A stretch of DNA of 48,620 nucleotides from Bacillales bacterium (GTDB taxonomy: Bacteria > Bacillota_I > Bacilli_A > RFN20 > CAG-826). A program made the position numbers and the translations under genes. How positions within the stretch are numbered: the stretch's first letter is position 1; each line of letters begins with the position of its first letter. Below, in pieces: positions 1 through 48,620 of this stretch. Below the pieces are notes generated by a model. That model was given only the letters and a program-made list of their open reading frames with translations. It had not been told where the DNA came from and did no database searches. The stretch covers positions 1 through 48,620 of the forward strand of contig JAEESX010000003.1 of NCBI GenBank assembly GCA_016290145.1. The letters are read 5' to 3'.

Positions 1-1
1 T

Positions 2-1189
2 GTGTGGTTAGAGAGTGTTTCTAACGATTACATCCAAGAGCTAAGAATCACACCAGATGTCGATAACAGTGAAATTAGAATCAATGTTATTAGTGACGCT
101 CCTGGAGCCACAATTAAAATCTTTGGAAAAGAAAAAGCGATTCCTACAAATGAAGAAGTAGCCTATCACGTTGATAATCCACATCTCTGGTCACCAGAAG
201 ATCCATTCTTATATCGCTTTAGCGTGAAAACAAAAGGTGATGAAGTAACATCGTATTTTGCGATGAGAAAAGTCTCTACGATGATGCATAACGGACACAA
301 GGTAATTGCCTTAAATAACAAGCCTTATTTCATGAAAGGTGTTCTTGACCAAGGTTACTATAAAAGTGGCTTGTATACGCCAGAATCCTACCAGGATTAC
401 GTTGCTGACTTAGGTCTAATCAAATCCTTAGGATTTAATACAGTTAGAAAGCACATCAAGATTGAAATGCCACGTTGGTATTACGAGTGTGATCGTATGG
501 GCCTATTAGTGTGGCAAGACTTCATTAATGGAGGCGGAAAATACAAAGGTTCAATTGTCTTAAAACCACTTATCACTGGTAAGCACAAAAAAGATAACCG
601 CTATTCCGCATTTGGTAGAAATGATATGGAGGGCCGTATCGAAGCCAAGCAAGAATTCCGTGATATTATCAATTACTTATATAACACTCCATCAATTGTC
701 TTATGGACAATCTTCAATGAAGGCTGGGGACAATTCGATGCAAAAGATATCTACTATGGTCTAAGAGATTTAGATAAAACTAGATTATTTGACCACGCTT
801 CTGGTTGGCATGACCAAGGTGTTAGTGATGTTAAATCATTACATGTCTATTTCAAAAAAGTGAAAATACCAAGTCATAGCAAAATCAAAAACCGTGCGGT
901 TGTTGTCTCTGAATTCGGTGGACTCGTTTTACCAATTAAAGACCACATGAGAAAAGGCAAACAAACCTATAAGGTCTACAAGAATACAGACAAATGGTTA
1001 GATGCCTATGAGAAGATGATTGATAGAGATATTATCAAGAACATCCGTAAAGGATTAACCGCTTCCATCTACACACAATTAAGTGACGTTGAAGATGAAT
1101 TAAACGGCTTTGTAACATTTGATAGACAAGTTGTTAAATGCAGTGTTGAGAAAATAAAAGCCATCAACGACAAAATCAAATTTGAATAA
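2..1189 (+). CDS. Glycoside hydrolase family 2 (beta-galactosidase/glucuronidase-like), 5' truncated by window edge
   Basis: Motifs LDQGY, RKHIK-E-RWYY-CD-GL-VWQD, WTIFNEGWGQF (acid/base NE), SEFGG (nucleophile), YTQLSDVEDE-NG. Confidence 0.9.
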   Translation: MWLESVSNDYIQELRITPDVDNSEIRINVISDAPGATIKIFGKEKAIPTNEEVAYHVDNPHLWSPEDPFLYRFSVKTKGDEVTSYFAMRKVSTMMHNGHKVIALNNKPYFMKGVLDQGYYKSGLYTPESYQDYVADLGLIKSLGFNTVRKHIKIEMPRWYYECDRMGLLVWQDFINGGGKYKGSIVLKPLITGKHKKDNRYSAFGRNDMEGRIEAKQEFRDIINYLYNTPSIVLWTIFNEGWGQFDAKDIYYGLRDLDKTRLFDHASGWHDQGVSDVKSLHVYFKKVKIPSHSKIKNRAVVVSEFGGLVLPIKDHMRKGKQTYKVYKNTDKWLDAYEKMIDRDIIKNIRKGLTASIYTQLSDVEDELNGFVTFDRQVVKCSVEKIKAINDKIKFE

Positions 1190-1190
1190 G

Positions 1191-1220
1191 AAAAAACCAA
1201 CTCGATTGAGTTGGTTTTAT
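1191..1220. terminator. Bidirectional intrinsic terminator
   Basis: AAAACCAACTC-gatt-GAGTTGGTTTT between convergent genes. Confidence 0.85.
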
Positions 1221-1238
1221 TTATAAATAAATACTGTT

Positions 1239-1922
1239 TTAGAATTTAACGTTTTCAAGAACCATAACTACTGGAATCATAATTGTCGCAATAGCCATAG
1301 CGGTAATTGGTGAATAAATAACTTTCTTCACGCCTTCCATGTTCCAGGAGAACTTTTCGGATAATTTGATTAATCCAAAGATTGCTGCACCAATTGCGAA
1401 TGTATAAAGAATAGCAACGCAGTTATAAGTGAAAACATATTTTGTAATATCATCAACCACTTTTTGTTGTGTGAGCTCTGGTGTATTAGATAAGCGGTAG
1501 AAAGTTGTTAATAATAAGTAAGATGTACTAGCAAGAATGAAGATGCCTAAACCTGCAAAGGAAATGACTTTCTTTGGACGGATGGCCAATAACGCCAAGC
1601 TCATAGTAGCGGCTTCAACTAACATATATAGCGCTGGTTCTAATTTGCTTCTAAAGATAAGCGCGCTAATTAATTTGATACCACTAGCAAGAATTCCCAT
1701 ATAGATAACACTTCTCGCGGCACCAGTCTTCTTATAACAACCACCCATTAAAAAATAAGCAATTGGCAATAAGACGGTTGTAGAAGAGAAGAAGAGTTTT
1801 CTTGTTCCGTGTACCCACTCCATGTGAAGAACATTGCCTATAGAGGCTTCAACTAATCCCCAAAGACCGCCAAAAAGCAAGACAGCAAATAAGATGACTA
1901 AATGTTTGTTTTGTACTTTCAT
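1239..1922 (-). CDS. Multi-pass membrane protein (possible ECF S-component-like transporter)
   Basis: About 6-7 hydrophobic segments, FGGLWGLVEASIGNVLH motif; start moved to ATG 1922 because a GAGAGG RBS lies just upstream. Confidence 0.65.
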   Translation of the reverse strand: MKVQNKHLVILFAVLLFGGLWGLVEASIGNVLHMEWVHGTRKLFFSSTTVLLPIAYFLMGGCYKKTGAARSVIYMGILASGIKLISALIFRSKLEPALYMLVEAATMSLALLAIRPKKVISFAGLGIFILASTSYLLLTTFYRLSNTPELTQQKVVDDITKYVFTYNCVAILYTFAIGAAIFGLIKLSEKFSWNMEGVKKVIYSPITAMAIATIMIPVVMVLENVKF

Positions 1923-2064
1923 TATTTTGTACCTCTCAACATTCAATATTTTACATAAAAAATTACTTTGTAAAAACGGAAAAATAAGGGTCGCGCACGC
2001 AGTCATTAACCTTGAATGACGCGCACGTATGAAAAATATTTAAAAAACCCTCAGGTGAGGATTT

Positions 2065-2403
2065 TTATTTTATGTGTTTTAGTCTTTCTTCTATTAGCTC
2101 TAGTCTTTCTTCAAGATCTTTGTGCTCTTCTATTGCCCATGAGGCATATTTATATAGCTTCCAAGTAATCACCGCGGAAACAATTAACGGAATCTCAAGT
2201 GTGAATAACCAGAAATATGTAGGACTAACTTTAGCTCCAACTATGAATGTTGCTATAACATCACCAATAATGGAGAGAATTATTAAGATAAGACTCAACA
2301 TTAAAAGACCGGATTGCAAACTGAAGTAACTCTTAGTCCCCTCAAATAATGTGGCATTTGCTGTTCTTTTGATATCGTTTGGATCCTCATAAAAATTTGC
2401 CAT
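2065..2403 (-). CDS. Small hypothetical membrane protein (2 TM plus C-terminal coiled coil)
   Basis: ORF with AAGGGG RBS, directly downstream of the ROK kinase. Confidence 0.7.
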   Translation of the reverse strand: MANFYEDPNDIKRTANATLFEGTKSYFSLQSGLLMLSLILIILSIIGDVIATFIVGAKVSPTYFWLFTLEIPLIVSAVITWKLYKYASWAIEEHKDLEERLELIEERLKHIK

Positions 2404-2429
2404 AAATTTGTCCCCTTTAATGATTTGTT

Positions 2430-3374
2430 TTAGAAGAATAATGCTGCGGCACCAATCTTGCCGGAATCGTATCCAAGTTCGGACACCAATAATTCAACTT
2501 TTGGTGTTCCTTGGAAACCGTAATTATATAATTCGAAATACTTTCTTAATCTTGATAAGAGGTATTCGCCTTCATTTGCAACACCGCCAGAAAGAATCAA
2601 TGCTTCTGGTCTAAAGATATTGAAATAGTTAAGTAATCCTTCACCAAGATACTTCACATAGTTTTCCACTAATTGATGACCAACTTCATCACCCAATCTA
2701 TCAGCTTCAAAAGCAACACGTGCATCAACCTTACCTAACTTTTCAGCGACTTCCCAACACTTAGATTCTTTGTGTTGTTCCATTGCGCGTTTGGTATCTC
2801 TAATTAATGCGGTCGCAGATGCATATGCTTCAAAGCAACCTTTTCTACCACATGAACATTGTTCGCCATCCATCACTAATACGGAGTGGCCAAGTTCAGC
2901 GCCTTTACCTAAGTTGCCTTCAAATAATTTGCCATCGATAACGATGCCACCGCCAACGCCTGTGCCTAAGGTGATCATGATGATGTTTTTATATTTCTTA
3001 CCGGAACCAAATTTAGCTTCACCTAATGCTGCAGCGTTCGCATCATTTGTGATTCTCACTTTTAGTCCAGTACCTTTTTCTAGCATTTCCACGATTGGTA
3101 AATCAAACCATCTAAGATTATTGGAATAAGTAACAATACCAGTTTTAGTGTCCATAACACCTGGCACACCACAACCGATACCTAAGATTTCTTCTTTTTT
3201 AAAACCTTGTTCTTTAATATATTTATTTACTGCATCAATTAATTTATTAATTGTGGCTTCTTGAGTATCTGCTTTATCTACAGGCATAGAAAAGACTTCT
3301 AAGACCTTACCTTCTTTTGTGATTCCTGCGCCTTTAATGGAGGTACCACCAATATCAATTCCAATCGCTATCAT
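2430..3374 (-). CDS. glcK: ROK family sugar kinase (glucokinase)
   Basis: GIDIGGT, NDANAAALGE, TLGTGVGGG, ELGH, CSCGRKGCFEAYAS. Confidence 0.92.
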   Translation of the reverse strand: MIAIGIDIGGTSIKGAGITKEGKVLEVFSMPVDKADTQEATINKLIDAVNKYIKEQGFKKEEILGIGCGVPGVMDTKTGIVTYSNNLRWFDLPIVEMLEKGTGLKVRITNDANAAALGEAKFGSGKKYKNIIMITLGTGVGGGIVIDGKLFEGNLGKGAELGHSVLVMDGEQCSCGRKGCFEAYASATALIRDTKRAMEQHKESKCWEVAEKLGKVDARVAFEADRLGDEVGHQLVENYVKYLGEGLLNYFNIFRPEALILSGGVANEGEYLLSRLRKYFELYNYGFQGTPKVELLVSELGYDSGKIGAAALFF

Positions 3375-3463
3375 AGTTAATTACCTTCGCTAAATATCAT
3401 TATAGTTTTGTATTAAACAAACAAAAAGAAAAAGCTATCCAATTTGAATAGCTTAATCATCTT

Positions 3464-4267
3464 TTATTTTTCTTCGCCTAAGTAGGCAATTGGTGATTTA
3501 CCAAAATATTTTTTAAATTCATTAGAGAAGTGAAGTTGGTTTGGATATCCCACTGCTTCCGCGACATCTTTGACTTTCATCTTGCCGCTTTGTAATAAAG
3601 ACATAGCTTGAGTCATTCTTGTTTTTGTTAGATATCTCTTTGTGGTCATGTTCTCTTCTTTTTGGAAGATTGCGGACAAGTAGTTAGGTGTCACATTTGC
3701 GTTTTTCGCGATATCTTCAATTGTGATATCTGTGCGGTAGTTATTTTTAATAAAGTCTTTCGCTAATTGCACTGTCACTGATGTCTTTGACATCGTTTGG
3801 TCACCGGACTTTTCATAAATCATTTCGCCAAATAATTGATATAAAGCACCTAATGATGAAATATCAGAATAACCATTATTTACATATCTTTTAACAATCG
3901 CGTTGAAGTATTGACGATATGTTTTATTTCTATCAATAACAATTGGATGATCCGCGGATAATCCTAATTCATCTAAATATGAATCCACTCTTGAACCGGT
4001 AAAGCCAACCCATTCATAAACCCATGGATCATCTTTATCTGGATAATAGAATGCATCAACGTGTGCAGGAATAAAGAAAACGGACCCCTTTGTTAAACGA
4101 TATTCCTTTTTATTGATTTGTAATGTTCCTTTGCCTAATAAAACATAATGGAAAAGATGAAAATCTCTTTGTCCTAAACAGACAACTTTGTTCTTAACAC
4201 ATTCTTCTTTGCCGCATTCTGAAATTGCTAATTCAACATAATCTGCAGCGTTAATAAAACTCTTCAT
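3464..4267 (-). CDS. AraC family transcriptional regulator
   Basis: N-terminal cupin-like sensor and C-terminal HTH (DVAEAVGY...HFSNEFKKYFGKSP); probable start at MKSF. Confidence 0.92.
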   Translation of the reverse strand: MKSFINAADYVELAISECGKEECVKNKVVCLGQRDFHLFHYVLLGKGTLQINKKEYRLTKGSVFFIPAHVDAFYYPDKDDPWVYEWVGFTGSRVDSYLDELGLSADHPIVIDRNKTYRQYFNAIVKRYVNNGYSDISSLGALYQLFGEMIYEKSGDQTMSKTSVTVQLAKDFIKNNYRTDITIEDIAKNANVTPNYLSAIFQKEENMTTKRYLTKTRMTQAMSLLQSGKMKVKDVAEAVGYPNQLHFSNEFKKYFGKSPIAYLGEEK

Positions 4268-4539
4268 ATTGTAAAACCCCCTAAGCAACAATAATGAGAA
4301 ACTATTTTTTGCTTGCGAGATAAATATAACACGATATGTAAAAAAATAAACTTATGAATATACAAAAAAATATGATTTTTTATATAAAAATATAAATATT
4401 TTTAGATTTTTCAATATTATGTAAATATATTATGATTTATAACTTAAAATCGTTTTAGGTTATATGCTTTTTTAAATTGCTTAAATAAATATTTAATACA
4501 CCTTTACGAAAAAAAGCGCATAATAGCACTCGTGCTCTT

Positions 4540-5829
4540 ATGATCCCAACAATTATTATTTCTAGCATTACATTCATATCCGTCACACTATCAATCCTCT
4601 TCTTCCCAAAGATTAAGATTGGTAAGTTTTCCATATCCACTTATTGGTTAATTGCTTTAACTGGCGCGATTATTCTTTTAGTTACCGGGTTAGCACCAAT
4701 CAAAGAAGTTTGGTCTGAACTAACAAGTAACACCACGATTAACCCAATTAAAATTATTATCTTGTTCTTTTCTATGACTTGTTTATCCATCTTTTTAGAT
4801 GAAGTTGGTCTATTTAAATTCTTAGCGAATTTTGCCGCGAAAAAAGCGAAGAATAATCAGTTTGCTTTATTCACTATTTTCTATCTATTAACCGCAACAT
4901 TAACTATATTCACATCTAACGATATTGTGATTCTTACATTCACACCATTTATTTGCTTCTTTTGCAAGAATTCAAAGATTAATCCAATCCCATATCTAGT
5001 TGCGGAATTCTCTGCGGCTAATACATGGTCATTAATGTTAATTATCGGTAACCCCACAAATATATATTTAGCGACATCCGCAAATATTGGTTTCTTTGAT
5101 TATTTCAAAATCATGGCGTTACCAACACTATGTGCAGGATTAATTGAGTATGGTGTTTTGTTATTAGTCTTCTTTAGAAAACTCAAAACTCCACTTCAAA
5201 TTGTGGATGAAGAAGTTCATATCGAAAACAAGGTTGCTTTGTTCGTCGGACTAGGTCATTTACTAATTTGTTTAGTATTTTTGATTATCTCTAGTTATAT
5301 CCATGTCGAAATGTGGTTAATTTCCCTCATTTGTGCCACTTCCTTGCTTGTATTTACTTTAGTAATGTGTTTAGTCACCAAAAAGAATTGGACCTATCTA
5401 ACAGGCTCTTTAAAGAAACTACCTTATCCACTTATTCCGTTCTTCTTATCAATGTTTGTCGTGGTTGTGGCAATTAACTATCAAGGGATATCCGAAAAAC
5501 TCGCAGAATTCTTAAGTCACACAAATACAATTTGGACTTATGGTTTCTCTAGTTTCTTTGTCTCTAACTTAATCAACAATATTCCAATGAGTATTCTTTA
5601 CTCCGATATGTGTAATAACAATATGGCGGTCTATGCCTCAATCGTTGGTAGTAACATTGGTGCCTTCTTAACACCTACCGGCGCTCTTGCGGGTATTATG
5701 TTCACCAATCTTGTTAATGAACATCAAACCAAATATTCATTCTTAGATTTCATCAAGTATGGCGCGGTTATATCATTACCGATTATCGCTGTCGCGTTAT
5801 TAACACTAACGTTATCAATAACTTTCTAA
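4540..5829 (+). CDS. ArsB/NhaD (IT superfamily) anion permease
   Basis: About 11 TM; FTSNDIVILTFTP, IIGNPTN, SNLINNIP, GSNIGAFLTPTGALAG. Confidence 0.85.
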   Translation: MIPTIIISSITFISVTLSILFFPKIKIGKFSISTYWLIALTGAIILLVTGLAPIKEVWSELTSNTTINPIKIIILFFSMTCLSIFLDEVGLFKFLANFAAKKAKNNQFALFTIFYLLTATLTIFTSNDIVILTFTPFICFFCKNSKINPIPYLVAEFSAANTWSLMLIIGNPTNIYLATSANIGFFDYFKIMALPTLCAGLIEYGVLLLVFFRKLKTPLQIVDEEVHIENKVALFVGLGHLLICLVFLIISSYIHVEMWLISLICATSLLVFTLVMCLVTKKNWTYLTGSLKKLPYPLIPFFLSMFVVVVAINYQGISEKLAEFLSHTNTIWTYGFSSFFVSNLINNIPMSILYSDMCNNNMAVYASIVGSNIGAFLTPTGALAGIMFTNLVNEHQTKYSFLDFIKYGAVISLPIIAVALLTLTLSITF

Positions 5830-5832
5830 AAG

Positions 5833-5862
5833 AAAAACCACCAAAGCGGTGGTTATTTTTTT
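5833..5862. terminator. Intrinsic terminator between convergent genes
   Basis: AACCACC-aaagc-GGTGGTT with A and T flanks. Confidence 0.7.
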
Positions 5863-6890
5863 AACTTTTCCCATTCACTTCGCGTGATGCGATAGACCCT
5901 GCATTCTTCTCCATCTTTAGTGACGTAATTATGGAGATATGTCATGCCATTCGCTTCAGCGGTTTTATAAGAAGGTTCGTTATTAACATCCATATAGGAA
6001 TAGACTTCATTATCTTCGAAATGAGTGAAGAAATAATCTCTTACAGCTTGTGTCATTTCTTTGCCGATACCTTGGCGATGATATTTCTTATTTAAGTGAT
6101 AACCAATTTCTGGTCTTAACTCATCATCAATCATTTGCATAGAAACACCACAGTCACCAATCATTTGTCCAGTTTCTTTTAGAATTACTGACCAAAGAGA
6201 GAATTTTCTTTTAGCCTGGCTAGCTTTACACCAATCAATCCACTTCTGGACACCCGCCTCATCATATGGTGCGGCGTAATATTTCATTGTTTCAGGATCG
6301 GAGATAACCGCTTGTAATGATTTATAATCAGAGTCCGACATCGGTCTAAGAACTAATCTATCTGTTTCAAGTATTCTACTTAGTTCGTAGTAGTTAATAT
6401 CAACAAGTTGATCTTGTTTAATTTCTTGTTTAACTCCCACGAATTGGAAACCGTTCTTTTGAATAACTCTATTACTTCCGATATTTGGAACTTCTGCACG
6501 AATCATTATTTTCTCAAAACCTACCGTGAATAAATAATCTTTAAAAGCGCTGAATACTTCAGTCATGATGCCTTTGTTCCAGCATTTCTTTGCCATGCAA
6601 TAACCAACTTCTGGAACGCCATCAATGTATTTCACAACATCAATACCGCCGACAAGTTCGCCACTTTCTTTTAGTGTGATTCCATATCTAATTGTTGTGG
6701 GGTCTTGATATTGATTTACCCAACTTTGAATAATGCTTCTAGTGACTTCAATATTCTCATGAATTGGCCAGGTTAAGTATTTAACAACTTCAGGATCGCT
6801 AGCCCAATTAGAAAACATTTCATACTCGTCACCGAGTTTGAATTCTCTAAGAATCAATCTTTCAGTTTCTATCGTACTTTTTCTTTTCAT
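5853..6890 (-). CDS. Tandem two-domain GNAT N-acetyltransferase (RimJ/RimL-like)
   Basis: Two ETERLILR/ETDRLVLR starts, each followed by EVGY/EIGY and NxxS motifs. Confidence 0.88.
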   Translation of the reverse strand: MKRKSTIETERLILREFKLGDEYEMFSNWASDPEVVKYLTWPIHENIEVTRSIIQSWVNQYQDPTTIRYGITLKESGELVGGIDVVKYIDGVPEVGYCMAKKCWNKGIMTEVFSAFKDYLFTVGFEKIMIRAEVPNIGSNRVIQKNGFQFVGVKQEIKQDQLVDINYYELSRILETDRLVLRPMSDSDYKSLQAVISDPETMKYYAAPYDEAGVQKWIDWCKASQAKRKFSLWSVILKETGQMIGDCGVSMQMIDDELRPEIGYHLNKKYHRQGIGKEMTQAVRDYFFTHFEDNEVYSYMDVNNEPSYKTAEANGMTYLHNYVTKDGEECRVYRITRSEWEKLKK

Positions 6891-6953
6891 AACTGCTTTT
6901 ATTATACAAAAAAAGATCCCCAAAGAAATGGGGATCCCTACTATGAGATTTAA

Positions 6954-8441
6954 TTAGGAGTTTTGTGATGCTTTTTTGTTGCTAATCACTTTGTCTCCAA
7001 AGTATCCGAGTAGTAATGATTTGAGGTCAATGCCTAATGTCTTATTCAAACCTGCGAAGATTTGATCACCGTGTTGTTGAATCTCACTGACGAGTTTGGC
7101 TTCATTGCCTTCACCATACATTGTAATACCATCGATTTGTGCAAGGGCGGCAGCGATTGGTTCACTGTAGGCTCTGACTGTTTCTGGTAAGACATTGGAT
7201 TCAAGGATGAGTTTGAGTGTGGCGGCATCATTGTAGGATTTCATGGCATCGGCTTTTGCTTTGATGGCATCTGCTTCTGCTTGGCCTTTTGCTTCAATGC
7301 CTTTGGCTTCTGCTAATGCAGCTTCCTTATTGGCATCTGCTTCCACTCTAACGGCGGTTGCGCCTTCTTCACGTGCTTTTCTTTCCGCTTCAGCGGCCAC
7401 TCTCTTAATCTCTGCTTTTCTTTGTGCTTCGATGAGTTCGGCTTCTGCGGCGGCTTTTCTCTTGAATAATTCTGCTTCGGCAGCTTTCTCTGCGGCGTAT
7501 TTTTCCGCATCGGCTTTCTTATTGATTTGAGCAGCTAATTTCTTCTCTGCTAATTCAACTTCTTTGTTGCCGAGTTCGACTTCGCGTTCTCTCTTGGAGA
7601 TTTCCGCATTGGTTGTTGCGACATTGATTTCTTCTTGTCTCTTTTGTTCTTGGATCTTGTATGCTGCATCAGCATCCGCTTTTGCGGTGTCTGTTTGGAT
7701 CTTTAATGATGCTTCTTTTAACGCATACTCAGTATTCTTTTGAACAATAATTGTCTTGGAATTAACTTCGGCTTCGTTGGCATCTTGCGCAGCTTTTGCT
7801 CTTGCGATGCTTACATCTCTTTCAGCGTTTGCTTTGGCAATCGCTGCTTCTTTGCTGATTTGAGAGATGTTATCAATACCGAGGTTTTCAATAACATTAT
7901 TTCTGTCTGAGAAATTTTGAATATTGAAGTTAACTAGTTCGATGCCTAGTTTTCCCATGTCTGGAATGACATTTTCTTGAACCTTTGTGGCAACACCTTT
8001 TCTATCTTGGACGAGTTCGCGGATACCAACGGTACCAACGATTTCTCTCATATTGCCTTCAAGAACTTGTTTGACCTGTTCGATGAGGTCTTCTTGGCTC
8101 ATTCCTAATGTGGCTTCAAACGCTCTTTCAAGGAGTTCTGGATCGCTGCTAATCTTAAGATTTGCGACACCATCCACGTTAATGTTGATAAATTCATGTG
8201 TTGGGATTGGCTCGCGTGTCTTAATGTCAACTTGGAACACTTTGAGTGAAAGACGATCTTTTCTTTGTAAGAATGGGAGTCGCCAACCAGCTTTGCCTCT
8301 TAATATTTTTCTCTTTCCTAATCCAGAGATCATAATTGCTTCGTCTGGACCAGCTTTTGTGTAGGAGCAGAGTAAGAAAACTATTAATAAAACTAACACT
8401 GCTACACCGATAAGAATCCAAATCCATAAATACTTCAACAT
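6954..8441 (-). CDS. Flotillin / SPFH-domain membrane scaffold protein
   Basis: N-terminal TM, SPFH domain (VLEGNMREIVG, NFNIQN), long EA-rich coiled coil. Confidence 0.92.
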   Translation of the reverse strand: MLKYLWIWILIGVAVLVLLIVFLLCSYTKAGPDEAIMISGLGKRKILRGKAGWRLPFLQRKDRLSLKVFQVDIKTREPIPTHEFININVDGVANLKISSDPELLERAFEATLGMSQEDLIEQVKQVLEGNMREIVGTVGIRELVQDRKGVATKVQENVIPDMGKLGIELVNFNIQNFSDRNNVIENLGIDNISQISKEAAIAKANAERDVSIARAKAAQDANEAEVNSKTIIVQKNTEYALKEASLKIQTDTAKADADAAYKIQEQKRQEEINVATTNAEISKREREVELGNKEVELAEKKLAAQINKKADAEKYAAEKAAEAELFKRKAAAEAELIEAQRKAEIKRVAAEAERKAREEGATAVRVEADANKEAALAEAKGIEAKGQAEADAIKAKADAMKSYNDAATLKLILESNVLPETVRAYSEPIAAALAQIDGITMYGEGNEAKLVSEIQQHGDQIFAGLNKTLGIDLKSLLLGYFGDKVISNKKASQNS

Positions 8442-8515
8442 AAACTTTTCCTCCTTCTTTCAAAATTTTTATTTGGTATTTAGGGCCATTTCTTTAACCC
8501 CTTACAGAAATGCTG

Positions 8516-8887
8516 TTACTTTTGTCCCCCTTGAATGAGAATTGTTAATACATTCGCCTCAGGATCCCAGCTTGTTTCGAACTGGACGGGGACTTTAGAT
8601 AAATTGAGATTGAGAGCCTCTCCGATTTGCTTCATTAATGTGGTAGAAGAGATTCTCGCGAAACTTTTGTTTCTCTCTAATTTCAATAGACAACTTTCGT
8701 CTAAATCACCTGATTCCACGACTGCTTTGGTCAGTGGTTGGATAACGATATTGCTGTTATCATCTAAACCCACTTGAACCTTGTATGCATCTTCGAACGG
8801 ATACATAGCGGTCGTATTTAATGTGATGTTATTTGAATAGAGAGATGCAACGCCATTTTTGGCTTTAACATTGAACCATTTGATCAT
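8516..8887 (-). CDS. Hypothetical cytoplasmic protein
   Basis: ORF with AAAGGAG RBS before MIKWFN. Confidence 0.7.
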   Translation of the reverse strand: MIKWFNVKAKNGVASLYSNNITLNTTAMYPFEDAYKVQVGLDDNSNIVIQPLTKAVVESGDLDESCLLKLERNKSFARISSTTLMKQIGEALNLNLSKVPVQFETSWDPEANVLTILIQGGQK

Positions 8888-9195
8888 AGGTTTTTCTCCT
8901 TTCAACATTATTATACATATTTATACATAGGCATACAAATAAAATCGAAAAAATCGTATTTGGCCATATTTTTCTTGGTATAATCACATATTATTTAATC
9001 CTTATTTAAATATATAAAAAGAATGCTTTATTTATAATAGCAGGAAATATTGTAAGAAATTCAATTTTAATGTATTGATGTGTATTTGATGTTAATTGGG
9101 TTGATAATCCACTACTGATTTGCTTCTGAACCCTAGGAAGTTTGTCAAAATTTCAAAAATTATATATAATAGCCGCAACATAAAAGGGGGGCCAT

Positions 9196-10542
9196 ATGAA
9201 AATATCCATTAGGAAAAAGATTTTCTTTGCTATCGGTTTTGCTGCGCTTCCAATTATTATTGTGCAGACTGCTTTTCTTGGTGCTCATTTAAAAGTTAGT
9301 AAGGCCTCTGCTTATGAAACTATTTTAAACGCTAATAATGCTCCAGTACTCACAAATGGGGAAGGTAGCATGACTGATGATAAGAATGTTACTTGGGTAT
9401 ATCACAATGCAAGCGCTTTAAATGATGGCCACATTAGTCTAAGCCACCAAGGATATTTTGGTATTAGCGCCTCCACCGAATGGGGTTATGGCGGTATCAG
9501 TGGCATTACCGCAAACTTTACTGCAGGTGAAAACGGCGAACTTTGGTTGTTATCATCTCTTGATGGTATTGACTGGAGTGAAGTTGGAAAATTAGCAACT
9601 GGAGTTGAAACCATCAATGCGAATAGATGGAACTTCATCCGCTTCTATGCTTATGACACAAGTAATACCTTAGTGAATGTTAATTCCGTCACCATTAACT
9701 ATGAATGTAATGGCGAAGATCCAGATGAAGATACTGACTTAGCTAAGATTGAAAACCTCAGAAAACACGATGCAACAAACGTTAGTGTTGAAACACAAAA
9801 TGTTTCTCCGAGAGGTCATAGCACTAAAGCTTTAAGATTGACTTCCACTAACGGAAGAAGCACAAATAACCACGAAACAATCTTTAATATCGAGCCAACC
9901 ACTTTAGGCAAGATTAAACATATGAAAGTAGAGTTCGACTACTACTATGCTGAAAAGAGAGATCCTAAGAAAGCACCTGGTTATCCAACTTCCGCGATGG
10001 CTAATGCTAATGGAGCTTTCGGAAACGAAAAGACAATCGCTGAAGCAAAAGGTTTCACTTATGAAGATATCGGTGGCGGTTGGTGGCACATGGAATGCTA
10101 CGTTAATGCTTATCTCCAATTATCAGAAAATGCATTAAGTACTTCTGTAACAGGTATTGTTATTAAAGATAACGCTATTTATACCCATGACACCTCAGCG
10201 GGTGAAAAAGTCGGATTCATTATTATCGATAACTTAAGAATGACTTGTTATGGTAATTCCGCGATTATCGTTAACGCCTGGGATAAAGTAACAATCGGTG
10301 GTACTGGCGATCAAAAATACTTCATTAGAGAATGCGTTTGTGGCACCATTAACAGCGTGTCTTATGTAATCTCAGATGAAACATATGGAACACTCTATAT
10401 GGGTCAAAAGAACAACAATGGCAACAATATTTGTTATATCAATCCAATAACGCCAGGTGATGTTGTTGTGACCATCACATATAACCTCGGATACCTACAC
10501 GAAACAGTCGTAGCACATACGGTTACGTTACATGTTCAATAA
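9196..10542 (+). CDS. Secreted beta-rich protein, paralog A of a local family
   Basis: Signal or anchor peptide, AAGGGGG RBS; N-terminal domain shared with 10738 and 21385. Confidence 0.85.
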   Translation: MKISIRKKIFFAIGFAALPIIIVQTAFLGAHLKVSKASAYETILNANNAPVLTNGEGSMTDDKNVTWVYHNASALNDGHISLSHQGYFGISASTEWGYGGISGITANFTAGENGELWLLSSLDGIDWSEVGKLATGVETINANRWNFIRFYAYDTSNTLVNVNSVTINYECNGEDPDEDTDLAKIENLRKHDATNVSVETQNVSPRGHSTKALRLTSTNGRSTNNHETIFNIEPTTLGKIKHMKVEFDYYYAEKRDPKKAPGYPTSAMANANGAFGNEKTIAEAKGFTYEDIGGGWWHMECYVNAYLQLSENALSTSVTGIVIKDNAIYTHDTSAGEKVGFIIIDNLRMTCYGNSAIIVNAWDKVTIGGTGDQKYFIRECVCGTINSVSYVISDETYGTLYMGQKNNNGNNICYINPITPGDVVVTITYNLGYLHETVVAHTVTLHVQ

Positions 10543-10544
10543 CT

Positions 10545-10571
10545 AAAAGCCTCTCAACCGAGAGGTTTTTT
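10545..10571 (+). terminator. Intrinsic terminator
   Basis: GCCTCTC-aacc-GAGAGGT followed by a T run. Confidence 0.8.
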
Positions 10572-10737
10572 AATACATTTTTATATATGATGATTTTGTG
10601 GTGTTTGATTCTTATAGAATCAGACCTATAATAATTTTCAATTTTTTGTCTATCCACTAGTATCTACAACCTACATAATTTGCATAAATTATAAAAAGAG
10701 TTTATAATTCTACACAACTCGCAAAAGAGGGTATTAC

Positions 10738-12027
10738 ATGACATTACTAAAGGGGAAAAAGATAATTGCTATTGGCGCTGCTATGCTTCCAGTAATGGTA
10801 GTAGGTACGCTTTTCTTTACAGCTAATAATCCAATTAGAGCAAGTAAGGCTTCCGCTTTTACTATGTCATTAAATGCCAATAATGCTCCAACACTTTCTA
10901 ATGGTGAAGGAACAATGACTGATGAAAAGAATGTTACTTGGGAATACCACAATGCCAGTGATTTAAATAATGGACACGTGAGTATTGGCCACCAAGGTTA
11001 TTTTGGTATTAGTTCTGCTTCCGATTGGGGCTACACCGCTATCAGTGAATTAACAGTTAACTTCACAGCAGGTACAGATGCTGAATTATGGTTATTAACT
11101 TCAGTGGATGGCAGCGAATGGCACGAAGGAATAATTCTTGAATCCGGTGTTGCTACAAACTGGGCAAATAATTGGAGATACGTCCGTTTCTATTGTTGGG
11201 ATGATAACAATGGCACTATCGATGTTACTTCCGTTAACTTCGGTTATGAATGCCAAGGAATCAGCAGTACAGATGATATCGACTGCGCATTCGCAGACAA
11301 TATTGGAAAGACCAACAATCTAACAGTGGCAAAAGAAACATCTATTATTTCTCCTCGTGGAGACAGCCAAGAAGCTGTTTATCTAACAAGAACTGGTAAT
11401 AGTAGTTATTGTGAATTCTTGCTTAAACAAAAACACATGATTCACGATCTCCACACCTACACAATTGAATTTGATTACTACCACAAGAATAATCAAAACA
11501 AACCAACAGTCCAATTCTTCAACGCTACTGGATCAGTTGGTGGCGCAGGTACTTATGGTGCCCCTTCTAAAACAAATTACAAATTCAGTGATATCGATAG
11601 TGATTGGTGGCATATTGAAGTTCAAATTTCTTCTATGGTTGCCACACATGTTGGTCACTCAGATACTGTTACTGCTAATAAAGAAGTCGACAGAATTAGA
11701 CTTACAACAAGTAACTGTGCTATCGACAATTTGAAAATTGGTGGCATTCCATCAAATAGCAACCATCCATTAGGTATTTATAACAACGGTACATCATTCA
11801 GTAACGGCGGTTACTATTGGATGAAAGTTTCATGGGCGGGCGTGTTACATAGTTGTACATTCTCATTCGATGTTCCAGGTATTGCGGAACAAGAAAATGA
11901 TCCAACTAGTGTCATTCCATTCTATTTACACGGATTAAGTTCAGGTACAGTTGTCGTTACCGCTACTGTGGTGTCCGGATACAATAGAAGTGTCGCAACA
12001 ATCTCAAATACAATTACAGTTAATTAA
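10738..12027 (+). CDS. Secreted beta-rich protein, paralog B
   Basis: Signal peptide ending ASKASA; shared blocks LNANNAP-L-NGEG-MTD, EFDYY, WWH-E, IDNL, KVSWAGVLHSCT. Confidence 0.85.
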   Translation: MTLLKGKKIIAIGAAMLPVMVVGTLFFTANNPIRASKASAFTMSLNANNAPTLSNGEGTMTDEKNVTWEYHNASDLNNGHVSIGHQGYFGISSASDWGYTAISELTVNFTAGTDAELWLLTSVDGSEWHEGIILESGVATNWANNWRYVRFYCWDDNNGTIDVTSVNFGYECQGISSTDDIDCAFADNIGKTNNLTVAKETSIISPRGDSQEAVYLTRTGNSSYCEFLLKQKHMIHDLHTYTIEFDYYHKNNQNKPTVQFFNATGSVGGAGTYGAPSKTNYKFSDIDSDWWHIEVQISSMVATHVGHSDTVTANKEVDRIRLTTSNCAIDNLKIGGIPSNSNHPLGIYNNGTSFSNGGYYWMKVSWAGVLHSCTFSFDVPGIAEQENDPTSVIPFYLHGLSSGTVVVTATVVSGYNRSVATISNTITVN

Positions 12028-12030
12028 AAT

Positions 12031-12060
12031 AAAAAGCCACCATCGCGGTGGCTCTTTTTT
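12031..12060. terminator. Bidirectional intrinsic terminator
   Basis: AGCCACC-atcgc-GGTGGCT flanked by A and T runs. Confidence 0.8.
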
Positions 12061-12071
12061 ATTCATAAATA

Positions 12072-12788
12072 TTAATGAAGAAAGAATATCGAAAAAGCGA
12101 TTACAAACTGCGCTACATAGTAGAACACAGAATAAGTCGCCATATATGTTTTTGATCTTTTACCTGGCTTAAAATACGCACCTGTAAGCATCATATCACT
12201 TGATGCGAAGAATACCGCACCAACGAAGAACATGATAAGTGTACGCATTGCAAATTGATGCAAAATAGCCATACATAATGATGAGAACACCATTGAAGAT
12301 AAACAGTATAAATAGAAGATACCAAATGGTAACATTCCCTTACCAAAATTGATTCCCACTTTTCTAGCAATAAGCATATAAACACCAATGAATACAAGCG
12401 GTAAGACAAATGGCAAGATAATGAATATTGCGTTGCCAGGAAAATAGAATCCCGCAAGAATACCTGCGATATAAAAGACATGACCTAAAGCAAAGGCAAA
12501 CATACCAATTAAGATCCAAGCCTTTTTGGCTTTACCACTGGTGATGTATTTAAATCCTAAGAAGAAGTCACCGAGCATACCAAAGAATAAACCTAACACG
12601 GTAAATAATTTGAAAAGGAAAGATCCTTCTCTATTCAAGCAGAAATCAAGAATGCCTAATGCCACAAAGAACAATGAGGCAATGGTTTTAAAAATGATTG
12701 TTTTAAGAGAGTAGTTAATGACTTTGCTCACAATGAAAACAATAGACATTGCTGAGCCAAGAACTAAAAGAATTATCGATGGTATCAT
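12072..12788 (-). CDS. YhhN / lysoplasmalogenase family membrane protein
   Basis: K-IAS, GL-FG-LGD-FL, GM-AFALGH-FY, GA-FF-SD, Y-Y-AQF motifs. Confidence 0.85.
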   Translation of the reverse strand: MIPSIILLVLGSAMSIVFIVSKVINYSLKTIIFKTIASLFFVALGILDFCLNREGSFLFKLFTVLGLFFGMLGDFFLGFKYITSGKAKKAWILIGMFAFALGHVFYIAGILAGFYFPGNAIFIILPFVLPLVFIGVYMLIARKVGINFGKGMLPFGIFYLYCLSSMVFSSLCMAILHQFAMRTLIMFFVGAVFFASSDMMLTGAYFKPGKRSKTYMATYSVFYYVAQFVIAFSIFFLH

Positions 12789-12937
12789 ACTTTTTTATTA
12801 TAACACTTTAATTTTATCTCGGTGGTTTTGTTTACCATTTTTCAAATTTGTTTCGATTTTATCGAGGTAATTATTGTTATTGTGATAACTACCTTATTGT
12901 ATTAAAATACAAACTATTATTAGGGAGAGATGACGTT

Positions 12938-14743
12938 ATGAAAATCAAATATTCAATATTCCCGCTTATATGTTCGTTATTAGTCGGATGTGTTCCATCT
13001 AATGGTGCTAAATCTGATGACAAAATCAAATTAACATCTAAAGAAATGACCACTTATCACTATACAAAAGACGAGTCCATCAAGACTGAGGTTTTCTATA
13101 GAAATGATATTTTGGTGAACACTCCATACATCTCCTTAAAGACTTATTACAATTTATTAACCAAACATGATTTAACCATTGTTAAGGGTGATGGTCATAA
13201 ATATACAGTCACAAATGCGAATGGCGAAGTCGCCACAATCGATACAGAAAATGACACACTTGCTTGTGCGGATTATCAAAACTTCATCAGCTCCACTATT
13301 TATAGACAAGACAATGTTTCTAATGTCTACTTTGATGGTGCGCCATTCTTAAGAGTGAAAGATGTTACTGCTACGCAAGCACCAACACCTAAAACAATTA
13401 ATTTCAAAAAATATAACATCAACCTTATCGGTAAAGATGATGACATTCTTCTCCCAGTTTCTACCGCATCTAATATGTTCATGGGACCAACCATGATTAC
13501 ATGTTTCTGCACAAATGATTCCATCTACTTTATTGATCCAAACGATCCTCAATGGGAAACAGGTTCTTTGATGTATGACAGCCACTACATCAGTGGTCTT
13601 AAAAAGACATTTAAGAATGGAACAAGAACTGAAGAAGAAGCCTTATTCTCATATGGTGAATTATGTTTCTTGATTGATACCTATTATGGTTTACCAGGTA
13701 GAGAATATCTCCATGATGCATTAAAAGCATCTAGAGATTTAGATAAAGTATTAAAAGAACATAGCGAAGTCACAAGACAAGCGAGAGAATTCTTAATGTC
13801 CACTGACTATGCTGAATACTTAGCGGGTATTAAAATGCTCGCAGCCTTCATTTCTGATGCCGGTCACTCTGTCGCTGATATAGGAACAAGTTACTACTTG
13901 TATCAAGATAGTTCTTTAAATTCAAAAGTTACTAAAGTATTAAACAAAATCAATTTCCAAGATTCAAAATACGAAGCACCAAGTAATATTGACTATAACT
14001 ATATGTATGGTCTTTATGATGCTAGACAAAATGGACCAAGCGTCTCTGCGAATAGTTATGTCCTAAAAGGTGACACATTATTCTATAGAATGGATCAATT
14101 TGATTTCGATATTTATGATTGGAATGATTTTTATAAAAATCCAATGACAAATCAAATGCCAAAAGATGCAGTCGGCAACTTTAAACGAATGCTTGAAAAA
14201 TATAAGAACAATTCATCAGTTAAAAATGTTGTTGTGGATATCAGTATTAACCCAGGTGGTTATGCGGATATCGTGAGTGCATTTATGGGCTTAATGAATG
14301 CTGGTACATATCAACACTCATACGATACAGTTAACGAAAGAGAAATCACTGTTAATTATGAATTCGATAAAAACTTCGATGGTAAGTTCGATGAACACGA
14401 CGCCGAAGTCCACTACGACTTCAACTTTGCAGTCTTATGTTCCGGTTATTCCTTCTCTTGCGGTAACTTATTACCAGCCCAAGCAAAAGAAAGCGGAATT
14501 GCTTTATTAGGTGATAAATCCGGTGGCGGTTCTTGTGCGGTTATCGATGCTTCAAGCGCGGAAGGTTTATACGTTAGATTATCTTGCCAAGATCACTTAA
14601 TGGGTTTAGATGGAACCGATTATGAATTCGGTGTTCCTGTGGATTATAGTTTGGTTACTAAAAACGGAAGTTATTATGACTTTACAAACTTCTACAATAT
14701 CTCATTGATGTCATTAAAGATTAATCGGTTCTATTCTGAATAA
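12938..14743 (+). CDS. S41 family peptidase lipoprotein
   Basis: Lipobox LVGC; DAGHS, VVDISINPGG, SFSCGN (catalytic Ser), LGDKSGGG; start at ATG 12938 after GGGAGAG. Confidence 0.82.
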   Translation: MKIKYSIFPLICSLLVGCVPSNGAKSDDKIKLTSKEMTTYHYTKDESIKTEVFYRNDILVNTPYISLKTYYNLLTKHDLTIVKGDGHKYTVTNANGEVATIDTENDTLACADYQNFISSTIYRQDNVSNVYFDGAPFLRVKDVTATQAPTPKTINFKKYNINLIGKDDDILLPVSTASNMFMGPTMITCFCTNDSIYFIDPNDPQWETGSLMYDSHYISGLKKTFKNGTRTEEEALFSYGELCFLIDTYYGLPGREYLHDALKASRDLDKVLKEHSEVTRQAREFLMSTDYAEYLAGIKMLAAFISDAGHSVADIGTSYYLYQDSSLNSKVTKVLNKINFQDSKYEAPSNIDYNYMYGLYDARQNGPSVSANSYVLKGDTLFYRMDQFDFDIYDWNDFYKNPMTNQMPKDAVGNFKRMLEKYKNNSSVKNVVVDISINPGGYADIVSAFMGLMNAGTYQHSYDTVNEREITVNYEFDKNFDGKFDEHDAEVHYDFNFAVLCSGYSFSCGNLLPAQAKESGIALLGDKSGGGSCAVIDASSAEGLYVRLSCQDHLMGLDGTDYEFGVPVDYSLVTKNGSYYDFTNFYNISLMSLKINRFYSE

Positions 14744-14755
14744 TAAAAAAGCGTC

Positions 14756-15922
14756 TTACTCAGGCGCTTTTTCTTTTAGAAATTGTTGTAAGAATGAATA
14801 ATGTTTTGAGAACGTTTCATTGAAGTACATCTTATTGATATACATCTTTTCATATTCTGCGTTTTCAAATTTAATCATGTATCTTGAAACATCAGAAGAT
14901 GATTTCTCTTTTTTCTTTTCCGTATCCTTAGGATGAATAAACGATGATTGTGCTTCTAATCTAAATCCTGGTTTTGGTTTCTTAGATGTATATAGCATTG
15001 CTTCTACGAAATCAATTTCAGAGATGCTACTTAGAGGAATAAATAACTTTCTGAATTTGTCTAGAGAGGCTTGTTTAAGAAGTTCTAAATATTGTTCGTT
15101 ATTTCCTAACTCCGCTTTCGAGACAAAGAGGAGTTTTTCTTCTACTGACAATTCACTTATCGCAGTCTTTAAATCTTGTGCGTTTTCTTTGAATCGACAT
15201 AAGGCAATTCTTTGATTTGGCTTATCATAGACCATCGCCATTTGGCTAACTGGATATTCGTTTAATAACTTATCGTGGCCACATACTAGAACGAGTTTTC
15301 TTTTGAAAATATCAAGACTACAACCATAGACACTAACGAATTGTTTCATGAAATAGCTTTCATTAATTTGTTCGTACATCTTTTTATCTTCAATATAGTC
15401 TTCACTTTCTCTCGCTTTATTTAATGCTTCGATAATGTATTCATTGATAGCCTTTAATTCTCTTTCGTAAAGAACCTTATCGTTTTTTTCAAATCTAAAC
15501 ATGATGAAGATTTTACGAGTGGCGGATGTTTTCCACTCAGTGTCATTAATGCCGGTGAACGATTGCTCCACTAGTGCATAGGAAAGTAACGAGATGCATA
15601 ACGCTGGAGCGTCACCTTTATACATTCCATCAAATATTTCAAATACACATTGGTCTAAATCAAATAAACTGATGCGTTCGTAAGATATAAATGAACCATT
15701 ATCTTTGCTGACAATAATGCAGTCTTCATAAATGGTAATAGTTTGACTGCTATAAGCTTCGTTTAATTCTCGATAACCAGAGAAGGTGAATTCAAAGATT
15801 TTCTTTTTTGGAGAGCCTTTTTTCACATAAGTACCTTGGTCTTTTCTTTTCGTAATTAAAATTACGATTAAAACAATAACCGTTATTCCAAAGATAGCTA
15901 AACCAATTATGAGTCCGATCAT
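14756..15922 (-). CDS. Hypothetical protein with N-terminal membrane anchor
   Basis: 388-aa ORF, AAGGGG RBS, single N-terminal TM followed by basic residues; no recognisable family. Confidence 0.75.
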   Translation of the reverse strand: MIGLIIGLAIFGITVIVLIVILITKRKDQGTYVKKGSPKKKIFEFTFSGYRELNEAYSSQTITIYEDCIIVSKDNGSFISYERISLFDLDQCVFEIFDGMYKGDAPALCISLLSYALVEQSFTGINDTEWKTSATRKIFIMFRFEKNDKVLYERELKAINEYIIEALNKARESEDYIEDKKMYEQINESYFMKQFVSVYGCSLDIFKRKLVLVCGHDKLLNEYPVSQMAMVYDKPNQRIALCRFKENAQDLKTAISELSVEEKLLFVSKAELGNNEQYLELLKQASLDKFRKLFIPLSSISEIDFVEAMLYTSKKPKPGFRLEAQSSFIHPKDTEKKKEKSSSDVSRYMIKFENAEYEKMYINKMYFNETFSKHYSFLQQFLKEKAPE

Positions 15923-15983
15923 ACTTCCCCTTAAAGATGATTTATTAATCTTGTAATCAATATAACTTAAAAATATAAATAGT

Positions 15984-16012
15984 AAAAGAAAAGCGATCGC
16001 TCACACGATCGC
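15984..16012 (-). terminator. Intrinsic terminator closing the candidate large ncRNA
   Basis: Minus strand GCGAUCG-ugugag-CGAUCGC-UUUUCUUUU. Confidence 0.85.
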
Positions 16013-16163
16013 GTTAACCGGTTGTTTTGTATCAGGGACGAGCCCTGACACATAACACAAGTTGAGTTCCTTCTGACTGGTGGTGCTTCTTGTTGACGAT
16101 ACGTTTTGAATTGATTAGCGTATCGGTGGCCAGTTTCCTCTAGTTATTAGCTTCGAGGCCGTT

Positions 16164-16244
16164 TTCCTTTTCGTCGTGTCCGGTACTGGATTTATCCCGT
16201 CAAACTCTAACGCGGGAACCAGTGATGCAAGCATCAGGGAGGAA
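16164..16244 (-). repeat. ncRNA core copy 3 (most diverged)
   Basis: UUCCUCCC-UGAUGcuugCAUCA-CUGGU-UCCCGC-GUUAGAGUUUGAC-GGGA-UAAAUCCAGU-ACCGGACACGACGAAAAGGAA. Confidence 0.75.
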
Positions 16245-16480
16245 TGTACCGATCGTTACCTTAATTCAGATAACGCTTTGCTAGTGCAACCATTAGCTAC
16301 GTTTTTTTGATTTCGTAGAACTCCTACATCAATTTGGAGGAGCTGGTTGGCTTATCTAGTCTTGAACTCGTTAGTCCTTTTCTTCGTGAAGTTATCTCTT
16401 CGGAAGTTCTTCACTATCGCTACACGTTTGTTGAGTTATGTAACTTAGGCTTGTTCTGCTTTAATTAGAAGCAGTGTTCT

Positions 16481-16556
16481 TACCTCTTCGATCGTGTCAG
16501 GCGGTGGGATTACGCCGTTAAGTTCTAACTCGGCAACCACTACAAGTAGGGAGGTA
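16481..16556 (-). repeat. ncRNA core copy 2
   Basis: UACCUCCC-UACUUGUA-GUGGU-UGCCGA-GUUAGAACUUAAC-GGCG-UAAUCCCAC-CGCCUGACACGAUCGAAGAGGUA. Confidence 0.88.
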
Positions 16557-16780
16557 AACCTTTAACCAATCCTAGGATTGATTAGCCGCTTGCGATCATA
16601 AACCAGAAGATTTAATCCTGGAACCTTACTATCAACGTCGTGTAATGGTTGATCGTCGATTTCGCGGCTGAACTTCATTGCCCCTTTGCAAAGCATCGTT
16701 GATTGGCTTTGCTTATTTCACGTTGCATGTTAACTTAGCGTGAATGGCAGTGTTATAAGGTATTGGTCTTATAACTTTTG

Positions 16781-16853
16781 TCCTCTTCGACTATGTCGGG
16801 CGGTGGGATTACGCTGTTAAGTTCTAACTCAGCGACCACTGTAGCAGGGAGGA
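16781..16853 (-). repeat. ncRNA core copy 1
   Basis: UCCUCCC-UGCUACA-GUGGU-CGCUGA-GUUAGAACUUAAC-AGCG-UAAUCCCAC-CGCCCGACAUAGUCGAAGAGGA. Confidence 0.88.
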
Positions 16854-17035
16854 TCGACCTCGATTATCACCGAAGTGACAATCTTACTAGTGCAATCATT
16901 AATCTATTGCTTTTAAGCTCTAGAACCGTCGTGTTAACTTCGTTTCCTACGTCGATTGTCTTACCTAGATTTGGGTTAGTGAGTAGCTATTGCTACTCAT
17001 TCCCATCAATTTGGTTTCCCAAGTTGATTGGTAAT

Positions 17036-17064
17036 AGTATCTTCTTTTTTATAAATTAGGTCAA
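17036..17064 (-). promoter_or_regulatory. Sigma70-type promoter for the candidate ncRNA
   Basis: TTGACC (17064-17059), 17 nt spacer, GATACT (17041-17036), with an AT-rich upstream region. Confidence 0.7.
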
Positions 17065-17228
17065 GCACTTTTTTAAAAATTTTTTTCAAGAAGTTAAAAA
17101 CCCTCGATGAAATCTCATGTTTTTTTATAAAAAATTTTCTAAAAATATTTTGTTATTAAAATTATTTCTTTGTTTTATTAATTATTTTTTAAATTGTTTA
17201 GTGCATACACGTATATATGTAGGCAAAA

Positions 17229-17255
17229 TAAAAACCGTCACGAGGACGGTCTTTA
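17229..17255 (-). terminator. Intrinsic terminator of the upstream small membrane gene
   Basis: Minus strand ACCGUC-cucgu-GACGGU-UUUUAUUUU. Confidence 0.75.
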
Positions 17256-17271
17256 GTTTAGAACAAACTGA

Positions 17272-17565
17272 TTATTCAGCTTTTTCTTCTTTAGCTTCTG
17301 CGACTGGTTGTTCTTTTTCTTTTTTGCCGAATGCCAATGGGACTGGAGCGCCTTTAATTGCGGCAACAAGATCGAGAACCCAAACAACGATAGAAACAAG
17401 TGGGACCACATTAAGAATTAAATAGATTAAGTGATCCTTGTTTTGGGCTTTTTCTTCGATTACGTTGAATAAACGGTAAAGGAAATAAATGATAGCCACA
17501 AAAATTGCGAAAACAATTCTTAAGCCTTTTCCAAGTCCGTCAACCCACTTCTTATAACCTTCCAT
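17272..17565 (-). CDS. Small 2-TM membrane protein
   Basis: AAAGGA RBS, two hydrophobic segments, charged tail. Confidence 0.75.
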   Translation of the reverse strand: MEGYKKWVDGLGKGLRIVFAIFVAIIYFLYRLFNVIEEKAQNKDHLIYLILNVVPLVSIVVWVLDLVAAIKGAPVPLAFGKKEKEQPVAEAKEEKAE

Positions 17566-17745
17566 GTTTGATTTCCTTTCTTAAGTTATATTTATTATAT
17601 AACTACATGAGTATAAACAAGAAGTATTTTATGTAAACATAGTTTAATATTTTCAAAAATATGTTCCGACATTTTTGCACGATGTAATCAAATTTTTTAG
17701 ATTTTTAAATATGTTTAATTACGGTAAAGAAATATAATAATTTTG

Positions 17746-18993
17746 ATGGGAAAAGATAAGAAGTATCCTCAAATAGATCCTGGTTTACCATACCATCGTA
17801 CTTGGCTTATTTTTTATATTGTTATTTGGATCATTGCTCTAATTAACAAACTAATGAATAAAGCAAAAATCGTTAAGAAGAACAAACTACCAAAACCTCC
17901 ATATATTTTGATATCCACTCACGCATCAATGCTTGATTTCTATATGGCGTTAATGCTCACATTCCCACATAAGGTTTATTGGATATCCACAGTAGAAGAA
18001 TTCATTCCTCGTTTCTTCATCTTTAGAAGAATCGGTGTCTTAGCAAAAAGAAAATTCACTAACGATCCTAAAGGCGCGATGAGATACATGGAAGTTCTTC
18101 AAAAGAAGAAGATTTTGGTCATTTATCCTGAGGCACGTTATTCTTTCATGGGAGAAACAGAGAGAATTGACAAGGGAATAGGCAAAATGGCCAAAATGGC
18201 GAACGTTCCAGTGGTTTTCATAAGAGAACACGGAAACTATTTATATTGCCCTCAATGGAGCGATCACAAGGTACGTAAAATACGTCCAATCGTTGATGAA
18301 GTTGAGACCATTATCACAAGAAACGATTTAGAGGTCATGGACGCGAATGATATTCAACAAAGAATCGAAGAGAACTTTGTGAACTCTGAAGAAGATTGGA
18401 TGAGAAGAAAACACATTCTCATCAAGTATCCTAACCGTGCAGTCGGATTAGAAAGAATCCTATATAAGTGTCCACATTGCGGAACCGAATTTGAAATGAG
18501 TACAGAAACTCACTTCATAAAATGTGACCACTGCGGTGCAAAATATGACTACTTAGAAAATGGTCAGTTACAACGCGTTGATGGAGAAGGTAAATTTACT
18601 TATCCAAGCGAATGGTATAAATGGGAAAAAGCCTGTGTTAAAGAAGAAGTCCTTAACGGCACATATCATTTTGAAGATGATGTTCGTGTGGAAAAGTTAT
18701 TAGGCGCAAAGATTGGCTTTGTTCCTCAAGAAGGCCACTACCACTTAACACACGATATTAATGAAGGATTCGTAGTCAAAGGAACTGATAATGACTTTGA
18801 ATTCAAACGTTCTTCATTACAAAGCTATGCTCTTCATATTGAATACAATTATTTAGATAGAGGTGCATTCCTCGAATTAGCGGATCTTGAAAGCATATAT
18901 TTTATATATCCACTAAACAAGCCAAAAGAATTAACAAAGATTCACTTCGCTGTTGAACATATCTACGATTTCAAAAAATCACAAATCAAATAA
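17746..18993 (+). CDS. Lysophospholipid / 1-acyl-glycerol-3-phosphate acyltransferase with Zn-ribbon extension
   Basis: HASMLD (HX4D), IYPEA, CPHC...CDHC. Confidence 0.85.
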   Translation: MGKDKKYPQIDPGLPYHRTWLIFYIVIWIIALINKLMNKAKIVKKNKLPKPPYILISTHASMLDFYMALMLTFPHKVYWISTVEEFIPRFFIFRRIGVLAKRKFTNDPKGAMRYMEVLQKKKILVIYPEARYSFMGETERIDKGIGKMAKMANVPVVFIREHGNYLYCPQWSDHKVRKIRPIVDEVETIITRNDLEVMDANDIQQRIEENFVNSEEDWMRRKHILIKYPNRAVGLERILYKCPHCGTEFEMSTETHFIKCDHCGAKYDYLENGQLQRVDGEGKFTYPSEWYKWEKACVKEEVLNGTYHFEDDVRVEKLLGAKIGFVPQEGHYHLTHDINEGFVVKGTDNDFEFKRSSLQSYALHIEYNYLDRGAFLELADLESIYFIYPLNKPKELTKIHFAVEHIYDFKKSQIK

Positions 18994-19024
18994 AGAAAAG
19001 CACCTCTTGCGAGATGCTTCTTTT

Positions 19025-21142
19025 TTATACGTATTCAATCTTAACAGTAACTTGTGTACTGCTCATCGCGGTGAATGTAATTTTGTATGGGAATGTTTCA
19101 CCATTATTCATTGTGGTTGGAAGTGTGTTGTCCTTAGTAAGGAATTGTCTATAGTTATTGAATGTAAAGACATCACCTTGATGGAATAAATCATCGCTGT
19201 TCAAGAAATGTCTTGCACCACTTGATGTGCTACCAAATGTATCGGTTCCACCTCTTTGGATGATTGCGAGTTCTTTATAATTCGCCCAATCATCAAATGC
19301 CGAAGGTCTATCTTCATAATCTAATGCATCGTTATCTGTTGGCCTATAAATATACATGCTGCTTGTGACGTGTGAATTGTATTCAACAAGACTACTACCA
19401 GTCCAACGATACATTTGGTCATTAACGTGATACATACGCACACCATAATCGCCTAAATCATAGTGATTGCTGTAATACTCCCAAGCACTGCCTTGATAGA
19501 CACCGTTAACTGGATAATTAACTGCGTTGTTTCCGTATGGAGCGAATAATTCAATCATGAAATATTCATCAAACGCACTATTGTTGAATGTATCTGGATT
19601 TGCAGGAATGACTAAGCAGTCACCGTTGATTGATGCAGCTTGAATTGTGATTTCTGTTGGACCAGTAATAACATATGGAGAGATCCATCCAACAGAGAAT
19701 TTGGAGAATGAGTTCCAGTCAAAGATGTTAAAGGATTGCATGTCAGCAAAACCAATATAATCAATATCTGAACCAGAATAGTCATAATAGTCGTCTAAAC
19801 CAAAGATATGGCCTTGTTCGTGAATTGCTGTAACACAATCTTGAACATGATCGAGTGCGCTGATGGAATAGACATTTGCAACAGGTGATTCAGGTGTACC
19901 AGCAGTATTACCAGTTTGGTATTTATGTGGCCACAAAGGTTTACTCCAAGGATCTTGTCCAGTAGCATTTTTATAGGTATTAGTATTGAAATTTGTAATT
20001 AAATGAATGTTATCAATAACACCATCATCATTTAAATCATAATCATCTAAACTCATATTACTTTTAATATAGTTAACAGCATTTTTAATTAAATTGAAAA
20101 GTTTGCTATAAGTATCATCGGATTGAATTAAGTCACTGGTCAAACTAGTACTTGTTTCAACATATGGAGCTGTAACTGTACCTGAAATATTCATTTGTCC
20201 AAATGATGCTGTTTCGTAATACATCTTTAAGGACATCTTGTTAGGATTAGTTCCAAAGTAGTAACCATCAATTTCCGATAACCTGCTACTTGTCCAAGTA
20301 TCTATATAATTACCACTTAGCGTGATAGGAATAACAAGCATTTTAACATTACCTTTAGATGGAGAAATATCTGAATCTAAATCCGTTTGAACATTAACGA
20401 TGTCGCTAGAATTTAAACGATAGTAATTACCACCAACAGTGAATGGTGTTGAGAGTAAATATGTTTTATAGGAAAGAACCAAACTGTAATTAGTATTCAT
20501 TTCTAACGCTGTTTCAAGATAGTCATTAACAGTGTCGCCTTCTTTTCTAACTTTGAAGGTCATACCAGTTGTATCGGTATTGATGTTGTAAGTGTATTGT
20601 TCAATACCTTGTTCACGCCAATGAATTTTTAATGGTAAGTTTGTGAGTTTGTTTTTAACAATATCACCTTCATTGAATGTTGGTGTATTAACGTATTCAA
20701 CTGATTGAAGAACAAAGCCTTCTGTATCAAAACCAGAAGCAACATCAAAGTTGATAAATGTTGATAATGTTTTGTTGTCTACTTTGACTTTGAAATCAAC
20801 ACGATATTCACCAACATATTCAAATTGTGTGGAGGTGGTAATTTGTTGATTTAGTGGATTATAGATTCTATTGATTGTTGCGCTAGAGGCTGGAACAGTT
20901 TTGGTGCTGTTATCATCATAGTGAGCGGTCACAATAATGCCACTTGTGCTATAAGTACTACCAATTGTGTATGTCTTATTATCTTCAATGCTAACTGATT
21001 GCACTTTTGCTACCGGAGTTTGGTTATTGTTGTTATTATTGTTGTTATTTTCTCCACCATTCATGAAGCTTGCTAAGAAGTCACAAGCTGTTAATGAGAA
21101 TGCGCTGCAGAATACAAGGATTTTAGCCAATACTTTTTTCAT
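19025..21142 (-). CDS. M6-like (immune inhibitor A family) zinc metalloprotease lipoprotein with N-terminal Ig-like domain
   Basis: Lipobox LTAC, poly-Asn linker, YYETASFG, DYDLNDDGVID, HEQGHIFGLDDYY, EYFMIE. Confidence 0.85.
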   Translation of the reverse strand: MKKVLAKILVFCSAFSLTACDFLASFMNGGENNNNNNNNNQTPVAKVQSVSIEDNKTYTIGSTYSTSGIIVTAHYDDNSTKTVPASSATINRIYNPLNQQITTSTQFEYVGEYRVDFKVKVDNKTLSTFINFDVASGFDTEGFVLQSVEYVNTPTFNEGDIVKNKLTNLPLKIHWREQGIEQYTYNINTDTTGMTFKVRKEGDTVNDYLETALEMNTNYSLVLSYKTYLLSTPFTVGGNYYRLNSSDIVNVQTDLDSDISPSKGNVKMLVIPITLSGNYIDTWTSSRLSEIDGYYFGTNPNKMSLKMYYETASFGQMNISGTVTAPYVETSTSLTSDLIQSDDTYSKLFNLIKNAVNYIKSNMSLDDYDLNDDGVIDNIHLITNFNTNTYKNATGQDPWSKPLWPHKYQTGNTAGTPESPVANVYSISALDHVQDCVTAIHEQGHIFGLDDYYDYSGSDIDYIGFADMQSFNIFDWNSFSKFSVGWISPYVITGPTEITIQAASINGDCLVIPANPDTFNNSAFDEYFMIELFAPYGNNAVNYPVNGVYQGSAWEYYSNHYDLGDYGVRMYHVNDQMYRWTGSSLVEYNSHVTSSMYIYRPTDNDALDYEDRPSAFDDWANYKELAIIQRGGTDTFGSTSSGARHFLNSDDLFHQGDVFTFNNYRQFLTKDNTLPTTMNNGETFPYKITFTAMSSTQVTVKIEYV

Positions 21143-21384
21143 AGGTTTTCGCCTCTTTTTCATTTATAAAGCAAGTTTTTAAGTTTTGCTTCTAACTTTA
21201 TAGAAACATATTAACATATAAAGTCACCAACCAAGGTGACTTAATTATACTAATGCAGAGAAACGGTTTTTATTGAGCTCACGAAGAAACTAATTATAAT
21301 ATCAATAAGGGGGATTTTTTATTTCTCTATATAAGAGAAAGGAAAATAGCGTCTAATAAACTTAGATGTAAAAGAAAAAGGGGT

Positions 21385-22680
21385 ATGACAAAATTACAAA
21401 AAATTATTGGAGGAACATTAGTATCACTATCTGTTAGTGCTATTGTCATCCAATTTGCCGTTAGTACCAATTCCAAAAACGCAAAAGCCGATGAAGTGGC
21501 TTATTTAGACGCGTCCAATTCTCCCGAACTCACAAATGGTGAAGGTACAATGACTGACTCAAAAGGAGTCACTTGGGAATATTACAACGCGGAGGATTAT
21601 GCTTCCGGCCACATCACTATTGGTCATGAAGGCTATTTCGGTATTTCTTCTAACTCAGCTTGGGGTTTATCTGGCATTCAAAGTTTAAGAGTGGATTATA
21701 CCGCTGATGCACAATCTGAATTATGGCTCTTAACATCTATTGATGGTGTTGATTGGGGCGAACAATTAATCTTACAAGATAATATTTCCACTACTTTAGC
21801 TAAAAACTGGAAGTACATAAGATTCTATAATTATTCATCTAGCAATAGTTCAATCGATATTGATTGTCTTTATATTGATAGTGTTTGTGCGGAAACAGTT
21901 GCCTCTGAAGATGTTGATTCAGCACATTCCACTCAAATTGCTACACATTCAGCCAATTTAACGGTTTATAGTGAAACGAGCGATGTTTCTCCTCTTGGTG
22001 GTAGCGTAGAAGCAGTGAGATTTGAAAAATCCGGTAAAGAAAGTTCTAATGTTACCTTCTCATTTTGGAGAACATATACCGCTCTTGAAGTTGCCAATCA
22101 AAAACTAGAATATGATTTAAAAGTCGGAACTAATTATGGAAAGACAGTCGAGTTATTGAGCAACAATAAAACTGTTGGATTAGTAATTAATTCTAATGAT
22201 GCAACTAGTTTTATAAGCACACCATTAGGAGATAACTGGTATCACATTGAAATACCTATGAATGCATTCTTCACTTTCATTTCTGGATACGACAACGACA
22301 ATGTTCCTCCAAATAATCTTGCAACAACAGTAATTGATAGCGTGAAATTTAACGTTGGTACTTCAACTATTGATAACTTAAGAATTTCTGGTTCTCAATG
22401 TAGTATGGGCTTCTTTAATAGTCCTAGATACACACCAACAGTTGGTAGCGCTCTTTGGGTTAAAGCATCTTGGGTTGGAGTGTTACATAGTTGCACTCTA
22501 ACATGTAGTGATGAAACAGTTGCAAAACCTATTCCTACCACAGATGGACATTTAAGAAATGCTAGCCCGTTCTATATTAAATGTTTAAGTAGCGGGACTG
22601 TTACTGTTACCATAACATTAGTAGTTGGTTATAATAGACAACAACTTCCATCAATTACAAAGACATTTACTATTTCTTAA
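21385..22680 (+). CDS. Secreted beta-rich protein, paralog C
   Basis: Signal peptide ending AKA; same three-part architecture as 10738. Confidence 0.85.
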   Translation: MTKLQKIIGGTLVSLSVSAIVIQFAVSTNSKNAKADEVAYLDASNSPELTNGEGTMTDSKGVTWEYYNAEDYASGHITIGHEGYFGISSNSAWGLSGIQSLRVDYTADAQSELWLLTSIDGVDWGEQLILQDNISTTLAKNWKYIRFYNYSSSNSSIDIDCLYIDSVCAETVASEDVDSAHSTQIATHSANLTVYSETSDVSPLGGSVEAVRFEKSGKESSNVTFSFWRTYTALEVANQKLEYDLKVGTNYGKTVELLSNNKTVGLVINSNDATSFISTPLGDNWYHIEIPMNAFFTFISGYDNDNVPPNNLATTVIDSVKFNVGTSTIDNLRISGSQCSMGFFNSPRYTPTVGSALWVKASWVGVLHSCTLTCSDETVAKPIPTTDGHLRNASPFYIKCLSSGTVTVTITLVVGYNRQQLPSITKTFTIS

Positions 22681-22699
22681 TATTAATAATTTCTAAAAC

Positions 22700-22728
22700 A
22701 AAAGACCTCTTTCAAGAGGCCTTTTTTA
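22700..22728. terminator. Intrinsic terminator between convergent genes
   Basis: CCTCT-ttca-AGAGG followed by a T run. Confidence 0.7.
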
Positions 22729-22747
22729 TATCAAATAAATACAATAA

Positions 22748-23725
22748 TTAAGTTACTGAGAATGTATTGCTAATGGTAAATACTGTATGGTTTCTTCCAA
22801 TAACAAGAGTGGCAGTTAATACAACTGAACCTGCCTTAAGAAGTTTGAAATAGAATGGGCTTCCATTAGGGAATGGGGCGGTTGTAGATGTAGTATCATC
22901 CGCTGAAAACTCTGGAACTGCAACTTCAGTGTCACTGGATGTAAGTATACAAGAATGCAATTCACCAGAGAATGCTACCTTAAACCAGAAGAATTTTCCT
23001 GCAGAATCACTTGTCCATCTATTAAATATGCCCAACCTTGCAGCAGGCTCTATATTGAAATGTAAATTATCTATAATTGCGAAAGCGGTTATAGAGTTGT
23101 AGTTAAACATGTATTTGTCATTGATTTTAATACCATTAACTTTTTTATCTAATGCGATAGGACTATCTTGGTGACTTGCCAACGTTGGCATACTAGCGAA
23201 AACAAAGTATTCTAAGTGCCACCAATCCTCGTCGATATTAGTAACGACAAATGAAGATTTGTCATTTACTGTATCTGAACCACCTTGTTCAGTACCTTGA
23301 CCAGAATTATTATTCATAAATGTAACACTTGGAAAACCCTTGTTATTTTGTTCTCTTTTGTATTTGTGATAGTAATCAAATTCAATTTTAAAGAACCGAA
23401 TTTCGCTTAGATAATAATCCCTATCAAAATTAATATGAATAATATGGTTTCCACTTGATGATCCAGTAGTGCTTGTCATTCTAATGGCTTCGTAACTGTC
23501 TTGAGTTATGGTGGTTTCTTTAGTCAAAGTCAAATTACTACTGCTGCGGACATAGCTGGTTTTAGCAAAGTCAGTATCTTCAAGGAATTTCCATGTTGGG
23601 AAGTTGGCTTGGATGGAATTATCCGTATTTTGAGCATTAGTCATAGCCCAAGCGGAATGACCCACACCAAACAAACTAGCGGAAGCGATAATTCCAGCTA
23701 AGAAAAGTAAAATTTTATTCTTCAT
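22748..23725 (-). CDS. Secreted protein with SipW-type signal peptide, paralog D (lacks the family N-terminal domain)
   Basis: Signal ...LFGVGHSAW; EFDYY, WWHLE, IIDNL, FKVAFSGELHSC, SPFY, GSVVLTATLVIG shared with A-C. Confidence 0.85.
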   Translation of the reverse strand: MKNKILLFLAGIIASASLFGVGHSAWAMTNAQNTDNSIQANFPTWKFLEDTDFAKTSYVRSSSNLTLTKETTITQDSYEAIRMTSTTGSSSGNHIIHINFDRDYYLSEIRFFKIEFDYYHKYKREQNNKGFPSVTFMNNNSGQGTEQGGSDTVNDKSSFVVTNIDEDWWHLEYFVFASMPTLASHQDSPIALDKKVNGIKINDKYMFNYNSITAFAIIDNLHFNIEPAARLGIFNRWTSDSAGKFFWFKVAFSGELHSCILTSSDTEVAVPEFSADDTTSTTAPFPNGSPFYFKLLKAGSVVLTATLVIGRNHTVFTISNTFSVT

Positions 23726-24480
23726 GCCTTTTCTCCTTTCATTCGCTTCTTATTAATTTTGGTGATTTGGTGATTGCCAACTTCAGAAACTACGGTGATA
23801 CCAATAATGCCCACTAATGACCAAAGGCCAAAATAAGATTGAGCATACAAAATGAAAGAGCCGATACCACGAACTTTTCTACCTGTGTAGTGATAAACTA
23901 CCTTATCTCTCGTAATTAATTGATGGGTAGCATCAAAGTCAGAGACAGGGTTATTGTCTCCTCTGAATTCATAACCGGTTTCGTGTATCGTATCTAATCT
24001 ATGTGTGATTATGACATCTTTATATTTATAGCCGTAGATTTCACCCTCAACGAGTTCGCTTTGATCTGACAATTTTTCAAAGACACAAATATCTCCAACA
24101 CCAAATTGTAATCTCTTATTGTTGTTATATTTTGAGGCTATTTCATCATCATAGAATCCTGACATTGAGTCGGTTTTAATGACGAGGGAAGTTTGGTTAT
24201 TAATAGTGAAGTTCTCACCACTTACTTTATAGACTAATCCCGCTACAAATAAGCTCAGCACTACTGAAAGGAGAACATAAGATCCTATAAGTCCTATAAG
24301 TCCTCCTTTCTTACTTTTCTTATCACGATATTCTTTGAGAATTTCTTTATCGTGTTTACCAAGGTTGACTTCTAACTTATAAGATTTTATGCAAGCACTA
24401 TAGGCTAACCAAGTTAGACCAAAAATGATTGCGGTTAAGAGCACAATCACGACTATCGTAATAATCGTAATTGAATTCAT
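23722..24480 (-). CDS. sipW: SipW-like (S26B, ER-type) signal peptidase I
   Basis: IKTDSMS (Ser), VGD, ITHR (His), FRGDNN--D; flanking TM helices. Confidence 0.78.
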   Translation of the reverse strand: MNSITIITIVVIVLLTAIIFGLTWLAYSACIKSYKLEVNLGKHDKEILKEYRDKKSKKGGLIGLIGSYVLLSVVLSLFVAGLVYKVSGENFTINNQTSLVIKTDSMSGFYDDEIASKYNNNKRLQFGVGDICVFEKLSDQSELVEGEIYGYKYKDVIITHRLDTIHETGYEFRGDNNPVSDFDATHQLITRDKVVYHYTGRKVRGIGSFILYAQSYFGLWSLVGIIGITVVSEVGNHQITKINKKRMKGEKA

Positions 24481-24490
24481 ATCCTATACC

Positions 24491-25099
24491 TTAGTGAATA
24501 GCTGAAACATTAAATGTAAATGCAAATGTTAAACTGAGTGCAGCAACTTCTGCTTGTAAAGAATTAACTTCTGAAACACTTGTTGGAATTTGAGCGTATT
24601 CAACTGCTGGTAAATTCCAAACATATTCAACATCGGCATCCGCGGCTGTAGATGTAACTGTTTGATCTAAAGCACTTGTCGCGGCGATGTTAACCCATGT
24701 TCCATTAACAGCGGCTGTGGCTGTAGATGCGAAGTGGCCATCGTAAGTTTCGATATCAGCGATATCATTGTCATCTTCTTCAACAGAACCAATGAGTGTT
24801 AAAGATGTGATCTTCTTAGAGACATCGTTTGAGTCTTCAGTGGACCAATAGATGCCATTACCATCTAAAAGACCTTCTTCACCAGCTGGAGCATCGCAAA
24901 TGAGATAAATGCCTGTAATCTCATTGCCTGCGGCGTCTTTAACTTTTAAGTCTTTCGCTTCGATTGCGGCGGTGACTTTTGGTTCTACATCAACGTCCGC
25001 GTCGACTGTTTTTGTAAAACCCCATGCAGCGAAACCGACACCAACAAAAGCGAGGGTAGCTGCACCAGAAATGATTGCTAATTTGTTACGTAATTTCAT
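24491..25099 (-). CDS. SipW-cognate secreted protein (TasA/camelysin-like fibre subunit candidate)
   Basis: Signal ...FVGVGFAAWGFT, acidic Ala/Thr/Val-rich mature part, terminal beta-strand LTFAFTFNV; first gene before sipW. Confidence 0.72.
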   Translation of the reverse strand: MKLRNKLAIISGAATLAFVGVGFAAWGFTKTVDADVDVEPKVTAAIEAKDLKVKDAAGNEITGIYLICDAPAGEEGLLDGNGIYWSTEDSNDVSKKITSLTLIGSVEEDDNDIADIETYDGHFASTATAAVNGTWVNIAATSALDQTVTSTAADADVEYVWNLPAVEYAQIPTSVSEVNSLQAEVAALSLTFAFTFNVSAIH

Positions 25100-25142
25100 A
25101 ACAATTCCCCTTTCTTAACTAAATCGATGTGGAAAAAATATT

Positions 25143-25232
25143 CCATCATTGAAGCAGCTGGCTGTCCATTATCTTCGGACCCTATAGTTTTGCGACCCCA
25201 AATCTCTTTAGGTGTGCCTTTGTATACGATGA
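25143..25232 (-). promoter_or_regulatory. c-di-GMP-I (GEMM) riboswitch
   Basis: Minus strand AAAGGCACAC-CUAAA-GAGA-UUUGG-GGUCGCAAAACUAUAGGGUCC...GGACAGCCAGCUGC matches the GGCAAAC..GNRA..CGCAAA..CAGCCAGUUGC consensus; lies in the 5' UTR. Confidence 0.88.
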
Positions 25233-25310
25233 TTTAGTTGTGTATATATTATATAAACTTTTAAAAACGAGGAAATACTTTTTTCTTACATAGTAAGTAT
25301 ACGTAAAAAT

Positions 25311-25332
25311 AAAAGCCCTCTAAAGAGGGCCT
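25311..25332 (-). terminator. Intrinsic terminator
   Basis: Minus strand GCCCUCU-uu-AGAGGGC-UUUUAUUUUU (the loop probably includes the innermost pair). Confidence 0.75.
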
Positions 25333-25348
25333 ACCTAAATTTTATTAA

Positions 25349-26212
25349 TTAATTTGTAATGAGCCTTAAATCAGAATTATATTTCGTGAATATTTCTTTC
25401 GCGTACAAAGGGCATTCTTGAACTCTAATGAATATAGGTTCCGCCATTCCGCTTGGACTACTAGAGAAATCATTTTGTTCAACTGTATAAGAAATGCTAC
25501 CATTTACAGGATAAATCTCTTGAGTGAAAGAAGAGAACGATATGTATTTATTCGGGAAAGATAATTCCAAGGTAGCAGTGTTATTTGTGCTTTTATTTGT
25601 TTGATAATAATAGCCACCAAATAATCCTGTTTTATATTCTCCCCAATAAAAGATGTTATAGCCAATGAGCATACAATCGTAACCACTTTGAGACCATGAT
25701 AATTTCGAAACAATTGTGCAAATGTTAGAGAAGGTATCATATTCGAAGGTCAAGTTGTAAATATAAGTGGTAGATGAATCAACTCTTGTACCTGCTTTTG
25801 CAAAGATATATAGAACATGTCCTTTATTATCGACTTCACCTTCGCCTTTTGAAGAGAATAAGCGATAAACTTCTGTGTTTGGTGCTGCGACATTAACTAA
25901 ACAAGTTAGTTTCACATCCTCGCTAATAGTTGCGGTAATGGTAATGTTAGTTTTTACATAATAAGCACTAACTAAACCAGCATCACTAACAGCGCAGTAA
26001 TCTGAATAATCACTAGACCAAGTGACATCAGAATATGCTTCACCATTTTTAGTGACTGATAATTGATACTCGTCACCAATAGTTAAATTAAGTTGGGTTT
26101 GATTCAACGCATAAGTGTCCTCTTTTGGTGTTGGATCAACATTTTGTCTTGTATTGGTGTTACAAGCTACCACCATAGGAAATAAAAGTATGATTAGTCC
26201 TAACTTTTTCAT
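25349..26212 (-). CDS. Lipoprotein with bacterial Ig-like (group 2) domain
   Basis: Lipobox VVAC; LNLTIGDEYQL..VTWSSD..VSDAGLVSA..ITITAT. Confidence 0.82.
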   Translation of the reverse strand: MKKLGLIILLFPMVVACNTNTRQNVDPTPKEDTYALNQTQLNLTIGDEYQLSVTKNGEAYSDVTWSSDYSDYCAVSDAGLVSAYYVKTNITITATISEDVKLTCLVNVAAPNTEVYRLFSSKGEGEVDNKGHVLYIFAKAGTRVDSSTTYIYNLTFEYDTFSNICTIVSKLSWSQSGYDCMLIGYNIFYWGEYKTGLFGGYYYQTNKSTNNTATLELSFPNKYISFSSFTQEIYPVNGSISYTVEQNDFSSSPSGMAEPIFIRVQECPLYAKEIFTKYNSDLRLITN

Positions 26213-26474
26213 ATAAATGATTTTAATTTCTAGTGGTCATTATGTAAAGAAAGGTAGTAATTGTTTACTAATTTAAATAAAACAAAACCCCTTGATAGGG
26301 GTATTTTGTAGTTGTCTAAACCAAACCATTCATATTATTGCGTGACTTAGAGCATAAGGGAGCGGGCGAAACGAACTATTTTTGAGCATGGAGACAGGAC
26401 TCAGGTGGGCCGTATTACAAGCTGTCGATAAGCATTTGTTTAGGCTTAGAGGCAAAGCTCCACCACCATGTCGG

Positions 26475-26657
26475 CTATGATAATCCAAGACAATTTGATA
26501 ATTATCTGATGAATAGTTGTTGTCAGCAAAAGCAAAAGAAGAAATTCCAAAGAAACTATTAGTGATAATGGCAGCACCACTAACAGCAAATAGTAATGCT
26601 GATGTAGCGAATAATAGGGCTTTCTTTTTATGCTTAAAAACTTTATTGTTTTACCAA
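26475..26657 (-). pseudogene. Remnant N-terminus of a secreted protein
   Basis: A frame not in the ORF track reads NNKVFKHKKKALLFATSALLFAVSGAAIITNSFFGISSFAFADNNYSSDNYQIVLD, has no in-frame start and runs into compositionally different DNA. Confidence 0.45.
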
Positions 26658-26745
26658 TCGTGTACCTACAAAAATATGAATGAATCGACATTTATTTCTT
26701 TTTCTTTTCTTTACTCACACATAATGCATACAATTAATGTTGGCT

Positions 26746-27753
26746 ATGATAGAAGTTAAATCACTTACCAAAGTATTCCGTAAGCCTATTCGTGGAAGAG
26801 GCGTTTTAGGAATGCTTAAAACACTATTCTCCCGCAAGTATAAAGAAATACGAGCGGTCGATGATGTTTCTTTTGATATAGGTGAAGGCGAGATAGTTGG
26901 CTACATCGGTTCTAACGGTGCTGGTAAATCCACTACCATCAAAATGATGTGCGGTATCTTAACACCAACATCTGGCAAAGTATTAGTTAATGGAAGAGAG
27001 CCGTACGTCAAAAGAAAGGTTGTCGCCAAAGAGATTGGTGTTGTCTTTGGACAAAAGACACAATTATGGTGGGACATTCCTTTAATCGAATCTTTTAAAG
27101 TTCTTAAAGAAATCTATCAAGTTAGTGAAGAAGATTATAAATCTAGGATGGAATTCCTTTCTTCTGTTTTAGGTATTGATGAGTTTCTAACTCAACCAGT
27201 GAGAACTCTTTCCTTAGGGCAAAGAATGAGAGCCGATTTAGCAGCTTCAATGCTCCATAATCCCAAGATCTTATTCCTTGATGAACCTACGATTGGCATG
27301 GATGTTCTTGTTAAAGAAAAGATTAGGCAAGCAATCCATGCATTAAACGCTAAATATCACACCACTGTTGTTTTAACTACCCACGATATGGTGGATATTG
27401 AAAACCTCTGTTCCCGTATCATTATGATTGAAAAAGGTAAGATCATCTATGATGGTCCATTAGGAGACATTAAACATCGTTTTGGAAATATCAAGACATT
27501 AACATTAACAATTCCCGCCAATATCAATCCTCAAGAAGTGAAACCTTATTCTGAAGAAGTTGATTTAATCACCGAAAAAGATAAAGTCATGCTTAGGTTT
27601 GACGCTGATAAAGTTAAACTTGAGGATGTTGTTCAATATGCATTCTCTAATTATCAAGCAATAGATATGAAAATCTCTGACATCTCCATCGAAGATGTTG
27701 TGAAGAAAATCCTCGCCCAACAAGAGGAAGAAAAACATGCTAAAGAAATATAA
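26746..27753 (+). CDS. ABC transporter ATP-binding protein
   Basis: GSNGAGKST, LSLGQRMR, LFLDEPT, TTH. Confidence 0.93.
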   Translation: MIEVKSLTKVFRKPIRGRGVLGMLKTLFSRKYKEIRAVDDVSFDIGEGEIVGYIGSNGAGKSTTIKMMCGILTPTSGKVLVNGREPYVKRKVVAKEIGVVFGQKTQLWWDIPLIESFKVLKEIYQVSEEDYKSRMEFLSSVLGIDEFLTQPVRTLSLGQRMRADLAASMLHNPKILFLDEPTIGMDVLVKEKIRQAIHALNAKYHTTVVLTTHDMVDIENLCSRIIMIEKGKIIYDGPLGDIKHRFGNIKTLTLTIPANINPQEVKPYSEEVDLITEKDKVMLRFDADKVKLEDVVQYAFSNYQAIDMKISDISIEDVVKKILAQQEEEKHAKEI

Positions 27754-28570
27754 GCCGTTCCTTCGCGCATCAGCGATGGATTTAATGGCGTATAAATTCA
27801 ACATATTAATCTGGGTGATTGTCACTATTTTTGAAGTGGTATGTCTTATTTTCCTTTGGCTAGCTGTTTATAGCAGTAGCGAAGGGGGCATGGATGCTTC
27901 AATTAATGGATTTACGTATAAAGAGATGATTGCCTATGTTGTTTTAACAACTGTTTTTGGCTTTGTCACTTTTAACAACGATACGATGTGGCACATCAAC
28001 CAAGATATTATCAAAGGAACAATTGGCAACTATGTTATTAAACCTATTTCCTATAGAGGAAAGTTTGTAGCGTCTAATCTTGGTTCATTCCTAATGATGG
28101 GATTATTGTTTGGACTACCTCTTTATGGAATAAGCCTCGGTGTACTAATAGGTATTGGATTCTTACCCATTGTTTCTGTTTGGGATTTCATCGCACATAT
28201 TGGACTATTTTTAGTTTCAAGTGTACTTGCCTGTTTATTAAATGACACAATTGCATATCTATTTGGGATTCTATGTTTCTATACATCTTCTGCTTGGGGA
28301 CTTAATTCATTAAAAACCACAGTTATTTCATTCTTATCTGGTGCACTGCTCCCATTAGCGTTCTTCTCACCTATATTTAGAGATATCGTTGGATATATGC
28401 CATTCGCAGGAATGAGCCAAAACCCAATTCTCATATTGATGATGAAATATGATTATTGGCAATCACTAAAAGTGATATTAATCTCTCTAGCGTGGTTAAT
28501 CATTCTAGAACTATTTGTTAAATTGCTCTTCTCTCATGCGATTAAGAAAGTGACAGTACAAGGTGGATAG
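27737..28570 (+). CDS. ABC-2 family (DUF990-like) permease
   Basis: 6 TM, FLSGALLPL, C-terminal VQGG. Confidence 0.88.
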   Translation: MLKKYKPFLRASAMDLMAYKFNILIWVIVTIFEVVCLIFLWLAVYSSSEGGMDASINGFTYKEMIAYVVLTTVFGFVTFNNDTMWHINQDIIKGTIGNYVIKPISYRGKFVASNLGSFLMMGLLFGLPLYGISLGVLIGIGFLPIVSVWDFIAHIGLFLVSSVLACLLNDTIAYLFGILCFYTSSAWGLNSLKTTVISFLSGALLPLAFFSPIFRDIVGYMPFAGMSQNPILILMMKYDYWQSLKVILISLAWLIILELFVKLLFSHAIKKVTVQGG

Positions 28571-29363
28571 TATGCATTACGTTAAGTTATATTTCACTTG
28601 TATTAAAAGAAGTATTATCTCGAGACTAGAGTATAAGAAAGATACAATCATCTCGATCCTTTCATTCTTGTTTTCTAATGCTTGCTCGCTTTGTTCAATA
28701 TATTTTATATTGCAAGCGATTCCATCCTTGAAAGGTTATTCCATTGCAGAAGTAGGATTCTTCTATGGTTTTTCCATGCTTCCAATCGCACTTGATCATT
28801 TATTCAGCGATGAATTCTGGTTAGTTGCTTACCGTCGTGTACAACTCGGTGATATGGATATGCATTTCTTAAGACCGGTGCCCGTCATTTTCCAAATGTT
28901 TGCGGAAACATTCCAGCCAGATGGATTTGGCGAAGTTATCGTTGGTGTCACAATGATGATTGTGTGCGGAATTAACTTAGAAGCTACTATTACATTTGGT
29001 GCGGTGTTTGTTCTAATTATCGGCGCTATATTTGGAGCGGTGATTATCACTTCATTTAAGATTATCTTCTCCTCATTAGCATTTATCTTTAAACGCAGCG
29101 GACCACTTCTCCAAATTATTTATAATTTCACTAGCTATGCGAAATATCCAATTTCCATCTATCCAAAATTCATTCGCATTATATTGATATTTGTATTACC
29201 TTTCGGTTTATTTGTTTCCTTACCAATTAACACATTGCTTTACGGTTCCTATAATCCATATTTATTGAGCTTATGGATTGCGGGTGTCGCCATTATTTTC
29301 TTTGCTCTATCAGTGTTCATTTGGACAAGATGTGAAAAACGTTACGAATCAACAGGTTCATAA
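28563..29363 (+). CDS. ABC-2 family (DUF990-like) permease
   Basis: GD-D-LRPV, KYPISIYP, C-terminal YESTGS. Confidence 0.88.
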   Translation: MDSMHYVKLYFTCIKRSIISRLEYKKDTIISILSFLFSNACSLCSIYFILQAIPSLKGYSIAEVGFFYGFSMLPIALDHLFSDEFWLVAYRRVQLGDMDMHFLRPVPVIFQMFAETFQPDGFGEVIVGVTMMIVCGINLEATITFGAVFVLIIGAIFGAVIITSFKIIFSSLAFIFKRSGPLLQIIYNFTSYAKYPISIYPKFIRIILIFVLPFGLFVSLPINTLLYGSYNPYLLSLWIAGVAIIFFALSVFIWTRCEKRYESTGS

Positions 29364-29377
29364 GATTTTATAAATTA

Positions 29378-29407
29378 AAAAAAGCCGCCACTACTGACGG
29401 CTCTTTA
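29378..29407. terminator. Bidirectional intrinsic terminator
   Basis: AGCCGCCA-ctac-TGACGGCT with an A run on one side. Confidence 0.75.
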
Positions 29408-29471
29408 TAGAATAAGTCGTTTCAACCAAATCACGATAAGTGACCTTGGGCGACGACATTAATAAACAATT

Positions 29472-29547
29472 TGGTGGATCTAATCGGGATCGAACCGACG
29501 ACCTCATCGTTGCGAACGATGCGCTCTCCCAACTGAGCTACAGACCC
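29472..29547 (-). tRNA. tRNA-Ala (CGC)
   Basis: GGGTCTGTAGCTCAGTTGGGAGAGCG-CATCG-TTCGCAA-CGATG-AGGTCGTCGGTTCGATCCCGATTAGATCCACCA; G3:U70 identity pair and encoded CCA. Confidence 0.96.
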
Positions 29548-29641
29548 ATGCTTGTATTATCTTATATATCTTTTTTAAAAATATCAAACTTTTATCATGT
29601 CAATACTGATAATCATTTAATATTCTTCATATAATAATGCT

Positions 29642-30889
29642 ATGCCGAATAGAACAATCGCTGTTATTGACTTAAAAGCCTTTTACTCATTCGTAGAATG
29701 CGTAGATCGTGGTCTTGATGCATGGACCACTCCTTTAGTCGTTGCAGACAAGGACAGAGGTAAAAACACAATTGTTTTAAGTGTATCCCCTTTTTTAAAG
29801 GAAAGAGGAGTTCCATCTAGATTAAGAATTAGAGACTTACCTAAGGGTTATGACTATGTTTATGCTGTCCCAAGAATGGAAAGATACATTGAGAAATCCG
29901 CTGAGGTAGTCAGAATCATGATGGATTATGTCAGCGAAGAAGATATTCACGTCTATTCCATCGATGAAGCCTTCTTGGATATTACAAGTTACCTTAACTA
30001 CTACAAAATGACTCCACTTCAATTAGTGAGTAAGATTATCCAAACAATTAAAGAGAGAACAGGGCTTCAAGCCACAGCTGGTATTGGAGAAAACTTCTTC
30101 TTATCAAAAGTGGCCTTAGATATATATGCAAAACATGAAAAAAATGGCATTGCAACCATGCGCCAAAAGGACGTAAAAACCAAGTTATGGACTATCTCTC
30201 CACTTAGCAAAATTTGGGGAATTGGTGAGAGAACTGCGGTGAAATTGAACTCTTTAGGCATATATAATGTCGGTGATTTAGCAAATGCTGATAAAGATTT
30301 CATCCACAGTCATTTCGGAATTATGGGTGATCAACTCATTGCCCACGCAAATGGAATTGATGAATCAGACATTCATGAAGTCTATGTTCCAAAAAGTACG
30401 AGTTTATCCCTAGGCCAGGTTCTATTCAAGGATTATAAGAGCGATGAGGCCACTACTATTATTAGAGAAATGTGTGATGATTTATCGCAAAGACTTAGAA
30501 GTGAAGGCAAGCAATGCGAATTAGTGTCTTTGTATATTGGCTATTCCAAAGAAACTATGGGTGGTTTCTCTAGACAAATGTCTTTGCTACATCCAACCGA
30601 TGATACAGAAGAATTATTCAATGCTTTAATGGAAATCAAACATAGATTTATTCAAGATTTGCCAATTCGAAGAATTGGAATCAATTTTGGAAAGCTCTCC
30701 AACGGTGGATTCAAGCAAATTGATATGTTTGGAGATGCTAAAAAAGAAAAAGACAATCATGACTTATTTAAAGCAATGGATAAGTTAAAAGATAAATATG
30801 GAAAGAATATATTGTTACGTGCTAGCGCATTAACTGAAGGCAGCACCGCAATAGAAAGACACAATCAGATTGGAGGGCATAGGAAATGA
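29642..30889 (+). CDS. Y-family DNA polymerase (UmuC/DinB/YqjW-like)
   Basis: IDLKAFYSFVEC, YSIDEAFLD, WGIG, C-terminal IGGH. Confidence 0.92.
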   Translation: MPNRTIAVIDLKAFYSFVECVDRGLDAWTTPLVVADKDRGKNTIVLSVSPFLKERGVPSRLRIRDLPKGYDYVYAVPRMERYIEKSAEVVRIMMDYVSEEDIHVYSIDEAFLDITSYLNYYKMTPLQLVSKIIQTIKERTGLQATAGIGENFFLSKVALDIYAKHEKNGIATMRQKDVKTKLWTISPLSKIWGIGERTAVKLNSLGIYNVGDLANADKDFIHSHFGIMGDQLIAHANGIDESDIHEVYVPKSTSLSLGQVLFKDYKSDEATTIIREMCDDLSQRLRSEGKQCELVSLYIGYSKETMGGFSRQMSLLHPTDDTEELFNALMEIKHRFIQDLPIRRIGINFGKLSNGGFKQIDMFGDAKKEKDNHDLFKAMDKLKDKYGKNILLRASALTEGSTAIERHNQIGGHRK

Positions 30890-31191
30890 GCGATCGCGGA
30901 ATGAAGAAGTGGGCGCCATACAAAACCCTCGAAGATCAATGGTCTACGTTAGATAGACTTTATAAGAGTGAAGAAAAAGTAGAAAAACCACTTATCAGTA
31001 ACGAAGTTGCTGAAGAGATAAATGAGAAACTTGTGAATTATCAAGGACAAGAACTTGAATTCTATTACTATAAGAACGGAAGAATTCTAAAAGAAAAAAG
31101 CACGATTAAGAAAATCGATGCTTTTAACAGAAAATTGATTTTAGATAATACTTGTATTATCTATCTCAAAGACTTAGTAGGACTTAAATAG
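30886..31191 (+). CDS. YolD-like protein
   Basis: DRGMKKWAPY N-terminus; translationally coupled to the Y-family polymerase. Confidence 0.85.
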   Translation: MSDRGMKKWAPYKTLEDQWSTLDRLYKSEEKVEKPLISNEVAEEINEKLVNYQGQELEFYYYKNGRILKEKSTIKKIDAFNRKLILDNTCIIYLKDLVGLK

Positions 31192-32404
31192 CCCATTCGC
31201 CATCTTTAAAGATTTGATGTTTGTTGCCTTTGGCATCAACACCCACGATATCTAAATCTTTAGTACCCACCATGAAGTCAACGTGGATCATAGAATCGTT
31301 GATACCTTTTGCTTTGGCTTCTTCAGTTGTTAGATTCACATCTAATAATTCTTTGAATCCAATGCCTAATGCGACGTGGCAAGCTGCGTTTTCATCATAA
31401 AGGGTGTTATAAAATAACAAACCACTTAAATTGATTGGAGATGTATATGGAACTAATGCTACTTCACCTAATTGAGCAGCACCTTCATCCATAGACACCA
31501 TATGTTCTAATAATTTTTGGTTCTTTCTAGCGTGAACTTCAGAAACTTTACCGTTCTTGAATGTAATAGAGAAGTCTTCAATGAGTTCGCCGTTATAGCT
31601 TAATGGTTTGGAAGCCACTAATGTGCCTTCGCATCTTCCAGCATATGGAGTTGTGAAAACTTCTTCTGTAGGAATGTTAGGATTGAATTCGCCTTTGTTA
31701 GGTGCGGTTTCAACACCAGCGCCCCAACTGATACCAGGAATTAATTCAACTTCAAAGTCTGTACCATTACTGGCTTTGTAATATAACTTACGTAAATCTA
31801 AAGATTTAAGTTTGTCTCTTTGTTTGATTAAGAAGGCATTATGTTCTTCCCAGTTTTTAACTGCATCATTGCCATCAACACGTGATGTTGAAAGAATGGC
31901 TTGCCATAATTTTTCAATTGCTTCTTCTTCAGAAACATCTGGGAACATCTTCTTGGCCCAAGCTTTTCCAGGAACACCAGCGATACACCATTTGTATTTA
32001 CCGTCTGCGGCTTCGCGATATTTCTTGAACTTTGGATATCTCTTTGCCATTACTTTAGCGATTTTAGCCTGATTGACGCCCTTTAAACCATCTGGGTCTT
32101 CAGATATAAGATAGACCATAGTTGGGAGCTTCTTAGCCATGTATTTGTATCTTGCTAAAGAGTATGGTGTTAGCTTTGCTAATTCACCAACAGTTGCATA
32201 CTTATAATGGAGTCTTCCTAATTGTTCATAGTCAAATCTAACTTCAACAAATTTAGCACCTGCTTTATAACATTCTTCTGCAACCATATATACGAATTCT
32301 GGTTGATCTAAATCCGCATTAATCCAAACTTCATCACCTTTATTGACGTGTGCACCAATTCTAGCGATGAGTCTGGCATAATCTCTTAATAATTTTTCTT
32401 CCAT
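31184..32404 (-). CDS. pepS: M29 aminopeptidase (PepS/AmpS)
   Basis: PNIPTEEVFT, LGEVALV, NTLYDENAACHVALG, HVDFM. Confidence 0.92.
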   Translation of the reverse strand: MEEKLLRDYARLIARIGAHVNKGDEVWINADLDQPEFVYMVAEECYKAGAKFVEVRFDYEQLGRLHYKYATVGELAKLTPYSLARYKYMAKKLPTMVYLISEDPDGLKGVNQAKIAKVMAKRYPKFKKYREAADGKYKWCIAGVPGKAWAKKMFPDVSEEEAIEKLWQAILSTSRVDGNDAVKNWEEHNAFLIKQRDKLKSLDLRKLYYKASNGTDFEVELIPGISWGAGVETAPNKGEFNPNIPTEEVFTTPYAGRCEGTLVASKPLSYNGELIEDFSITFKNGKVSEVHARKNQKLLEHMVSMDEGAAQLGEVALVPYTSPINLSGLLFYNTLYDENAACHVALGIGFKELLDVNLTTEEAKAKGINDSMIHVDFMVGTKDLDIVGVDAKGNKHQIFKDGEWAI

Positions 32405-32463
32405 ATTTTTTACCTCGTTGCTATTTGTTTTATTTATTTTATAATAACCGCGGAGGATATGTT

Positions 32464-33045
32464 ATGAATACTATTCTAGAAAAGTACAAATGGATTAGAT
32501 ATGCATTAGGCGCATTCATCATTGCGTTAGGCATTTTAATTATTGTTCTTGCATGCTTAAATTTAGGCAAGTTACAAGATGTCATTAACATTGTTATTGC
32601 TAGTTCTTTATTAGTGTTAGGTCTAGTTTGTTTGATTGTCACAATCTTCTCTGAAACACATAAAGGCTTTACGATGTCATTATTAATAAGCGCAGCAATC
32701 ATTGCAGCGGGCATTATCTTATTAATTGCTAGATTTGGAATCGGTTTTGCTATTCCAAATATACTTTTAGTATATATTATCTCAGTATTTACATTAGTCT
32801 TTGGTACTGCTTGCTTATTCAAATTAGTTTCTTTAATTGTTTATAAAGAAAAGAAGATGCTCATTGTCGTTATGGCAATTGTTGCTGTAGCTGCGATTAC
32901 ATTAGGTATCTTAGGTATTGTCTTTGCGCCTAAACTCGATGGCTTAATTGTTGCTTCATTTGTTATCTTAGGTATCTTGGTGTTAGTTACCGGTATCTTA
33001 ATGATTGTTTTTGCAGCATTAAACGATAAGAAAAAATCTGCATAA
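32464..33045 (+). CDS. HdeD/DUF308-like membrane protein
   Basis: Six TM in repeated pairs; GGAGG RBS before ATG 32464. Confidence 0.7.
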   Translation: MNTILEKYKWIRYALGAFIIALGILIIVLACLNLGKLQDVINIVIASSLLVLGLVCLIVTIFSETHKGFTMSLLISAAIIAAGIILLIARFGIGFAIPNILLVYIISVFTLVFGTACLFKLVSLIVYKEKKMLIVVMAIVAVAAITLGILGIVFAPKLDGLIVASFVILGILVLVTGILMIVFAALNDKKKSA

Positions 33046-33061
33046 TTATTATTTTAATAAT

Positions 33062-33098
33062 AAAAAATGCTCCGATCATTTCGGGGCATTTTTATTTT
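33062..33098. terminator. Bidirectional intrinsic terminator
   Basis: AAAATGCTCCGA-tcatt-TCGGGGCATTTT. Confidence 0.8.
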
Positions 33099-33104
33099 GC
33101 TTTA

Positions 33105-33389
33105 CTAGAGCAAGATTCTCATTGCTTCTTCAACAGTTTCAGAACTGGAAGAACCATTTGTATTTGATACTTGAATGACGATAGCGATTACGAAGAAGAC
33201 GATTGCCATAACTAATGTAAGAATGGAAACCACTTTTTCAGCGCCTCTTTCTTTGGTCTTGACGAACACGTTAAGTCCACCACCAGTAATAGCACCAGAA
33301 GCACCTTCAGATTTACCACCTTGCAATAAGCAAAGGATGATAATGACAATGCCTACGCCCATAAATACCCAGTCGTACCAATTTAACAT
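33105..33389 (-). CDS. secG: Preprotein translocase subunit SecG
   Basis: LLQGGKSEGASGAITGG..K-RG-EK, two TM. Confidence 0.9.
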   Translation of the reverse strand: MLNWYDWVFMGVGIVIIILCLLQGGKSEGASGAITGGGLNVFVKTKERGAEKVVSILTLVMAIVFFVIAIVIQVSNTNGSSSSETVEEAMRILL

Positions 33390-33468
33390 GCTTTCAATTT
33401 CCTTTCGTCAATTCGCTTAATAATGTTATACAAAACGGAGAAATAATTCAATAAAAGAATTGAATTGC

Positions 33469-35454
33469 CTATAATTCCGCTTTCATCTCAAAAATAATAT
33501 CTCTAAGTTTAGCCGCGCGTTCAAAGTCAAATTGACGAGCGGCTTCTTTCATTTGTTTTTCTAAATCTTTGATCTTCTTTTGGAGTTCACTACGTGTTGC
33601 CTTCTTAGAAGCACTAATAATGTCAGAAATTTCATCCTCTGTATTGTGGATTGGAGGTCTGATTTCTTTCATAACTGTGGTTGGAACAATACCGTTATCG
33701 ATATTGTATTGATTTTGAATCTTACGACGACGATATGTTTCATCAATTGCATTCTTCATAGAGTCAGTCATAGTATCAGCGTACATAATGACTTTACCAT
33801 TTTGGTTTCTTGCTGCACGACCGCATACTTGAATAAGTGATCTTGTGCTACGTAAGAAGCCTTCTTTATCAGCATCCAAAATACAAATTAATGACACTTC
33901 TGGTATGTCTAAACCTTCACGTAATAGGTTAATTCCCACTAATACGTCATATTTGCCTTTTCTCAATTGATAAATTATCTCAGATCTCTCTAATGTTTTT
34001 GTCTCATGATGGAGGTAAACTACCTTGATACCCCTCTCCTTGAGGAAGGTGGTCAAATCTTCCGCCATTCTGATGGTCAAAGTGACTATTAAAGTCCTCT
34101 CATTTTTTGAATTTCGTAACTTGATTTCCTGTAATAGGTCGTCAACTTGTCCCATAGTTGGTCTGACATCAATTGTTGGATCTAATAAACCCGTTGGACG
34201 GATGATTTGTTCAGCGATTGGAGCATCAGTTTTTGAGAGTTCATAGTCGCCTGGAGTTGCGCTTGTGCAAATAACTTGAGGCATGATTTTCTCAAACTCG
34301 TCAAAGTTTAAAGGCCTATTATCCAGTGCAGAAGGCAATCTAAATCCATATTCCACGAGTGTTTCCTTACGTGAACGGTCACCATTATACATACCTCTAA
34401 GTTGAGGGAAAGTAACGTGTGATTCATCTACAAAGAGTAAGAAGTCTTCTGGGAAGTAGTCAATAAGGCACCATGGTCTTGTACCAGGGGCTCTTTTATC
34501 AATATGCCTAGAGTAATTTTCGATTCCAGGGCACATTCCAAACTCTTGCATTGATTCTATATCTTGGTTTGTTCTAAGTTCTAAGCGCTCAGCCTCTAAA
34601 AGCTTGCCTTGAGACTTGAAAAATTCGAGTCTTTCCTTTAATTCTTCCTTAATTGTGGCACATGCTTCTCTAATGCGTTCTCTAGTGGATGCGTGGTCGT
34701 ATGCTGGGAAGATTGGATAAGTGTGATATGAGGCTTTTACTTCACCAGAAAGTAGGTCAACTTGGGTAATCTTCTCAATTTCATCACCAAATGTATCAAT
34801 TCTAATGACATTATTGTTATCCATATTGGCAGGAATAATCTCAATGATGTCACCATGGACTCTAAAACTACCAGGAGCGGCATCCATATTGTTTCTAACA
34901 TATTGAGCGTCAACAAGTTTCTTAAAGAAAACGTTTCTATCTATTTCTTCTCCAACACGGATGTTAAAAACTAAGTTTCTATATTCATCTGGATCAGTTA
35001 ATCCATAAATGGATGCTACTGACGCCACTACAATTGTGTCTCTTCTTTCTAACACAGAGTTAATCGCGCTAGTTCTGAGCATTTCAATTTCATCATTCAT
35101 AACAGCGTTCTTATCAATATAAGTATCACTCTTAGGAATGTATGCTTCTGGTTGATAAAAATCGAAGTTAGATACAAAGTATTCCACTCTATTATTAGGG
35201 AATAATTCTTGGAATTCTGAATATAATTGGCCAGCTAATGTTTTGTTATGAACAAGTACTAAAGTAGGTCTTTGAACTTGTTCAATGATATTTGCCATAG
35301 TGAAAGTTTTTCCAGTTCCGGTAGCGCCTAATAGAACTTGGAACTTTTTATTATCTCTAATTCCTTCCACTAACTGCTTAATAGCAGTTGGTTGATCGCC
35401 AGTAGGCTTAAAAGGCGAGACAATTTTGAAGCGATGGTTATTGTTCTCCTCCAT
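33469..35454 (-). CDS. uvrB: Excinuclease ABC subunit B
   Basis: [31 protein letters not shown]-terminal UVR domain. Confidence 0.98.
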
Positions 35455-36457
35455 CCTTCTTTCCTTTCTTGGTTTTTGCTTTCACTTCTTTGATGAGGTT
35501 TGAATTCACATGTGACTTGAAACCTTCTCCGAAGACGGCGTTTGTTTGTGTATATGTAACGAATGCTTTTGGATCAACCTGAGCAATGTAACTTCTAATT
35601 TTAGAATATTCACGTTTCTTAAAGACGATTCTTAAGATAATTCTCTTATCACCTTTATAACCACCTTGAGCGTGGATAATTGTGGCACCATGTCCTAAGA
35701 CATCTTGTGCGTATTTGGAAATCTCTTCCCATTTATCAGAGATAATATCGACTTGATAACTGGTTTGAGAACTGATGAAGATAACTTCAATTAAAATTGC
35801 AGACATGAATGCGGAGATAATACCGGATAAGCAAGCGAGTAAGAAACTCTTTTCTTCTGTTCCTTGTGGTAATAAAACACATAAACCAACAATAACAATT
35901 GTTCCATCCACTAAGAATGAGGCAATTGATTGTTTAATATGAACGTATTTTTCAAGTAAGAATGTTAAAACATCAACACCGCCTGTAGATCCACCACCAA
36001 CGAATGTAATGGCTACGCCAACACCGACAAAGACACCGCCAAAGATACCTGCCATCAAATAATTACCAGCAGTTGGACCATCACCAGCTAATGTTAACAT
36101 TTCACCGAATTTAACAAAGGCATCAGAAATGCCCGGACAAGCGGTGAAAAGCCAGTTGGCTAATGGGAATGCTATGGTAGCCACTAAAGTCTTTAGAGCG
36201 AACTCTTTTCCTATGAAAATAAGGCCCACCAACCATAAAGCCACTGATGCAGCGTCAACAATAATGTTGTAGACCAAAACTTTGGCGTTTTCGGCAACAA
36301 AAAATTTCGCAATAATAGCGACACCGTTAAGACCACCTGCGTTGATATCAAGAGGTACTAAAAAGGCAACGTTACCAAACGCAACGACAAATGTACCAAG
36401 TACGACAACTAAGGCTTTTAAAATTGCGTTAGTCCATTCTTTCTTTGTTTTAGGCAT
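35438..36457 (-). CDS. YitT family membrane protein
   Basis: [13 protein letters not shown]-terminal DUF2179-like (G-T...GGY, D-KAF..V-GEGF). Confidence 0.9.
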
Positions 36458-37554
36458 TCTTCTTAGCCTCCTCTCTTAGGTATGCATAGATGAATCCATC
36501 GATTTCGCCATTCATTACGGCTTGAACATCGACTTCTTCATAGTTAGAACGATTGTCCTTAACTAGTGTGTACGGGCAGAAGACATAGGAACGGATTTGA
36601 CTACCCCATTCGATATTCTTCTTTTCGCCAACAATATCGTTAATTTTCTTTTCTCGTTTCTCTAATTCAATCAAATAGAGTTTGCCTTTAAGCATATTCA
36701 TAGCCATTTCTTTATTCATTAATTGGCTACGTTCTACTTGGCAAGAAACGACAATTCCAGTAGGTAAGTGAGTGATTCTAACTGCGGTTTCAACTTTGTT
36801 GACATTTTGTCCACCAGCACCACCACTACGATAAGTATCAACCTTTAAATCAGCTTCATTGATTTGAATATTGATTGAATTCTCTTTGAATTCTGGAATA
36901 ACGTTCACTGATGCAAAAGATGTATGTCTTCTTTTGTTCGCATCGAATGGTGAGATTCTCACTAAACGGTGAACACCTTTCTCACTTTTTAATAATCCAT
37001 AAGCATTATGGCCAGCGATCTTTAAAGTAACTGATTTAATACCAGCTTCTTCACCTGGTTCTAATGAGATTAAACTCATTTTGAACTTGTGTGCTTCCGC
37101 ATATAAAACATACATACGATAAAGCATGTCCGCCCAGTCTTGTGCTTCTGTACCACCTGCACCTGGATGTATTTCTATAATCGCAGGCATATCGTCAAAT
37201 TCGCCTGTGAATAAGATTTCTAATTCGAATTCTTTGGATTCTTTTTCAAGTTGTTCAAAAGATTCGTTTATTTGTTCAAATAATGATTCATCATCAAGTT
37301 CTAATAACTCGGTGATATCTTTATAGTCATTTTCGAGTTTGCGGTATGTCTCGACAATATTTTTACAATAATTCAAACGAGAGATGACTTTTAGAGCTTC
37401 ACTATTATTGCTCCAGAAGTTATCTTCTTCACTTTTTTTAGTTAATACTAAAATCTCCTCATCTAATTTAGTGAGGTCAAAGAGAAGACCCGAGTTGATG
37501 GATTCTCTCACCAACAGCACAAAGTTCTTGTTTAAAAGAAACAATGTCTTTCAT
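36450..37554 (-). CDS. prfB: Peptide chain release factor 2 with +1 programmed frameshift
   Basis: SPF and GGQ motifs; real start ATG 37554 ([10 protein letters not shown]...GSSL) reaches CTT-TGA-C at 37482-37476, then the +1 frame continues DLTKLDEE. Confidence 0.95.
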
Positions 37555-39998
37555 TATTTTTCTTCCTCTTTTTTGGTTTCACCAACCACTTCGCCTTCTT
37601 GTTGCTTTGCAGCTTCAGCAGCTAATCTTTCTTCTTCAGCTTTTCTAGCAGCAGCTTGAGCGGCTTCAACTTGGTTGACAAATTTATCGATATTAACGAG
37701 GTTTAAAACTGCATCAACAGATGCCATTTCTAAGCATTCTCTGAACATGTCATAGCCTTCGTTAACGTAGTCTTGTAATGGGTTCACGTTCGCATAACCA
37801 CGTAAGTGGATACCTTCACGTAAACGCGCCATCGCGTCGATATGTTTAGTCCAGTTTTGGTCTAAGCAGTGTAAGATTAAATCTCTTTCAATACGGTCGC
37901 ATAATTCTTCAGGTAATTTGCTTCTCTTACGCATATATCTACGTAAAATTAATTCACCTAAGTCTTGACCACAGTTATCCACTAAGTCGTCTTCATAAGC
38001 ATTTGGATTGATACTACCTTCAGGTAAGAATCTTGGTTCAACTTGCTTAATTAATAATTCAGCGGAAATAAGTTGATCGTTGCTACCTTGTGGAATGGCT
38101 TTCTTAGCCAAGAACATACCGGTTGTAGCAAACATTTCATCAACGATATCTTTAATAGCACTACCTTCAATAATTCTGTCGCGTTTGTCATAGACATTTT
38201 GTCTTTGCTTTGCTAAGACATCATCATAATCCAATAAACTCTTACGAGTATCGAAATTCATGCCTTCAATCTTCTTTTGTGCGCTTGTAACTGCGTTAGA
38301 AACCATCTTGCTTTCAAGAGCTTCGTCGCCGAAGTTCTTTTCAATGTAGTTTCTCATAGCGTCAGCAGCGAATCTCACTAAAAGTGTGTCATCAAAGGAG
38401 ACATAGAATCTGGAAAAACCAGGGTCACCTTGACGGCCGGAACGACCACGTAATTGGTTATCAATACGACGTGATTCGTGGCGTTCAGTACCTAAGACAC
38501 ATAAACCACCTAAGGCTCTGACTTCGTCGTCAATCTTAATATCGGTACCACGACCTGCCATATTTGTAGCAAGTGTGATTGCACCCTTACGGCCTGCGAG
38601 AGCGATAATTTCCGCTTCACGTGCGTGGTTCTTCGCGTTTAACATTTCGTGTGGTAAACCAGCAGCAGTTAATAAATTAGAGATTTCTTCAGAAGATTCA
38701 ACTGAGACTGTACCAATCAAGATTGGTTGTCCTTTTTCATGTCTTCTCTTAACTTCTTCCACTAATGCAGCAAGTTTTGGGCCTTTGTGTGCGTAGATGA
38801 AATCTGTTGCGTCCTCACGGATAACAGGTCTGTTTGTAGGAACACATACAACGCGCATATTGTAGATTTTACGGAATTCTTCTTCCTCTGTTTTAGCGGT
38901 ACCAGTCATACCTGCCATTTTCTTGTATAAACGGAAGAAGTTTTGATATGTAATTGTCGCCATTGTGACTGTTTCTTGTTTAATGGTGACATTTTCTTTT
39001 GCTTGAACAGCTTGATGTAAACCATCGGACCATTCACGGCCTGGTAAAACACGGCCTGTAAATTGGTCAATAATTTGAACTTGTCCTTCACCATCGACTA
39101 AATAGTCGACATCTCTTTGCATAATGAAGTTTGCTTTAAGAGCGTTGTGAATTCTATGAACTAAATCGAAGTATTCTGGATCGTATAAGTTTCTAATACC
39201 GAACATTCTTTCAGCTTTAGTATTACCAGAATCAGTTAAATTAACTGTCTTCTCTTTAACATCAACTGTGAAATCGACATCTTTTTTTAAGGCTTTGCAG
39301 AATCTATCTGCAACTGTGTATTGGCTAGATGATGTTTTAACACCACCAGAAATAATTAATGGAGTACGGGATTCATCAATTAAAATTGAGTCAGCTTCGT
39401 CGACGATACAGAAGTTCAAACCACGAAGAACTCTGTGGTTCATATCTGTTGCCATGTTATCTCTTAAGTAGTCGAAACCTAACTCAGAGTTTGTTGTATA
39501 AGTAATATCGCACAAATAGGCTTCTTTCTTTTCAGATGTTGTTTTTGCACGTGCATTAACACCAACTGTTAAGCCTAAAAATCTATAGATTTGACCCATC
39601 CATTCAGCGTCACGACCAGATAAGTATTCATTAACTGTAACAACGTGAACACCTTTTCCAGATAAGGCGTTGAGGTATGTTGCCATTGTAGCGGTTAAGG
39701 TTTTACCTTCACCGGTTTTCATTTCTGCAACATCACCAGCGTGCATAACTAATGAACCAATAACTTGAACTTTGAATGGAAATTCATGAATAGTTCTTTT
39801 TGCGGCTTCACGGGCGACCGCGAAAGCTTCGTATTTGATATCATCAAGTGTTTTGCCATTTGCTAATAAATCTTTGAAGTAATCTGTTTTGGCTCTTAAT
39901 TCTTCATCGGTTAAAGCCGCCATCTTTTTCTCATAAGCTAAAACCTTATCAGCTTCTCTTGAGTACTTCTTAATAGCTCTTCTGTCAAAAAATCCCAT
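37554..39998 (-). CDS. secA: Preprotein translocase ATPase SecA
   Basis: MKTGEGKT, DEADSILIDE, TNMAGRGTDI, RRIDNQLRGRSGRQGDPG; no C-terminal Zn-binding motif. Confidence 0.98.
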   Translation of the reverse strand: MGFFDRRAIKKYSREADKVLAYEKKMAALTDEELRAKTDYFKDLLANGKTLDDIKYEAFAVAREAAKRTIHEFPFKVQVIGSLVMHAGDVAEMKTGEGKTLTATMATYLNALSGKGVHVVTVNEYLSGRDAEWMGQIYRFLGLTVGVNARAKTTSEKKEAYLCDITYTTNSELGFDYLRDNMATDMNHRVLRGLNFCIVDEADSILIDESRTPLIISGGVKTSSSQYTVADRFCKALKKDVDFTVDVKEKTVNLTDSGNTKAERMFGIRNLYDPEYFDLVHRIHNALKANFIMQRDVDYLVDGEGQVQIIDQFTGRVLPGREWSDGLHQAVQAKENVTIKQETVTMATITYQNFFRLYKKMAGMTGTAKTEEEEFRKIYNMRVVCVPTNRPVIREDATDFIYAHKGPKLAALVEEVKRRHEKGQPILIGTVSVESSEEISNLLTAAGLPHEMLNAKNHAREAEIIALAGRKGAITLATNMAGRGTDIKIDDEVRALGGLCVLGTERHESRRIDNQLRGRSGRQGDPGFSRFYVSFDDTLLVRFAADAMRNYIEKNFGDEALESKMVSNAVTSAQKKIEGMNFDTRKSLLDYDDVLAKQRQNVYDKRDRIIEGSAIKDIVDEMFATTGMFLAKKAIPQGSNDQLISAELLIKQVEPRFLPEGSINPNAYEDDLVDNCGQDLGELILRRYMRKRSKLPEELCDRIERDLILHCLDQNWTKHIDAMARLREGIHLRGYANVNPLQDYVNEGYDMFRECLEMASVDAVLNLVNIDKFVNQVEAAQAAARKAEEERLAAEAAKQQEGEVVGETKKEEEK

Positions 39999-40127
39999 AT
40001 TTTTTACCAACACAACAACAATGTTGTGCCTTTCTTTATAGATGTAAGAATGTAAAACATTCGCTTTTATATACTATCTTTTAATATGAACTCGTGTCAA
40101 ATAGTAAATAATTACTATTGCTTTTTA

Positions 40128-40742
40128 TCACTTATTTTCCGTTTTAGACATTACTAAAACTTCTATCTTTTTTGGATGCAATTTCTCAATAAGTTTTATG
40201 CAGGCTTTCATCGTAGATCCAGTGGTATAGACATCATCAACAAGCAAAATCTTAAAGTTAGATAAATCAGAGTTATCAGTTAACACCAAATGCTCTCCAA
40301 TTTTTTTTCGTTTTTGTGATGTGCTTGTTGCCTGTTTTATTTTCTTGGTCTTAGCAATCAGTTTCCGCATAGGTAAATGTAGAATCTTGAACATCTCTTC
40401 AACATGGTTAAATTCTCTTATTTCATCATCCTGTTTGTATGAAGGAACAGGCACCACAACATACCCCCTATACCGCAAGGATAATTCCCTCGAAAAACGT
40501 TCAAAAAATACGTTCAATAATTCATAATCAAAACATCCTTTGAATTGATAGAGCAAAGATTGAACTTTTTCATCATATCTATAAATAGATATAGCATTGT
40601 ATCCAAGTACCTGAAATTTGAAAAAATGCATCTTGATTTCTTGAAAACAACGGGCGCAAACATCCGCTTCTTTATGGGTGAGATTAAAGAGCGTTTTATC
40701 ACCTATTTCTTTGAAGCAAATCTTACAAACTTTTGTTGGCAA
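40128..40742 (-). CDS. comFC: ComF family protein (Zn finger plus phosphoribosyltransferase)
   Basis: CKIC..CARC, REFNH, LLVDDVYTTGST; likely TTG start overlapping the end of comFA. Confidence 0.85.
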   Translation of the reverse strand: MPTKVCKICFKEIGDKTLFNLTHKEADVCARCFQEIKMHFFKFQVLGYNAISIYRYDEKVQSLLYQFKGCFDYELLNVFFERFSRELSLRYRGYVVVPVPSYKQDDEIREFNHVEEMFKILHLPMRKLIAKTKKIKQATSTSQKRKKIGEHLVLTDNSDLSNFKILLVDDVYTTGSTMKACIKLIEKLHPKKIEVLVMSKTENK

Positions 40743-41865
40743 ATTCGATCTCTCGGACAGCCTCAACCATTTCATTAGTTTCTCGCTTGGCAATAAACAC
40801 CACCTCCCCTGTTGGAGCATCTTTCTTCCTGCCAACTCTACCTGAAATCTGAATGAGAGCCGCTGAAGTATAGAGCGGATGGTCCGCTCCAAAGATGATG
40901 ACTTGAAGATCTTTGACTGTAACACCACGTTCAAGCACAGCTGTCGTCACAAGAATTTTGGTCAGCCCTTTTCTGAACTTATCTATCCGCTCGTTTCGAT
41001 CAGAGCATTTGGAATGCACAAAATCTGTATTTTTGAAGAAGAGCCTAAGCACATCAAAAGTCTGTTCGCATGTGTCAATTGTGGGAGAAAATACGAAAAT
41101 TGGCTTATTTTGGGCCAAAAAACGCCGCAATTCTTGTATCAAATGGTAATAACTCATCACTCCAGAATGGATCGAAAACCGAGGCACAGGGAGTGGGTGA
41201 TTATGGAATCTTTTATTCAAATTCAAGATTCTTTTTTCATTTTTGCTAAAAGAGTCAATTACTTCTTTAGATGGCGTGGCAGAAAGGAGTATGTAATGAC
41301 CACGAACAGCCTTAGTAAAAAATGCTTGAAGAACTTCATTTCCATTATATGGAAAAGCATCAATCTCATCTAATATTAATAAGTCAAAATAATGAGGGTA
41401 TCTAAACAACTGATGGGTGGTCAAACAAATCAAATCTCCCTCTAGTTTAAAGGCGTGACCACCATACACAGACACCACTTTATTGTTTTCAAAGATGCTT
41501 TTGAATCGTAAATAGAGTTCTCTAATGACATCACGCCTAGGCACTGCAAAACCAACCTTTAGGTTGTGACTAATCGCGTAGGATATAACTTCTAAAACAA
41601 TTTCTGTCTTCCCAGAACCACATACAGCATGCACTAAACTATCAAATCCATTAATAAAGTTACTAACAAGCTCTTTAGACAAACGTTTTTGATCGTCTGA
41701 TAATTCGTAATGCAAAGCATAATCAGCGCTCTCAGACTGTCTAAAATCACCAATTGCTTCTTGTCCTCTAAATGTTATACATTTGCGGCAGTATACTTTG
41801 CCATTTCTAAAACCTAGATACTTTGTATCCGTGTTTCCACATATTGGGCATACGTATTCATCCAT
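40723..41865 (-). CDS. comFA: Competence DEAD/DEAH-box helicase ComFA
   Basis: CPICG..YCRKC, HAVCGSGKTE, DEIDAFPY, SAT, LERGVT, QISGRVGR. Confidence 0.9.
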   Translation of the reverse strand: MDEYVCPICGNTDTKYLGFRNGKVYCRKCITFRGQEAIGDFRQSESADYALHYELSDDQKRLSKELVSNFINGFDSLVHAVCGSGKTEIVLEVISYAISHNLKVGFAVPRRDVIRELYLRFKSIFENNKVVSVYGGHAFKLEGDLICLTTHQLFRYPHYFDLLILDEIDAFPYNGNEVLQAFFTKAVRGHYILLSATPSKEVIDSFSKNEKRILNLNKRFHNHPLPVPRFSIHSGVMSYYHLIQELRRFLAQNKPIFVFSPTIDTCEQTFDVLRLFFKNTDFVHSKCSDRNERIDKFRKGLTKILVTTAVLERGVTVKDLQVIIFGADHPLYTSAALIQISGRVGRKKDAPTGEVVFIAKRETNEMVEAVREIEFANKSL

Positions 41866-41917
41866 AAATAAAACCCCCTACTAATACATAGGGGGCATTA
41901 TTAGAAAAATTTGCAGA

Positions 41918-42358
41918 TTATTTTTCCAAATCTTTAATCATGTCAACGCGTGTTTGGTGTCTTCCGCCTTCGAAATCTGTGCTTAAAAAGATATTTATTC
42001 TTCTTATGACATCTTGTGTATCCATGAATTTCGCACCAAAAGCGATAACATTAGCATCGTTGTGTTGTCTCATTAAACGTGAAACTTCATCGTTATAGCC
42101 AAGTCCGCAACGAATACCTTTAATTTTATTAGCGGCAATTGCAATGCCTTCACCGCTTGTGCAGATAACAATACCAAAATCCGCTTCTTTACGAGCAACA
42201 AGTCTTCCGACCTCGGCTCCATATAATGGATAATGGCAAGAATCATGTGAGTTGGTTCCAACATCAATGACTTTATAACCATTAGATTCTAAATACTTAA
42301 CTACTTCGTCTTTTTGATCAACACCACCGTGATCACTACCAATAGCAATTCTTAACAT
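41918..42358 (-). CDS. rpiB: Ribose-5-phosphate isomerase B
   Basis: GSDHGG, ICTSGEG, ANK, RQHNDAN, FEGGRH. Confidence 0.93.
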   Translation of the reverse strand: MLRIAIGSDHGGVDQKDEVVKYLESNGYKVIDVGTNSHDSCHYPLYGAEVGRLVARKEADFGIVICTSGEGIAIAANKIKGIRCGLGYNDEVSRLMRQHNDANVIAFGAKFMDTQDVIRRINIFLSTDFEGGRHQTRVDMIKDLEK

Positions 42359-42373
42359 AAGGATTCCTCCGAT

Positions 42374-43201
42374 CTACTTTATTATATAAAGAAAACGTGT
42401 TTTATCATATATATCTTTATGGAAACGATAAGTGCAACCAACTAGATATTTATTCATAAGTTCAATTAATGGTTTTTCCATATCTTCTTCTATTTCGAAA
42501 GCCATTAAATAATGTTCTTTCATAACTTTGTGAGCATCTTTAAAAATCTCTTCATAACACTTTGTAGCAGGTGAAGCGATAAGAGCTAAATGTGGTTCAT
42601 AATCCCAAACTTGCTTATCAATATTTTTGATGTTTTCGATGTATGGAGGATTGCATATTAACACATCAAGTTTAACCTTTTTATCAATTAATGGTTGCAA
42701 TAAATTTCCACATAATGTTTCAACTTTATTTACATTCTTTTTAGCAATCTTTAATGCATACAAGGAAATGTCTGTAGCATAGATTTTTGCGTTAGGCATT
42801 TCTTGTTCTATGGCACAAGCAATAGCACCACTTCCTGTACAAACATCAGCAATTACTGGAGCGCCACCATTACCAAATGCTTTCTTCAAATAGACAATTG
42901 TATCGACAGTTAATTGTTCTGTCTCTTGTCTAGGGATTAAGACGTCCTTATTTACTATAATTTTGTTACCCAAGAAATAGGTGTGACCAATAACATATTG
43001 ATAAGGCATACCCTTCTTAACTAAATCAACATTTACTAGTAAATGTTCAAAATCGCGAACTTCTTTGTCAAAGTTTGCATACAAAACCATTCGATCATCA
43101 TAACCATTAGCATCTGCAAGCAAACTAATGATTACATTCTTATTTAAATATTTATGATCTTCATTTAGTAATTTGAAATAAATATCACGATTAGTAGGCA
43201 T
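42374..43201 (-). CDS. prmC: Release factor glutamine methyltransferase
   Basis: VLIPRQETE, DVCTGSGAIA, NPPY; directly after prfA. Confidence 0.95.
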   Translation of the reverse strand: MPTNRDIYFKLLNEDHKYLNKNVIISLLADANGYDDRMVLYANFDKEVRDFEHLLVNVDLVKKGMPYQYVIGHTYFLGNKIIVNKDVLIPRQETEQLTVDTIVYLKKAFGNGGAPVIADVCTGSGAIACAIEQEMPNAKIYATDISLYALKIAKKNVNKVETLCGNLLQPLIDKKVKLDVLICNPPYIENIKNIDKQVWDYEPHLALIASPATKCYEEIFKDAHKVMKEHYLMAFEIEEDMEKPLIELMNKYLVGCTYRFHKDIYDKTRFLYIIK

Positions 43202-43203
43202 TA

Positions 43204-44277
43204 TTATTCACCAGCCATTTTCATGGATTGGTCATAGTGAATGAGAGCATCGATGATTTCGTCAAGTTCCCCTTCAATGACTCTATCAAGCTTTTGAATT
43301 GTGAAACCAATTCTATGGTCTGTTACACGGTTTTGAGGATAGTTATAAGTTCTGACTTTTTCGGATCTTTCGCCAGTACCAATCTTTAACCTTCTCTCAT
43401 TGCCGATTTCTTCTTGTTGTTTTGCTAATTTATCGGTATACATTTTTGTTCTTAACATTTGCATTGCCAACTCTTTATTTTGGATTTGAGACTTCTCAGT
43501 TTGACATGCAACTACTGTTCCGGTTGGAATGTGGGTAATACGAACTGCGGATTCTGTTTTGTTAACGTTTTGTCCACCAGCACCTTGAGAGTGATAAGTG
43601 TCAATTTGTAAATCGCTTGGGTTAATCTCAATATCAATTTCTTCTGCTTCAGGCATGACTAACACTGTTGCTGTAGATGTGTGGATACGGCCGCTCGCTT
43701 CTGTACGTGGAACACGTTGCACACGATGCGCACCACTTTCAAACTTAAGTTTGGAGAAAACCATTTTGCCACTGATTTTGAATGAAACAAGGGCAAAACC
43801 ACCTGATTCAGATGGACTTTCATCTAATAATTGGATCTTCCATCCTTGAGATTCAGCATATCTTGTATACATACGGAATAAATCACCAGCAAAAATATTG
43901 GCTTCATCACCACCGACAGCGCCTCTAATTTCAACAATGATGTTTTTATCATCATTAGGATCTTTAGGTAAAAGGAGTTCTTTAAGTTGAACTTCTAATT
44001 CTTCCTGTTCAGCAGTTAATCTCTTAACTTCTTCTTTGCCCATTTCAGAAATTTCTGGATCGGAATCGTTTGCCATTTCTCTAGCACCTGCGATTTCTTC
44101 CTCATTCTTTTTATATTTAATATATGTTTCTACTTGTGGGTCTAGATTTGCTCTCTCTTTAGAGATATCACGAAAATGAGCTAAATCTTTCATAACATTT
44201 TCACTAGATAGCTCTTCATCAATCTCTGCTAATCTTTTGATAGCAACTTCTAAACGTTGTCTCATGCTGTCTTCCAT
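43204..44277 (-). CDS. prfA: Peptide chain release factor 1
   Basis: PxT (PRT) and GGQ motifs, RTYNYPQNRVTDHRI. Confidence 0.97.
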   Translation of the reverse strand: MEDSMRQRLEVAIKRLAEIDEELSSENVMKDLAHFRDISKERANLDPQVETYIKYKKNEEEIAGAREMANDSDPEISEMGKEEVKRLTAEQEELEVQLKELLLPKDPNDDKNIIVEIRGAVGGDEANIFAGDLFRMYTRYAESQGWKIQLLDESPSESGGFALVSFKISGKMVFSKLKFESGAHRVQRVPRTEASGRIHTSTATVLVMPEAEEIDIEINPSDLQIDTYHSQGAGGQNVNKTESAVRITHIPTGTVVACQTEKSQIQNKELAMQMLRTKMYTDKLAKQQEEIGNERRLKIGTGERSEKVRTYNYPQNRVTDHRIGFTIQKLDRVIEGELDEIIDALIHYDQSMKMAGE

Positions 44278-44419
44278 AGTATTACCTCAATTATGGCTTT
44301 ATGTATTGTATCACAATGTTATTATTCTTAAAAATAGTAATCGTTTTTGTATTTAATATTCATATTAAGTCTTTAAGGAAATCTTTCGTTTGTGTATAAT
44401 CAAAACAGGTGAATACAAA

Positions 44420-46165
44420 ATGGCATATAAAGCTCTTTATCGTACGTATCGTCCAACTACTTTTGAAGAAGTCGCTGGACAACAACATATTGTTAAAACA
44501 ATAAGAAACGCTCTTACAACGGGCAAAATCGCACATGCGTATCTTTTTGCTGGCCCACGTGGTACAGGTAAGACAACCATGGCAAAATTATTAGCTAAAG
44601 CACTTAACTGTGAACACGGAATTGGTTGCCAATGCAATGAATGTAAAAACTGCCAAGCAATTAATGAAGGCACACATCCAGATGTTTTAGAAATCGACGC
44701 AGCCAGTAATAATGGTGTCGATGAGATTAGAGATCTTATTGACAAAGTCAAATACGGCACAATTTTAGGTAAATACAAAGTATATATCATTGATGAGGTT
44801 CATATGATGACTGCTGGTGCATTTAATGCCTTATTAAAGACATTAGAAGAGCCACCAGAACACGTTATTTTCATCTTAGCGACCACTGAACCACACAAAA
44901 TTTTGCCAACCATTTTATCTCGCTGTCAAAGATATGACTTCTCTAAAGTCAGTGACTCAGACATTAGAGAAAGATTGAAAACTATACTTGAAAACGAAAA
45001 CATTGATTATAACGAGGAAGCTATCAACCTCATCATCTCATTAGCAGACGGTGGAATGAGAGATGCACTATCCATCCTCGATCAAGTCCTCGCTTACTCA
45101 GGTGATAAGTTGAGTGTTCAAGATGTGCTCGATATCTTCGCTCTAGAATCAACTGAGGAGAAAATCAACTTGCTGAATTCAATTGTAGACAGCAACGTAA
45201 CAGATATCCTAGGTAGACTCAATGCTTATATCGAGAAAGGAACAGACATAAAACGTTTAACAAATGACTTATTAGTCATTTTGAAAGATGTTCTTATTTA
45301 TAGTTCTTCAAATAACATGAAGTATTTACAAGTGTTAAAAGAAGATGAAGTAATCAAACTTTCCAACAAGATTGATGCCTCAAAAGCGATGGAAATGATC
45401 ACAGTCCTCATGAACACATTAAAGGACTATAAGAACGTTACAGCCATCAATCCACTATTCGAGGTAACATTACTCAAATTAGCATCAATTAAGGCTCAAA
45501 ATGCCCAAAAACCTGCGCAAAATCCAGCTGAATTAAGACCTTTGAGGTACGAAACACCTGCTAGCGCCGGTCCAAGCGAAACACTTCTTAAAAAACACGA
45601 GGAAGAAAGACAAGCAGCCGCGCAACAACCTGTTCCTGAAGTTAAGAAACCAGAACCAGTTATAGAACCAGAAAAACCAAAAGAAACTGTTAGTTTATTT
45701 GATGATGATTCTGTGGCATCCGACGAAAATGTTATTTATATAAATGGTACTGAAGTTGATGACCACTATGAAATAGATGAAAAAACTATGGTTGATATCA
45801 TGGTCATTAGTAAAAAAGATATTAAGAACAACTTGTTAGAAAACTGGAAAAACCTTAAAAGGTTAACAGCACATCCTAAGTTAGGAAAAATAGCAACTAT
45901 GTTAGTTGATGGACACCCATTAGTAGTATCTAACAAAGTTATGGTTCTTGAATATCAATCTGATAATGTCGTTGAGAAGATGAATTTGATTTATAATCAA
46001 AAAGACATTCAAAATGTTATCAGAACAGTATTTGGTAAGAAGATGTTCGTCTATGCAGTTAATAGAAAAGGTTCCATCGACTTACAACAAAAATTTATGA
46101 ACTTATTACAACTCAGTAGGCTTCCAAAAGCTGACACAGTTGAAATTGAATTTATTGGAGATTAG
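44420..46165 (+). CDS. dnaX: DNA polymerase III gamma/tau
   Basis: ALYRTYRP, GPRGTGKT, EIDAAS, IIDEVHM, SRC. Confidence 0.97.
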   Translation: MAYKALYRTYRPTTFEEVAGQQHIVKTIRNALTTGKIAHAYLFAGPRGTGKTTMAKLLAKALNCEHGIGCQCNECKNCQAINEGTHPDVLEIDAASNNGVDEIRDLIDKVKYGTILGKYKVYIIDEVHMMTAGAFNALLKTLEEPPEHVIFILATTEPHKILPTILSRCQRYDFSKVSDSDIRERLKTILENENIDYNEEAINLIISLADGGMRDALSILDQVLAYSGDKLSVQDVLDIFALESTEEKINLLNSIVDSNVTDILGRLNAYIEKGTDIKRLTNDLLVILKDVLIYSSSNNMKYLQVLKEDEVIKLSNKIDASKAMEMITVLMNTLKDYKNVTAINPLFEVTLLKLASIKAQNAQKPAQNPAELRPLRYETPASAGPSETLLKKHEEERQAAAQQPVPEVKKPEPVIEPEKPKETVSLFDDDSVASDENVIYINGTEVDDHYEIDEKTMVDIMVISKKDIKNNLLENWKNLKRLTAHPKLGKIATMLVDGHPLVVSNKVMVLEYQSDNVVEKMNLIYNQKDIQNVIRTVFGKKMFVYAVNRKGSIDLQQKFMNLLQLSRLPKADTVEIEFIGD

Positions 46166-46169
46166 TTTT

Positions 46170-46475
46170 ATGAACATGCAACAAATGATGATTCAAGCTC
46201 AAAAAATGCAAAGAGAATTAAAGAAAGCAATGGATGAGCTTGCAAAGCAAGAATTCTCAGTTAACAAGAGCGGAGCAGTCACAGTCACAATGATGGGTGA
46301 TGGTTCCCTTAAATCAATTGAAATTGATGATGATGCTTTTGAAAAAGACAACAAAGAAATGATTCAAGACTTAATCGTTATGGGAGTTCAAGAACTCACA
46401 GAAAAGATTGAAGAAGCAAAAGCAGACGTCAACGAAAGAATTACAGGATCACGTTCTGGATTTGGTGGTTTCTAA
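46170..46475 (+). CDS. ybaB: YbaB/EbfC nucleoid-associated protein
   Basis: MNMQQMM-QAQKMQ; lies between dnaX and recR. Confidence 0.92.
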   Translation: MNMQQMMIQAQKMQRELKKAMDELAKQEFSVNKSGAVTVTMMGDGSLKSIEIDDDAFEKDNKEMIQDLIVMGVQELTEKIEEAKADVNERITGSRSGFGGF

Positions 46476-47068
46476 TGGATTTAAAAGCATTAGTTAGACT
46501 TCAAGAATCTTTAGCTAAGCTCCCAAGCATTGGTAAGAAAAGTGCTGAGAGAATGGCTTTTGCCATGCTCGAAATGGAAGATGAAGATTTGAACGAATTT
46601 GCTGATGCAATTAAAGAATTGAAAACCAAAATTCATTTATGCCCAATCTGTGGGAACATCACCGAAGATGATGAATGCTACATCTGCAAAGATGAATCTA
46701 GAGATAGAGAAACCATTCTTGTGGTCTCGTCTCCAAAGGATGTTATTGCATTCGAAAACGCTGAAGGATACCGCGGATTATATCACGTATTAGGTGGAAC
46801 AATTTCTATTTCCAAAGGAAAAGGAATTGAAGACCTCAATATTGCCTCATTAATTAAACGTGTTGAGGAAGATAATATCAAAGAAGTTATTATCGCCACA
46901 AACCCAACAGTTGATGGTGAAACAACCGCTTTATATTTAGCAAAACTATTAGACAACAAAGGCGCCAACGTCACTCGTTTAGCTTATGGATTACCAATGG
47001 GTGGAAACCTTGATTATGCCGATGCATTAACATTAGCAAAAGCTATCGAAGGAAGACGTAAAATCTAG
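46475..47068 (+). CDS. recR: Recombination mediator RecR
   Basis: LPSIGKKSAER, C4 Zn finger, YHVLGG, TOPRIM. Confidence 0.97.
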   Translation: MDLKALVRLQESLAKLPSIGKKSAERMAFAMLEMEDEDLNEFADAIKELKTKIHLCPICGNITEDDECYICKDESRDRETILVVSSPKDVIAFENAEGYRGLYHVLGGTISISKGKGIEDLNIASLIKRVEEDNIKEVIIATNPTVDGETTALYLAKLLDNKGANVTRLAYGLPMGGNLDYADALTLAKAIEGRRKI

Positions 47069-47078
47069 GAGGAACTTT

Positions 47079-47699
47079 ATGTTTATTACTTTAGAAGGAC
47101 CAGAAGGTTCAGGAAAAACTACTGCCGTTGAAGCAGCTGTTAAAAAGCTTGAAGAAATGGGCTATCAAATTGTTCGTACCAGAGAACCAGGAGGAACACC
47201 AATTTCTGAACAAATTCGTAATGTTATCTTAGATAAAGGTAACACAGCGATGGATGGAAGAACTGAAGCACTCCTTTACGCTGCAAGCAGAAGACAACAC
47301 CTTGTAGAAAAGGTTTGGCCTGCTTTAAAAGAAGGCAAAATTGTCATTTGTGATCGTTATTTAGATAGTTCTTTAGCATACCAAGGTGGTGCTAGAGGTT
47401 TAGGTATCGAAGAAGTATTAAACATTAATCTCTTTGCTACAGAAAACACCTGGCCTGATTTAACTCTATTATTCGATATTAAACCAGAGATTGGTTTAGC
47501 AAGAATTAATGCGAATGCGAATAGAGAAGTTAATCGTTTAGATTTAGAAAAAATTGAATTCCATAATAAGGTTAGAGAATCATTTCTTGCTTTAGCAAAA
47601 AGATTCCCAGACCGTTACGTCATTATTGATGCAAGCTTAAGTCGTGATGAAGTAGCAAAAGCAACCATGGAGGCTATTTTGTCCCGCTTATGCAAGTAG
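47079..47699 (+). CDS. tmk: Thymidylate kinase
   Basis: FITLEGPEGSGKTT, TREPGG, DRYLDSSLAYQG. Confidence 0.97.
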   Translation: MFITLEGPEGSGKTTAVEAAVKKLEEMGYQIVRTREPGGTPISEQIRNVILDKGNTAMDGRTEALLYAASRRQHLVEKVWPALKEGKIVICDRYLDSSLAYQGGARGLGIEEVLNINLFATENTWPDLTLLFDIKPEIGLARINANANREVNRLDLEKIEFHNKVRESFLALAKRFPDRYVIIDASLSRDEVAKATMEAILSRLCK

Positions 47700-48620
47700 C
47701 AAAATACTTAGAGACAAAACAACCAATTATATATCGTACTTTTGTGCGTTCTTTACAGAACCACCATTTATCTCATGCTTATTTAATTAGCGGAAATCCA
47801 GGTACTCCACTATTACAAGTTGCTAAGTTTTTAGCAAAATCAATACTTTGTGATAATCCAGATCCATTAGCGTGTAATAACTGTATTACTTGCTTACGTG
47901 TGGACGATGAGAATTATCCAGATTTTATTGTTCTTGATGGATCAGCCAAAACCATCAAAAAAGAAGAAGTTGGAAATATAGAGGAACAATTTGAAAAAAC
48001 TGCCTTTGAATCAAAAGGCATTATGATTTATATCATTCACCTTGTTGAAAACATGGGTGTAGAAGCAATCAATAGTATATTGAAGTTCTTAGAAGAACCT
48101 GGAAGCGAGATTTATGCGTTCTTAACAACCAACAATGAGAACAATGTTTTGCCAACAATTATTTCACGTTGCCAATTATTAAGATTGAAACTTGTTAATA
48201 GACAAGAAGTAATTGAAGATGCAATTAGTTTAAATGTTCCACAAGAAGATGCTGAATTACTCTCATACTTCTATGATGATGGCGAACTTATTTACGATAT
48301 CGTAAATGATAAAGAAAAAGTTGATGATTACAAAGATGCGAAAGATGCATTTGTGGACTTCTTAGAAGCCTTGAAAAAAGACGATAAAAGAGAAGCAATT
48401 TATTATGCACAGACATCAATCATCCCATTAGTTAAAACTAAAGAGAGCGCAAGATTCTTCCTTGATATGTTAGTAGAAGGTTTCGAAGACATTCTTAATA
48501 TTCAACAAGGAAAATCGCCAATCTTAAAAAGTTATGATACAATTCTTAAAGAACTTTCCGATAAACTCGCACATGTTGACGAAAGTTTGATTGAAATTTT
48601 AAAAGATAGAAATTTAATAA
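47690..48620 (+). CDS. holB: DNA polymerase III delta' subunit (3' truncated; absent from the ORF track)
   Basis: Manual translation MQVAKYLETKQP..SHAYLISG..CNNCITC..NSILKFLEEP..LPTIISRCQ. Confidence 0.92.
   Translation, partial: MQVAKYLETKQPIIYRTFVRSLQNHHLSHAYLISGNPGTPLLQVAKFLAKSILCDNPDPLACNNCITCLRVDDENYPDFIVLDGSAKTIKKEEVGNIEEQFEKTAFESKGIMIYIIHLVENMGVEAINSILKFLEEPGSEIYAFLTTNNENNVLPTIISRCQLLRLKLVNRQEVIEDAISLNVPQEDAELLSYFYDDGELIYDIVNDKEKVDDYKDAKDAFVDFLEALKKDDKREAIYYAQTSIIPLVKTKESARFFLDMLVEGFEDILNIQQGKSPILKSYDTILKELSDKLAHVDESLIEILKDRNLI

Follow-up and report, generated by a model that had tools for sequence, protein, structure and literature searches.

Bacterial RNAs as large and complex as the one described here are rare, and the ribosome, RNase P, group I and II introns, OLE, ROOL and GOLLD all had unusual biochemistry. 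ROOL and GOLLD are often found on a phage or plasmid. The RNAs CsrB and RsmZ are multi-site protein sponges whose units are short GGA hairpins. GOLLD, ROOL and OLE are described as forming homo-oligomers through kissing loops and A-minor contacts (Kretsch et al., 2025; PMC12286853), and ROOL, with an average of 581 nt, comes also from cow rumen (Weinberg et al., 2017; PMC5737381). The cow-rumen-1 motif stems from the latter study (Weinberg et al., 2017, Nucleic Acids Res; PMC5737381). Rfam types it (RF02946) as "Gene; sRNA" and models it as a 61-nt hairpin whose 3' tail is unpaired. The rumen and tandem passages in the main text of that study say nothing on the motif. In the literature collection searched, which took in that main text, no paper names cow-rumen-1, and we found no printed description of a 1-kb form. 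Here we analyzed a locus within a 48,620-nt stretch of DNA from a Bacillales bacterium (the window), in which a single ~1.04-kb RNA is made up of three paralogous ~300-nt modules, each with a cow-rumen-1 motif as its core.

Results

A probable stand-alone gene for a large non-coding RNA

The minus strand very probably encodes, in a stand-alone gene, a ~1,040-nt non-coding RNA that runs from near 17029 to ~15984 and is organized, 5' to 3', as a leader, three modules, a 3' tail and a terminator (Table 1). The transcript ends are deduced from promoter and terminator, with the start site predicted near 17029. The original prediction had named a minus-strand promoter, a terminator with a U tract at the end of the RNA and an insulating terminator upstream, and our scan found all three. 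Since promoter-like sites were not above the shuffled background (2 vs. 4.1 ± 2.1), the promoter call rests on conservation in homologues: 14 aligned homologous loci keep TTGAC and an ATACT-like -10 box. Within 15700-17500 there were 7 terminator-like sites (shuffles: 1.4 ± 1.2). The stem of the RNA's own terminator differs in sequence among homologues yet keeps its complementarity (judged by eye, with no count), and the terminator that follows the upstream 97-aa ORF would shield the RNA gene from read-through.

Also in line with the original prediction, the region has no credible ORF: no table-11 ORF of the minus strand exceeds 44 aa, the plus strand has one of 93 aa, and the longest ORF in 62 homologues (median 69 aa) keeps neither place nor strand. 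The region is GC-richer than its flanks, as claimed (0.42-0.44 vs. 0.25-0.37), and the fold energies of its two halves gave z = -4.79 and -2.95, with 0 of 100 shuffles as good for each half. Among the hairpins listed earlier, GAGUAGC/GCUACUC, GUGAAG/CUUCAC and CGAUACG/CGUAUCG undergo both-sided changes in homologues (helices 1, 22 and 35), and the rest are present in the computed folds. The neighbors (a YhhN-family protein, an S41 peptidase, an acyltransferase and ORFs with no Pfam match) include no reverse transcriptase, nuclease or integrase, again as had been noted.

Table 1. Predicted features of the RNA gene and its borders; positions are those of the window.
Feature	Span	Strand	Basis
Upstream terminator, of the 97-aa ORF; 11 pairs, then T run	17229..17255	-	scan
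Sigma-70-type promoter: -35 TTGACC 17064-17059, 17-nt spacer, -10 GATACT 17041-17036	17036..17064	-	scan and conservation
Whole predicted transcript, ~1,044 nt	15984..17029	-	matched over its full length by nhmmer in further genomes and metagenomes; RNA-library contigs on 16024-17039
5' leader, two hairpins; second is GAGUAGC/GCUACUC 16998-16992 / 16987-16981	16972..17028	-	helix 1
Module 1: Pa 16968-16965 / 16890-16887; Pb 16958-16953 / 16898-16893; ends at loop-linker 3' strand 16675-16670	16670..16971	-	curated structure
Module 1 kissing-loop pairing: 16939-16933 with 16734-16728	16728..16939	-	helix 4
Core 1 H-type pseudoknot: P1b 16860-16857 with 16801-16798; P1a (CCUC/GAGG) 16853-16849 with 16785-16781	16781..16860	-	helices 5, 6
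Cow-rumen-1 copy 1, core of module 1	16782..16842	-	79.6 bits
Module 1 loop-linker pairing: motif-hairpin apical loop 16824-16819 with 16675-16670	16670..16824	-	covariation scan; helix 9
Module 2: Pb 16654-16650 / 16598-16594; Pd hairpin 16621-16616 / 16608-16603	16364..16669	-	helices 11, 13
Module 2 kissing-loop pairing: GUUGA 16636-16632 with UCAAC 16434-16430	16430..16636	-	helix 12
Module 2 core: P1b 16561-16558 / 16502-16499; P1a 16554-16551 / 16486-16483		-	helices 15, 16
Cow-rumen-1 copy 2, core of module 2	16483..16543	-	78.7 bits
Module 2 loop-linker pairing: 16525-16520 with 16369-16364	16364..16525	-	helix 19
Module 2 hairpin H2 16444-16438 / 16425-16419; variable hairpin 16413-16409 / 16392-16387		-	helices 21, 22
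Module 3: Pa 16359-16356 / 16284-16281; Pb 16349-16344 / 16292-16287; P2 16275-16268 / 16261-16254	16064..16363	-	helices 23-35
Module 3 kissing-loop pairing: AAUUGA 16334-16329 with UCAAUU 16114-16109	16109..16334	-	helix 25
Module 3 core: P1b 16252-16248 / 16184-16180; P1a 16244-16241 / 16167-16164		-	helices 27, 28
Module 3 inserted hairpin 16236-16232 / 16227-16223; UAAU-loop hairpin 16158-16151 / 16143-16137		-	helices 23-35
Cow-rumen-1 copy 3, core of module 3	16166..16225	-	74.6 bits
Module 3 loop-linker pairing: 16207-16202 with 16069-16064 in 3' tail	16064..16207	-	helix 32
Module 3 enclosing stem 16134-16130 / 16080-16076; hairpin H3 16124-16119 / 16103-16098		-	helices 23-35
3' tail: conserved stretch, unpaired in model, starts CAAGAAGCA (16092-16084)	16013..16092	-	conserved runs
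3' tail hairpin UCAGGG/CCCUGA 16048-16043 / 16036-16031		-	folds
Intrinsic terminator: stem-loop 16012-15993 (8 pairs, 5 G-C), then U tract TTTTCTTTT	15984..16012	-	scan

The RNA contains three cow-rumen-1 motifs

At Rfam 15 gathering thresholds the whole window returned only cow-rumen-1, one tRNA and one c-di-GMP-I riboswitch. Cow-rumen-1 matched three times within the RNA, each time over the full model (79.6, 78.7, and 74.6 bits against a gathering score of 53.4; model positions 1-61 of 61; spacing 299 and 318 nt), and each core is formally a member of that family. The earlier description of the RNA as undescribed, with no hallmark of a known family, is therefore not supported. A strong full-length Rfam match, which would have refuted the original prediction, was not obtained: the three motifs make up 182 of ~1,044 nt (~17%). 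The only other family in the region at E ≤ 1 was traJ_5, at a chance-level 23.7 bits against a cut-off of 50. Neither ROOL, GOLLD, OLE or HEARO (covariance models of Rfam 15) nor any known self-cleaving ribozyme family (E ≤ 1) matched there.

All three motifs lie in the same ~1.04-kb unit, which has just one promoter-like site and one terminator at its end, and so are not the ~61-nt stand-alone sRNAs that Rfam describes. The underlying internal triplication consists of three 59-nt copies, spaced 318 and 299 nt apart, and is visible solely through this 59-nt core and the Rfam matches; Tandem Repeats Finder reported no array within the RNA because the modules have diverged too far from one another (~60% column identity). 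The original prediction had missed the triplication into three paralogous modules.

Covariation outlines three pseudoknotted modules

RNAalifold on 34 sequences gave 150 pairs, 98 of them with compensatory change. Our curated structure, whose pseudoknots and some other parts were picked after inspecting the same 34-sequence alignment, comprises 178 pairs in 35 helices, with 97.2% of cells paired (slid controls: 26.5-43.3%; shuffled: 86.0%). Both-sided changes occurred in 113 pairs, compared with 26-35 in slid and 63.9 in shuffled controls, and 0 of 500 shuffles matched the curated structure on any measure, a figure that overstates significance because the 34 sequences are related and for which the slid control is the fairer comparison. 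Pairing is kept through these both-sided changes, and indels in the alignment do not come in threes. Several candidates were dropped: a long-range stem P0 closing module 3, which had one-sided changes only, many unpaired cells and a clash with covarying helix 34, and four long-range pairings from RNAalifold (columns 15-16/1227-1228, 299-302/979-982, 337-340/631-634, and 497-499/624-626), since these were invariant or competed with covarying within-module partners.

Each module of ~300 nt follows the same plan, namely a 5' multi-stem domain, the cow-rumen-1 core, two or three hairpins, and a linker, and each has three long-range pairings, nine in the three-module RNA: a kissing loop between a 5' and a 3' hairpin loop, an H-type pseudoknot and a loop-linker pairing. 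In the H-type pseudoknot, the 3' tail of the motif, which is single-stranded in Rfam, pairs with CGGY and CCUC just upstream (helices 5, 6, 15, 16, 27, and 28). In the loop-linker pairing, 6 nt of the module-ending linker bind the motif hairpin's apical loop, ~150 nt upstream of them (helices 9, 19, and 32), an arrangement that conflicts with the inner 3-bp stem of the Rfam model. The outer and second stems of that model are confirmed (helices 7, 8, 17, 18, 30, and 31). In module 1, one column covaries with both apical-loop partners, and an alternative pairing of this loop is possible.

Support for individual elements runs from the leader to the tail. Leader helix 1 has both-sided changes in 6 of 7 pairs with 100% of cells paired. 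In module 1, the stem enclosing hairpin H1 has support that is independent of any alignment, and the kissing loop (helix 4) changes on both sides in 3 of 7 pairs (GC30/AU3, AU20/CG9, and UA18/CG11); in the source genome it has GUUAAC on both strands, which departs from the usual GUUGAY/RUCAAC by a double change. P1b of core 1 varies (GC22/AU5 and UG18/CG11/UA3), P1a is almost invariant, and the loop-linker helix 9 has both-sided changes in 4 of 6 pairs with 99.0% of cells paired. The kissing loop of module 2 (helix 12) is paired in 100% of cells and invariant, which is compatible with pairing and offers no variation to probe it; the loop-linker helix 19 changes on both sides in 3 of 6 pairs (GC23/AU9, CG22/UA10). 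In module 3, core helix 27 is invariant and helix 28 varies (UA20/AU14, UA28/CG6), as do the kissing loop (helix 25: UA20/CG11, AU31/GC3), where partners taken from another module fit just 2 of the 34 sequences, and the loop-linker pairing (helix 32: UA24/CG10, AU28/GC4). Two one-module relatives (L017 and L018) carry a different loop-linker pair that is again complementary by eye.

In a partner matrix, the within-module partner was the best for the three tertiary pairings in every module, with the exception of P1a, for which only module 3 favored its own partner, since modules 1 and 2 have the same CCUC/GAGG. The scan for covariation revealed no helix between distant modules, its only long-range covarying runs being within-module. 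Because of this, together with the own-module partner fit, the modules look like independent folding units on a string. Tertiary contacts other than base pairs are invisible to covariation, and a single compact fold of the whole RNA is still conceivable. Module 3 is the most conserved of the three, and in a core tree the module-3 cores form one clade (22/22, support 0.98); with a midpoint root, modules 1 and 2 do not resolve as clades. A MAFFT alignment of the cores was shifted at both ends.

RNA-library contigs cover the gene

Parts of the stretch were present in 6 RNA-library runs. In all 4 runs compared, which come from 4 studies, 293 to 1,123 contigs matched 16024-17039 at 90% identity or more. 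Pieces with zero differences covered 16165-16284 in X15 (depth 371.5), 16070-16154 in X17 (depth 155.5), and 16161-16315 in X18 (depth 473.8); summed depth pools many related organisms. Contig pieces in X15 and X18 bridge modules 1 and 2 (16633-16764), and the runs X18 and X19, from size-fractionated RNA libraries, contain the RNA. Bins outside 16024-17039 had a depth of 0 to ~5 (e.g., 2 on 17435-17575 in X17), which is no proof of transcript ends or level, and the flanks are less conserved among relatives. Such contigs carry no strand, ends or level, and DNA may be present in the libraries. The contigs indicate that the gene is expressed and, with the covariation, support the prediction of a stand-alone large structured RNA with its own promoter and terminator.

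Distribution, module number and genomic neighborhood

Of 151 related genomes, 16 (counting G000) had RF02946 matches, and every one of these belongs to a single family (f1: 15/90, against 0/60 elsewhere). An even sample of the order gave 2/40 in f1 and 0/110 in other families, so that the RNA is patchy even inside its own family. The matches come mostly in threes, ~300-320 nt apart, and number 3 in nine genomes, 6 in two, 9 in one, 5 in two, and 1 in two. A 19-nt motif of module 3 led to 68 stretches of species genomes, 42 of which carry the RNA by nhmmer; the record titles of all 42 carriers read uncultured Bacilli, Erysipelotrichaceae or Bacillales. Among 120 further loci (119 metagenome, 1 viral) the RNA was present in 86 by nhmmer, and the single viral contig with the 19-nt motif had no nhmmer match. 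Likewise, blastn returned no match among 50,697 phage records or 72,556 plasmid records. Altogether 99 near-full-length matches reduced to 77 distinct copies, 62 of them at <97% identity, and full-length conservation extends across at least 8 genera. The RNA is limited to small-genome, uncultured rumen Bacilli.

Module number varies. In five-module forms it is exactly the first two modules that occur twice (model positions 5-704 followed by 68-1059), and one-module forms with their own terminator occur in four genomes (G023, G296, G308, and G072) among the 201 family genomes searched. Public contigs that consist of the RNA alone include 17 of 1,000-1,049 nt, which cover all three modules (model positions 18-44 to 981-1049), and 6 of 1,577-1,693 nt. 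These could be transcript assemblies, or equally assemblies broken where conservation stops, and are no proof of ends.

A housekeeping RNA in disguise was ruled out, because carrier genomes have RNase P RNA type B (5/5) and tmRNA above the cut-off (4/5; the fifth is G000, which is 75% complete). 6S RNA was detected in 0 of 60 family genomes, with or without this RNA, and is uninformative.

The next gene downstream (14756-15922) lies on the same strand and starts ~60 nt past the terminator. Of 28 loci, 18 are followed most closely by a same-strand ORF and 10 by a convergent one, and the downstream family varies by genus (an unknown membrane protein, an acyltransferase, or an Mbeg1-like protein). 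No neighboring gene family common to several genera was found as a partner candidate, no partner, ligand or target emerged, and the locus shows neither the constant same-strand position nor the coherent genes of a cis-regulatory leader or riboswitch. A search of the host genome for antisense sites to four conserved stretches gave none that were convincing: for two 14-nt stretches the locus itself was the sole exact antisense match, an 11-nt stretch had no exact match, and a 9-nt stretch had 10 exact matches including the locus, a word too short to separate from chance. Other antisense matches carry 1-2 mismatches.

Discussion

We favor the reading, at a probability of about one half, that this is an abundant trans-acting RNA which offers 1, 3 or 5 equivalent binding modules. 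Action in trans is argued from the lack of a neighbor family across genera and from the mixed strand of the downstream ORF; the multivalency is read from the anatomy alone. For the mechanism we tentatively propose that the RNA acts in trans as an abundant multivalent platform, in which every module would fold into a like conserved pocket with the invariant joining strand GACAYGAYCGAA at its center, each pocket would bind one copy of a putative partner, either a protein or a small ligand, and evolution would set the valency at 1, 3 or 5 modules. Modules 1-3 may not be equivalent, given that they have diverged and that constraint on module 3 is much stronger than on the other two.

Several other explanations bear on the same evidence. 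The RNA could be an architecture made of RNA only, of the ROOL, GOLLD and OLE kind, whose linked modules pack, with each other or with other molecules, into a pseudo-symmetric body in which shape is function and tandem fusion replaces homo-oligomerization. It is large, stand-alone, abundant and full of kissing loops and pseudoknots, its conserved UAAA and UAAU hairpin loops and the A-rich linkers of the consensus would be free for such contacts, and those three RNAs are themselves homo-oligomers in the account cited above (Kretsch et al., 2025; PMC12286853). We nonetheless consider this unlikely: we detected no covarying base-paired contact between modules and own-module partners fit best, forms with 1, 3, and 5 modules are hard to square with one closed symmetric body, and we found neither an Rfam match to ROOL, GOLLD or OLE nor a copy in the phage and plasmid collections. 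It is more improbable that the 1-kb transcript is a precursor, cut by a host RNase, or by self-cleavage in its conserved cores, to yield three module-sized sRNAs, the "cow-rumen-1 sRNAs" of Rfam. Contigs that bridge modules 1 and 2 and the 17 public contigs that cover all three modules speak against it, as does the lack of any known self-cleaving ribozyme family at E ≤ 1; moreover, the linker that takes part in each loop-linker pairing directly precedes the following module, such that a cut there would not be neutral. On its side are the sRNA gene typing of the motif, the one-module forms with their own terminator, the presence in size-fractionated runs X18 and X19, and a core that looks like small ribozymes in being compact, highly conserved and pseudoknotted.

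A giant cis-acting leader, with three tandem sensor domains that govern whether transcription passes the terminator at 16012-15993 and enters the gene at 14756-15922, would suit the same-strand gene close behind the terminator in the window and the 18 of 28 loci with that arrangement, and tandem aptamers such as glycine riboswitches are known (cited in Weinberg et al., 2017; PMC5737381). Yet the downstream ORF is convergent at the other 10 loci, downstream families differ between genera, and the folds contain no evident anti-terminator that competes with the terminator stem, which makes this reading very improbable. That the locus is non-functional, being a decayed repeat, a pseudogene or an unrecognized coding region, is scarcely tenable: the direct repeats are real and there is a 93-aa plus-strand ORF, but 113 pairs change on both sides with pairing kept, indels are not in threes, the longest ORFs of 62 homologues keep neither place nor strand, and full-length conservation in at least 8 genera is joined by RNA-library contigs on the RNA. 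As far as sequence analysis reaches, we regard it as refuted.

Beyond the multivalent platform, we raise as a doubtful possibility that the RNA represents a new class of very large bacterial non-coding RNAs, arisen by tandem triplication of a triple-pseudoknotted ~300-nt domain, whose nine long-range pairings would build three (or one, or five) copies of a pocket with an activity so far unseen in RNA. Candidate activities would be catalysis, high-copy capture of a metabolite or protein, or an RNA body with covalent repeats in place of the homo-oligomers of ROOL and GOLLD. The 61-nt motif catalogued as a "small RNA" thus proves to be the conserved center of a far larger object in which its supposed single strands are all paired, and the versions with 1, 3, and 5 modules are a natural experiment in RNA domain duplication. 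The RNA may be of importance to a little-studied section of the rumen microbiota, because many contigs come from four rumen studies and it is restricted to uncultured rumen Bacilli. The 77 distinct sequences and a pair-by-pair model make the RNA ready for probing, cryo-EM and pull-downs.

Among known systems, CsrB and RsmZ would resemble this RNA in outline only, as abundant trans-acting RNAs with repeated units whose number varies between lineages; the units here are ~300 nt with three long-range pairings, and there is no sequence or Rfam relation. Glycine riboswitches likewise combine, within a single RNA, several aptamer-like domains whose joining strands are highly conserved, whereas no constant downstream gene follows this RNA and 10 of 28 downstream ORFs are convergent. 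The modules are also several times longer than typical aptamers. ROOL, GOLLD and OLE are similar in being long RNAs from stand-alone genes with many stems, pseudoknots and kissing loops. Unlike them, this RNA has no Rfam match to those families and no phage or plasmid match, and it is built by internal triplication; at ~1,040 nt it is also longer than the ROOL average of 581 nt (Weinberg et al., 2017; PMC5737381). With cow-rumen-1 itself it shares the rumen habitat, and it has three full-model matches above that family's gathering score. What Rfam holds as a 61-nt hairpin is here the core of a ~300-nt module, with three such modules in each ~1.04-kb RNA.

A three-module RNA gene built on cow-rumen-1 motifs

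We found the 1.05-kb gap as the original prediction described it, and our scan returned the minus-strand promoter, the terminator and the insulating upstream terminator that had been read there (see the table). The gap was indeed richer in GC than its flanks (0.42-0.44 vs 0.25-0.37), the listed hairpins were recovered in folds of the transcript halves or as covarying helices, and the claim that no credible ORF is present agreed with minus-strand ORFs of at most 44 aa inside and one 93-aa ORF on the plus strand. Folded separately, the halves of the predicted transcript gave z-scores of -4.79 and -2.95, each beating all 100 dinucleotide shuffles. The longest ORF in 62 homologues had a median of 69 aa and kept neither position nor strand; coding is excluded as far as sequence allows. 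Homology of relatives extended from promoter to terminator, with a -35 TTGAC and an ATACT-like -10 box retained, and the terminator stem, compared by eye, varied in sequence and stayed complementary.

The further claim, that the RNA is undescribed and carries no known hallmark, did not stand, as three full-length cow-rumen-1 motifs (RF02946, Rfam release 15; gathering score 53.4 bits) lie on the minus strand. They make up 182 of the ~1,044 nt, and no other Rfam family matched in 15700-17400 at E ≤ 1 except for a chance-level traJ_5 match. Since the three copies are regularly spaced (299 and 318 nt), we infer that the region is the product of an old internal triplication. Aligned with one another, its ~300-nt units share ~60% column identity; Tandem Repeats Finder, to which units this diverged are invisible, saw no array in the RNA. 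In a core tree the module-3 cores of 22 RNAs formed one clade (support 0.98), indicating that the triplication is older than the divergence of these genera. Each core formally belongs to Rfam cow-rumen-1, and the motif itself is already known. In Weinberg et al., 2017 (PMC5737381) the motif is not taken up in the main text, and the supplement may note a tandem arrangement; the literature searched by motif name and wider terms described neither the 1-kb three-module RNA nor its pseudoknots.

Positions of the RNA, its parts and neighboring features in the window
Feature	Position	Strand	Remark
Upstream terminator	17255-17229	-	scan
Promoter	17064-17036	-	TTGACC-17-GATACT; scan
RNA gene	17029-15984	-	~1,044 nt
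Module 1	16971-16670	-	
Cow-rumen-1 copy 1	16842-16782	-	79.6 bits
Module 1 dual-partner bases	~16829, 16821, 16673		alignment columns 266, 274, 492
Module 2	16669-16364	-	
Cow-rumen-1 copy 2	16543-16483	-	78.7 bits
Module 3	16363-16064	-	
Cow-rumen-1 copy 3	16225-16166	-	74.6 bits
Terminator-like hairpin	16012-15993	-	followed by T run; scan
ORF without Pfam match	10738-12027	+	
ORF without Pfam match	14756-15922	-	
ORF without Pfam match	17272-17565	-	
ORF without Pfam match	19025-21163	-	
ORF without Pfam match	21385-22680	+	
ORF without Pfam match	22748-23725	-	
c-di-GMP-I riboswitch aptamer (RF01051)	25150-25228	-	47.3 bits; cut-off 35
tRNA gene (RF00005)	29475-29547	-	62 bits

Anatomy, long-range pairings and covariation

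From 5' to 3', the RNA consists of a two-hairpin leader, three modules and a tail, which contains a single hairpin and the terminator. Each module opens with a 5' domain (stems Pa and Pb, one hairpin that has GUUGA or AAUUGA in its loop and another closed by a UAAA loop), followed by a variable hairpin, the cow-rumen-1 core, a UAAU-loop hairpin, hairpin H with UCAAC or UCAAUU in its loop, and a linker; modules 1 and 2 have an extra variable hairpin between H and the linker.

Three long-range pairings were found per module. The kissing pairing joins the 5' hairpin loop to the H loop; both-sided changes occur in 3 of 7 pairs in module 1, where the window RNA carries a double change (GUUAAC on both strands), module 3 shows the variants UA20/CG11 and AU31/GC3, and module 2 is invariant. 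In the H-type pseudoknot of the core, the motif 3' tail pairs through GCCS with upstream SGGY (helix P1b, covarying in modules 1 and 2) and through GAGG with upstream CCUC (helix P1a, covarying in module 3). The third pairing joins the motif apical loop to a six-base stretch that lies 150-200 nt downstream, either in the linker immediately preceding the next module or in the tail; across all three modules 98.5-99.0% of cells were paired, with both-sided changes in 3-4 of 6 pairs, and this pairing excludes the inner 3-bp stem of the Rfam consensus. Two one-module loci (L017 and L018) lend independent support, since their loop and tail words differ from those of the window and, by eye, are complementary again. 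A module 1 loop base covaries with both a local (GC17/AU12) and a distant (CG19/UA14) partner in mutually exclusive pairings, and this loop may switch between the Rfam inner stem and the loop-linker pairing. In a matrix of all 5'- by 3'-strand combinations, the same-module partner fitted best for the kissing loops, loop-linker pairing and P1b; P1a strands could be exchanged between modules 1 and 2, and only in module 3 were they specific. A scan of all column pairs revealed no covarying helix joining distant modules.

RNAalifold predicted 150 pairs from an alignment of 34 distinct full-length sequences, and 98 of these pairs showed one or more compensatory double changes. We curated this model by removing long-range pairs that were either invariant or conflicting and adding pseudoknots spotted by eye and helices from the column-pair scan, giving 178 pairs in 35 helices. 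In the curated structure 97.2% of cells formed a standard pair (slid by 1-3 columns: 26.5-43.3%; shuffled: 86.0%), 113 pairs changed on both sides (slid: 26-35; shuffled: 63.9) and the covariation score was 0.385 (slid: 0.061-0.082; shuffled: 0.166). None of 500 shuffles reached the curated structure on any measure, a significance that is overstated because the sequences are related, for a structure partly derived from the alignment that scored it. Stronger support for the structure comes from the slid control and from individual helices, in which many independent pair types occur.

Distribution and module number

The host assembly (850 kb, 40 contigs, 75% complete) holds the window array as its sole one. 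RF02946 matched in 16 of 151 related genomes, host included, all in one family (15 of 90 in the host's family, 0 of 60 in seven others); even sampling across the order found matches in 2 of 40 and 0 of 110, respectively. Matches came mostly in threes at ~300-320-nt spacing (per genome: 3 in nine, 6 in two, 9 in one, 5 in two and 1 in two). A 19-nt module-3 motif retrieved 68 stretches from one-genome-per-species contigs, and nhmmer found the RNA in 42, titled as uncultured Bacilli, Erysipelotrichaceae or Bacillales with many isolate names citing rumen, reticulum or omasum; the other 26, from other phyla and negative by nhmmer, were chance matches. The motif also occurred in at least 119 metagenome stretches and one viral contig; among the matches listed, the RNA was present in 86 of 120 such loci, and nhmmer did not find it in the viral contig. 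At least 99 near-full-length matches comprised at least 77 distinct sequences, at least 62 of them at <97% identity.

Five-module forms contain an exact repeat of the module 1+2 block (positions 5-704, then 68-1059, on the nhmmer profile), carried by genomes G063 and G032, one further genome locus and 6 contigs of 1,577-1,693 nt. BLAST of 201 family genomes detected single-module forms, roughly 200-350 nt long and with a terminator of their own, in G023, G296, G308 and G072. Those of G023 (C37:46665-47010) and G296 (C31:1528-1873) are 98% identical in genomes filed in different genera; the G023 assembly is 2.7 Mb with 8% contamination, and its contig may come from another organism, otherwise the one-module RNA would be a recent transfer. 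At L017 (~1790-1840) and L018 (~1745-1795), both on the minus strand, a conserved long hairpin (GUGAUUC...GAAUCA) and T run lie ~130-200 nt upstream of the one-module RNAs; this hairpin, without an Rfam match at E ≤ 0.01, may represent either a terminator or a small element in its own right. Some genomes also have more than one diverged copy of the complete RNA: G051 has three arrays, G001 and G002 two each (those of G002 in opposite orientation near both ends of one 157-kb contig), and loci L104 and L123 have two full arrays head to tail.

Genomic context and RNA libraries

The RNA neighbors a YhhN-family protein, an S41 peptidase, an acyltransferase and ORFs without a Pfam match, which at E ≤ 0.001 was missing in 6 of 9 surrounding ORFs. 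The 388-aa ORF directly downstream has a hydrophobic stretch at its start. Phage and plasmid collections gave no match to the RNA. RNase P RNA was present in 5 of 5 carriers and tmRNA scored over the cut-off in 4 of 5; 6S RNA (RF00013) was found in 0 of 60 genomes of the host's family and weakly elsewhere in the order, being in this family either diverged beyond the model or lacking. We conclude that the RNA is an accessory chromosomal gene, and not a leader, a mobile-element RNA or a disguised housekeeping RNA; it probably acts in trans.

Parts of the stretch occur in twenty public sequencing runs, of which six are RNA libraries. In four of these RNA runs, each from a different study, 293 to 1,123 contigs match 16024-17039 with at least 90% similarity. 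Pieces identical to the window were 16165-16284 in run X15 (depth 371.5), 16070-16154 and 16165-16295 in X17 (155.5 and 86.6) and 16161-16315 in X18 (473.8), and the module 1/2 boundary was bridged by 16633-16764 in X15 and X18. Such contigs attest presence in RNA libraries but carry no information on strand, ends or level, and many relatives contribute to the summed depths.

Possible function

To this conserved gene, with its base pairs, modular anatomy, variable number of modules and occurrence in RNA libraries, we tentatively assign the role of a multivalent platform offering 1, 3 or 5 pockets to the same partner (probability roughly 0.4). Each module would fold alone into a compact, triple-locked domain, whose invariant unpaired bases (the joining strand GACAYGAYCGAA, CCCUG after P1a and the UAA bulge) would together make up a single pocket for binding or activity. 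Neither the neighbors across loci nor an antisense search of the host genome revealed a partner or target. That the RNA is a precursor or a ribozyme array seems improbable. A cis-acting leader is a remote prospect: of 28 loci, 18 have the next downstream ORF in the same orientation and 10 have it convergent, and across 34 loci no neighboring gene family is common beyond close relatives. That the RNA has no function is hardly credible.

An RNA-only body in the manner of ROOL or GOLLD is an unlikely alternative to the multivalent platform, though less so than the others. As for the motif, the Rfam account of cow-rumen-1, a small RNA of 61 nt whose tail is unpaired, does not fit the RNA here: the 3' tail that the model leaves single-stranded is paired in P1a and P1b.

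Follow-up and report, generated by a model that had tools for sequence, protein, structure and literature searches.

The cow-rumen-1 motif (RF02946), reportedly one of the 224 candidate structured RNAs of a survey from 2017, is catalogued as an sRNA consisting of a 61-nt hairpin. Repetition of structured units within one RNA is familiar from other systems: tandem riboswitch aptamers, such as those of the glycine riboswitch, carry repeated homologous units in each transcript with tertiary contacts that organize the units, and the sponge RNAs CsrB and RsmZ contain short repeat hairpins without long-range tertiary pairing. ROOL, GOLLD, and OLE, as presented in the portions of the two papers covered here, are kilobase-scale non-coding RNAs of rumen and gut Firmicutes-type bacteria with dozens of covarying helices and pseudoknots (PMC5737381, PMC12286853). 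Homo-oligomeric RNA-only assembly has been shown for all three, and long-range contacts of ROOL and GOLLD that covariation had first revealed connect separate molecules as bridges in RNA-only cages, according to the covered portion of the same work (PMC12286853).

The window analyzed here, a 48,620-nt stretch of DNA from a Bacillales bacterium (contig JAEESX010000003.1 of assembly GCA_016290145.1), carries on its minus strand an RNA gene with three cores (Table 1). Similar to the catalogued motif, this RNA comes from the rumen habitat, and all three cores match the cow-rumen-1 model end to end (positions 1–61 of 61), above the gathering score of 53.4 bits. The gene differs from the catalogue entry in that it is ~1,045 nt long and holds three cores, with five or seven in some relatives; in that a hexamer at the tip of each core has a partner 136–176 nt past the loop, outside the model; and in that the data support a pseudoknot at the place of the model's 3-bp apical stem. 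What was previously catalogued is only a 61-nt hairpin of a large RNA. By description, the RNA belongs with the large ornate bacterial RNAs, being longer than 500 nt and non-coding and having many covariation-supported helices. To our knowledge, natural bacterial RNAs of such size without known function are rare.

This RNA shares with ROOL, GOLLD, and OLE their kilobase scale, non-coding nature, covarying helices, pseudoknots, and type of host. Unlike those RNAs, it is composed of tandem homologous modules, an arrangement that the covered portions of PMC5737381 and PMC12286853 do not describe for them, and no prophage genes or adjacent tRNA lie nearby; the nearest tRNA is 12 kb away. A cmscan search of positions 15800–17300 with E-values up to 10 returns only cow-rumen-1 and four sub-threshold chance matches, so that ROOL, GOLLD, OLE, raiA, and HEARO have no covariance-model match at the locus. 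As in tandem riboswitches, homologous folded units are repeated in one transcript and make tertiary contacts. The modules here are, however, ~300 nt long and three to seven in number, and since the RNA has its own terminator and is followed by a gene that varies, it has no expression platform and no regulated gene. The comparison with CsrB and RsmZ holds insofar as one RNA displays many copies of a conserved element, the copy number of which varies between relatives, but the repeats here are intricately folded, pseudoknotted domains. The literature search returned no paper that names cow-rumen-1 or RF02946, or that describes the large RNA or its pseudoknot. The main text of PMC5737381 does not name cow-rumen-1; its supplement lay outside the search and may mention tandem copies. 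As far as these searches reach, no earlier description of an RNA of three, five, or seven homologous pseudoknotted modules was found in the literature searched.

Table 1. Features of the three-module RNA gene, in window coordinates and in the order of transcription; column numbers refer to alignment A1
Feature	Position	Strand	Basis
Candidate sigma-70-type promoter (TTGACC, 17-nt spacer, GATACT)	17036..17064	(-)	Consensus scan; TTGAC/TTGCA and -10 blocks align in 52 rows
Non-coding RNA of ~1,045 nt, three tandem structured modules	15985..17029	(-)	Probable ends, placed from promoter and terminator
Module 1 core, cow-rumen-1 (RF02946)	16782..16842	(-)	cmscan, 79.6 bits
Predicted pseudoknot 1, loop GAACUU	16819..16824	(-)	Columns 324–329 with 532–537: 99.0% of cells paired; 4 of 6 pairs changed on both sides
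Predicted pseudoknot 1, partner AAGUUC	16670..16675	(-)	Sequence, alignment, tree
Predicted helix abutting partner 1 (16669-16665 / 16588-16584)	16584..16669	(-)	Closes the linker domain before module 2
Module 2 core, cow-rumen-1	16483..16543	(-)	cmscan, 78.7 bits
Predicted pseudoknot 2, loop GAACUU	16520..16525	(-)	Columns 708–713 with 907–912: 99.4% of cells paired; 3 of 6 pairs changed on both sides
Predicted pseudoknot 2, partner GAGUUC	16364..16369	(-)	Sequence, alignment
Predicted helix 3' of partner 2	16361-16356 / 16284-16280	(-)	Helix 26; two A residues between; closes the next linker domain
Module 3 core closing helix	16244-16240 / 16168-16164	(-)	Helix 31: 2 of 5 pairs changed on both sides
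Module 3 core, cow-rumen-1	16166..16225	(-)	cmscan, 74.6 bits
Predicted pseudoknot 3, loop GAGUUU	16202..16207	(-)	Columns 1082–1087 with 1222–1227: 99.0% of cells paired; 3 of 6 pairs changed on both sides
Predicted pseudoknot 3, partner GAACUC	16064..16069	(-)	Inside the loop closed by 16092-16089 / 16061-16058
Intrinsic terminator, 8-bp stem and U tract	15984..16012 (stem 16012-15993)	(-)	Helix 40: 4 of 4 pairs changed on both sides

The RNA is the product of a free-standing gene and is not a leader. It has its own promoter and terminator and no recurring neighbor family, and the gene therefore stands alone: no flanking protein family is found in more than five of the 49 loci compared, and the downstream gene differs between relatives. 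In the window, the neighbors are normal chromosomal genes that encode an S41 peptidase, an acyltransferase, transporters, an SPFH protein, and several products that fall into no family. A Pfam search of 20 flanking proteins returned ordinary families of transport and metabolism, with none from phages. Transcription probably starts near position 17029. The longest stop-to-stop frame in each of 52 homologous RNAs is 58–119 amino acids, and no long conserved frame is present. The locus is also represented in RNA libraries, with six RNA runs from four studies holding at least one-third of the sampled words. Contigs from four runs, one per study, lie on positions 16004–17005 and bear on the presence of the RNA, not on its ends, strand, or level. 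Word depth in these four runs, which sums over relatives, is 735 to 35,151 in the six bins of 16004–17005 and 0 to 10.5 in the flanks (14000–16003 and 17006–19000). Some contig joints skip ~301 nt and most likely reflect assembly across the repeated cores.

The original prediction held that the loop at the tip of each core pairs with a hexamer downstream, in a tertiary contact formed once per unit. All six hexamers are found on the minus strand where they were predicted, and each loop forms six of six standard pairs with its partner; copy 1 is entirely Watson-Crick, and copies 2 and 3 each contain one G-U pair. Loops 1 and 2 are identical in the window. Complements of this length are readily obtained by chance. 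In 20,000 shuffles of the downstream sequence of each unit, a 6/6 complement occurs at 40–290 nt in 37%, 30%, and 75% of shuffles for the three units, and at offsets of 135–160 nt in 4.9%, 3.4%, and 18%; the product of the latter values is ~3e-4, for an offset window that was picked post hoc. The window itself contains four further complements, at offsets of 198, 263, 202, and 162, which were rejected as they pair 6/6 in only 34, 3, 5, and 12 of 52 homologous rows and show no compensatory pattern. On the window alone, the case for pairing is weak and merely suggestive, so that relatives are needed to settle the question, and the homologues do settle it.

Two genomes of the same family contain a three-core RNA with differences that compensate by eye, namely GAGCUU/AAGCUU in copy 2 and AAGUUU/GAACUU in copy 3. 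Further homologues were collected by scanning two public collections with a pattern of the conserved core blocks, in which the six loop letters were left free and from which the partner was excluded. The scan yielded 46 loci in rumen metagenome-assembled genomes and 100 metagenome stretches, and a core profile gave 477 core matches in 149 sources. The cores are spaced by ~300 nt in arrays mostly of three units and sometimes of five or seven. The sequence context of the partner distinguishes three types of unit, which follow one another as first-middle-last, with the first-middle pair repeated in the longer arrays; 56 complete first-middle-last arrays are present, plus several five-unit arrays. 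Alignment A1 contains 52 distinct full-length three-unit RNAs, the window RNA being row 1, and has 1,392 columns and a mean column identity of 63%; the rumen organisms that contributed its RNAs are related, and its rows are thus not independent of one another.

In A1, the 18 pseudoknot pairs form standard pairs in 99.1% of 936 cells. Ten of the 18 are changed on both sides (61 cells), a value as high being reached in none of 500 shuffles. Sliding the 3' partner by one to three columns lowers the paired cells to 60.4% or less and leaves no more than two pairs with changes on both sides. Pair 1082/1227 of copy 3 is seen in all four Watson-Crick combinations, occurring as A-U, G-C, U-A, C-G, and G-U in the 52-row alignment. 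On a tree built without the pseudoknot columns, five pairs changed state at least 4, 7, 9, 5, and 8 times, nearly always on both sides together, with at least nine changes at pair 710/910 of pseudoknot 2; the signal is thus not one inherited event. G-U pairs are frequent, as exemplified by pair 1087/1222, which is U-G in all 52 rows. Because a G-U pair would be a C-A mismatch on the opposite strand, the constraint acts on the minus-strand RNA. The partner hexamers, on whose conservation and covariation in homologues the original prediction was staked, are both conserved and covarying in the 52-RNA alignment, and the once-per-unit contact is borne out by covariation in all three units and also in the arrays of five and seven.

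The individual units give the same picture. For this analysis, the partner was placed by a profile of its flanking context and not by complementarity to its own loop, which succeeded for 339 of 346 unique units. All six pairs form in 302 of the 339, and five or more in 327. When loops are exchanged at random within each unit type, the mean number of units that pair 6/6 is 74.0, 81.6, and 53.7, compared with 105, 126, and 71 observed, and none of 2,000 such shuffles reached the observed counts. Rare loops occur with matching partners (GAUCUU/AAGAUU, GGACUU/GAGUCC, GGAUUU/AAAUCU, UAGCUU/GAGCUA, CAGUUU/GAACUG, UAGUUU/GAACUA, and AGGUUU/GAACCU). The remaining 37 of the 339 units fall below 6/6, in several cases because the context alignment failed. 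In five-unit arrays, the pairing of a few variant units is shifted by one base and wholly different in sequence, or is reduced to ~4 bp, the latter in at least two units. Judged by comparative sequence analysis, the three hexamer pairs are very probably real and conserved RNA base pairings.

The base that follows each partner and the distance to it were also part of the original prediction. An A follows the partner in all three copies of the window, as had been noted; across the 52 homologues this base is A in 42, 46, and 52 rows for modules 1–3 and otherwise G. In module 1, the A is the first residue to pair in the helix that abuts the partner, which explains its recurrence there: pair 538/641 is formed in all 52 rows, as A-U in 42 and as G-C in the other 10, and deeper in the same helix pair 541/638 is C-G in 30 rows and U-A in 17 and pair 542/637 has four pair types. 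In module 3, two A residues lie between the partner and the stem of a local hairpin (Table 1); this stem is nearly invariant and hence only predicted. The span from loop to partner is 145–173, 155–176, and 136–139 nt in modules 1, 2, and 3, respectively. The proposal that the contact defines folding domains of ~300 nt is correct as to the length of the modules, but the contact itself closes only the 3' half; the period of ~300 nt reflects how long a module is and not how far the contact reaches.

The pairing raises the question of how the hexamer relates to the catalogued hairpin. The hexamer was originally assigned to the apical loop region, and it does lie at the tip of the hairpin, but in the cow-rumen-1 model it comprises the last two loop bases, the 3' side of the 3-bp apical stem, and one bulged base. 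Since the hexamer overlaps this stem, the pseudoknot and the stem are mutually exclusive. The apical stem (model positions 14–16 with 21–23) is pairable in 88.9% of 468 cells, and one of its nine pairs is changed on both sides, a measure on which 377 of 500 shuffles do as well. In units 1 and 2, it contributes only ~0.9 kcal/mol to the hairpin, versus approximately -4 kcal/mol for the 6-bp duplex. By these comparative and energetic measures, the predicted pseudoknot is a better-supported structure at the hairpin tip than the Rfam apical stem.

Two readings would deny the hexamers a constitutive pairing partner. One is that the complements are chance matches or conserved sequence motifs, such as protein-binding words, that do not pair with each other. 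The frequency of 6/6 complements in shuffles of the window (30–75%) and the presence of four other complements are what this reading would lead one to expect. It is nevertheless extremely improbable, given the concerted changes at 10 of 18 pairs, the repeated events on the tree, the pair that samples all four Watson-Crick combinations, the slid and shuffled controls that fall short, and the failure of the other in-window complements to covary. The other reading accepts the pairing and has the hexamer toggle between apical stem and pseudoknot, so that a module would be a conformational switch operated by a ligand, a protein, or co-transcriptional folding. The two pairings do exclude each other, and in modules 1 and 2 the local stem can form in 98.1% and 99.4% of cells, respectively; most substitutions in the loop are transitions after which wobble pairs with the stem are still possible, and stem pair 320/327 goes from G-C to A-U in four rows, so that a transient or alternative local state may exist. 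In module 3, however, one pair of the apical stem is unpaired in 47 of 52 rows, and the weakness of the stem in units 1 and 2, its shuffle-level covariation, and the lack of a conserved downstream gene to control all speak against a switch, which we regard as very unlikely.

The explanation we favor is a pseudoknot formed in cis. The hexamer at the tip of the core hairpin would pair with the six bases 136–176 nt downstream in place of the weak 3-bp apical stem. The partner lies 0–2 bases 5' of a helix, which in modules 1 and 2 would be the closing helix of the next linker domain and in module 3 the stem of the local hairpin. Pairing in cis would lock the 3' half of each module onto its core. 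From the anatomy alone, the pseudoknot helix probably stacks on the neighboring helix, which would fix the orientation of one module to the next, and a chain of three, five, or seven such modules may form a rigid scaffold that shows copies of the core internal loop to a partner. The anatomy suggests a multivalent scaffold for a putative partner or a self-assembling RNA. Taken as a whole, with its cis pairing, coaxial stacking, and scaffold role, this explanation is moderately probable.

Covariation reads alike for pairing within one molecule and between identical molecules, and the same base pairs might instead form between molecules or between non-cognate modules. As such a domain swap, the hexamers would bridge a dimer, a chain, or a closed RNA-only particle. 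There is precedent in bridge B4 of ROOL and bridge B7 of GOLLD, which, in the covered portion of that paper, were called from covariation and later visualized as intermolecular by cryo-EM (PMC12286853), and contacts made by tandem modules would be multivalent. The hexamer sequences are permissive as well: non-cognate loop and partner pair 6/6 in 6 to 37 of 52 RNAs, loops 1 and 2 of the window are the same, and only one of the 52 RNAs has fully orthogonal hexamer sets, so that sequence allows swapping. Cognate loop and partner, however, pair 6/6 in 49, 50, and 49 of the 52 RNAs. This stricter maintenance indicates selection on the cognate pairs and counts against modules that swap freely, though it does not count against cognate partners that pair in trans. 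Loop and partner are close to one another in the same module with only hairpins between them, and cis pairing is taken as the simpler reading on account of this short span. We consider pairing between molecules or non-cognate modules unlikely, and marginally more so its extension in which the hexamers are intermolecular bridges and the tandem modules join several copies like a zipper, giving a chain or closed particle made of RNA only. If such bridges were real, the RNA would represent a new quaternary RNA architecture that uses repeated modules instead of one large fold.

With the cis pseudoknot as the preferred reading, the catalogued secondary structure is corrected at the hairpin tip, and the three predicted hexamer pairs provide the first three-dimensional constraints on the large RNA. 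As every module contains the pairing, modeling has three firm tertiary constraints. The six mutable base pairs per module also offer a handle for distinguishing a rod of locked domains from an intermolecular assembly like those of ROOL and GOLLD.

The pseudoknots are embedded in an extensive predicted secondary structure. The RNAalifold structure of A1, once supplemented with the three pseudoknots, comprises 40 helices with 182 predicted pairs. These are paired in 96.9% of 9,441 cells and include 113 pairs that are changed on both sides, a value as high being seen in none of 500 shuffles; slid controls are paired in 30–42% of cells. Each module is composed, in order, of a linker domain with a short closing helix, a hairpin, the core hairpin, two or three further hairpins, and the partner hexamer. 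The internal loop of the core hairpin is near-invariant. Four pairs of the core closing helix are nearly invariant by columns in module 1, where the helix is presumed to form, and covariation is found for it in module 3. In this closing helix, a CCUC block is paired to a GAGG block in a manner reminiscent of a Shine-Dalgarno/anti-Shine-Dalgarno duplex, a likeness to which little weight is given. Tandem Repeats Finder, run on positions 14000–19000, reports no array besides short AT-rich repeats, as the modules are too diverged.

Several candidate helices were rejected. The cross-module helix 352-356/1030-1033 and helix 539-541/672-674, both proposed by RNAalifold, show no change on both sides, and for the latter the alternative 538-542/637-641 is better supported. 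A helix between an invariant block upstream of core 3 and a conserved block after the core hairpin would have, by eye, A-C at one of its pairs in approximately half of the rows.

The distribution of the RNA is narrow. The counts that follow are from samples, and stricter filters can lose weak matches. The cow-rumen-1 model matches 18 of 150 other species of the family to which the window belongs, in nine of 48 genera, mostly with three matches per genome and in some cases with five or nine. In a sample at the level of the order, two of 40 family members and none of 110 genomes of other families are matched, and in a sample at the level of the class the model is found in none of 150 other genomes. 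Within the genus of the window, one of five other species contains cow-rumen-1, and the four genomes without it are 93–99% complete. According to the record titles, all 46 genome loci come from ruminant metagenome bins labeled Bacilli, Bacillales, or Erysipelotrichaceae. Within the genomes sampled, a single family of rumen Bacilli with small genomes accounts for all occurrences of the RNA.

Arrays longer than the three-module RNA of the window were recovered by the core search among the homologous loci and metagenome stretches: five cores are present in relatives L032, L036, L060, L062, L087, L092, L098, L105 and L135, and seven in L076 (1-2072), with the same core spacing of ~310 nt in the five- and seven-core arrays. 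When their units are typed by partner context, these arrays read as successive first-middle pairs with a single unit of the last type at the end, a pattern from which the unit of duplication appears to be two modules. A variant core is the second unit of some five-unit arrays (L060:979, L092:481 and L110:979). By eye, its shortened loop contains GUAUA and UGUAC occupies the partner site, giving a 5-bp pairing that is shifted by one base and whose sequence bears no relation to that of the usual hexamers.

In three of the four runs, contigs from RNA libraries link the module 2 core to the module 1 core, joining window position 16507 to 16805-16813 and omitting ~301 nt. This skip most likely arose either because the assembly collapsed the repeated cores or because the contigs derive from relatives whose unit numbers differ.

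The RNA gene itself is present in several copies in some genomes. Loci L123 and L124 belong to one contig that carries two neighbouring three-unit RNA genes, and G178, a genome sampled from the family of the window, has nine core matches over three contigs (C6, C13 and C20). The distribution of the RNA is patchy, even between close relatives: a cow-rumen-1 match is absent from four of the five other species of the genus of the window (G030, G205, G227 and G262), the genomes of which are 93-99% complete.

An association with tRNA has been reported for ROOL and GOLLD. The three-module RNA differs in having no adjoining tRNA in the window, where the single tRNA gene lies ~12 kb away. Elsewhere in the window, a c-di-GMP-I riboswitch aptamer precedes a series of minus-strand ORFs (24491-25099, 23722-24480 and 22748-23725), for which Pfam found no family.

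Positions and support of additional features in the window
Feature	Position	Strand	Support
Single tRNA gene	29475-29547	-	RF00005, 62 bits
c-di-GMP-I riboswitch aptamer	25150-25228	-	RF01051, 47.3 bits (gathering score, 35)
Predicted local 4-bp leader helix	17004-17001 / 16975-16972		Ribosum RNAalifold run, alignment columns 101-104 with 133-136

Ahead of module 1, the leader contains a linker domain that resembles the linker domain following partner 2. The leader site (16969-16974) has no earlier loop as a pairing mate, and the bases just upstream of it are predicted to pair in the local helix, the columns of which are paired in 34-49 of the 52 distinct full-length three-module RNAs aligned.

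Follow-up and report, generated by a model that had tools for sequence, protein, structure and literature searches.

What kind of gene carries three diverged copies of one RNA core on the minus strand of a 48,620-nucleotide stretch of Bacillales DNA (contig JAEESX010000003.1, hereafter the window), and do these copies represent three small RNAs or parts of a larger one? A sequence-only reading of the window had described the cores at 16781-16853, 16481-16556 and 16164-16244, each with a side hairpin, two stems, the loop GUUAGARYUURAC and a closing stem. All of the listed elements are present there, on the minus strand, and each core matches the Rfam family RF02946 (cow-rumen-1), at 16782-16842, 16483-16543 and 16166-16225 with 79.6, 78.7 and 74.6 bits, respectively. 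Each match covers model positions 1-61 (E values of 1.9e-17 to 5.7e-16 for the whole window) and exceeds the curated gathering score of 53.4 bits, and the three are the sole RF02946 matches in the 850-kb genome. A cmscan search of 15800-17400 with E values up to 10 returned eight matches, with no other family below an E value of 0.5. The three cores are parts of one promoter-to-terminator RNA and not three small RNAs, and the cow-rumen-1 motif is a mere 61-nt piece of this ~1.04-kb RNA.

RF02946 stems from a study of 224 motifs (Nucleic Acids Res 2017, PMC5737381), the main text of which, its supplement apart, does not contain the term 'cow-rumen'; the names cow-rumen-1, RF02946 and rumen-1 RNA or motif had no occurrence in the literature searched. 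Within the available text of publications on ROOL, GOLLD and ornate or rumen noncoding RNAs, nothing describes the RNA of the window. The FAST-MaP preprint and the Rfam 15 paper mention, in their available portions, only ROOL and cow-rumen-2, and the accessible part of another preprint (10.64898/2026.07.01.735769) concerns other short RNAs.

Extent of the RNA

Open reading frames (ORFs), conservation, base pairing and an RNA-library contig delimit one noncoding RNA on the minus strand (15985-17029), which comprises leader, three modules, tail and terminator and would run from ~17029 to ~15990, a length of ~1,040 nt. No ORF of at least 100 aa lies on the minus strand of this region. The RNA is conserved end to end in nine relatives, and the 39 unique full RNAs that were extracted are 60-89% identical to that of the window. 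The longest stop-free stretch in six frames of these 39 RNAs has a median of 88 aa (53-119), a value that is by itself uninformative on coding.

At the upstream end, a predicted sigma-70-like promoter (17036-17064, minus strand) presents TTGACC at 17064-17059, a 17-nt spacer and GATACT at 17041-17036, with 9/12 consensus matches, and transcription would start near 17029. Aligned by eye, the relatives carry a TTG-containing -35-like element and a TAnnnT-like box at the promoter position. The predicted start is 176 nt ahead of the first core; 20 of the 23 three-module contigs of at most 1,100 nt begin 150-177 nt ahead of it. At the downstream end, a predicted intrinsic terminator (15985-16012, minus strand) consists of a stem-loop at 16012-15993 (eight pairs, five of them G-C) followed by UUUUCUUUU. 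A T-run is found within the last 140 nt in 39/39 extracted RNAs, and homology to the closest relative ends at ~15977, near the terminator.

RNA-library contigs from four studies cover 15997-17011; such contigs carry neither strand nor ends, and DNA is possible in RNA libraries. A single 977-nt contig, from a run of 7.9 million letters, spans 16016-16990, its strand likewise not given. Expression cannot be ranked from the depths in the RNA runs, because these are contig word depths summed over relatives, and the flanks at 15500-15996 and 17062-17600 have no or almost no contig cover in four RNA runs, which carries no weight. Some joints in the RNA contigs skip ~300 nt (16507 to 16805-16813) and connect one conserved core to that of the adjacent module at 90% likeness; these may derive from relatives or from repeat collapse.

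Module architecture and covariation

In the structural model that we propose, three paralogous modules of ~300 nt form a covalent chain between a two-hairpin leader and the terminator. The elements of a module are, from 5' to 3', i) a multi-helix junction domain (Pa, Pb, Pc and Pd), ii) a spacer hairpin unconstrained in sequence, iii) the core, where P0 (NGGN/NCCN) and Pcl (CCUC/GAGG) interleave as a pseudoknot around the side hairpin, P1 and P2, iv) a hairpin further downstream, the loop of which pairs with the Pc loop (K, 5-7 bp), and v) a 6-nt strand that pairs with the conserved GARYUU loop of the core (T1) and, in the window, lies 0 or 4 nt before the first helix of the next module. The sequence-only reading had correctly recognized three homologous copies and had set the unit too short: homology extends over ~300 nt, not ~75, and a joint alignment of 117 units establishes that whole modules are homologous. 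Modules of the window measure 259-315 nt and are 45-52% identical overall and 62-73% identical in their cores.

All features are on the minus strand. The leader (16980-17027) folds into two hairpins, 17027-17019/17014-17006 and 16999-16992/16987-16980, with double changes in 7/7 and 5/8 pairs and 83% and 99% pairing. The junction domain of module 1 (16887-16968), homologous to those of modules 2 and 3, contains Pa (16968-16965/16890-16887), Pb (16960-16953/16898-16892, double changes in 6/7 pairs), Pc (16952-16949/16929-16926), whose loop 16939-16933 is the 5' strand of K, and Pd (16924-16919/16908-16903, double changes in 6/6). The core pseudoknot (16777-16865; 93.1 bits to model R1) comprises P0 (16859-16856/16801-16798), Pcl (16853-16849/16785-16781), the side hairpin, P1 (16839-16836/16806-16803), P2 (16834-16830/16816-16812) and the T1 5' strand GAACUU (16824-16819), and holds the Rfam match at 16782-16842. 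Covariation supports hairpin Pg (16717-16744: 16744-16739/16722-16717), whose loop 16734-16728 pairs with the Pc loop as kissing helix K. The T1 3' strand AAGUUC (16670-16675) pairs with the core loop 16824-16819 and directly abuts Pa of module 2.

Module 2 repeats this order. Its junction domain (16584-16669), supported by covariation, has Pa (16669-16664/16589-16584), Pb (16657-16650/16598-16592), the Pc loop GUUGA (16636-16632) and Pd (16621-16616/16608-16603); a spacer hairpin (16582-16576/16571-16565) precedes the core pseudoknot (16478-16567; 93.8 bits to R1), which holds the Rfam match at 16483-16543 and the T1 5' strand at 16525-16520. The linker (16364-16444), again with covariation, contains Pg (16444-16438/16425-16419, loop UCAAC 16434-16430), a variable hairpin (16414-16409/16391-16386) and the T1 3' strand GAGUUC (16369-16364), which ends 4 nt from Pa of module 3. 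The junction domain of module 3 (16276-16359) has Pa (CUAG/CUAG) and Pb (16351-16344/16292-16286), both with covariation, Pc (16342-16337/16326-16321), whose loop 16334-16329 is the K 5' strand, and Pd (16320-16318/16314-16312). Its spacer hairpin (16275-16268/16261-16254) precedes a core pseudoknot (16161-16257; 52.1 bits to R1) with a longer side hairpin (16236-16231/16228-16223), the T1 5' strand GAGUUU (16207-16202) and the Rfam match at 16166-16225. In the tail (16064-16158), covariation supports a hairpin (16158-16151/16143-16137), a helix (16134-16130/16080-16076) around a second hairpin (16125-16119/16103-16097), whose loop (16114-16109) kisses 16334-16329, and the T1 3' strand GAACUC (16069-16064). 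The UAAUGRUUGCA-like motif that had been noticed ahead of each core is the 3' strand of the junction helices Pb and Pa, and the "hairpin of unrelated sequence" that follows it is the spacer hairpin Pe, which covaries, as do Pa and Pb.

Among 119 distinct cores from 42 sources, 91.4% of the core helix cells are paired, against 80.1 +/- 0.4 in shuffled alignments (0/500 as high), a significance that is overstated because all sequences come from one bacterial family and the rows are related. The covariation score over the 119 rows is 0.347 against 0.150 in the shuffles, and partners slid by 1-3 columns pair in 36-54%. The underlying alignment, A4, was fitted by the model to P0, Ps, P1 and P2 and not to Pcl, T1 or K, so that support for the former four is favoured. 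The next stem and the inner stem of the sequence-only reading correspond to P1 and P2, and its side hairpin to Ps; all three covary within the window, as had been proposed, and across the 119 cores. P1 is paired in 100% of cells, with double changes in 3/4 pairs (53-92: GC 78, CG 33; 54-91: UA 101, CG 14), P2 in 92.9%, with double changes in 5/5 pairs (59-79: GC 83, UA 27; 61-77: UA 96, CG 19), and Ps varies at 24-51 (GC 84, CG 17, AU 7). In the closing stem, Pcl, the CCUC/GAGG centre is nearly invariant; its two outer pairs occur as UA, AU, CG and GC, although 43 and 56 of the 119 rows have no pair at these positions.

P0 varies at 7-97 (CG 69, GC 35, AU 7) and 10-94 (CG 57, UA 42, UG 19) and differs by module (GGGC/GCCC, CGGC/GCCG, CGGU/ACCG). 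Within an alignment not fitted to structure, P0 of module 2 still appears as CG 80, AU 5, GC 5, GU 4 and UA 3 of 103. The 39 full RNAs, aligned with MAFFT without any fitting to structure, have 213 local pairs that are 93.2% canonical, 137 of them with double changes; covarying cells number 1,152, against 354 +/- 19 (maximum 412) in 200 shuffles, and slid controls are 31-42% paired. The paralogous modules differ in their helices, which covary from genome to genome, and agree in the unpaired nucleotides of the core; this supports the earlier suggestion of domain triplication followed by selection on the fold.

A blind covariation scan uncovered two further helices, T1 and K, and both were upheld in 64 further unique RNAs from metagenome contigs. 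T1 is a 6-bp helix that chains consecutive modules head to tail and covaries in all three: the R and Y of GUUAGARYUURAC both covary with a partner ~158 nt downstream. In the 39 RNAs, T1 of module 1 shows AU 21 and GC 18 at 224-381 and UA 20, CG 18 and UG 1 at 225-380 (AU 31, GC 31 and CG 33, UA 26 in the 64 further RNAs), that of module 2 GC 29, AU 8 and UA 1 at 532-701 and CG 23 and UA 14 at 533-700, and that of module 3 and the tail UA 25 and CG 13 at 866-1003. Independently of any alignment, a partner lies 90-230 nt downstream (median 158) in 352/376 cores, against 276/1,128 with the RY pair swapped. Because the T1 3' strand adjoins the following module, modules are joined by base pairing as well as by the backbone. 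In the same 39 RNAs, K covaries in module 1 (108-316: AU 23, CG 11; 109-315: UA 19, CG 15, UG 4) and module 3 (735-959: UA 22, CG 13, UG 4). For K of module 2 (16636-16632/16434-16430), complementarity is present in 100-103 of 103 RNAs, with so little variation that covariation is uninformative.

P1 and P2 of the Rfam model are confirmed by covariation, and all three full-length matches score above the gathering threshold. The 61-nt model depicts a single hairpin that has an internal loop and a tail of 21 unpaired nucleotides, whereas here the tail pairs upstream of the model (P0, Pcl) to yield a pseudoknot, the loop pairs ~158 nt downstream (T1), and the ~1-kb RNA repeats the motif within modules of ~300 nt. 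The current model needs extension, the 61-nt small RNA being one fragment of a far larger RNA that has more than 200 local pairs supported by covariation, along with pseudoknots and two long-range helix classes per module. The model also includes an apical 3-bp helix, P2b (aGU/GCu), seen as covariation between the Y of GUUAGARYUURAC and a base 7 nt further upstream; P2b is 88.5% paired, modules 1 and 2 show changes in it from G-C to A-U, and it cannot form in module 3, where the first pair is C-U in 88/103. The P2b 3' strand coincides with the T1 5' strand, and the two helices may form in turn, or the signal of one may stem from the relatedness of the sequences.

RNAalifold had suggested long-range helices as well, namely the module 1 tail with the P0 strand of module 3, the module 1 GAGG with the module 2 CCUC, and a 5'-3' closing helix formed by 16975-16970 and 16061-16056; these were rejected as unsupported, with double changes in 2/16 pairs against 1.17 in shuffles. 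By eye, many sequences are mismatched in the closing helix.

Module number and distribution

Roughly 170 full or partial RNAs were gathered in all. Untruncated loci carry three modules, in 33/36 clusters in genome contigs and in 38 fully flanked clusters in metagenome contigs, and the ordered unit types u1, u2 and u3 persist across genera. Five-module forms, ~1.65 kb long, are recurrent; the order is u1-u2-u1-u2-u3 in 13 of the 15 examined, three of which have identical scores and are perhaps one sequence. Two genomes (e.g. G023, locus L010) possess a single module with its own terminator; these RNAs retain P0, Pcl, P1, P2 and T1, and GGACUU/GAGUCC is a compensated variant of T1. The RNA thus exists in one-, three- and five-module versions.

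Other copy numbers were set aside. All seven two-unit clusters in genome contigs are cut by the locus end, and the five 'complete' two-module clusters from metagenomes, with a short side of merely 179-244 nt, are explicable as contigs broken at the repeat, because that side equals one inter-core distance. Four-module clusters have one end cut, and in L069 the extra match is a degenerate upstream unit. The six-unit clusters (L150, L151 and L175) are two three-module genes in tandem. The seven-module contig L100 may be an assembly loop, since its 618-nt repeat is 618/618 identical, and as suspect it was left out of counts.

All loci come from one family of uncultured, small-genome rumen Bacilli, in which 19 carriers stand against 132 non-carriers. 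Within the genus of the window, 6/12 genomes, some of them 93-99% complete, are without a match, and the RNA is therefore dispensable or mobile. None of 150 other genomes in a class-level sample, including 10 of the same family, matched model R1, and no viral contig matched the core pattern. ARAGORN found no tRNA gene in 86 loci of at least 4 kb (702,641 bases), the window control being positive.

Possible roles

On balance we favour a free-standing gene whose ~1.04-kb structured noncoding RNA acts in trans as a multivalent structural RNA. As each module keeps the same ~25 unpaired core nucleotides, each would offer the same pocket, and a chain would present one, three or five equivalent sites as a multivalent platform. 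Because no neighbour gene is conserved, such binding is an inference; candidates for the partner are a protein, a small ligand and the RNA itself in further copies.

The genomic neighbourhood bears on two readings in which the RNA would serve an adjacent gene. Tandem glycine-type riboswitches hold two paralogous ~100-nt aptamer domains, with the same conserved unpaired nucleotides, in one 5' leader that is followed by an expression platform. The window RNA shares the paralogous domains and differs in its three or five ~300-nt modules, its own terminator and the absence of a fixed downstream gene. A cis-regulatory leader, with three tandem aptamers governing the downstream gene via the terminator, would account for the succession of promoter, structured RNA, terminator and, 70 nt beyond the RNA, a same-strand ORF (14756-15922, 388 aa), as well as for a same-strand nearest downstream ORF in 26/36 loci. 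That ORF is on the opposite strand in the other 10/36, no gene family is common to the neighbours of all 36 loci and the largest covers 9/36, and the 388-aa gene occurs in just 2/12 genomes of the genus, in the second of them 8 kb from the RNA. Moreover, a 170-nt conserved structured tail separates the last core from the terminator, and no alternative anti-terminator pairing was seen. The T-run in all 39 RNAs, the terminator hairpin of the window, the opposite-strand ORFs and the differing neighbour families make tandem cis-acting aptamers unlikely, and we accord a riboswitch array very little probability.

ToxI-type antitoxin RNAs of type III toxin-antitoxin systems are made of tandem pseudoknot-forming repeats of a few tens of nucleotides followed by a terminator. 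The window RNA resembles such a repeat-RNA antitoxin or defence RNA in its tandem pseudoknots, its terminator and the same-strand gene beyond, where a toxin would be encoded, and its patchy, accessory, multi-copy distribution is typical of defence or mobile elements. Its units, in contrast, are ~300 nt, ordered and as diverged as described above, not short and near-identical, and the downstream gene is not conserved. No toxin-like gene is nearby: PADLOC matched 0/4 neighbour proteins, Pfam and NCBIfam returned solely peptidase S41, acyltransferase and M6-like domains, the 97-aa and 388-aa neighbours gave no informative family match, and the 388-aa protein is without a Pfam, NCBIfam or PADLOC match. 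Together with the absence of matches in viral contigs, this renders an antitoxin role highly improbable. Only a little less improbable is an array of self-cleaving or self-processing ribozymes that would cut the transcript into ~300-nt monomers. Regular module spacing fits such an array, and conserved pseudoknotted cores with ~25 invariant unpaired nucleotides, as found here, are typical of catalytic RNAs; against it, the 977-nt RNA-library contig spans nearly the whole RNA (a minority of uncut molecules could yield contigs), the modules are ordered across genera and so not interchangeable, leader and tail are unique, and no Rfam ribozyme family matched.

The preferred trans-acting structural RNA has parallels among large bacterial RNAs. 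Like ROOL, GOLLD and OLE, the window RNA is large, highly structured and encoded by a stand-alone gene in Bacillota, with many covarying helices and pseudoknots, and ROOL was likewise first found in rumen data (PMC5737381, main text). No covariance model of these families matched 15800-17400 at E values up to 10, and the window RNA differs from them in its internal tandem modules with one-, three- and five-module isoforms. At ~1,040 nt it is longer than the average ROOL (581 nt), and whereas GOLLD and ROOL often lie near tRNAs and in prophages (both from the main text of PMC5737381), 86 cow-rumen-1 loci are free of tRNA genes and no viral contig carries the core pattern. The RNA would rank among the largest structured bacterial RNAs of unknown function, whose few giant representatives are joined by a new class.

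How such a chain arose and whether it assembles further can be framed more tentatively. A possible, if speculative, reading likens the RNA to tandem-repeat (solenoid) proteins, as a covalent pseudo-oligomer that occurs in nature: a self-contained ancestor of ~230-330 nt, still single in two genomes, would have been duplicated into (u1-u2)n-u3 with n = 1 or 2, and T1 would fix a three-dimensional path that may close or multimerise into cage- or filament-like particles. We know of no natural RNA built as an ordered covalent chain of modules. The pseudo-trimer of the sequence-only reading holds insofar as the copies reside in one molecule; given one- and five-module forms it is not an obligate trimer, and a ring-closing helix lacks covariation support.

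Rather doubtful, in our estimate, is an RNA-only higher-order assembly, in which the module would be a self-associating protomer and three- and five-module transcripts its fused pseudo-oligomers, perhaps forming the rings, cages or filaments that ROOL and GOLLD build from separate chains. Single-module genes alongside three- and five-module ones are in keeping with it, as is the lack of a protein partner gene, and the position of T1 beside the following Pa (0 nt, then 4 nt) would permit stacking and set the modules at a fixed angle. ROOL, GOLLD and OLE form RNA-only multimers, according to the available text of a preprint (bioRxiv 10.1101/2024.12.08.627333). Intermolecular contacts are not inferable from sequence, however, the closing and cross-module helices show no covariation (2/16 pairs), and the module-specific P0 fits pairing within a module only.

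For the multivalent structural RNA that we favour, the occurrence of the same fold as a single module and as covalent chains is a natural experiment on whether large RNA architecture is reached by fusion or by self-association, and exact constructs for cryo-EM and mutate-and-rescue probing can be taken from the helix map. With its carriers confined to uncultured rumen Bacilli of small genome size, the RNA may also mark this group in rumen transcript data.

One transcript around three cow-rumen-1 motifs

Our analysis shows that the minus strand encodes a free-standing, very large, modular and multiply pseudoknotted RNA. It lies in a 1.35-kb stretch, between ORFs ending at 15922 and 17272, that is without a long ORF on the minus strand. 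The sequence-only reading had described here three diverged RNA cores with compensated stems and flanking motifs; each was found as described, and the cores are full-length minus-strand matches to Rfam family RF02946 (cow-rumen-1) at 16782-16842 (79.6 bits), 16483-16543 (78.7 bits) and 16166-16225 (74.6 bits), with a gathering score of 53.4. At a permissive Rfam threshold, no other family reached E < 0.5 within 15800-17400. No paper found by literature search names cow-rumen-1 or RF02946, and the name cow-rumen-1 is absent from the main text of the 2017 source paper (PMC5737381).

The region is bracketed by a promoter-like site (TTGACC, 17 nt, GATACT; 17064-17036, minus strand) and an intrinsic terminator with a U-run (16012-15993, minus strand), and the alignment with same-family relatives runs from promoter to terminator, beyond the cores alone. 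The 39 unique full-length homologues possess 60-89% identity to the window RNA, and all 39 carry a T-run within their final 140 nt. RNA-library contigs from four studies cover 15997-17011, one of them a 977-nt contig (16016-16990) from a run that comprised just 7.9 million letters; this evidence, being contigs, gives neither strand nor ends of the transcript, and DNA carry-over is possible. Among three-module metagenome contigs of at most 1,100 nt, of RNA or DNA origin, 20/23 start 150-177 nt before the first core; the predicted start, ~17029, lies 176 nt ahead of it. The RNA is a single transcript rather than three.

Core pseudoknot, module and long-range helices

The 21-nt tail left unpaired in the Rfam model finds its partner in sequence upstream of the model: tail NCCN pairs with NGGN (helix P0) and tail GAGG with CCUC (helix Pcl). 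With strands in the order P0-5', Pcl-5', P0-3', Pcl-3', the core is a pseudoknot. A single-unit covariance model, as the sequence-only reading had proposed, was built on 33 module-2 cores, and its search retrieved 134 cores from 42 sources (119 distinct rows). In line with the proposed selection on fold, 91.4% of cells in the 119 distinct cores were paired, compared with 80.1 ± 0.4 in shuffles, none of 500 being as high; sliding the partners reduced pairing to 36-54%. The core alignment was fitted to P0, the side hairpin Ps, P1 and P2, and in it one outer P0 pair is CG in 69 rows, GC in 35 and AU in 7, the other CG in 57, UA in 42 and UG in 19. Pcl stood outside the fit; of its outer two pairs, one lacks pairing in 43/119 rows and the other in 56/119. 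Aligned without structure fitting, P0 of module 2 reads CG 80, AU 5, GC 5, GU 4 and UA 3 (n=103).

Homology extends well past the 61-nt Rfam core. A joint alignment of 117 units (three from each of 39 RNAs) demonstrated homology across most of the unit, and the repeat unit is a module of ~300 nt. In every module, a junction domain (helices Pa, Pb, Pc and Pd) is followed by a spacer hairpin, whose sequence is free and whose cap is frequently UUCG or GNRA, and then by the core. Identity among the window modules is 45-52% over the whole unit and 62-73% in the cores. The helices vary between paralogous modules and covary across genomes (Pb, for example, as CAAUC/GAUUG, CGAUC/GAUCG and CAACC/GGUUG), whereas CCCU, GUUAGA, UAA, GACA and CGAA, all unpaired in the core, are constant. 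P0 sequence is specific to module type, GGGC/GCCC in module 1, CGGC/GCCG in 2 and CGGU/ACCG in 3, which fits pairing within modules and would hinder mispairing between them.

Across the 39 full RNAs in a MAFFT alignment, RNAalifold local helices comprise 213 pairs, 93.2% canonical and 137 with double changes. These helices hold 1,152 covarying cells versus 354 ± 19 in 200 shuffles; sliding the partners left 31-42% paired. Significance from shuffles, here and for the cores, is overstated because all sequences are related. The 16 long-range RNAalifold pairs, including a 5'-3' closing helix, were on par with shuffles and were rejected.

Scanning blindly for antiparallel runs that covary yielded two new long-range helices, both recurrent among modules. 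T1 joins the core loop GARYUU to AARYUY ~158 nt downstream, on the minus strand at 16824-16819 with 16675-16670 (module 1), 16525-16520 with 16369-16364 (module 2) and 16207-16202 with 16069-16064 (module 3). In module 1 its R and Y positions change in coordination (AU 21/GC 18; UA 20/CG 18/UG 1; n=39), and 64 further unique RNAs read AU 31/GC 31 and CG 33/UA 26. An alignment-free test located the partner for 352/376 cores, versus 276/1,128 for the RY-swapped control, and it is present in 35/42 cores of five-module loci. The second helix, K, is a kissing interaction of the Pc loop with the loop of the post-core hairpin; it covaries in module 1 (16939-16933 with 16734-16728, minus strand) and module 3 (16334-16329 with 16114-16109, minus strand), and its module 2 strands, though complementary, are invariant. 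The 3' strand of T1 directly precedes Pa of the following module at the boundary of modules 1 and 2 (0 nt) and precedes it by 4 nt at that of modules 2 and 3, so base pairing connects the modules in addition to the backbone. T1 shares nucleotides with P2b, a 3-bp helix of the Rfam model that covaries to some degree in modules 1 and 2 and is unable to form in module 3; either one of T1 and P2b may form, or both may alternate.

Copy number and distribution

Untruncated clusters in genome contigs comprise 33 with three modules, two with five, and one with three plus a degenerate unit; the nine one- or two-module clusters there are all cut by the locus end. Among 115 metagenome clusters, 77 have three modules (38 fully flanked) and 13 have five (3 fully flanked), and six contigs of 1,577-1,684 nt resemble complete five-module RNAs. 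Unit order in five-module RNAs is u1-u2-u1-u2-u3 in 13/15 and u1-u2-u3-u3-u3 in 1/15; in the remaining one, the second unit type is a tie.

In the family sample, the motif occurs in 19/151 genomes and 9/48 genera, with three hits in fourteen carriers, five in two, nine in one (three loci) and a single hit in two. The two single-hit RNAs are self-contained, ~230-330 nt, with their own terminators; read by eye, both keep P0, Pcl, P1, P2 and T1 (GGACUU/GAGUCC), and one also has the junction domain and K. A shared hairpin of ~40 nt, GUGAUUCGCAGGUGAGAUCCAUUGUYGGUCUGGUGAAUCA followed by a U-run, precedes both genes (reverse complement of locus L010 ~1274-1313, genome G023, and of L195 ~887-930, G088), and the pair of loci may represent a single unit that is conserved and perhaps mobile.

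Six contigs carry two complete three-module genes each, ~500 nt apart in tandem (L150, L151, L175) or 1.3-3 kb apart (L078, L098, L118). The 2,072-nt contig L100 has an apparent chain of at least seven modules with a 618-nt repeat identical at 618/618 positions, which points to a duplication of very recent date or else to a loop in the assembly. Locus L069 has an additional, degenerate core at 4144-4230 (minus strand; 49.6 bits, 34% G+C), ~400 nt upstream of a normal RNA with three modules; this core appears to be a module in decay or what is left of another gene. RNA genes also sit at both ends of contig 2 of genome G002, in inverted orientation, and at ends of contigs 18 and 55 of G001, which suggests assemblies broken by multi-copy RNA genes.

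The 48 loci on genome contigs all belong to metagenome-assembled genomes, titled 'Bacilli bacterium', 'uncultured Bacillales bacterium' or 'uncultured Erysipelotrichaceae bacterium'; the source, when given, is cattle, buffalo, goat, yak, water deer or reindeer foregut. Carrier-family genomes are small, mostly 0.9-1.8 Mb. The RNA was found in 0/16 genomes of other families of the order, 0/150 other genomes of a class-wide sample and none of the viral contigs searched. Within the window's genus it is present in 6/12 genomes and hence accessory.

Genomic setting and possible function

Neighbouring genes are variable, the largest common family occurring in 9/36 loci compared. The window shares with its closest relative the RNA itself, a gene of 97 aa and an acyltransferase gene, and homology to this relative ends at ~15977, just beyond the terminator. 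In contig 3 of G001, another genome of the genus, the homologue of 7499-8961 is joined directly to that of 17758-18993 (the acyltransferase gene), with no counterpart of 8961-17758 between them; this 8.8-kb stretch is therefore variable within the genus. Besides the RNA gene, it holds one gene resembling S41 peptidases and several ORFs that lack annotation.

We infer that the RNA acts in trans. Every module would offer the same conserved pocket, which would make the chain a multivalent platform. The leading alternative is an architecture built of RNA alone, with the modules acting as protomers and the chains as fused oligomers. A riboswitch array, a type III antitoxin and a self-cleaving array are each unlikely, at least one defining feature having failed or support being absent. 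ROOL, GOLLD, OLE, ribozyme and riboswitch families gave no match in 15800-17400 at the permissive threshold, and the neighbour genes examined bear no defence, phage or toxin signatures.

The 86 loci (702 kb in total) contain no tRNA genes; the sole tRNA gene of the window is a tRNA-Ala (anticodon CGC) at 29472-29547 (minus strand). Elsewhere in the window (genome size ~1 Mb), a c-di-GMP-I riboswitch aptamer (RF01051; 25150-25228, minus strand; 47.3 bits, cut-off 35) is found a short way upstream of ORF 24491-25099 (202 aa, minus strand).
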